Assembly: GCA_951406725.2 (NCBI GenBank)
Contig: OX597835.1
Location: 35,712,001 to 35,776,000 of the forward strand
Direction of reading: 5' to 3'
DNA length: 64,000 nt
Origin: Octopus vulgaris
Taxonomy: Eukaryota
The notes below the pieces were generated by a model. That model was given only the letters and a program-made list of their open reading frames with translations. It was not told where the DNA came from and made no database searches. Numbering within the stretch: the first letter of the stretch is position 1; each line of letters begins with the position of its first letter. The position numbers and the translations under genes are program-made. This document shows, one piece after another, positions 1 to 64,000 of the stretch.

Positions 1-398
1 GTTTGGGCGGATTTGAGTTGGAATATGCGCACCGTTGTCGTGTTTGGTGACAGCTTCTCCTTCACGACAAATATGTATTACGACGTACTCGAGTTATTCG
101 TTCAAGAGATCTGGGACACCCGTTGTTTCGACATCGTCCTTACTAGTCAGCCTGTTGTACCATCGGCACTAACGTATCTTACAAGCATTTGTGGCTGTTT
201 GCTGATTGGTGCTGGTATCTGCCAACCGATAATAATTCCTCGGAACAACAACTGTCACTTGTAGTTGTACTTATACATTCGCCGTAGAGAATAAGTGTTT
301 TTCCTGTGACGAAGCAAAGCGGCGATTAGCACATTCACATTTGAATATGTCGAAACGTATTCAGAATATACAAGGCATAGAAAAATAAAATTAGATCT

Positions 399-1140
399 AC
401 AGGGGTTGGACAAAATAATGGTAACGCCTTAAAATTTCAAACAAATTTATTTTAATAAGGAGTAGGACCGCCTTAGGCAGTAATTACAGCTTCAATTCTA
501 CAAGGTATGGTCTCGTAAAAGTTTGAATTGTTTCAATTTTTATCAATTCTTCAGATAAAACAGTCTCCAGTTCTTGTAGTGATGATGCTGGAGGATATCG
601 ACTCCTTACTTATTTTTCTAAAATGTACCATAAATGTTCAATGATATTGAGATGTGAGGACAGATAAGATGTTCAACTTCACCAGAATGTTCCTCGTGCC
701 ATTCAGTAACAACCTTAGCTGTGCGAATTGGTGCATTATCATCCTGAAAGATTGCGTTCCCCTCCAGAAACAGTTCCGCAGCCATAGGATGCGCTTGATG
801 AGATAAAATGCTTAAATAGTCTTGACTATTAATTCTGCAATGAAGGAAAACCATTGGGTCGGCGGATTTCCAAGATATAGCCCCCGCCACCCAAACCATA
901 ACAGTTGGATGAAGGCGGTCTGGGTCAAATGCTTCTTTTGGCTGTCTCCACAGATATACTCGGCCGGTGGTCGGAAATAAGGTAAAGAATGATTCGTCCG
1001 AAAAAATAACATTCTTCCACTGCTCTAGGAACCAATTCTGGAGGTTTTTAATCCACTCTAAACGCTTTGCAACATTTGTTTTTTGGAAATAGTGTTTTTC
1101 TGATTGCAGATCTCCCGTGAAATCCGACTTTGCAGGCCAT
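399..1140 (-). mobile_element. Tc1-family DNA transposon, 3' part (degenerate transposase + right TIR)
   Basis: Minus-strand frames give QWKNVIFSDES..GRVYLWRQPKE, FQDDNAPIRTAKVVTEW and the C-terminal YETIPCRIEAVITA*GGPTPY*. TA followed by a CAGGGGTTGGACAAAATAATGG terminus at about 398. Frameshifts and stops present. Confidence 0.9.
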
Positions 1141-1494
1141 CACTACTGTAGTGGTGTTGCCAGGTAGAAAGTGATAACTGTGATCGACAGTTTCACTTCG
1201 AAAATGACATTCCACCACAGAATCTTGAAGGCCGACCGCTAAAGTCGAATTGTAGAGGACACTTTGAGAATTCTGTTCCTTAGATTAGAAATGAACTCTA
1301 TATTTGAGTTGAAATAAATTTTCATTCTCTCATAATTTTCAGCCATGGAGCGAGTAACAAAATATCAGACCAGACCTCCAAGGAATGGACGACTTAACAA
1401 GATAAAGCAATAAAATTTACAAATAAAACCTTCTGGACAAACAAAACGAAATATAATTTTATTGAGTTTCTCGCACATAATCAGACACCTCGGA

Positions 1495-1720
1495 GGATGA
1501 AGAAGAAGAAGAAGGAGGAGGGGGAGGAGGGGGAGAAGAAGAAGAAGGAGGAGGAGGAGAAGAAAAAAGGAAAGAAGGAGAAAGCAAATGAGTAGAAAAA
1601 GGATGTGGAGGAAAAAGAAGAAAACGGTGGATGATAAGAAGAGAAAATAATTAGAAAAATAAAATTAAGAAGGATGAAGAGAAAGCGAAATCGTTGAAGG
1701 AAGAGGAAGAAGAACAAAAG
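1495..1720. repeat. Purine-rich (GAA/GGA)n low-complexity tract
   Basis: Direct reading. Confidence 0.9.
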
Positions 1721-1849
1721 GATATCACACCAAGATTCAGACATGTTGATAACGACGATCATGATCATGATGATTATGATGAATTTCATGTAATTTAAAA
1801 TTAAGATGCGTTTGAGTATCCATATATCAATACATAATGCGTAGGCACA

Positions 1850-2027
1850 CGCGCACACATACTTGCATACATACATACATACATACATACATACATGCAT
1901 ACATGCATACATACATACATACATACATATATATATATATATCCGCCACAAGTGCATAGACACGTGTATCTATAGAGGCATAAGTTAGCATAAACTTATA
2001 AATGTGTATGTATATGTGTGTATATAG

Positions 2028-2068
<41 letters not shown>

Positions 2069-2069
2069 G

Positions 2070-2120
<51 letters not shown>

Positions 2121-2209
2121 CATGAACACACACATATATATATATACATACATACACACATATATGAATGAGGGTGCATATATTTATATGTAGAATGTGC
2201 GTGCATGTC

Positions 2210-2274
<65 letters not shown>

Positions 2275-2850
2275 GCACATGTGCATGTGTGTGTATGGCT
2301 GTATATATATATTGGTGTATGTGTGAGTGATTGCACGCATATACGGTTATTTGTATACATTCATACATCTGAGCGTTTATTTGTTTGCGTATGTGCGTGT
2401 GTGTGTGTTACAGAATATTCGTTTCGCTGTCTGTTCTATTGATGCCTTTTTCTGATCTGATGGTAAGGATTGCCCTTGTCAGTGTTTTCCACTTGCTCAA
2501 CCTGAATTCTTTTCACCAAAAGACGTCGGGCAAAGGAAACCAACATTGACAGCATGCTATCGATGCCGGCACGCAATAGAGACGTGAAGCGTATTCCCCC
2601 GGAGTTTGTTGCCGAAATAATACATAAAAACAGCAAACATCGCTAGAGCGCCACAGGTGATGGCCCATCATGGAGATGTTGGCAATATTTACTTTGGCGT
2701 TTAATTTTCGAGACAATTAATTGACGTATCATTCTTCGTCGTTTCCATTCATTCTAAGCGCTGCCATTTGTGTCTAGTTTCACTTTCGTTTTACATTTGC
2801 ATGTTACTGAGTTTGATTTTCGTTCCTGTCTTCTTCTTTATTCATTCTTT

Positions 2851-2898
<48 letters not shown>

Positions 2899-3284
2899 TT
2901 TCTCTCTCTCCATGTCTCATTGCTTTAGTACCAATTAGTCTTCAACAGTGCATCGTCGTTTTTTTTTGCAATTAAACATGCCTAAGCGTACACACGCATA
3001 CATACAGGAATTCGATATATATATATATGTATATATATGTGTGAGTGTGTGTGTGTCTGTGTGTGTGTGTGGGGGGGTATAAATGCACATAATACAAACA
3101 TGGGCTATTGTATCTATGTGTATATATATATATGTAAATTATCCTATGATTCTGTATAAATTTATTTGTATGCATACGCGTTACATATATATATGAGCGT
3201 ATGTATGCACGCAAATATATATATGTATATACACATGCGCACATACATACATGCACACCACACACGCACACACACACACACGCA

Positions 3285-3334
<50 letters not shown>

Positions 3335-3423
3335 TATAGTGTTGTATACATGAATGTATATACATATTCATTGAAATATATATATTATATATGTTGATAT
3401 AAGCATGTATAAATGTGTGCATG

Positions 3424-3467
<44 letters not shown>

Positions 3468-3784
3468 ATATATATATATATGTATGTATGTATGTATGTA
3501 TGCATTTTAGATATATGATATTGTGTACACGTATACATACATAGATAATATATAAGTATACACATTTATGTGTATTTGCAGATAAATACACACATGCATA
3601 CGTACATTCATACATAATACATAGAGACCCAGACACACTCGCACATTTAAACATAGATATATATGTGTGTTTCTGTAAGTGTGGGTGTATATATGCATGT
3701 ATATAAATACTTGAGTGATTCTGAATATGAACGGCATTGAAATACGTTTGTGTACACACACACACACGCATGCATACACATATA

Positions 3785-3841
<57 letters not shown>

Positions 3842-3850
3842 GGTTTTTTT
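1850..3850. repeat. Compound (TACA)n/(TA)n/(CA)n/(CT)n microsatellite fields interrupted by unique sequence at about 2410-2850
   Basis: Direct reading. Confidence 0.9.
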
Positions 3851-4134
3851 TTTATATGAGATGCGTGTAGGGGTTGTCTATATACATATATAAGCAATTT
3901 ACTTGCAGGAGTATCACAATTCCCGCTAAAGTTCTGTATCGTCAAACAATGGTATATGTTATTGTGACCTAATATCTTTCCTATGACTCAGTGCAGCATC
4001 AGTAACAACAACAACAACAACACCAAACCAAAATAACACCACCACCACCAACAACAACAACAGAGTCAAAAGCAGACACCGCAAGAACAGTAATAACAAC
4101 TACTCTTCTGGCTTGAACAATGATAATAATGAAA

Positions 4135-4355
4135 ATAATCCTTTCTTCTTGAGATGCAAGACCTGGAATTTTAGTGGAGGTGGGTAGTCGAGTATATCCA
4201 CCCCAGTGTTTAGTTGGTACTTATTGCTTTGACAATGAAATGATGAAGGACAAAATCGATCTTGGCGGAAATTGAACTCAGAACGTAAAGACGGACGAAA
4301 TTCCGCTAAGCATTTTGTCTGGTATGCTAACACTTCCGCTAGCTTGTACCCTTAA
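4135..4355 (-). mobile_element. tRNA-derived SINE family C (diverged copy)
   Basis: Reverse complement resembles 25401-25632 (GGCGAGCTGGCAGAA head, GAGTTCAAATTCC B-box). Confidence 0.75.
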
Positions 4356-4459
4356 CAATAAAAACTATAATTCTTTCTAGAATAGCGAAAAGGTTTCAAA
4401 TGTTTGTTCTGGATGGGTGGTGGGGGCGGGGATGAGGTTAGTCTATTATATCGACGCCA

Positions 4460-4740
4460 AAATGCTATCCAAGAGAACGGTTCTGATGCTCCTTCAGATT
4501 ATAACATTTGTTAGTCGTTCTTCCGGAGTCTGCAAGACGTTTCGTTCAACAACGACATGGAGCTGAAAATGTTAGTTTAGGATTCGATGAATTCTTGGGA
4601 TCAAGATCTGGTAATTTCTATCGTCAAGCCATTGACAAACTAGTGGAACGTTGGCAAGAAGGCGTGAACAAAGAAAAAATATATATAATTGAATGATATA
4701 TAAAAATCGTTGATGAAAAATATGGATTATCATAAATGGA
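4460..4740 (+). mobile_element. mariner transposase C-terminal remnant
   Basis: FYRQAIDKLVERWQEGVNKEKIYIIE*; similar to the C-terminus of the 59.6 kb copy. Confidence 0.75.
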
Positions 4741-4742
4741 AA

Positions 4743-5139
4743 TCTTTATATATAAAAGAGGGGTTGTGTGCTGTCTGTCTCCTACGATTTATATTCCTAA
4801 CTACTCCCACATTTTGTGGTGCAGTTTAACCAAAACCGGTTATCTTATAGTCGTGATTCATATCGAGCCCTTCTGGGTATTAGCGCGCGTCTACGATGAG
4901 TCTACGATTTAAAAAAGAATTTACCATCATATTTTTCCCATTTATAATGCATTTTTGGCATATATAAGGGAAGTAACTCTTTAAAAATTTATTATTAAAT
5001 CTCAGAACGTAAAAAGCTACAGTAACCCCCCCCCCTTGTGGTTAGCCATATTGAGATGGCTATTATACTTTACATCTCTAAAAATGCTTATATAGTTATT
5101 TCCCTTACAAACCCGAGCAACACCGGGCGATACTGCTAG
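4743..5139 (+). mobile_element. Non-autonomous Helitron
   Basis: Starts TC after A (4742) and ends CTAG before T (5140). Subterminal hairpin CCCGAGCAACACCGGG at 5112-5127. No TSD. Confidence 0.85.
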
Positions 5140-5311
5140 TATAGAATAAATGAGTTTATCTTACAACCTGATATATCTTTATTAACTTATAATTAACGCT
5201 ATCTTTTAAAATATGGCGGAAAATATTGAATCATGCAATGTGCTGGGATAAAGCTGTGGTTGTCACAAGTGGATTGCATATGATCGCAGGTCTGCCACAT
5301 CAGTGCTCTGC

Positions 5312-5565
5312 GGAAGCGCGTGGCTTAGCGGTTAAGGTGTTGGACTCATGATCGTAAGATTGCAGTTTCAATAACTGGACCGGGCGACGCATTGTGCTCT
5401 TGAGCAAAACACTTCATTTCACGTTGCACCTGTCCACTCAGCTGGCACAAATGAGTAATCTGGCAACGAACTAGCGTCCCGTCCAGGTGGGGAAATACAT
5501 ACGCCATGGGAACCGGGAAACCAACCCTTATGTGTTGGTATGACTCGAGAAAGCAACCTTTACCG
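5312..5565 (+). mobile_element. tRNA-derived SINE family D (Meta/V-like central domain)
   Basis: A-box TGGCTTAGCGG, degenerate B-box, CTAGCGTCCCGTCCAGG...GAAACC segment. Related copy at 17320-17560 (-). Confidence 0.7.
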
Positions 5566-6032
5566 TTTTTATTAATACTTTACATCAGTGCGGTTCTCCT
5601 AAAATTAAATAACAACAATATTGTCTTATTGACAATATGCCAAGATAAAGTTGTGGCGGTCACTGGGAGAGTATGTTTGATCCCAGCTTTGCTAGATCAT
5701 TGCTATCGTGAAGAGCTAAAGAACTGCAAAAACTAGGCAAGGATGGGGTAATTCTAACTGCTCCGCTATTTGCAAGAAATCTACGTCGAATCATATCCCA
5801 CACAGGGATATATTTTTATACAGGAATATCACTGTCCTTGCAACACGATTTAAAGAAAAACAGAAACAAAAACAACAATAGCAAGAACAAAAGCAGCAGC
5901 AACAGTGGAGGTGCAATGGCCCAGTGGTATCGAGGGGTGACCTGCTTTCTTTTCTGCGGGTCTTACGAATAGCAAAGGACCATGTTTCGGACTTCTCCCA
6001 TCTTGCGAGCTCTGGGACGAAGACCGTTCGCT

Positions 6033-6067
<35 letters not shown>

Positions 6068-6174
6068 GAAACAACAACATCAGTAGCAGCAGCTGCAGCA
6101 ACACCAGTAACAATCATAATCCTTTCTACGATGGTGTTACTTTGAAGGCATGCACTGCTCTCTCACTCAATAAT

Positions 6175-6230
<56 letters not shown>

Positions 6231-6261
6231 TAATAATAATAAAATAATAATAATAATAATA

Positions 6262-6298
<37 letters not shown>

Positions 6299-6466
6299 TA
6301 GTAATAATAATAATAATAATAATAATTATAAAAATAGTAATAATAATAATAATAATAAAAATAGTAATAATAATAATAATAATAATAATTATAAAAATAG
6401 TAATAATAATAAAAATAGTAATAATAATAATAATAATAATATTAATAATAATAATAATAATAATAA

Positions 6467-6502
<36 letters not shown>

Positions 6503-6536
6503 TATAAAAATAGTAATAATAATAATAATAATAAAA

Positions 6537-6567
<31 letters not shown>

Positions 6568-6645
6568 TTATAAAAATAGTAATAATAATAAAAATAGTAA
6601 TAATAATAATAATAATAATATTAATAATAATAATAATAATAATAA

Positions 6646-6682
<37 letters not shown>

Positions 6683-7272
6683 GCAGTACCAGGCATGCCC
6701 TGATGCAGTACCAGGCTTGCCCTGATGCAGTACCAGGCAGTGGCTCTCATGGCTTCTGATCTTAACTGATTAGTAGTGTTATCATGTACATTGTTTTGTC
6801 TTGGTATAAAAGATGGGCTACAGCAAATATTCTGCTCAATACCACAGATTTGCTTGTCAGTTGTTTGACCTTAACCAGTTGAGCATGTCCCTTAGTGGCT
6901 GACGATATGTGCATCTCTGATCACGAGCAGAAGTAGTGGGGGAGCATCATAGCCATGTGTTGAGAGGGATTGTTTGGGGTTTGAATAGTTCACCTCTGGA
7001 AACATGGGTGGTTCTTTCAACATCCTTAAACAACCCTTATTCAGGGACCGTTTGAGCGGGATGGGCTACTCAACCTGAAGAAAATTCTAACTGGGCCCCA
7101 CCTGCAAGGTCATGTGCTGTTTATCTTGATATGAGATCACCATGTCGCGCACATATGGTTGTGATGCATGTGCCTGGTGTACCTTTATCAGACGGGTAGT
7201 CATGATGGGTATATTGGGCTTCGTATATTTTACCCCAGTGTCACTTTGATGGCATGAACTGCTCTCTCACTC
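6683..7272 (+). mobile_element. About 555-bp non-coding (AAT)n-associated retroelement, family A copy 1
   Basis: Highly similar to 7396-7949, 8501-8811 and 43572-44112 (rc). Ends CTCTCTCACTC+(AAT)n. The 5' 22-mer is reiterated. Confidence 0.85.
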
Positions 7273-7282
7273 AATAATAATA

Positions 7283-7328
<46 letters not shown>

Positions 7329-7395
7329 TAGTAATAATATTAATAACAATAATAATAATAATAATAATAATATTAATAATAATAATAATAATAAA

Positions 7396-7949
7396 TGCCC
7401 TGATGCAGTACCAGACAGTGGCTCTCATGGCTTCTGATCTTAACTGATTGGAAGTGTTATCATGTACATTGTTTTGTCTTGGTATAAAAGATGGGCTACA
7501 GCAAATACTCTGCTCAATACCACAGATTTGCTTGTCAGTTGTTGGACCGTAACCAGTTGAGCATGTCCCTTAGTGGCTGACAATACGTGCATCTATGATC
7601 ACGAGCAGAAGTAGTGGGGGAGCATCATAGCCATGTGTTGAGAGGGATTTTTGGAGTTTGAATAATTCACCCCTGGAAACATAGGTGTTTCGTTCAACAT
7701 CCTAAAGCAACCCTTATTCAGGGACCTTTTGAGCAGAATGGGCTACTCGACCTGAAGAAAATTCTAACTGGGCCCCACCTGCAAGGTCATGTGCTGTTTA
7801 TCTTGATATGAGATCACAATGTCGGGCTCATATGGTTGTGATGCATGTGCCCGGTGTACCCTTATCAGACGGGTAGTCATGATGGGTATGCTGGGCTTCG
7901 TATATTTTACCCCAGTGTCACTTTGATGGCTTGCACTGCTCTCTCACTC
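7396..7949 (+). mobile_element. Family A copy 2
   Basis: Starts TGCCCTGATGCAGTACC and ends CTCTCTCACTC+(AAT)n. Confidence 0.85.
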
Positions 7950-7990
<41 letters not shown>

Positions 7991-8019
7991 TAGTAATAAT
8001 AATAATAAAAATAATAAAT

Positions 8020-8050
<31 letters not shown>

Positions 8051-8082
8051 AAATAGTAATAATAATAATAAAAATAATAAAT

Positions 8083-8177
<95 letters not shown>

Positions 8178-8178
8178 C

Positions 8179-8222
<44 letters not shown>

Positions 8223-8305
8223 TAGTAATAATAATAATAATAATAATAGTAATAATAAAAACAGTAATAATAATAATAATAACAAAACTAGTAATAATAA
8301 TAATA

Positions 8306-8336
<31 letters not shown>

Positions 8337-8394
8337 AAATAGTAATGATATTAATAATAATAATAAAAATAAAAATAAATATAATAATAATAAC

Positions 8395-8811
<417 letters not shown>

Positions 8812-8867
8812 AATAATAATAATAATAATAATAATAATGATAATAATAATAATAATAATAATAATAA

Positions 8868-9092
<225 letters not shown>

Positions 9093-9342
9093 TGTAGTAA
9101 TTATAATAATATTAAAAATAATATTAATAATAATAATAATAATGGTTTCAAATTTTGGCACAAGGCCAGCAATTTCAATAACTGTGTTCAACTGATGTTT
9201 ATTTCATCGATTACAAACGGATGAAAAGCAAAGTCGATCCTCGCGCCATCTGAAATTCCGCTAAGTATTTACTCCGATGCGAAAAGATTCTGCAAAAGAA
9301 AAAGAAGGGGAAAAAAGAGATAATAAAATAATAATAATTATT

Positions 9343-9544
9343 ATTTCTACTAAAGGCACAACGCCTGAAATTTGGTGGTAGAGGACTAGACGAGTCCATT
9401 GTTCCACTGACAGTTAATTTATCGACCCCGAAGGGATGAAAGGCAAGGTCGATCCTGGCGGGATTTGAATTCAGAACGTAAAGACGGACGAAATACCGCT
9501 AAACATTTCACCCGGTGTGCTAACGATTCTGCCAGCTCGCCGCT

Positions 9545-9545
<1 letters not shown>
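9343..9545 (-). mobile_element. SINE family C
   Basis: rc head GCGGCGAGCTGGCAGAATCGTTAGCAC plus B-box; flanked by (AAT)n. A partial copy lies at about 9140-9295. Confidence 0.85.
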
Positions 9546-9634
<89 letters not shown>

Positions 9635-9691
9635 GTAATAATAATAATAATAATAATAATAATGATGATAATAATAATAATAATAATAATG

Positions 9692-9727
<36 letters not shown>

Positions 9728-9939
9728 TTTTCTACTAGAGGCAAAAGGCCTGTAATTCGAGGGGGGGGGCTGTCGATTAGTTCGACCCAAGTAAGCAACT
9801 GGTACTTTATTTATGGACCCCGAAAGGATGAAAGACAAATTCAACCTCGGCGGAATTTGAACCCAGAATGTAAAGACAGACGAAATACCGCTAAGCATTT
9901 CGTTTCAGCGTGCTAACGATTCTGCCCGCTCGCCGCCTT
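9728..9939 (-). mobile_element. SINE family C
   Basis: Same head and body as 9343-9545. Confidence 0.85.
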
Positions 9940-9976
9940 AATAAAAATAATGATAATAATGATAAGGATAATAATA

Positions 9977-10035
<59 letters not shown>

Positions 10036-10036
10036 G

Positions 10037-10115
<79 letters not shown>

Positions 10116-10257
10116 TAATAATTATAATTATTATTATAATTATAATTATAATAATAATAATTATTATTATAATAATAATAGTAATATTAATAATAATAAT
10201 AATAATAACAACAACAACAACAACAACAACAATAACAATAATAATAATAATAATAAT

Positions 10258-10438
10258 CTTTTCTACTACAGGCAAAAGGCCTGTAATTTGAGGGGGGGCT
10301 GTCGATTAGTTCGACCCAAGTACGAAACTGGTACTTTATTTACCGACCGGCGAAATTTGAACTCAGAATGTAAAGACAGACGAAATACCGCTAAGCATTT
10401 CGTCCAGCGTGCTAACGATTCTGCCAGCTCGCCGCCTA
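10258..10438 (-). mobile_element. SINE family C with internal deletion
   Basis: Very similar to 9728-9939 but missing about 25 bp. Confidence 0.85.
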
Positions 10439-10483
<45 letters not shown>

Positions 10484-11393
10484 TGTTCCAAACTTTTGCT
10501 CAACGCCAGCAATCTCAGGAGCAGTGGGCCAGCACAGGAGTAGTACTTTACACTATCGACCCTAATACAATAAAGGGCCAAGTGTACCTCGGCTGTTGAG
10601 CATAGACACGGTTTATGATGGCTCAACTAAGGTCTAATCAACAACTAGTCAACATCTCTCATGAAAGAGCTAAATCTCTTTCAAATCAAATCACGGTTTC
10701 TTCAATACGGAAAGATTTATGGGACAGCATAGTCCCTGAAATACATAGCGGCTGGATGGCCACGGGTGAGAAGTCTTTGGTCAAAGGTCTCTATTTAATA
10801 TGAGCTCATGACCAATGAGGAGGAGGAGGCAAACAACAGCAATGACAATAAAACCAAGAATAATTGCAGGATTTTTAAAAGAAGAAAATAAAAGCCAGCA
10901 GGCCATTAGATTTACGTGAACACATCTGTATCGCCGGTCATGACAGATGTAATATTACGACGACAGATGACGGTAATGACAGCTTTAATAACTGTAGTAA
11001 CCACAGCAGCTGCATCTGTGGTTACAGAGATCGTAGTAACAGGAGAGGCAAAAAATAACGATCATACCTAACAGTTGAAAGACCAACACCAGTAATAAAC
11101 ACAGCGATATTAAAGTAGCGAATAAGCGAGACGACCTCAGTGACAGAGGTCCTTAATGCCCTGCTTACTTGGTGATAGACTGGAGTTCAAACGATAAAAA
11201 TTTACTGGTGCTTTTTCTCTTGGAAAGCTAATTATTTTAGTAATTAAAGAAAGTTAATTACTGGAGTATTTCGCATGAAAATTTTAAATGAAAAATTATT
11301 TTGACTGAATTTCTGACATGAAGGTTTGTCACCCGTACAAACCAATATATTTATTATATTTATCATTATACACTTACATATACACTAATATAT

Positions 11394-11474
<81 letters not shown>

Positions 11475-11477
11475 AAA

Positions 11478-11722
11478 GAGTAAAATTAATTAATTAATTA
11501 ATAATTAATAATTCCACCAAGTAGTGATTCGATATGTAAAAGACCATTATCGGTAAACTTAAACAATATTTATTATAATAACGGTTAGGCAAAAGAATTT
11601 GCTTCACCACACACAGAACTTTAGAAATAGCAGCCAAAGAATCTAGCTATTTCTTCTACTGAAATAAACAACTCCCAGACACAGAAGAAGAAATAGCTAG
11701 ATTCTTTGGCTGCTATTTCTAT
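11478..11722 (-). mobile_element. 3' part of the HHR element family seen at 21.6-22.2 kb, with a short inverted copy
   Basis: rc matches 21960-22170. TAGAAATAGCAGCCAAAGAATCTAGCTATTTCTTCT is repeated inverted at about 11685-11722. Adjacent to (TA)n. Confidence 0.7.
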
Positions 11723-11809
11723 ACATGGCCACAGCTCGTGAGCTGAAACTAGATAAATTATAATATATATATATACTCAAAATAAGCAACAAGAATAACT
11801 TCGGTAATT

Positions 11810-11893
11810 TGGTACGATCGTTTCACGCTACTTCATTTTATTAAATATTGTAAGTATTACAACAGTTTTCAAATGCTGAGCAATCATCAGCCA
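11810..11893 (-). ncRNA. Type I hammerhead ribozyme, extended stem II
   Basis: rc: TGG-CTGATGA-tTGCT...AGCGt-GAAAC-GATC-GTA-CCA. Confidence 0.7.
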
Positions 11894-11970
11894 TTAATAG
11901 AGGTTTTCCATTAATACATAATGTATTATGTATTTATGGAAATCATGTATTAATGGAAAACCTCTATTAA

Positions 11971-12054
11971 TGGCTGATGATTGCTCAGCATTTTAAAACT
12001 GTTGTAATACTTACAACATTTAATAAAATGATGTAGCGTGAAACGATCGTTCCA
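11971..12054 (+). ncRNA. Type I hammerhead ribozyme, extended stem II
   Basis: TGG-CTGATGA(11974)...GAAAC(12040)-GATC-GTT-CCA; inner hairpin TGTTGTAA/TTACAACA. Confidence 0.7.
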
Positions 12055-12954
12055 AATTACCGAAGATATTCTTGTTGCTTAATTTGATTATAATCATCCC
12101 ATGGATTTATATGGATAACACCATACAAAATTCTGGTGCATCTAACTTAAGTACCATATTCATCTGAATCTAAATTTTGCTGAACTTATATATAATACTA
12201 TGCATTACTATATACACTAATGCATTTATCATTATACTGTAATACATTCATTGGTCTAGAAGATACACACTAATCGTTGTTTACTATACGTTAATACACA
12301 CTAATCTATTTATTAACATGCACAAAGCGTGACTGCGTGGTAAGAAGCTTGCTTCGTAACCACATGCTTCCGGGTTCGGTCCCATTGCGAAGCACCTTGT
12401 CCAAGTGTCTTGGTCAAGCGATGGGAGACAAACACAGACGCAAAGACACACGCACTCTTACACACGCACATACACATGAGCACTGACACACACAGACACA
12501 TGCATACACGCACGAGAACACACGCACATATAGCAAACTGCGTATCATACTTAACGCAGACACATTATGGAAAACTCAAATAACTACGATAGTCGTGCTG
12601 AGATATCGTTTTCAGACGTATAATTGTGAATAACACGAATATATATTAGTAGCAGATGAAATCGGATGTTTGCCTATTTGCGATTCGTCAGTAGCCTGTA
12701 TCCACGAGCAATCATATGCCAAGACAAATTACCTCGTTTCTGATATAGTGAAATAATGATTGGCAAATCACAGGTGTTGCAGTTAAACGGACAGCTGAAT
12801 AAAAATTCGTCAGAAAAATTATTAGTTTAAAATAGCACCATGTATGTCATACATAAAGCAGATACATTATGTAAAGTTAGATCAAATGCGGTAATCATTC
12901 TGAGATTGTGTGTCTGATACACACGCAGTTTTAAAAAGAACTGAAAAATATTTT

Positions 12955-13425
12955 CAATTCAATTCAATTCAATTTTTATTGGCTCAAAAAGCAAAAGCAA
13001 GGCCATGTAGGGAGACAGGGAGTTATGTACAAGGAGGGTGGTCATACAAAGAGTTTAGGCCATTTCTGGTCAAGAAAAACTTTGAACCGAGCGGCATCTT
13101 CACTATCTCGCCCGGCAGCTTATTCCACGGATCCGCAAGCCGGACGGAGAAAGCCCCTCTCCTTCAATTGAGCTGAAATCGTCGTTGATAGAGCTTTTCG
13201 GAGTGATCCCGCAGCCAACGCTCTGGAGCAGGAGTGAAGAACAGCTCTTTCGAGAGGTTACACTTTCCGCTTATGATGTTGTGAGCAAGGATGAGATCAC
13301 CACGGCGTCGTCGTTTTTCGAGAGAATAATGGTCGTGCGTCTTCAGCCTTTCTTCATAAGACAAATGCTTGAGACCAAGAACCATGCGGGTAGCCAGCTT
13401 CTGGACACTTTCGAGATGATGTATA
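12955..13425 (-). mobile_element. CR1-clade LINE 3' end
   Basis: LESVQKLATRMVLGLKHLSYEERLK..SLEKRRRRGDLI...FSVRLADPWNKLP, then AATAAA and an (ATTGA)n tail. Confidence 0.9.
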
Positions 13426-13712
13426 AATAGGTCAGTAACAGGCGAGAATTGCTATTGACGAAGCTCAGGAGGGAAAAATATGCATCTAGGAATACCACCA
13501 TCACCGCTGGAAAATTTTCGTATGCGACTGATATATTTTGATGGATAATCTATTCAGTTATTCTGTCTTCAAAAGTAACAGATAAAACACATTCAAATCG
13601 ATGTAAAAACTTACAAAAGTAGGATAGATAAAATAATATGGTCATTGGTACACACTGAGTTGGAAAATGTCAGTTTAGGCTGGAGCGTCAGCGTTAAATT
13701 ATCTTGGAGTAT

Positions 13713-33779: not shown

Positions 33780-34230
33780 AAAATTATATATGCTCATACA
33801 TATATGTATGCATGTATGCATATACGTATGTATGTATGTATGTATGTATGTATGTATGTATGTATGTATGTATGTATGTATGTATGTATATATATATACA
33901 TGTATATTAATGTATATATAACCACTCATACACTCACACACACATATATGTATTTGCGTGTCTATATATTTGTGTAAGTGTGAGTTTATGTATATAAATA
34001 TGTGTGGCCGTGTGTTTGTGTGTATACACACACATATATAATATATATATATATATACCTATGCGTAAATATGCCTGTATATGTACATGCACCTCGAATA
34101 CATACATGCATATATATATGTATATGTGTATAAATATATATATATAAATAAATATATACATATATATATACACGTGTGTGTGTATATAATATATACATAC
34201 ATACATACATACACACATTCATACACAGAA

Positions 34231-34263
<33 letters not shown>

Positions 34264-34724
34264 AGTGTGTGTGTGTGTGTGTGTGTGTCTGTGTGTGTTC
34301 GCACATACATATATATATATATATCTGTCATTAATCGTATCAGTCGTGTTCTTGCATTTAAGTTTTAACAAGGCGAATTACAAACACTCGAAATAAACAG
34401 ACAGTTAGTTATCTCAAATTCGAAGAACAAAAACCATAATAAATGAATAAATAATTATATATACAAAAAATAAATAAATGACTGAATGAATAAGGCACTT
34501 CTATATCTGAGACGCCGTTAATCGCTGCGAAAATATCTTCCTTTTAATACGCTGTAATTGTTTTAAATGGAGAAAATCACAAGCAGAAGACACCGAAGGA
34601 ATTGGCGGAGAAGAAGTAATGTGTAGTCGGGTTGGGGTGGCGGATGGAGTGGGCGATATTTAAGATGTTCCAATCAACTTATTAAAGACATGCTGAGATT
34701 TTTTTCACCTGAAAATTAATCACT

Positions 34725-34756
<32 letters not shown>

Positions 34757-34999
34757 TGTATGTATGTATGTATGTATGTATGTATGTATGTATGTATGTA
34801 TGTATGTATGTGCTTACGTATATATGTATGTATGTTTGCATATAGGTATGAATGGCTGGCTTGATGGAGGTAGGTATGCATGTATGTATACCTATATGTA
34901 AAGGTGAATATATATATATATGTCTGTGTGTGTGTATATAAATATATATGCATATATATATATATATATATATATATAGATAGATAGATAGATATGTAG

Positions 35000-35093
<94 letters not shown>

Positions 35094-35457
35094 CTACATA
35101 TGTTTGCTTCGAATGTTGAAATATTAACGTTCAAAGTAATGTTTCTCGAATACACGTGAATAATTATATTTATAGTAGTGTATATATATATATATGTATG
35201 CAGATATGTATGGATATATATATGTATGTAGATATATATATATATGAATATGTATATATATATGTACATATATATATATATATATACATACATGTATACA
35301 TGCACATTTCTATATATATGTGTGTATATTTAATTCAAAATTATATATATATTTAATTCAAAAATATATATGTATTTGTGTATATATTTATGTATATAGC
35401 AACAAAGTAATATACATTGAAACATACATACATATATTTGAGTGCATAAATAAATAA

Positions 35458-35496
<39 letters not shown>

Positions 35497-35648
35497 TAAA
35501 TATATATATGTATGTGTTTGTACGAGTATGAGCATATTTCTGTGTGTCCACGTATACATATGTTCATGTATACATACATATACATCACACTTTCATACAG
35601 ACGTTACATACTGTAATACTTTTATGTATGCACTACAAATAAAAATGC

Positions 35649-35682
<34 letters not shown>

Positions 35683-35761
35683 TACTATACATTCGTACAT
35701 ACCGACCTACAATATACACACATACATACACAAACACGTACACAGTAGCACACACGCACCG

Positions 35762-35832
<71 letters not shown>

Positions 35833-36446
35833 GTATGCATATACGTTTATACATACGTGTATACAAACATATATGTACCGCTGAATTATATACATCGTTT
35901 ACGTTTTTTTTAGAGCCGTCGTCACAAAGCTGGTAATTATCTAAGCAACGAAAGCATAGGAAAGGAGATATAGAACTCTAGCTTGCAGCAATTATCGTCT
36001 TCTGCCGTGGAATGTTCGAAAAGAGGATTAGTTCCAAACAGAATATCAGGAACCACAACCAAACAAGACCAAAACGAAACAAAATAAAACGGAGAGAAAC
36101 AGCAATTCAATATCTAAACAGATGCACAAATAAAGAAATAATGCGCTACAAAATGAAAGTTATATGTATAGACTTATATACATAAATGCGCGCGAGTATG
36201 AATGTGTGTGTGTGTGTGGCGGTGCGTGCTTGTGTGTGTATGTGTGTAGACAAATAAATATATAGATATTTGAATTAATAAGTAAATATGTAAACAGCCG
36301 AGCACGAAACAAACAACAAAGAAATATCGCTGGTTCCTGTCTTCATTTATATTTTTCAAGTAATATCTGTTTATCTAGGTTTGTATATGTACGCATGTGG
36401 TGTGTTACCTATCGGATAAGTATGGCTGTACACTGACTCTCACAGT

Positions 36447-36497
<51 letters not shown>

Positions 36498-36826
36498 GCA
36501 TAAGAATAATATATATATATGTTTAAAGAGACGGTCACAAACGTAAAAATAGATAGGTAGATAGATACATAGGTCGGTATGATGTGAGTTGTTAGCGTGC
36601 GCGAGCTTGTGTGTTTGTGGCCTGGTTTATGTATCTGAAGTTGACAAATATCGAATTGTGAATGTTAGCACAAATATAGTCTTAATAAGGCCTTAAAAGT
36701 CATAATACCAATAGCAATGATAGTATTAAAATTAATAATAATAATAATAATAATAATTATAGTAATAATAATAATAAGAATAATAATATGAACAACAACA
36801 CCAACAACAACAACAACAACAACAAC

Positions 36827-36907
<81 letters not shown>

Positions 36908-36945
36908 TAATAATAATAATAATGATAATAATAATAATGATGATG

Positions 36946-36998
<53 letters not shown>

Positions 36999-37262
36999 GA
37001 TGATGATAATGATGAGTATGATGTTGATGATGTTGTTGATGATGATGATGATGATGACGGTCAAGGTGTTGATGATAATGAGGATGATGATAATGAAGAT
37101 GATCAAATAACACATCCTAGTGACTAAGGTGTAAAAATGACAACATATCAAATACAAGATTAAAATTATTTACTAAAATAATAGAAAATAAAAAACGATC
37201 AAATATTTAAAATATCGTAATAACATTTCTGACACACATCGGTACTCCATAATATTTCCATT

Positions 37263-37327
<65 letters not shown>

Positions 37328-37370
37328 AGTTGTATACTCTCAATTAAATACCTGTCTAGACTTTGTAAAC

Positions 37371-37408
<38 letters not shown>

Positions 37409-37410
37409 TT
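33780..37410. repeat. Compound (TATG)n/(TA)n/(CA)n/(AAT)n/(GAT)n microsatellites with unique spacers
   Basis: Direct reading. Confidence 0.9.
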
Positions 37411-37654
37411 CACTGATCACCAAAATTAGAAATATTAATTTTCTAAATATCTCAGTGGTGGAACGATAGAGCAGTTGTATACTGTCAACCTAACGTGACA
37501 GTCCCATAAAGGGAATCACACCACCGCTATTTAGTCCGAGGAATCATCAACGCTTCTGTCGGTCTTGACACAATTTTTGTGACCTTATGTTTACAAAGGG
37601 GAGACAAGCACCCCCAACAGCTAGGCCTGCAACCAGAGACATGTTTCCGAGTCT

Positions 37655-38490
37655 TACAACCAGAACAATTTCTGAATGAATATACACAAGATTATTTTGA
37701 TTCTCGCTGATTTTGTGTCATCACAATAAGATGATATTAGCTCGGCAGTGTTTATCATGCATCGACAAATATTTTGCTTACTGAATTATAAATACAGCTA
37801 CAGTTTTAACTTATCTTCAGCGTACTAGCTGAGTCTCTAACTGAAGATGCAAAATGATGTTGAAACAGCGGTGTAAGAGAATCTACTATCTCACTAAAGT
37901 ATGCGCATTTCTGACACATAGCTTCAAATTGTGAGGTGGTGCTCCAGGGCTCCAAGTAAGAACATATTTACGTTCAAGTCTTCCGGGACGTGTTTATGAA
38001 TGAAACCGTCACTGCTTTCATTGTTATTGTTTTGTATGCTTCTAATGATTTTATAATTGATGTAGCCTTCCCTGAGACTCCGATGTTCAATGCTACCAGA
38101 ACAGTTTAAGAATATACACTTGCTTATTTTGATTCTTGGTGATTTTCTGTGCGAAAAATTAGATGATATTAGCTTGGCAGTGCTTATCATATATCGATAA
38201 ATAATTTGCTTATTGAATTATAAAAACAGCTGCAGTCCTAAATCATTCAGAGTTTTAGCAGTATCTCTAACTGAAGATACAAAATGATGTCGAAACAGCG
38301 GTGTCTCAGAATCAGCTACGTCACTGAAGCACATAGCTTCAAAGAGTGGGGGTAGTGCTTCGTGCAAGAAATACATTGGCGAAGAGCATATGTATTTCAA
38401 GTTGTCCGGAACGTATTCACGAAATAAACCAATCATTGTTTTAATTCTCGTTGTTTTGCGTGCTTGGAATAATTTTATAATTGATATCAT
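37655..38490 (+). repeat. Old tandem duplication, about 430-bp unit, each unit with a hammerhead-like core
   Basis: GATGATATTAGCT at about 37730 and 38162. CTGAAGA at 37841 and 38271, GAAAC at 37862 and 38292, triplets GTA and GTC. Confidence 0.7.
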
Positions 38491-38514
38491 TGGTGTATTC
38501 TTTGAACGATCGTC

Positions 38515-42900
<4,386 letters not shown>

Positions 42901-43506
42901 AAGGAAAATTGGCAAACTGAAGTATTTAATTGAAAGCGTTATCATTTGACGAATAAATAAAGAAATAGGGAAAAATTAAAAGATAAAAACAAATTTAAAC
43001 AAAACGCAAAATAAACAATAGAAAACTACAACAGAATCTCTTCCACCCTAATCCACCCAAATCCACCTCACCGTTTCTAAAATATTGCCGAAAATCTATT
43101 CGGACTTAAAGAAAAATTTCCGAAGATTTTTCCAATTTAGGAAACGAGAAAATATTTTCCATATTTTCTACATTTTACATCAATAAAACATTTTATATAT
43201 TTTATGTCAATAAATATTTCAACTCCATTTGACTTCCGTGAGATTATTTGCCACCGAAATTTCTTCTTGTGTATGTAATCGACATTTATTGATGTTGCTG
43301 TTCTTGTTGTCGTTTTCCTTTTGTATTTCGCTGTTTTCTCTGAATTCTTGCGCCTTTGTGGCCTAGCCATGAAATTCTTCTTCTTCTTCTTCTTCTTCTT
43401 CTTCTTCTTCTTCTTCTTCTTCTTCTTCTTCTTCTTCTTCTTCTTCTTCTTCTTCTTCTTCCTTCTCCTCCACTTCCTCCTCACCTCCTCTTCATTATTA
43501 TTATTA

Positions 43507-43571
<65 letters not shown>

Positions 43572-44112
43572 GAGTGAGAGAGCAGTGCATGCCATCAAAG
43601 TGACACTGAGGTAAAATATATGAAGCCCAGCATATCCATCTGATAACGGTACTCTAGGCACATGCATCACAACCATATGTACGCGACATGGTGATCTCAT
43701 ATCAAGATAAACAGCACATGAACTTGTAGGTGGGGCAAAGTTAGAATGTTCTTCTGGTCGAGTAGCCCATCCTGCTGAAAAGGTCCCTGAATAAGGGTCG
43801 TTTGAGGATGTTTAACGAAACACCCATGTTTCCAGAGGTGAAATATTCAAACCCCAAAGAATCCCTCTCAACACATGGCTATGATGCTCCCCACTACTTC
43901 TGCTCGTGATCAGAGATGCACATATCGTCAGCCACTAAGGGACATGCTCAACTGCTTAAGGTCAAACAACTGACAAGCAAATCTGTGGTATTGAGCAGAA
44001 TATTTGCTGTAGCCCATCTTTTATACCAAGACAAAACAATGTACATGATAACACTTCCAATCAGTTAAAATCAGAAGCCACGAGAGCCACTGCCTGGTAC
44101 TGCATCAGGGCA
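43572..44112 (-). mobile_element. Family A copy 4
   Basis: Reverse complement of 7396-7949 with the same 5' start and an (AAT)n tail. Confidence 0.85.
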
Positions 44113-44121
44113 TTTCTTCTT

Positions 44122-44210
<89 letters not shown>

Positions 44211-44243
44211 CATCATCATCATCATCATCATAATCATCATCAT

Positions 44244-44307
<64 letters not shown>

Positions 44308-45229
44308 GTCGTCGTCGTCGTCGTCACCATGTTTTTAGGAGTCGGAGCCTTTCTGAATTCATGTGAATATCTATTTAAGGATACATGTAATTACCCGCTA
44401 CACACCATAAGACCAATCTCGAGTCACATCGAATAATGATAACCCTTTCTACAATAAATAGAATTTAAATAGAATATAAATACCATAAAGAAATAGACAG
44501 AAATCAAATCAAACTCCTTTAACTGAATCATGTTGAAATTTTGTCGGCAAAATATTCAGATTAGACACGTACCGCTTCGACTGTGATAGCAAACAATGAT
44601 ACATGGCCTTTTACTAATGCATTGTCCAAAATCTATCAAAAAAAGCTTTCTGCACAGAAAGTTGAAAAGGACAAAGAGCAACAATATAGCTTGAAGGTTA
44701 TTGATCCCAAGCTAACACCCAGGACACCACGTAAGCTGACAAACCCATGTTCTTCGGTCTCGTTATCAGGTGTGAACAACGAGGGCGAAAATTCTTCCTT
44801 TTTATCTACAGCTAGCAAAAACAAAGGAAGCAGAAAGCAGCCGTCAGAAGAGCAGTATTCCAGCCACGTAGAAAGAGAAGAACCAAAGCGAAGTTGATAA
44901 TAAAGAAAGCAGATTTCGAGAAAGAAACCCAACCTATGAAAGCAAAAATTAAGTAAAAAAAAAACTAGAAGGCTGCATTAGATTTCCTTTTGAGAAGGAA
45001 TTCCCTCCGCTCAGGAAGAATTCAAGTCTTATGATCCAATGGCTTCCAAGGTGAAACTAGTCCCCAACTTGAATGAGGGACTTCGAAAAAGCTTGCATGT
45101 GCTAGCACAGTCAGTGGGAATCTCTGCTTACCAGACGCCAGAAGGTTCCATGAAGGTTATCGGCAGAGAATGCGCACCCTTCCAAGGCCTTCCGCTCGAC
45201 GGTTTTACAGCGCACTAGGCCTCCTTACT

Positions 45230-45480
45230 AAAAAAATCAAACTTCCAGTCAACATCAAGTTGTGTTGGAGTGATCGCTACTGATGGCGATGTTATGCCTC
45301 CATTCGTCTTCTCACACGACCTCACACTCAACACAATGGACTACATCAAGTGTATGGGTGAGGTAGTGCTACTCTGGGTCAAGAGGGTGTATGCTGGAAG
45401 ACCCTATGTCTGGTAACAGGGACTCACAAGTAGGAGAATCCAGTCATGGCTGTTAAGCAATGTCTGCGACTGCATCACCA
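45230..45480 (+). mobile_element. Tc1/mariner-superfamily (DD37D/maT-like) transposase fragment
   Basis: GVIATDGDVMPPFVFSHDLTLNTMDYIKCMGEVVLLWVKRVYAGRPYVW*Q..TSRRIQSWL. Confidence 0.75.
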
Positions 45481-46356
45481 CGCTACAGTCCGGAAAACCG
45501 ACCATGCCAGCATATGGTACGAGACATTCGACCTTTATATCCTTGATTACAAGTACTTGTATTAGCGCCTATGTAATAAAATTTAATGTTTATATTAGTT
45601 ACAGGTAATTTGATATTATAACTTGTAGTGGTGATATATTAATGAGTATGTAGTGTTTTATTATTAACTTCTGAATAATAAAATAACATATTTCACTCAT
45701 AATTATTATATTGTTTGTTAAATTAAATTCAATCGTGTTTGTTTTGTTTTGGAGAGATTTGTATAAAGCTTTAACTTTTTAATTATAGCAGTAACTATGG
45801 AATACTGGTGGGATTATTATTTGTATGCACTTAAAGATTGGTCGCGATTTAACATATAATTTAGTTATTGCAAGTTTACCATTAATACCGATACGATATA
45901 CATTGGTTTATGTTTTTCTTTGTTGTAGTTTATTAAAGTTACTGTTTAATTCTGCTTCTAATTTGATTGATTGAACGGTTGTGGTTATCAAGCTTTCACT
46001 TTTATATTATACTATGGACGACGGTAGGGAAGATAATTTTTGTATGACTTAATGGATGGGTCGTTTTAGTTACGTATTTGGGAATTGGTTTTAATTTATT
46101 TATTGAATTTATTTACCGATACGGTAATACAGAGGGTAAATGTGTTTCAAAGTCGTGGTTTATTTGGGATGTTTGTTCCCAATCAACACTTATTTTAGTG
46201 CTGTTGATACCACCGGATTGAATAGTCCTGCCAGGTGCCGAAACCATAATGATATCCATGGAACAGTTGATGATGGAAGTATGTTGTATTGTTGGCATGG
46301 CTGTTTTTGTATATGCGGAATAGAATTATAACACATCCTTTTGATTTATATATATA

Positions 46357-47623
46357 CGAGGGGCGTTTAATAAATAATGCCCCTGACCCACTTCCCATAG
46401 CAGTAGAGCAACGAAACTTGGAACAGTTATTAGTCTTTTTCTACATAGGAACCACCCAGAGTTACGCATTTCTCCCATCGTTTGATGCAGCTCTGAAGAC
46501 CGTTTTTGTAGAAGACCCCAGCTTGGTCCTCCAACCACGACGTGACTTCAGAAGTCAAGGCTGCATCATCTGGGAAACGCTTTCCTTTCAAAAACAACTT
46601 CATGGCTGGGAAGAGGAAAAATCAGAGGGTGCAAGGTCAGGAGAGTAGGGGGGATGGGGATGAGTTCATAGCCGCACGCCTGTGCTTCTGATCTGGCGAC
46701 ACGCGAGTTGTGGATCGGAGCGTTGTCCTGCAGGAGGAGGATGCCTTTGCTGATCTTGCCCCGCCTCTTGATTTTGATAGCTTCTCTTAATTTCCTCAAA
46801 AGTGAAGCATAATAGACTCCTGTAATTGTGGCACCCTTTGCCAGGAAATCTGTCTTCACTACTCCGTCCTGGTCCCAGAAGACTGTAAGCATGACCTTGC
46901 TTTCTTTGGAGGAGGTGAGTCACGGTGCTTCCACTGCATTGACTGGGCTTTGGTCTCTGGATCATAGTGATGGACCCAGGTTTTATCCTATGCAATCAGT
47001 CTTTTGAAAAATTTTGACTCATCTTCTTGGCACATCTCCAAATTCATCCTCGAGCAATCGACGCGTTCTTGCTTCTGGAAAGGTGTGAGCAACCTGGGAA
47101 TCCATCTGGCAGACACCTTTTGCATATGCAAATGGTCATGAATGATAGTTTCCACAGACCCGGTACTAATCTTGACCTCATGGGCTATTTGGCGAATAGT
47201 TATGCGTCGATCTTCCAAAATGGCAGCCTCAACTTGATAGACAGATGCCTCATCAATGGCAGAAGGGGGCGACCAGATCTGGGAGCTGTTTCCACAGAGC
47301 TCCGACCATGTTTGAATTCACGATGCCAGCGTTTTACAAGATCATATGATGGGGCATCATCACCATAAGTTACTTTCATTTCATCAAAAGTCTCCCGTGG
47401 TGTGCGTCCTTTCAAATACAAAAACCGGATCACTGCTCGACTATCAACATGCTCCATTTCACACTTGACTCAGTTCAAACACCTGTAAATCGGAAACCAC
47501 AATTAGTTCAGAGCTGTAATTTGCCACTTAATCTATAGAGATATAAATAATTCCACATGCAAACTTTCAGCTAGATCAAACAACTGCAAGTGGGTCAGAG
47601 GCATTACTTATTGAACGCCCCGC

Positions 47624-47624
<1 letters not shown>
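46357..47624 (-). mobile_element. Full-length mariner (irritans-like), 1268 bp, TIRs + TA TSD
   Basis: TA-CGAGGGGCGTTTAATAAATAATGCC ... GGCATTACTTATTGAACGCCCCGCG-TA. Confidence 0.95.
46431..47457 (-). pseudogene. mariner transposase pseudogene
   Basis: MEHVDSRAVIRFL..SGRP, WIPRLL, MLTVFWD, LLQDNAPIH, YSPDLAPSDF and RWEKCVTLGGSYVEKD* across several frameshifts. Confidence 0.92.
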
Positions 47625-47689
<65 letters not shown>

Positions 47690-47858
47690 GACGGGCTTCT
47701 TTCAGTTTCCATCTCCCAAATCCACTCACAAGGCTTTGGTCGTCCCGAGGTTGTAGTAGAAGACACTTGCACAAAGTGCCACGCTGTGGGACTGAACCCG
47801 GAACCATATATATATATATGTATGTATGCATATAATTATGTATCTATGTACATAACCA

Positions 47859-48135
47859 CTTAACCACTACGCCACATGCCCGGGCATATGGCGTAGTGGT
47901 TAAGAGCGCGGGCTACTAAACCGGAGATTCCGAATTTGATTCCAGGCAGTGACCTTAATAAGGATAATAATAATTACCCAGGTTCAAAATTTCCTCAAGA
48001 CACCAGATGAAGCCTGGGGCGTATATCAGCCGAAACGTTGTGTTAACAACAAACTAGATGAGGACAAATATCCGTCAAATATAAATAATGTAAATAGTGT
48101 ACATAATTCCTCATCTCTTAAATATAGAAGTGTAT
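47859..48135 (+). mobile_element. tRNA-headed element carrying a degenerate hammerhead, with 23-bp 5' inversion
   Basis: GGGCATATGGCGTAGTGGTTAAG head mirrored at 47859-47881; B-box-like AATTTGATTCC; GACAC-CAGATGA-aGCCTG..CAGCC-GAAAC-GTT-GTGTT at 47999-48044. Confidence 0.65.
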
Positions 48136-48202
48136 TACATGTTGATTGTTGGCGATATTTTCCTGCGTCCTCTTTTTCATTTGGACTTTCCTTTTTCACC
48201 GT

Positions 48203-48441
48203 TTCTTATTTTTTTATTGCCCACAAGGGGCTAAACATAGAGAGGGGACAAACAAGAACAGACAAAGGAATTAAGTCGATTACATTGACCCTAGTGCGTA
48301 ACTGGTTCTTAATTTATCGACCCCGAAGTTATGAAAGGCAAAGTCGACCTCGGCGGAATTTGAACTCAAAACGTAACGGCAGACAAAATACCGCTAAGCA
48401 TTTCGCCCGGCGTGCTAACGTTTCTGCCAGCTCGCCGCCTT
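48203..48441 (-). mobile_element. SINE family C inserted into an HHR element (about 48140-48600)
   Basis: rc of the 25401-25632 type; the flanks join to resemble 60722-60915 (rc). Confidence 0.85.
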
Positions 48442-48456
48442 ATCGCCTTGGTATCC

Positions 48457-48493
48457 TGTTTCTGAAGAAGAGCTTTGCTCGAAACGTAAAACA
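48457..48493 (+). ncRNA. Minimal Penelope-type hammerhead
   Basis: TGTTT-CTGAAGA-a-GAGC-ttt-GCTC-GAAAC-GTA-AAACA. Confidence 0.8.
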
Positions 48494-49025
48494 ACCATTC
48501 ATTCTTCCTTTCTCTGATCGTCGTATAAATAATTTGCATATACTAAGTACACGCGTAGTTGCGTTTCTTCTTGTCTTTTTATCCGCTTTTTTTTAATTAC
48601 TATTTTCCACACGCTCACAAGAAATGCTTTCTACTATCGCGAACTCTTTGTACCATCGAATTACATTACGTTATTCATTCGGAGTGCGCCATTTCTTCAT
48701 CATGATTATATATATTTATACATATGCATATATATATATAATGTATATGTATGCATGTGTATGTGTGTATATACACTCAATATATATATATATATATAAT
48801 TAATCAATATAGGGTGGCAAAAAAAATTTTGTAGAATTCTTTTGCCACCAGCGGCCAAGTGGGAAAAAATTAAATAGTCATAGACCATTTTTAAGTTCAA
48901 CATCAACAATCAAGGAACGGCCATAATAGGCCATTCACCCACTAGAAATAACAGCCAAAGCTTCAACCGCAAATAAAAATTAATTCCGTAAACCAGGAGA
49001 AAATTTAAAAAACATTTACCTTGTA

Positions 49026-49132
49026 ATTTCTTATACGATATACCGTTTCATCTGCTGATTAATGGTAAACTAACCTGATTAAATTAAATCAAGCCAATCT
49101 TCCAAAGGCCCTCAGATTCTTCAGTAAGAAAT
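49026..49132 (-). ncRNA. Type I hammerhead, unit 1
   Basis: rc: ATTTCTTA-CTGAAGA-ATCTG-(58 nt)-CAGAT-GAAAC-GGTATATC-GTA-TAAGAAAT. Confidence 0.9.
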
Positions 49133-49518
49133 AGCCCAAGTCGGAACAGATATTTTCACGAGGCAAATCCGACCTTGCCAAGGTTATATCTGACCTAAAA
49201 TTTTCAAATCGTCGCACTCGCGCCAAAATTTATCGGCAGCAAATAAATATAAGCCGTCGATTCCATTACGGAATTAACCAGAAAATTCATAATTAATCAA
49301 TATAGGGTGGCAAAAAAAATTTTGTAGAATTCTTTTGCCACCAGCGGCCAAGTGGGAAAAAATTAAATAGTCATAGACCATTTTTAAGTTCAACATCAAC
49401 AATCAAGGAACGGCCATAATAGGCCATTCACCCACTAGAAATAACAGCCAAAGCTTCAACCGCAAATAAAAATTAATTCCGTAAACCAGGAGAAAATTTA
49501 AAAAACATTTACCTTGTA

Positions 49519-49625
49519 ATTTCTTATACGATATACCGTTTCATCTGCTGATTAATGGTAAACTAACCTGATTAAATTAAATCAAGCCAATCTTCCAAAG
49601 GCCCTCAGATTCTTCAGTAAGAAAT
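49519..49625 (-). ncRNA. Type I hammerhead, unit 2
   Basis: Same sequence as unit 1. Confidence 0.9.
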
Positions 49626-50012
49626 AGCCCAAGTCGGAACAGATATTTTCACGAGGCAAATCCGACCTTGCCAAGGTTATATCTGACCTAAAATTTTCAA
49701 ATCGTCGCACTCGCGCCAAAATTTATCGGCAGCAAATAAATATAAGCCGTCGATTCCATTACGGAATTAACCAGAAAATTCATAATTAATCAATATAGGG
49801 TGGCAAAAAAAATTTTGTAGAATTCTTTTGCCACCAGCGGCCTAGTGGGAAAAAATTAAATAGTCATAGACCATTTTTAAGTTCAACATCAACAATCAAG
49901 GAACGGCCATAATAGGCCATTCACCCACTAGAAATAACAGCTAAAGCTTCAACCGCAAATAAAAATTAATTCCGTAAACCAGGAGAAAATTAAAAAAAAC
50001 ATTTACCTTGTA

Positions 50013-50119
50013 ATTTCTTATACGATATACCGTTTCATCTGCTGATTAATGGTAAACTAACCTGATTAAATTAAATCAAGCCAATCTTCCAAAGGCCCTC
50101 AGATTCTTCAGTAAGAAAT
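50013..50119 (-). ncRNA. Type I hammerhead, unit 3
   Basis: Same sequence as unit 1. Confidence 0.9.
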
Positions 50120-50505
50120 AGCCCAAGTCGGAACAGATATTTTCACGAGGCAAATCCGACCTTGCCAAGGTTATATCTGACCTAAAATTTTCAAATCGTC
50201 GCACTCGCGCCAAAATTTATCGGTAGCAAATAAATATAAGCCGTCGATTCCATTACGGAATTAACCAGAAAATTCATAATTAATCAATATAGGGTGGCAA
50301 AAAAAATTTTGTAGAATTCTTTTGCCACCAGCGGCCTAGTGGGAAAAAATTAAATAGTCATAGACCATTTTTAAGTTCAACATCAACAATCAAGGAACGG
50401 CCATAATAGGCCATTCACCCACTAGAAATAACAGCCAAAGCTTCAACCGCAAATAAAAATTAATTCCGTAAACCAGGAGAAAATTTAAAAAACATTTACC
50501 TTGTA

Positions 50506-50612
50506 ATTTCTTATACGATATACCGTTTCATCTGCTGATTAATGGTAAACTAACCTGATTAAATTAAATCAAGCCAATCTTCCAAAGGCCCTCAGATTCT
50601 TCAGTAAGAAAT
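50506..50612 (-). ncRNA. Type I hammerhead, unit 4
   Basis: Same sequence as unit 1. Confidence 0.9.
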
Positions 50613-50739
50613 AGCCCAAGTCGGAACAGATATTTTCACGAGGCAAATCCGCGAGTGCGACGATTTGAAAATTTTAGGTCAGATATAACCTTGGCAAGGT
50701 CGGATTTGCCTCGTGAAAATATCTGTTCCGACTTGGGCT

Positions 50740-50846
50740 ATTTCTTACTGAAGAATCTGAGGGCCTTTGGAAGATTGGCTTGATTTAATTTAATCAGGTT
50801 AGTTTACCATTAATCAGCAGATGAAACGGTATATCGTATAAGAAAT
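50740..50846 (+). ncRNA. Type I hammerhead, inverted copy
   Basis: Stem I 50740-47/50839-46, CTGAAGA 50748-54, stem II 50755-59/50818-22, GAAAC 50823-27, GTA 50836-38. Confidence 0.9.
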
Positions 50847-50971
50847 TACAAGGTAAATGTTTTTTAAATTTTCTCCTGGTTTACGGAATTAATTTTTATT
50901 TGCGGTTGAAGCTTTGGCTGTTATTTCTAGTGGGTGAATGGCCTATTATAGCCGTTCCTTGATTGTTGATG

Positions 50972-51002
<31 letters not shown>

Positions 51003-51259
51003 CGCACATACATACACAGATAGAAGAAAGAAGAGAGAGAGAGAGATTAAATATGCCAGATTATTTCGTTTTCTGGCCATAGCGAACAAAGCGAAAGGTG
51101 CCGTCTGATCCTTAACCATCCACAAGGGTATCATGTGAACGACTATGGCACTACGTATATGCACTGTTGTACGAGTTTCCAGTAAGATGGTAAGTGCGTC
51201 TTCATGCAGAAGTGGCCATACATTGATAATGCACAACACTAACAATAGTGCAATCTGTG

Positions 51260-51600
51260 TCATCATTATCAGCAGCAGCATTAACATCGTCGTCGTCGTC
51301 CTTATCGTCGTTCTCATCGTTGTCACTACAACCAATACCTACTACTCACAACAAAACCAACGCAACCACCATCACCATCATCACTACTATCATGATCATT
51401 ATCATTAGTATCACAACCACCATTGATGTCACAACCTTCACCACCAACTCCACTACCACGACGACGACGACCACTACCATCACCACCACCACAACCACAC
51501 CACCACATCCATCATCATCATCATCACGATAATCCCAATCCCTATTTTCATCACAATCCTTATCTTTACCCAAGGCCGTCATGAACATCATCACCATCAC

Positions 51601-51638
<38 letters not shown>

Positions 51639-51811
51639 CCATCACCATCATCATCACCATCACCATCATCATCATCATCACCATCATCATCACCACCACC
51701 ACCATCATCACCATTACCATCATCATCATCATCATCACCATCACCCCCAACATCATCATCATCATCATCACCACCATCATCATCATCATCATCATCACCA
51801 CCAACACCACC

Positions 51812-51843
<32 letters not shown>

Positions 51844-52075
51844 ACTGAACATCATCACTACCGCTACAACTGCCGTCGCCACCACCGCCACCACCAGCAC
51901 CACCACCACCAGCAACAATACCATCATGCCTCCACTATCACTATCAACGTGTGTGTATATGTATGTACGCATGTGTGTGCATCTATGTATGTGTGTATGT
52001 ATGTATGCAAGTGTGTGTATGTATGTATGCATGTATGTATGTATGTACGTACGTGTGTATGTATGTATGTATACG
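51260..52075. repeat. (CAT/CAC)n and (TATG)n low-complexity tracts
   Basis: Direct reading. Confidence 0.9.
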
Positions 52076-52422
52076 ACAGCAGTACCGTACCTACAAAGCA
52101 ACGTATTCTGCAGAACAAGAATGAGCTGCTTGGTGAATTCCATTAGCAATCAGAACTGCTTAAAATATGAGGCAGCATTTTAATTAGATCCTGGCAGACT
52201 AAATATAACTTCAATAGCGAAGTCGATGGAGCAAATTACAGTGGGAGGGGGAGGAGGAAGATGAGGAGGGGCTATGTGGGTGTCTACTATGTGTCTGTGT
52301 CTGTGCACTGCGTGTGTGTGTATGTGTGGGTGCGGGTGAGGGTAAATTGAATTCGTGTGTGTGAGTTGGTTTAGGTTTAAATATATGTATATACATGTGC
52401 TTTGAAATATAACGATGCACTC

Positions 52423-52465
<43 letters not shown>

Positions 52466-52519
52466 CATTTATATATACATATGTGTCTAATATATGTGTC
52501 TGAAATATATATGTATATG

Positions 52520-52900
52520 TTCTTTTACTTCTTTCAGTCATGCCGGAGCACCGCATTTAATCGAACAAATCGAGTCCAGGACTTATTCTTTGCAAGCATA
52601 TTACTTATTTTATCGGTTTTTTTTTTTGCAGAACTTCTAGGTTGCAGGGACGTAAACACATCAACATAGGTTGTCAAGTGATGGTGGGGTGATAAATACA
52701 GGTACTCTCACAAATACCCACACACACACATGTGTATACGGTGGGCTTCTTTCAGTTTCCGTTTACCAAATCTACTCAGAAGGGTTTGGTCAGCCTGAGG
52801 CTATAGTAGAAGACACTGGCCCAGGTGCCATGTAGTGGGACTGAAACCGGAAACATGTGGTCGGGATCTAAGCTTCTTACCACACAGACACGCTGCGCCT
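52520..52900 (-). mobile_element. SINE family B
   Basis: rc collinear with 13713-14119. Confidence 0.8.
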
Positions 52901-52929
52901 ATACACATATATTTGTGTGTATATGTATG

Positions 52930-52974
<45 letters not shown>

Positions 52975-53019
52975 ATAAATATGTTCATACGCACATGCAC
53001 AAATACATACATACATATA

Positions 53020-53058
<39 letters not shown>

Positions 53059-53749
53059 GTTTAAATATTTGTTGTGCAAGATTTTTTATGTGAAGTCGTG
53101 TGTTGAAACAGATATTGTTATATTTCGGAATGGTCATATTGCCAGTTTAGCCAATAAAAACACACGCACTATATATTTGGTGTTATTTTGCTTCAGTGAT
53201 ATTTATTTTTCACATTAATCTTAATCTTATTTCGGCCAAAGTTCTTTCGTCACACTCCTGTGACCGCATCAGTGGTCCTTTGTTTTCTTCTCACTTACTT
53301 GTGTCTGTCCTTACTAACCGTCAGCCATTTTGTATTTCTATTGTATGTCTTCATTTGCGCATGCTTATATCTCTATGTGCGTCTATGTTTATTTAGTGTG
53401 TGTGTGGGGGGGATGCCTGTAATATTTGTATCTTCTGGTTATATACATTCTTGTAATTTCTATTTTGTTTTTGTTGTTGCTTTTGTTCTAATTTTGTTCA
53501 TGTGTTTACATCCACCTATTATTATCATTACATATGCTTGTATGTATGTATAACAACAATATTAGTAATAATAATAATAAATCTAATCGAAAAAAAAAAA
53601 AAAAAAAAATATACATATACATATATATATATACATACATATACATATACATATATATACATATATACACACATATATACACATATAGATATTCATTTCT
53701 ATTTCTTTAATTACCTGTGTATTTATTATGTTTGCAGGATCCACTATTG

Positions 53750-55207
53750 TCATATGTTGTGGTGTGCGCTATTGCTCCATTCTAGTTTTCTATTCAGGCT
53801 AGGTTTATTTTCTATTATATGTGTAGCTTCTGTAATTTGTCTAATTGTTGCATCTGTTCTATGTGTGGACAATATCTTAATCTCTATGTTATTGATTGAT
53901 CCCCCGTGTTCTTGTTCGGCGTGTTGGTACAGAATCGATGAGCTTTTACCTTCCTTGAGTTGTCTCCAATGTCCATTCACCCGCTCACCAATGCTTCTTG
54001 CAGTTTCCCCTACGTATGTTACTGTCTTGTTACTGCATCGTCCCTCTATACATCTTATACTATAGACCACATTTCTGGCTTTACAGTTCGTTTGTGGGCT
54101 AAATCTACATACAGTGCAATAGTTATCCGTACAGAGAGTTCTACTAAAAGGATAGCTTCTACCAATTATAGATCTGATAGGATTGCCTGGCTTTTCAACA
54201 ACCTTAATTCTTAGTTTAAGTTTATCTAGGGTCCTTCTAAAGCGGTACGCTAGTTCACCTCCAGGGGTGGTGTCAACGAACATGACACTCTGGTATTTAT
54301 GGCTATCATACCAAGAGTTGGCCTTCCCTATTTTCTTTTTTGTCCTTTCTATAGTGTTCCATGACTTGTTCCTATAGAGTGGGCAAATCCCATTCCTATC
54401 ATTACATAATATATTATCAAATTTCTTCATGGCTCCTTTGTATCCTTTCTTTATGGCTGTAACCTGAGAACTGCATGCGGTGAATGAAATACTGTATGTG
54501 TCTCTTTAATTCTGTAGGCTCGCACATGCGTGACACATTTCTCATTATTCTGACGAGGTCTGCCATCAAAATATTGAATTTGGCATTGCCCGCAATGGCT
54601 GAGTTCCGGTGGATCAGGTATTTTGAGGCCATAGGTTTTGCATAGTATGAATGAAGGATTTGGGTTTTATTTTTCACAATTTCTAGCCAGAGTTCAGTGT
54701 CTAGTACTGGTAGTCTATGGTTGGGGTGTTTAGTGGGGTAGTCTATTGTGACCTTAATACTCTGGTGGATGGAGTTAGCTATTTGCTGGATGCTCTCCAT
54801 AGTATTAGTTTCTATTACTATATCAACAGTACTCTCTTGTGGGGGTGCCTTTACTACTATATTGATATCATCAACATAGCGAGAGTACATGTTTACGAGT
54901 ATGGATTTCTGCAGTAGGCATTCTTTAAGCCTTCTGTCCCACCATACCATGAAGAGGTTGGCCACATCACCAGCGATACTAACACCGATGGCTGCCCCCT
55001 CGTCCTGGGCATATATTTTATTATTAAATTTAAATGTGTGGCCTTTTAGGGTAACTCTTATACTAGCTCCTAGTGCATGTGCGATCATTTTCTTTACCTG
55101 ATGGACATTTGCGGGGCTCCGTATGGCTCTGGTCCATCCGCGCCATCTTTCTATATGTGTCTTCCTAGCCATAGAAGTAATTGTAGGCGGTCTACCTCTT
55201 AAACATC
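53750..55207 (-). pseudogene. PLE reverse transcriptase-GIY-YIG endonuclease ORF (5' truncated, one frameshift near 54440)
   Basis: YAQDEGAAIG, YSRYVDDI, LPVLD, YAKPMAS; Cys linker CTDNYCTVC..C; NVVYSIRC..YVGETARSIGERVNGH..EATHI..PSLN. Confidence 0.93.
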
Positions 55208-55745
55208 TAGAAAATAAACCTAGCCTGAATAGAAAACTAGAATGGAGCAATAGCGCACACCACAACATATGACAATAGTGGATCCTGCAAACATAATAAA
55301 TACACAGGTAATTAAAGAAATAGAAATGAATATCTATATTTGTGTATATGTGTTTATATATTTATATATATGTATATGTATATGTATGTATATATATATA
55401 TGTATATGTATATTTTTTTTTTTTTTTTTTTCGATTAGATTTATTATTATTATTACTAATATTGTTGTTATACATACATACAAGCATATGTAATGATAAT
55501 AATAGGTGGATGTAAACACATGAACAAAATTAGAACAAAAGCAACAACAACAAAAACAAAATAGAAATTACAAGAATGTATATAACCAGAAGATACAAAT
55601 ATTACAGGCATCCCCCCCACACACACACTAAATAAACATAGACGCACATAGAGATATAAGCATGCGCAAATGAAGACATACAATAGAAATACAAAATGGC
55701 TGACGGTTAGTAAGGACAGACACAAGTAAGTGAGAAGAAAACAAA

Positions 55746-55790
55746 GGACCACTGATGCGGTCACAGGAGTGTGACGAAAGAACTTTGGCC
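55746..55790 (+). ncRNA. Variant hammerhead-like motif in the PLE 3' repeat (mirror at 53234-53278 -)
   Basis: CCA-CTGATGC-g-GTCAC-aggagt-GTGAC-GAAAG-aa-CTT-TGG; A9 replaced by C. Confidence 0.6.
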
Positions 55791-55904
55791 GAAATAAGAT
55801 TAAGATTAATGTAAAAAATAAATATCACTGAAGCAAAATAACACCAAATATATAGTGCGTGTGTTTTTATTGGCTAAACTGGCAATATGACCATTCCGAA
55901 ATAT

Positions 55905-56033
<129 letters not shown>

Positions 56034-56354
56034 TCAGATGCATAGATATAAATAATATATATATATGCATATATACATACATATATCTACATACCTACAT
56101 ATATATGTATATATACATGCACATGTAGGCACAGGACATAAAAAAAAACGTAGGCAAAATGAGAAACGAGAACATTGAAAACAAAAACAGAAAACGAACA
56201 TTTTGCGAAGAACGAAAAAAACAAACAGAGAAACCAGACATGCAACATAAAGAATATTCCCTTCATCAGTTGTCCCTTGTTTTATTTAGTTCGCGTTTTC
56301 TACGGTAAGGACAAGACGCGACTTCGTTAAGACAGTCCTTCCCGCAAAACAAAT

Positions 56355-57115
56355 TAGATGTTCTATGGTGCCAAGTGTTCACTACCAGTGAACTAAGGTA
56401 ACACCCCTTATTTTTTGAGCACCATCCGGAATATTCCATGCAGTGCTATTTTCTCGAAGTGCTCCACCCTTATTGCAGCCCATATTTGTTCCATGTACTT
56501 CTCAATATTTTTACTCACTGTTCTCAGGGCTCTGAAAATTATTGGTACTTTTACAACCTTTTTCATAGACCATAACTCTAACCTCCCACGCTAACCTGTC
56601 ATGTCTATCAACTTTTCTTTCTTCCTTATCGCATACTTTGTTGTCAGCTGGGCATGCTATATTTATGATCCAGCATCGTTTGCGTTCTTTCATCAATAAA
56701 CTCTGTTTAGCTTTCTATTCTCTATCTCATGATCGCACTGAATCATAAAATCCCACAGGATCTTGCAATATCATTTTCGATGATGCCTTCGTGTTTATGA
56801 TCGTACCACTTTTTTGCTCTGTTAAGTCATTACTTGTTGCAAAGTGTCCAATGGAAATCTTTGCCATATTGCCATGACGTCTCTTTTATTCTTTCTGAGC
56901 TAATGACGTACATTGACTGGTAATATGTCATACGGTTTCACCATTTTTTCCGCAAATTCTGCAATTACGACTTTCGGATGTGTTGCCTATTCTGCGCTTG
57001 ATGTAATTCGTTCTTAGTGCTTGCTCTCCGGCAGCACAAATTAGAGCCTCCGTTTCCGGTTTTAAATCACTTTTAGTCATCCAAAGCCATCTTTTTTCCT
57101 GTCTGTTATCATGAC
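56355..57115 (-). mobile_element. R4/Dong-like non-LTR retrotransposon 3' remnant
   Basis: WLWMTKSDLKPETEALICAAGEQALRTN, CRICGKNGETV.HI (CCHC knuckle), ILWDFMIQCDHEIENRK, IINIACPADNKV..KEERK. Confidence 0.9.
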
Positions 57116-57465
57116 AACGCCTGTTAAATATATAAAAGATGGTTTTAGAAAAATTCATTTTATAATGAGCACAAATTCAAACGACAGAAAGTGCAATTAT
57201 AAATTAATCAAACTAAAGCACACACACACACACACATACAATCACACATAATCACATATATACATATACATATATATATATATATACACACAAACATTTA
57301 TGCATGTGTATATAAGAATCCACTAGAGTTAATGCAAGCGCTAACATGTATATTATATAAACATGTGACATATAAATAAAACTCTGTAAATATAAAACCA
57401 TCCAGATTTCTGAGTGTACCTTATTTCTTCTAATATATAATACCTGTACATCATCTCCAAACCTT

Positions 57466-57500
<35 letters not shown>

Positions 57501-57650
57501 TTATTCTGCAAATTATATATGTTTTTATTATTTTTTTTTCAATTTACTTAATCATTGACGTTTTATTGTTATTTTAATTTTAATATTTCTATTATATGTA
57601 AGTTTCTAGATGATGTAATTTAATTGTTCATTTTGAATTGATAAATGGTG

Positions 57651-57723
<73 letters not shown>

Positions 57724-57899
57724 GTATGTGTGTGTGAATGTATGTGTATATACATACATATGTATTATTTTTCCTGTATGTGCATGTGTGCATGTTTGTG
57801 TGTGTGTGTGTGTGTGTGTGTGCAATGTTAGTCATACTTTTATATTTCTAAGGCGGTGATTGGAGTCCGTTGTTGTGCTTTTCCTATCTAGTGCTCCTG

Positions 57900-57904
57900 T
57901 TTTC

Positions 57905-57951
<47 letters not shown>

Positions 57952-57978
57952 TGTAGTAGTAGTAGTAGTTGTAGTAGT

Positions 57979-58062
<84 letters not shown>

Positions 58063-58065
58063 TGC
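57900..58065. repeat. (GTA)n/(GCA)n repeat
   Basis: Direct reading. Confidence 0.95.
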
Positions 58066-58330
58066 GGTCGTGGTGGTAGTGGTGGTGCTGATGACGGCGG
58101 TGACAGTGGTGATGGTTCTGATTATTATTGCTGTTGAGGCGGCAGTGCTGGTGCAGGTGGTACTTTTAGTAGCGGTGGTGGTTGTGGTGGTTAGTGGAGT
58201 ATCAGGTTAGGTCACGCTGGTTGTGTGCAACGAATGCGTGAAAATGACTGTAGCAAGTTCAAATGTCACATCCCTCATTTCATGCTTTATCGGACACACA
58301 TCTGTCTCAACACACGCGCTCCCACACACG

Positions 58331-58369
<39 letters not shown>

Positions 58370-58746
58370 ACAGACTAACATACACACAGCAAGACGCATA
58401 TGTACGCATACATACACATATGCACCAGTATTGCTTACACATGAACACGCGCGCACATAAACATACGGACGTAAAAAAGCGCGCACGTGCATCGCTTCTC
58501 ATAGCCATACGTTTATACACACGTGCAGCTATACTCATGTGTGCACATTAGCACACACGCACCGATCCTCACATATACACACATAGGGTTACATGTTTAT
58601 GTGCGTGGATGTGTACGTGTGTGTGTGTGTGTGTGAGTGTCAAGAGTGGATGAATGTGTGTGTATGTGCCTTGTATGTGTTGTTTACGAAAGCAACATAC
58701 ACATACGCATACACTTATATATTAACATTCAAAAGCAAACACACCC

Positions 58747-58801
<55 letters not shown>

Positions 58802-58875
58802 AATAAACATGTATATATACAATATACATACGCTTATATTTACATATAGGTGCGTCAGTATACGTATATATATGT

Positions 58876-58929
<54 letters not shown>

Positions 58930-58930
<1 letters not shown>

Positions 58931-59313
58931 GCGTAGGAGTGGCTGTGTGGTAAGTAGCTTGCTTATGATCCACATGGTTCCGGGTTCAGTCCCACTGCGT
59001 GGCACCTTGGGCAAGTGTTTTCTACTATAGCCTCGGGCCGACCAAAGCCTTGTGAGTGGATTTGGTAGACGGAAAATGAAAGAAGCCCATCGCATATATG
59101 TATATATATATATATGTATGTATGCGTGTGTATATACTTGTGTGTCTGTGTTTGCCCCCCCCCCAAACATCGCTTGACCACCGATGCTGGTGTGTTTACG
59201 TCCCCGTCACCTAGCGGTTCGGCAAAAGAGACTGGGGTCGATTTGCTCGACTAATAGCGGTGCTTCAGCATGGCCACAGTCAAATAACTGAAACAAGTAA
59301 ATGAGTAAAAGAG
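58930..59313 (+). mobile_element. SINE family B
   Basis: Close to 13713-14119 with an internal deletion. Confidence 0.85.
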
Positions 59314-59334
59314 TACACACACACACACACACAC

Positions 59335-59400
<66 letters not shown>

Positions 59401-59402
59401 GT

Positions 59403-59454
<52 letters not shown>

Positions 59455-59554
59455 ATATATATATATGTATGTATGCACATGCACACATATATGTATGCAT
59501 GTATGTATATTTGTATGTATGTGTGTATATATATAGTTATTAGATAAATTCTTT

Positions 59555-60490
59555 TGTTTCATTCCATTTATTTTAATCCTTAGTTTTCATCAACAATTCC
59601 AACAATCCAATCAATAATATCTTTTCCCGTTCATTGTTCACGACTTCTTGCCAACCTTCCACTAGTTTGTCAATAGTTTGACGGAAAAACAAAAAATATC
59701 TGAGTAATGACTCGGAGTATTCCACATGCCACTTTTTCAGCCTCGAGTCATGGTTGATAAAAACGCCTGACAGACTGTTGGACAGCGACCGAAAGAAGCG
59801 ATATTCAGAAGGCGTTATATCAAGAGTACACAGCAGGTGAAGTAGAACTTCGCAATCTAGCTCTTGAAAAGCATTTGCGATCAAATTAGCGGCTTGCGGA
59901 AGAGCGTTGCTGTGTTCAAGAATCATACCATGTTGCTCGATGGGTTGCCGTCGAGTGATGGTGACGAGCAATGGTATCACGAGAGCGCCCCATCTGCTGG
60001 GCCAATTCCTTTGTAGATTTGCTCAGCAAATGTGGCGCTCGTTCTTAGTGGATTAGTGAGGTCTTTCTGGATAAATTGACTTAACTGATTCTCATTGAAC
60101 TGAAGAGCTCTTCCGAAACGTGGAGAATCTGTGGGGTCGTATTTTCCTTGAAGCTTGAAGACCAATTTCTGCCAGTTTTTTTTTCAGAAATAGTGCCATT
60201 ACTGTAGACCACGCAAATGTCTCGAGTGTCTTTGATATCTTTGAAATACTGACCGAAAGCGATGAGGATCAGGTGTCAAAAATGATCCCTTTTTTTCTAT
60301 TTGGCACTCTATCGTCATATGTCGGAAAAAGAGATAAAATTTATTCAAATTAAAAACAAACACCAAACAAAAGCTGAAAAGGAAGAACAGCTACAAAACA
60401 GAAAATAAACCCAAAACAGTTCAATGAAAAGGTTTTCATGTTAATTCAAATATCATCGGGTAAAAACACAAACGAATTCACCTGACATAT
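59555..60490 (-). mobile_element. Degenerate mariner
   Basis: DSPRFGR, LEHSNALP, TLDITPSEYRFFRSL and FRQTIDKLVEGWQEVV in broken frames. Confidence 0.8.
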
Positions 60491-60634
60491 TTGAACTGGT
60501 AACAAGCTTGTATTATCACACAAAAGTAGATAAGACATGCCCAAAGTGCCGAGCAGTGGGAGCGAACACAAGACCACATGGTTGTAAAGCGGGCTTCTTA
60601 ATCAGATATCCATGCTTGCACCCCGCTTCTTAAA

Positions 60635-60688
<54 letters not shown>

Positions 60689-60721
60689 ATATGTACATAC
60701 ATATATATAGTCAATGCAAAC

Positions 60722-60915
60722 GTGAACAAGCAAGAAATAACAACAACGCGAGGACGTGGAATAAGTAGTGTGTTATTGGACGCTCAGGAAAGGAAAGAAA
60801 AGAAAGAGGACTTCACGTTTCGAGCGGAGCTCTTCGTCAGAAATATAGAAAAAGTCCAAAGAAGGGAAGACGGAGAAAGAAAAAAATCGCCAACGATGCA
60901 CACGCGGTCACATAT
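60722..60915 (-). mobile_element. Short HHR element (family of 48140-48600); hammerhead at 60811-60845
   Basis: rc: TTT-CTGACGA-a-GAGC-tcc-GCTC-GAAAC-GTG; flanking sequence similar to the 48.1-48.6 kb copy. Confidence 0.7.
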
Positions 60916-61437
60916 TAGGGCGCGCGTGTGTGTAAAGCTGCTTTGAGGAGAACGAACATAACAAATTTAAGTATTTTTCCGTAGATTGCAAAGAAATTAT
61001 AAACCGCTTGGATCTGTTTTGGGATCTTATTGGACTATCAGGTGTCTATGTCATCTTTGACCAATCTCAGGGAAAGCAAGCATCCAACTTCTTTAATATA
61101 CTCAACAAATCCAGTAGCTAAAGAGAACTGGAGTTCCAGTGAACATGCCATAACTGTTTAACGCTTTGTTTAATATCAGGGCCCTATCAATTTATGATAT
61201 TATATATGCAGCGTATATGGTATATAAAAGAGAAATAAAAAAGGGAACAAGAACGCAAAACAGCCAGACAGCTGGATGATACAAAACGGGACAACAAAAC
61301 ATCCAGACAGATGATACAAAAAAAAAGGGACAAGAAAAAACACGGACGGATCATTCGAAATTTTCTTTCGTCAGTCAAGTTCCAGATTATCTTTGCAATT
61401 TCGGTTGGTTATACTCGAGATTGCTCGAGTATACCAT

Positions 61438-61631
61438 TTCTGTGTTTGTTCCCCACCATCGCTTGACAACCGATGGTGGTGTGTTTATGCCCCCGTAACT
61501 TAGCGGTTCAGCAAAAGATACTGACAGAAAAAATACTAGGCTTACAAAGAATAAGTCCTAGGATCCATTTATTCGACTAAAGGCGGTGCTCCAGTATGGC
61601 CGCAATCAAATGACTGAAACAAGTAAAAGAA
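61438..61631 (+). mobile_element. SINE family B, 3' half
   Basis: Matches 13930-14110. Confidence 0.8.
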
Positions 61632-61632
61632 T

Positions 61633-61678
<46 letters not shown>

Positions 61679-61682
<4 letters not shown>

Positions 61683-62195
61683 GTCATCCCATAAATAATG
61701 CGTATTTTTTCAATTGCATGAACTAATAGTCGGTGGGGGACGGGATAAAATATCTGCATCAACCTGCTTTCAAAGCAGGTAGTAATTTTGCCTCTTCCTT
61801 ATTCTTAGTGTAAGTTTTGAAGAATGCATTTCGATTTTAACAGTTATTTTTTCAAAGCTATAATCGAAGTGGCAAAGGAGAATATTCAGCATATTTTGCT
61901 TTAGGAGTTCAATAAAGGCAACAGCACAAAGGGAAGTGCGAGGCGTATTATTGCAGTATATGGCGATCAGACAATAAGAGGTTCCAGACATTCCGAGCCA
62001 GAAACTACAGCCTAGAAGACGAGCCTCGTCCTGGAAGATCTGTTGAGCTCGACGAGGTCGTCCTGCAAACCGGGTGGAACAAAATCTCATCGTACCTAGC
62101 AGAGAAGCTTGGATTTGGTCATTCAACCATTCACCGAAACCGGCGTGACATCGCAAAAGTCAGAAGATCGGTCAATGGATTCTTCACGAACCAAG
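61679..62195 (+). mobile_element. mariner 5' part (left TIR + HTH region), degenerate
   Basis: TA-TTAGGTCATCCCATAAATAATGCG; ENIQHILL*EFNKGNS, AVYGDQTI, LEDEPRPGR, LAEKLGFGHSTIHR, GQWILHE. Confidence 0.8.
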
Positions 62196-62576
62196 TTCTC
62201 TACATCTCGAATTGAGCACTCCACTCATATCTGTTCGACGTAAAGCAAAATACCTCGGTTTTCTTCCCTCCTCTGTCTCTGTATGTGTGGATGTAAGAAC
62301 GTATGTATTGATGTATGTGCATGTGTGCATATATGCGTGTATGTGTGCTTATTTCTGTATAATATGTGGATGCATACGTGAGTGTGCACTTGTATACACA
62401 CCCACACGTACATACACACAGAAGAAATGAGGTACTCAGAAATCTGGATGGTTTTATATTTACAGATATTTATTAGTATATTACATGTTTTTATACATCA
62501 TATATCATATATTAGTGCTTTCATCCCTTCTAGTGGAGTCATCAAATATATATGTATGTATTCACACACACACACG

Positions 62577-62615
<39 letters not shown>

Positions 62616-62619
62616 TCAT

Positions 62620-62685
<66 letters not shown>

Positions 62686-62750
62686 TTACGTACACATATA
62701 GCTATACACAGACAAACTGAGAGATAGATAAATGATAGATAGATAGAGAG

Positions 62751-62804
<54 letters not shown>

Positions 62805-63077
62805 AAATACAGAGGTAGCTAGGTAGTTAGATTAGACCATTGGATGTGAAATTGGATGGAGACGTTCAAAACCCAGTCAGGTTTAACACTGCTGTCAGCC
62901 ATGTATGTAACTGGCAGATACGTAAGGGCAATCATGTGACAAATTAGCTATAGAAACCAAGATCATTGGTGTATATTGTAGCTTCTAGATCACATACTCA
63001 CATACACGGTCACGAATATATATGCATACACATGTGTACACATATACATGCATGTATATATATAAGTATGTATACAC

Positions 63078-63108
<31 letters not shown>

Positions 63109-63163
63109 TGTATTACATATGTATATACATATGTATGTATACATATATATATATGTATTACAT

Positions 63164-63215
<52 letters not shown>

Positions 63216-63292
63216 GCGCGTGTGTGTATAGGCATATTTATATGTGGGTATGACTTCAATGTCTGAAGAATGTGTTCGTAGATCGATTAATA

Positions 63293-63343
<51 letters not shown>

Positions 63344-63429
63344 TATGTATGTATATATATGTGTGTATATATATGTATATATATATATCTATATATATAT
63401 ACATACATACATATATCTATAAATGTATA

Positions 63430-63491
<62 letters not shown>

Positions 63492-63584
63492 CGTAATGTT
63501 ATATACACATATATACATACAAGTTCAATAGGATAGATTTGCATGTGTGTTGTGTATAGATTTATACTTTCAAAGACGTATGTA

Positions 63585-63935
63585 GCTTGGTTCTGTGGTA
63601 AAAAGTTTGTTTCCCAAACACGTGGTTCCGCGTTCAGTCCCCCGACGTGACACCTTGGGCAAGTATCTTTTACTACAGATTTGGCCGATCAGAGGATTTG
63701 GTAGGCGGACACTGAAAGGAGCCCGTCGATTATCATTCTCTGTGTATTCTGTACCTGTGTTTATCCACCAACACTGCTCGACCACAGGTGTTTGAGTGTT
63801 TATCAGTCTGCAAAACAGACTGATAAAATAAGTACAACGCTTATGAAAGAGAAATACAGGGTTCGAAGAATTCAAGAGGCTGCTTCAGCGTTGCCGCAGT
63901 CAAATGAATGTAAGAAGTAAAAAATTAAAAGATAA
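63585..63935 (+). mobile_element. SINE family B, diverged
   Basis: GTTCAGTCCC B-box, CCTTGGGCAAGT, 3' GCCGCAGTCAAATGA. Confidence 0.7.
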
Positions 63936-64000
63936 AGTGTATGTACGATTACTTGTAGGGACACCGTATTCACTTATGCACACATGATATATAAAGAGTT

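Follow-up and report, generated by a model that had tools for sequence, protein, structure and literature searches.

A young hammerhead-bearing tandem repeat of Octopus vulgaris and its paired insertion ends in (TA)n tracts

In a stretch of 64,000 nucleotides of the Octopus vulgaris genome (assembly GCA_951406725.2, contig OX597835.1, positions 35,712,001 to 35,776,000 of the forward strand; hereafter the window), a short array of near-identical units lies between two (TA)n tracts, which raises the question of what kind of element it represents and by which route it was copied into this place. The first-pass annotation, made from the letters of the window, had read it as a recently active retrozyme family, with a 493-nt circular RNA reverse transcribed for several laps by the enzyme of a Penelope-like element (PLE). 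This reading is partly borne out by the comparison of the array with its relatives elsewhere in the genome, and one part of it had to be corrected.

The array and its hammerheads

The tandem part of the array occupies 48796-50651, where TRF returned a period of 493 and 3.8 copies at 99%; the earlier estimate of about 3.75 head-to-tail units (3.76 by the present count), with start spacings of 493, 493 and 494, followed by an inverted partial copy, is thus reproduced. Arm A, on the minus strand, comprises unit 1 (493 bp, 48797-49289), unit 2 (493 bp, 49290-49782), unit 3 (494 bp, 49783-50276) and partial unit 4 (50277-50651, unit positions 1-375), the last forming the 5'-truncated inner end of the arm. 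Arm B, on the plus strand, is an inverted partial unit running from position 426 to position 100 (50650-50976, one substitution), and the two arms meet at an inversion junction with a 2-nt overlap, or microhomology (50650-50651). The units had been described as nearly identical and free of ORFs, and so they are: unit 2 equals unit 1 exactly, including one variant that units 3 and 4 lack, five alignment columns separate unit 3 from unit 1, partial unit 4 carries one substitution, and the longest stop-free frame in the array amounts to 53 codons. The GC content of the repeat is 35%.

Both outer ends adjoin (TA)n and neither coincides with the ribozyme cleavage site, as had been noted. The left tract (48780-48798) provides eight TA dinucleotides in the adjacent 16 nt, with a boundary to the element that is ambiguous by a few bases; the right tract extends over 50976-51002. 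The long 'tailed' arm ends on the left at site A (48797-48803, minus strand, unit positions 1-7), and the short arm ends on the right at site B (50970-50976, plus strand), for which the mode in the family is unit position 106 (= 50970), the window copy ending 6 nt beyond it at position 100. Both sites are putative start sites of reverse transcription. A 13-bp hairpin is predicted about 10-16 nt 5' of site A in the RNA sense (48813-48849, minus strand), and an 8-bp hairpin 5' of site B (50936-50957, plus strand), with one substitution within the stem in the window copy.

When both strands of the whole window were scanned with a descriptor, exactly five type I hammerheads were found, four of them on the minus strand, one per unit (hammerhead 1 at 49026-49132, hammerhead 2 at 49519-49625, hammerhead 3 at 50013-50119, hammerhead 4 at 50506-50612), and a fifth on the plus strand in the inverted copy of arm B (50740-50846), in the number and orientation first proposed. 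Cleavage is predicted after 49034, 49527, 50021, 50514 and 50838, respectively, the first of these agreeing with the earlier placement between 49034 and 49033. Hammerhead 1 spans 107 nt and has a CUGAAGA core; the stems comprise 8 bp (I), 5 bp (II) and 3 bp with an additional G-U pair (III), a long hairpin of roughly 65 nt extending stem II. Stem III is nearly palindromic and co-folds with a second copy as a 12-bp duplex, which matches the dimer-type design described for metazoan hammerheads in the text available of PMC4209133. In predicted energy, the active fold is 1.8 kcal/mol less favourable than the MFE fold, and the monomer is predicted to be highly self-paired (z -4.1). As a chance control, the descriptor matched 1 of 5000 dinucleotide shuffles of the unit at looser thresholds. 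The database check that the first-pass annotation had suggested came out negative: Rfam gave no hammerhead at gathering score, nor among the 34 matches at E<=10, and the sub-threshold matches were only of miRNA type, on the inversion hairpin and on (TA)n; the long extension of stem II is probably the reason. A different family accounts for two minimal hammerhead motifs with short stem II, which stand alone at 48454-48500 (plus strand) and near 60840 (minus strand); these are probably remnants of PLE pseudo-LTRs.

A dispersed family with two fixed insertion ends

The repeat belongs to a young, dispersed family of ORF-less hammerhead tandem repeats. A genome search gave 190 matches, at up to 100% identity, from the best 40 of 1003 candidates, and a 29-nt core pattern had 805 exact matches genome-wide, with none for the reversed control. 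The first 100 core matches fell into 37 loci, which by extrapolation corresponds to about 300 loci, a lower bound for the family. Inspection covered 74 loci, namely the 40 top-scoring ones and the 37 from the core list, with three in both. Divergence among 193 near-full units amounts to 0.33% within loci and 1.8% between loci, in line with the recent activity that had been claimed, and the subfamily of the window was found in 10 of the 74 loci. Arrays range from 1 to about 12 units with locus-specific variants, and single arms reach 9-10 units. Contigs of three sequencing runs guessed to be RNA covered all 29 bins, with variants of other subfamilies, ends and circles being invisible in contigs; the repeat may also be present in sequencing runs under two other species labels, where shares of 0.46-0.70 were obtained.

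A sister family of about 485 nt, roughly 70% identical, was represented by 2626 candidates at first look; it is older (loci L120-L149, e.g. L129:1499-1984) and has the core CCGAUGA (U4C), fixed in 10 aligned copies. Comparison of the two families shows that the hammerhead is conserved as a structure through compensatory change in all three helices: 7 of the 15 hammerhead pairs are changed on both sides, distributed over stem I (4/8), stem II (2/3) and stem III (1/4), while slid-register controls of the 46-pair structure gave 0-3 such pairs; two families amount to one lineage split and not to a series of events. Within the family, none of the six fixed core bases varies across 69-70 locus majorities, and the free core position 7 takes all four bases (61/4/4/1); core invariance by itself is not significant, since only 59 of 409 sites vary. 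As to the hairpins near the insertion ends, the one near site B is paired in 100% of cells in both families, with no two-sided change, and the one near site A, with only 75% of cells paired in the aligned register of the two families, is weakly supported. Both retrozyme families also have in common a splice-donor-like motif about 14 nt 3' of the cleavage site (window 49015-49024, minus strand).

The first-pass annotation had expected dispersed copies with circularly permuted ends. The dispersal could be confirmed; the ends, however, are not freely permuted, the outer ones being restricted to two sites. A typical insertion consists of two arms back to back, whose hammerhead-sense 3' ends point outward into (TA)n, and the outer ends are confined to site A (positions 1-7) and to site B (about 106), some 105 nt apart. 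The 74 loci comprise 57 of class A/B, one A/A, no B/B, 14 with one of the fixed ends only and two with neither, so that 57 of the 58 loci in which both ends are classable have one of each; in five of the 57, where arms are very short or deleted, the class was revised by eye. Automatic classing alone gave 52 A/B, one A/A and one B/B (binomial test against 0.5, p=8e-14), and 37 loci unselected on their ends gave 30 A/B, no A/A, no B/B, six with one end and one with neither. Had each arm chosen its site independently, at most half of the loci would be A/B. In the sister family, 14 of 16 two-arm loci among 30 are A/B, the other two having their second end elsewhere (by eye); as the query began at site A, the second end alone is informative there. 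The sole A/A locus (L048:1908-4168) has a short B-ended fragment 509 bp upstream and may therefore combine two events.

All ends assigned to A or B by automatic classing are followed by 5-8 TA dinucleotides in the next 16 nt, from which we infer that the (TA)n tract was probably present before insertion. The inner ends, in contrast to the outer ones, are variable and scattered over the whole unit; 37 of 56 simple arm junctions overlap by at least 1 nt (in BLAST terms), most often by 2. Junctions of loci L031, L050, L053 and L170 contain additional short inverted or repeated pieces, which suggests template switches while the arms were being joined. An excess of arm ends at the cleavage site was considered (12 of 129 within 10 nt, compared with 5.5 expected under uniformity, p=0.009) and rejected, for the ends pile up broadly over 175-275, with adjacent bins almost as full, and the sample was partly core-chosen. 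On the idea that both arms may start in the same unit, shared subset variants gave inconsistent offsets.

Penelope-like elements, template and rival explanations

The genome contains three young autonomous PLE families with intact RT plus GIY-YIG ORFs of 781, 775 and 727 aa, the first with RVT_1 and GIY-YIG domains in Pfam. The 781-aa and 775-aa families are presumably Neptune-like and the 727-aa family presumably Poseidon-like, an assignment made from motifs and not from a tree. Each family ends in (TA)n at one short and one tailed site, with a distance between the two of about 40, 30 and 71 nt in the 781-, 775- and 727-aa families, respectively. All 17 two-arm copies with both ends resolvable are tailed/short; they derive from 14 of 20 fetched loci and from 3 of the 19 loci L100-L118, the other six fetched loci having no readable end pair, and internal and terminal tails of the 775-aa family being read by eye. 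Canonical PLEs have one ORF; in L100-L118 (e.g. L103:1768-5471), the 781-aa family has a separate upstream ORF of 479 aa which overlaps the RT ORF. This family also has a hammerhead-like hairpin with degenerate core just before the short end, and a donor-like motif after its first short exon, which the splice-donor-like motif of the retrozyme unit resembles; contigs of the three putative-RNA runs contain no splice joint at that motif. The 775- and 727-aa families are very young, with many intact ORFs (L184-L263), and the 727-aa family, whose tail measures 71 nt, has a canonical minimal hammerhead 37 nt before the short end.

Thus the mobilisation by PLEs that the first-pass annotation had assumed is matched by one end rule, seen in 57 of 58 classable retrozyme loci and in 17 of 17 resolvable autonomous copies. 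On this pattern we infer, with high confidence, that PLE mobilisation with paired priming at two sites, A and B, generates the insertions; that grade is given to the mobilisation and the priming, and the circle is judged separately below. In the mechanism envisaged, the minus strand of an array would be transcribed and the RNA cleaved to 493-nt monomers, perhaps through dimerisation at the palindrome of stem III or with the help of a protein. A Penelope-like RT/GIY-YIG enzyme acting in trans would cut a (TA)n tract, and each target strand would serve as a primer on the RNA, at site A in one case and at site B in the other, as might be expected if a PLE dimer engages one RNA region at both sites. 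Both cDNAs would then run 5'-ward through several units and be joined head-to-head by microhomology or filler. The enzyme may recognise the RNA by its structure, as a modelled hairpin lies 10-16 nt upstream of each site.

Several findings count against this explanation, the one A/A locus among them. The distance between sites A and B, about 105 nt, exceeds the roughly 30, 40 and 71 nt of the PLEs of this genome, and an autonomous partner with a homologous terminal repeat was not found among the three families searched. A homologous repeat was sought by blastn and by an nhmmer profile in 110 PLE-bearing loci; the profile of both retrozyme families had no match among 50 GIY-YIG loci, and another 60 PLE loci yielded only one adjacent retrozyme insertion and one weak match in an unrelated context (E 1e-4), each of these partner searches scoring only the best 40-150 candidates. 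At three loci (L069:2130-2534, L037:1-2574 and L123:1-1499), retrozyme copies sit in (TA)n directly beside the ends of autonomous PLEs, which is consistent with a shared target.

As regards the RNA template, the most likely form, at about even odds, would be a circle made by ligation of a monomer and copied over several laps, local duplication or conversion having followed. As the main alternative, an uncleaved linear transcript of several units from an existing array could have served the PLE, in which case the hammerhead would be idle or act later and neither circle nor laps would be needed; this we regard as possible, if rather doubtful. In 10 of 33 long arrays, that of the window included, there are variants that go beyond what a monomer circle by itself could produce: of 123 minor variants within loci, 13 are found in more than one unit, some of them with a period of 2-3 or crossing both arms, and units 1-2 of the window are among the cases. 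The variant common to these two units implies a multimeric template, later duplication or conversion, or an assembly duplication. A linear multimer would further agree with the lack of a sharp peak of arm ends at the cleavage site, and unprocessed RNA was the dominant substrate of PAc in vitro in what is available of PMC11167929. Against it, the other 23 of the 33 long arrays contain no shared-subset variant, single arms attain the lengths of 9-10 units given above, and 138 non-majority variants are fixed in every unit of each arm, compared with 3 confined to one arm, with seven private variants fixed in six loci; such locus-private and subfamily changes point to frequent re-founding from one unit. 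In a single case, a non-CpG variant found only in unit 3 of the window is fixed in 10 of 10 covering units of the near-identical locus L031. The 243 passes through the cleavage site include one indel. The data therefore allow multi-lap copying on one circle, and an uncleaved linear multimer fits them as well.

A different route would have a PLE insert one terminal-repeat-like unit, from which arrays grow locally by unequal crossing-over, a path to satellite birth discussed in the accessible part of 10.64898/2026.07.22.740005. Variants with two- and three-unit periodicity in L031, L050, L060 and L153, as well as the identity of units 1-2 of the window, speak for it, but both arms are usually multi-unit and of one shared haplotype, with a divergence of 0.39% between arms, about that within arms (0.30%), the arrays are very young, and in 47 of 52 A arms the copy already extends beyond the first cleavage site. 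Arrays may gain units by local growth, which leaves their ends unexplained; as their origin it is unlikely. The fact that most copies are large inverted repeats sitting in TA would suit a DNA transposon of foldback or MITE type whose inverted arms contain tandem repeats, a reading that is already largely refuted and that we hold to be extremely improbable: the ends differ (A and B) in 57 of 58 loci and so share no terminal inverted repeat, the inversion point varies over the whole unit, one fixed end is retained and the other side lost in 14 of 74 copies, and autonomous retroelements show the identical end pattern. Very unlikely, too, is the view that the unit represents no more than the pseudo-LTR of some longer autonomous PLE, or that the array is an assembly artefact. 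Hammerheads and paired ends are indeed features of PLE pseudo-LTRs, and identical units 1 and 2 could be made by an assembler; yet none of the 74 loci runs from the unit into a PLE ORF, none holds an RT plus GIY-YIG ORF between pseudo-LTRs, homology to the three PLE families was not found, and the spread of array sizes and locus-specific variants over many loci, together with the deviating unit 3, argues against an artefact. With 74 of about 300 loci and three PLE families covered, a rare parent PLE or an ancestral pseudo-LTR origin may exist. Paired two-site priming by a PLE is the reading retained here.

Place among known elements

The element is, as judged from its sequence, a non-LTR retrozyme that behaves as a non-autonomous PLE passenger, and as such belongs to a class already known. 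Every property of a non-LTR retrozyme that can be tested in sequence was found except the typical unit size. Where a hammerhead in at least two consecutive units is expected, the array has four consecutive ones plus the inverted copy, and the repeat has no coding capacity, no LTR features and low GC. Metazoan non-LTR retrozymes have units of about 170-400 nt, though the Discussion of PMC7229834 allows 150 to >1000 nt; the unit of 493 nt exceeds the typical range, which is not a strict criterion, and the excess is mostly the extension of stem II. In common with the non-LTR retrozymes described in the available portions of PMC7229834 and 10.64898/2026.07.22.740005, the octopus element is an ORF-less tandem repeat with a type I hammerhead per unit, of low GC, with dispersed oligomeric copies, PLEs in the same genome and a self-paired monomer. 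It departs from these descriptions by its fixed paired ends, its inversion and its (TA)n targets; inverted insertions are not mentioned in the text at hand of PMC7229834, and none that is relevant appears in that of 10.64898/2026.07.22.740005. For metazoan retrozymes cleavage and circles have been shown (PMC7229834; 10.64898/2026.07.22.740005, as far as accessible), whereas for the octopus repeat the cleavage is predicted and the circle conjectural; 8 of 9 assayed Xenopus retrozyme dimers did not cleave (same preprint, same extent). A pLTR homolog exists in 21 of 57 Xenopus families according to that source, in contrast to the octopus repeat, for which none was found.

The anatomy of the insertions is, on the other hand, that of PLEs. 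PLE inserts are described as inverted, with a tail at one end and a bias to (TA)n, in the parts available of PMC8557442, and an inverted insert with a tail likewise in those of PMC3846280. The corresponding text of PMC11167929 reports that the RT starts at two neighbouring sites and that both strands are cut and extended in vitro; PAc insertion did not require cleavage there. The octopus repeat shares with EN+ PLEs (PMC3846280, PMC8557442 and PMC11167929, to the same extent) the head-to-head inverted arm, the tail at one end, 5' truncation, AT-rich or (TA)n targets, hammerheads just upstream of the ends and two start sites. Differences concern the lack of an RT or endonuclease ORF, the unit being the whole element, and the tail, of about 105 nt in comparison with 30-40 nt in the published PLEs, a range that the distance between sites A and B exceeds as well. 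In the twin priming of L1, two primers from one target site also give rise to an inverted arm; the second primer of L1 acts at variable internal sites, unlike in the octopus repeat, whose two starts are fixed and whose arms have whole units of sequence in common. Non-autonomous PLEs of Chlamys, such as MRC1, generally share 3' sequence with an autonomous family, and the MRC1 clade is without canonical hammerheads (PMC8557442, in part), while the octopus repeat has a canonical-core hammerhead and no detected partner homology. In full-text searches of an open library, neither the family nor any insertion footprint of retrozymes was found described.

Shared hammerheads, co-occurrence and pLTR kinship have led to the proposal that animal retrozymes are mobilised by PLEs (10.64898/2026.07.22.740005; PMC7229834, both as available). 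The near-exceptionless A/B rule, common to the autonomous PLEs of this genome, provides direct genomic support for this proposal, and the observation that a tail is often found at one end is sharpened into a coupled two-site model. Tandem and inverted PLE inserts are regarded as an open mechanistic question by Craig 2021 (PMC8557442, in its accessible part). It is tentatively suggested here that a structure-guided PLE dimer, itself unrelated in sequence to the repeat, captures a 493-nt circle made by the ribozyme at the two hairpin-adjacent sites 105 nt apart, primes both ends of a (TA)n break there and copies the circle with both polymerases for several laps; if true, one step would account for retrozyme arrays, for the inverted inserts of PLEs and for the one-sided tail. 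A non-coding RNA of 493 nt, on which two start sites are mapped and for which there are three intact candidate enzymes, may serve as a small substrate for the mechanism of PLE insertion.

Follow-up and report, generated by a model that had tools for sequence, protein, structure and literature searches.

A type I hammerhead at positions 50740–50846 (plus strand) of a 64,000-nt stretch of Octopus vulgaris DNA, hereafter the window, has 68 nt between the two halves of its catalytic core, and raises the question of what so long a helix II is doing there. The original prediction, made from this stretch alone, was that such hammerheads recur in three sequence-divergent families and form a lineage-specific subclass, whose extension may supply tertiary contacts or a handle for binding the reverse transcriptase (RT), and which searches limited in length would miss. 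We ask here how common the long arm is, how far it is constrained, and in which mobile elements it is found.

Long-armed hammerheads in the window

The focal motif belongs to a repeat that we call family A, and everything that the original prediction described in it is present. Helix I is 8 bp long (ATTTCTTA/TAAGAAAT), the core reads CTGAAGA...GAAA, and the cleavage triplet is GUA, with a predicted cut after position 50838. Helix II (50755–50822) starts from a 5-bp base, ATCTG/CAGAT, which encloses 58 nt, and continues through an internal loop and 3 bp into a G-U-rich apical helix (50772–50805) of 14 bp, five of them G-U pairs, with a UAAUUU loop. The motif folds with z = −3.85, and 0 of 200 shuffles folded equally well. 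Helix III (50826–50837) is a self-complementary stretch of 12 nt that is predicted to pair between two copies, as in a dimer-type hammerhead. In the predicted fold of an RNA of two family A units, helix III pairing is 0.82 between copies and 0.05 within a copy, while helix I is present in the best fold but has an ensemble probability of 0.13–0.18.

Five identical copies of the motif are present, four on the minus strand in a tandem array and one, the focal motif, in an inverted piece; the original prediction missed this context. The array (48796–50651, minus strand) holds 3.8 tandem copies of a 493-nt unit without an open reading frame (ORF), with hammerheads at 50612–50506, 50119–50013, 49625–49519 and 49132–49026. 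The inverted partial unit with the focal hammerhead lies at 50650–50976 (plus strand), and the whole insertion is flanked by (TA)n runs. Judged by its sequence, this is a retrozyme-like ORF-less tandem and inverted repeat of a young family (41 matches at 99–100% identity among the matches listed; 1,753 candidates). The family A loci examined (30 loci, 14 sites) are tandem multimers, mostly with inversions, and have two preferred end points; unit length across subfamilies is 473–493 nt, and multi-copy subfamilies occur with 65, 66–68 and 76–77 nt between core halves. Contigs of presumed-RNA runs cover family A as well as family B, described next, but contigs cannot display RNA ends, and no loose poly(A) end was seen among those listed.

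Two further families in the window carry long arms. Family B is the 3′ end of a Neptune-type Penelope-like element (PLE; 11918–12194, plus strand), whose hammerhead has its core at 11974, a 59-nt arm and a GUU triplet; an inverted family B piece (11772–11922, minus strand) bears a second hammerhead with its core at 11890 and the triplet GUA. This pair had been recognized earlier and does have 59 nt between core halves; a U-U mismatch at 10.1–11.1 in both copies had gone unnoticed. Family C (21649–22173, plus strand; ~591-nt unit) has its hammerhead at 21805–21889, with the 54 nt between core halves that had been reported for it. Also overlooked was that core position 3 is G in this copy vs C in 34 of 35 aligned family C copies. 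Since C3G abolishes cleavage in the experiments cited from PMC11167929, we predict that this copy is dead.

Families A and C are both made of dispersed ORF-less tandem units, each of which carries a type I hammerhead; 100 family A loci and 30 family C loci were examined for a PLE ORF upstream, and none was found. In the window, families A and B carry the type I core C3-U4-G5-A6-N7-G8-A9, G12-A13-A14-A15.1, U16.1-H17. The extensions of families A, B and C align with one another no better than shuffles (p 0.21–0.93). The claim of long stems in three sequence-divergent families holds. Families A and C and a fragment near 11.5 kb have only one sequence in common, a motif of 17–18 nt. This fragment is an inverted pair (11466–11740) with ~80% identity to the family C 3′ tail; it adjoins the family B insertion and contains the motif.

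For comparison, the window also holds minimal hammerheads. One (48457–48495, plus strand) has 12 nt between core halves and is without a helix III loop, and another of the same kind (60811–60845, minus strand) has a G at position 17, a further detail absent from the earlier description. Other PLE families in the window contribute short or degenerate hammerhead-like remnants at 60100 (plus strand), 61374 (minus strand) and 48000–48040.

Abundance in the octopus genome

The original prediction proposed a search that allows a longer helix II. We ran the core pattern CTGANGA-N(45-72)-GAAACNNNNGTA, which sets no requirement for helices I or II, genome-wide (2.8 Gb), with the reversed pattern as control. 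It gave 26,340 matches vs 488 in the control, a 54-fold excess, and a pattern specific to family A, the focal superfamily, gave 3,138 vs 0; the long-armed hammerheads are therefore not chance. Wider spacing (73–102 nt) gave 6,347 matches vs 507 in the control, narrower spacing (8–37 nt) 9,036 vs 628, a version with a 10-nt helix III 3,476 vs 897, and a minimal-motif pattern 21,270 vs 1,228. By these raw counts, which include nested calls and at least one chance-matching repeat, long-armed motifs are at least as common here as short ones (~39,000 matches, control ~1,900, vs ~30,000, control ~1,900).

It is extremely improbable that repeats have simply multiplied chance matches to the core halves, with the "arm" as no more than the sequence in between. 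Such matches do occur: an abundant repeat in the window (43812–43938, minus strand, and near 6899, plus strand) fits the pattern with core halves 92 nt apart, without a proper helix II base or palindromic helix III, and we rejected this candidate (43931/6899) as a likely chance match that inflates the pattern counts. Under a strict test, 8 of the first 30 unselected matches were also without one of the two helices (26 had two helix I pairs, 26 had pairs 10.2 and 10.3, and 22 had both). However, the excess over the control, the pairing of helices I and II in 90–98% of clusters, which the pattern does not ask for, and the covariation in family B (below) already largely refute this reading.

The clusters were built from those 30 loci, 20 of 70 further listed matches chosen as different, and earlier loci. 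All clustered motifs had passed a filter for a self-complementary helix III, and 48 clusters had at least 43 nt between core halves; they are not independent, because the set with an 8-nt helix III links into 26 superfamilies. The long-armed matches fall into dozens of sequence groups, and helices I and II covary. Pairs 1.1 and 1.2 are formed in 94% of the 48 clusters, 10.2 in 90% and 10.3 in 98%, vs ~40% when partners are shuffled. Helix II pairs in register in 56–81% out to pair 12, and helix I pairing falls off after 4 bp, with 2–4 bp conserved. Pair 10.1–11.1 is G-C in only 12 of the 48 clusters and unpaired in 18. Three helices flank the core, helix I is open, and covariation supports them, as in a type I hammerhead.

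Rfam returned no hammerhead family in the whole window at the gathering threshold, nor in 48300–51100 at E ≤ 10, and the published descriptor of minimal PLE hammerheads (Cervera 2014), as far as that source was covered, stops at a helix II of 3–7 bp with a loop of 3–10 nt and has no helix III loop. Length-limited searches do miss these motifs, as had been anticipated, and because both Rfam and the published descriptor pass over long-armed motifs, animal ribozyme catalogues are probably incomplete.

Constraint on the helix II arm

Covariation in the extension had been proposed as a check on its importance, and compensatory changes are indeed found there. With the caveat that kinship among sequences inflates covariation scores, both sides change in 13 of 22 pairs in family B (22 sequences), vs 7.8 in shuffles and at most 5 in slid controls, and in its apical helix both sides change in 3 of 8 pairs. 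In family A (23 sequences), pairing is present in 99.2% of cells for the 17 distal pairs, of which 12 vary, 11 on one side and 1 on both; the measure of two-sided change for the whole structure lies within the shuffles (31/500). The distal arm alone, folded across the 48 clusters, has a median z of −0.73 (39 of 48 below 0, 9 of 48 below −2), vs +0.42 and +0.12 for the flanks. Pairing of the arm is thus kept, moderately. So modest an advantage over shuffles counts against our reading of the arm as tolerated yet constrained in its pairing, which is set out below; so does the conservation of arm sequence inside families A and B, which is good and exceeds what pure tolerance requires.

The length of the arm varies. 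Among relatives whose downstream flanks are homologous and whose helix II base is similar, 25 vs 60 nt lie between core halves, and another flank-homologous group has 55, 73, 77, 80 or 93 nt; in one further group, flank homology did not connect the members of a length series. These alignments indicate that arm length is not conserved among relatives and that arm sequence is not common to families. A defined module finds no support as a general rule, because close relatives carry 25 or 60 nt; the original prediction, right on the pattern and on the blind spot of searches, is only partly supported on function. We also considered the arm as compensation for the weak 10.1–11.1 pair, but short-armed relatives among the matches listed share the same weak pair.

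A further reading is that conservation concerns structure, the motifs having little or no catalytic activity and selection acting on the fold of the element's 3′ RNA; we regard this as distinctly unlikely. The variable 10.1–11.1 pair and the short conserved part of helix I would fit it, and so would work on related ribozymes: PLE hammerheads have low activity in vitro (PMC4209133), and no cleavage was seen for 8 of 9 predicted retrozyme dimers (2026 preprint, 10.64898/2026.07.22.740005), both as given in the portions of these sources covered here. It sits poorly, on the other hand, with a core that is exact in copies numbering tens of thousands from families unrelated in sequence, and with the compensatory changes that keep helix III self-complementary. 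Self-cutting of the long-armed hammerheads is a prediction, and their activity is uncertain, given the failed dimers of the preprint and a PLE hammerhead (Poseidon) that cleaves only with its protein and is dispensable for insertion in vitro (PMC11167929).

Candidate tertiary contacts

Across the 48 clusters, pairing between the flank and helix II did not exceed cross-family shuffles (p 0.12–0.90), a comparison with low power for family-specific contacts, and distal helix I gave no signal over cross-family shuffles either (p = 0.72). The suggestion that the extension supplies tertiary contacts is thus unsupported in general, and a base-paired contact is suggested for the family A superfamily only.

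In family A, the first internal loop has a 5′ strand that is complementary to the 5 nt preceding helix I. The candidate pseudoknot strands in the window are GGGCU, directly 5′ of helix I (50735–50739, plus strand), and GGCCU in the internal loop of helix II (50762–50766, plus strand); in another family A subfamily, AGGUU or AGGUC is complementary to GACCU or AACCU. Among the 68 sequences that could be anchored, out of 70 distinct ones, 62 have a putative contact of 4 bp or more. This contact shows one two-sided change, from C-G to U-A, and both strands shift 2–3 nt coreward together. Later-found sequences keep both strands in 16 of 19 cases while helices I and II diverge, with zero new compensatory changes. 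From these alignments, the chances are roughly balanced that the internal loop docks on the strand before helix I through 4–5 bp, in family A alone. Two other pairings were tried and rejected: the downstream AGGGU as partner of the loop, which lends no support because its sequence does not vary, and self-pairing of GGCC in the loop, which is lost in one subfamily.

The family A candidate resembles the pseudoknotted hammerheads of Perreault et al. (2011, PMC3088659) in its putative Watson-Crick contact of 4–5 bp, which would join the flank of helix I to helix II, and in helix lengths that shift together. Whereas the contacts in the covered part of that paper use a terminal loop or tail, the candidate would use an internal loop with at least 17 further pairs beyond it.

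Host elements and relatives

Family B is a Neptune-type PLE, a clade name that we take from domain order and motif. Its ORF, as read from translations, encodes an RT, then a CX2-5CxxC-type motif and then a C-terminal GIY-YIG endonuclease, which is the layout of the Neptune clade in Craig et al. (2021, PMC8557442). The family B endonuclease has its closest protein relative in Octopus sinensis (86% over 63 residues); Pfam gave no match on three ORF fragments, and neither a word-based protein search for longer relatives nor a scan of viral contigs found anything. A long asparagine-rich, microsatellite-like linker joins RT and endonuclease in these Neptune-type ORFs. Among 50 Neptune-type loci in this genome, 27 have a hammerhead at most 1.5 kb downstream, and 25 of the 26 distinct ones have 48–60 nt between core halves.

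The non-octopus relatives comprise 100 loci on metagenome and MAG contigs, retrieved with one endonuclease peptide pattern (the best 80 of 439 plus 20). A downstream hammerhead is present at 54 of the 100, and all 33 distinct ones have 11–25 nt between core halves; 22 of the 46 loci without one had less than 400 nt of downstream sequence. The octopus arm is two to four times longer than in these related animal elements. The median distance from endonuclease to hammerhead is 143 nt in the non-octopus relatives vs 1,036 nt in family B, and G10.1–C11.1 occurs in 28 of the 33 distinct non-octopus hammerheads vs 12 of 48 octopus clusters. A relaxed look at 45 of the 100 loci gave more motifs of 11–25 nt and six long calls (47–113 nt), which were nested over a short motif or far from the endonuclease and were not counted. 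Because all 33 distinct non-octopus hammerheads have 11–25 nt, the long arm is not Neptune-wide, as judged from these metagenome and MAG loci. The lineage-specific distribution proposed earlier is supported to the extent that the arm is absent from these 33 of 33, with O. vulgaris as the only cephalopod genome covered.

Helix III measures 10 nt in all 33 distinct non-octopus Neptune-type hammerheads; family B has 8 nt here, and family A 12 nt. Twenty Neptune-type PLE loci come from genomes that are catalogued under bacteria, a hint that these assemblies contain DNA of animal hosts. In the supplement of PMC8557442, the 3′ ends of Naiad_Ovul and Naiad_Obim have "half-core" ends which, by eye, consist of the blocks cut site, GAAA and CUGAUGA, where the strands of helices I and III match and helix II is very short; this block order is that of non-circularly permuted type-SGC hammerheads, as described in the part of PMC10085705 covered. 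No Naiad-type motif of this kind was found among 397 loci examined. Six helix III palindromes were absent from the Naiad, Hydra and Chlamys consensus sequences, where line breaks could hide some.

These comparisons bear on whether the long arm is a binding handle for the RT-endonuclease protein, which might chaperone cleavage or position reverse transcription. The protein dependence of the Poseidon hammerhead would suit such a role, as would the conservation of the arm within families A and B, the invariant-looking apical loop of family A, and the location of the arm 40–230 nt from preferred 3′ ends. A handle in this sense is nevertheless unlikely: neither sequence nor length is common across families, short-armed relatives with homologous flanks spread too, and the non-octopus Neptune-type elements manage with 11–25 nt.

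Very unlikely, in our estimation, is that the arm carries and partly hides a polyadenylation signal just upstream of the cut site. Of 60 distinct family B sequences, 97% do have AAUAAA or AUUAAA on the 3′ side of helix II, ~24 nt upstream of the cut, and AUUAAA is similarly placed in several family A subfamilies. But the hexamer is found there in only 4 of 26 superfamilies, which is about the expectation for AT-rich sequence, and the youngest family A subfamily, the one in the window, is without the signal. Separately, one octopus superfamily carries AAUAAA or AUUAAA immediately past the cut in 8 of 11 sequences, and among non-octopus Neptune-type hammerheads 6 of 37 have the hexamer at this place.

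Comparison with known hammerheads

The octopus motifs are like the minimal hammerheads of PLEs in their type I core, short helix I, self-complementary helix III (which implies dimers), position at the 3′ end of PLEs, and dispersed truncated copies. While minimal PLE hammerheads have a helix II of 3–8 bp, a loop of 3–10 nt and a conserved G10.1–C11.1, the octopus motifs have 45–100 nt between core halves (median ~20 predicted pairs), a variable 10.1–11.1 pair, and a helix III that is a palindrome of 8 or 12 nt. The window families, with 54–68 nt and a helix III of 8–12 nt, fall outside the definition of Cervera 2014. The premise that PLE hammerheads are minimal with a short stem II needs a small correction, as a larger than usual helix II of 7–8 bp has already been described for them (PMC4209133). 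The motifs do not match the canonical metazoan type I hammerhead either (6-bp helix I, 4-bp helix II, loop 1–loop 2 contact), as only 2–4 bp of helix I are conserved, helix II is extended, and distal helix I is without signal.

Families A and C share with the non-LTR retrozymes of animals (Cervera & De la Pena 2020, PMC7229834; Li et al., 10.64898/2026.07.22.740005) their ORF-less tandem units with one type I hammerhead each, dispersal as multimers, and co-occurrence with PLEs. Their units, 473–493 nt and ~591 nt, compare with ~170–400 nt and 51–972 in the covered portions of the two sources, respectively. They differ in their long helix II and their PLE-style inverted 5′ pieces. Family B, for its part, is like Neptune clade PLEs (PMC8557442) in domain layout, (TA)n targets, inverted truncated copies and two 3′ ends, and unlike other Neptune-type elements in its ~1 kb gap between endonuclease and hammerhead and its arm of 48–60 nt vs 11–25 nt.

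In the portions of the literature covered, a "long" helix II means 6–8 bp (PMC4209133, PMC7229834, PMC8557442, PMC10085705, PMC3088659, PMC11167929, PMC13725137, PMC6155905, PMC7761336, PMC13282606 and 10.64898/2026.07.22.740005). Craig et al. (PMC8557442) give a spacer of 7–17 nt and eight Naiad cases with core halves 35–50 nt apart, and the O. vulgaris repeat paper does not contain the word "ribozyme". We found no description of the long-helix-II variant in this literature; Lunse 2017 and Arkhipova 2017, outside its coverage, could hold examples, and absence from print is not established. The long-armed hammerhead is real, abundant and apparently undescribed; it varies the structure of a known ribozyme, and the elements that carry it are of a known kind.

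Proposed mechanism and implications

The explanation that we favor, and think probable, is that these are type I hammerheads at the 3′ ends of a Neptune-type PLE and of ORF-less repeats likely mobilized by PLEs, in which helix II is a tolerated, pairing-constrained arm and not a shared module. Helix II is best read as an imperfect rod, with 45–100 nt between core halves, that forms a telescoping arm on dimer-type hammerheads. We observed directly that the cores are intact, that helices I–III covary, that the arm is long and paired and changes length at its tip, that insertions in (TA)n are dispersed, tandem and inverted, and that family B is linked to its ORF; dimer cutting and copying back are taken over from established hammerhead and retrozyme biology. 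Other observations count against the explanation, namely the single compensatory event behind the pseudoknot, the single two-sided pair in the family A apical helix, the low ensemble probability of helix I in the two-unit fold, the failed dimers and the protein-dependent, dispensable PLE hammerhead of earlier work, and the absence of a parent ORF from family A and C loci.

By analogy with those systems, read-through transcripts of two units would pair their self-complementary helix III as double hammerheads, the paired dimers would be cut after GUA or GUC, freeing unit-length RNA, and a PLE protein would copy this RNA back as multimers. Catalysis would need the base of helix II only. The tip could then grow and shrink by insertions, and would be kept as long as it folds back and closes the junction. 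Single families could co-opt an internal loop for docking: in family A, the first internal loop would replace the usual terminal loop II and pair with the 4–5 nt directly 5′ of helix I.

A more far-reaching interpretation, which we put forward tentatively as possible and not as expected, is that animal hammerheads include a large class, so far overlooked, whose helix II acts as a working domain, with an internal loop that docks, as in the family A pseudoknot, and a rod beyond it that serves the retroelement protein. If this were true, counts of animal hammerheads from length-limited searches would be too low, and the absence of hammerheads from some "hammerhead-less" PLE clades could be an artefact of searching. 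The role of PLE hammerheads and the contribution of helix II are described as unresolved in the literature covered here, and for probing both, the natural short- and long-armed relatives, together with a young, near-identical tandem family, are ready constructs.
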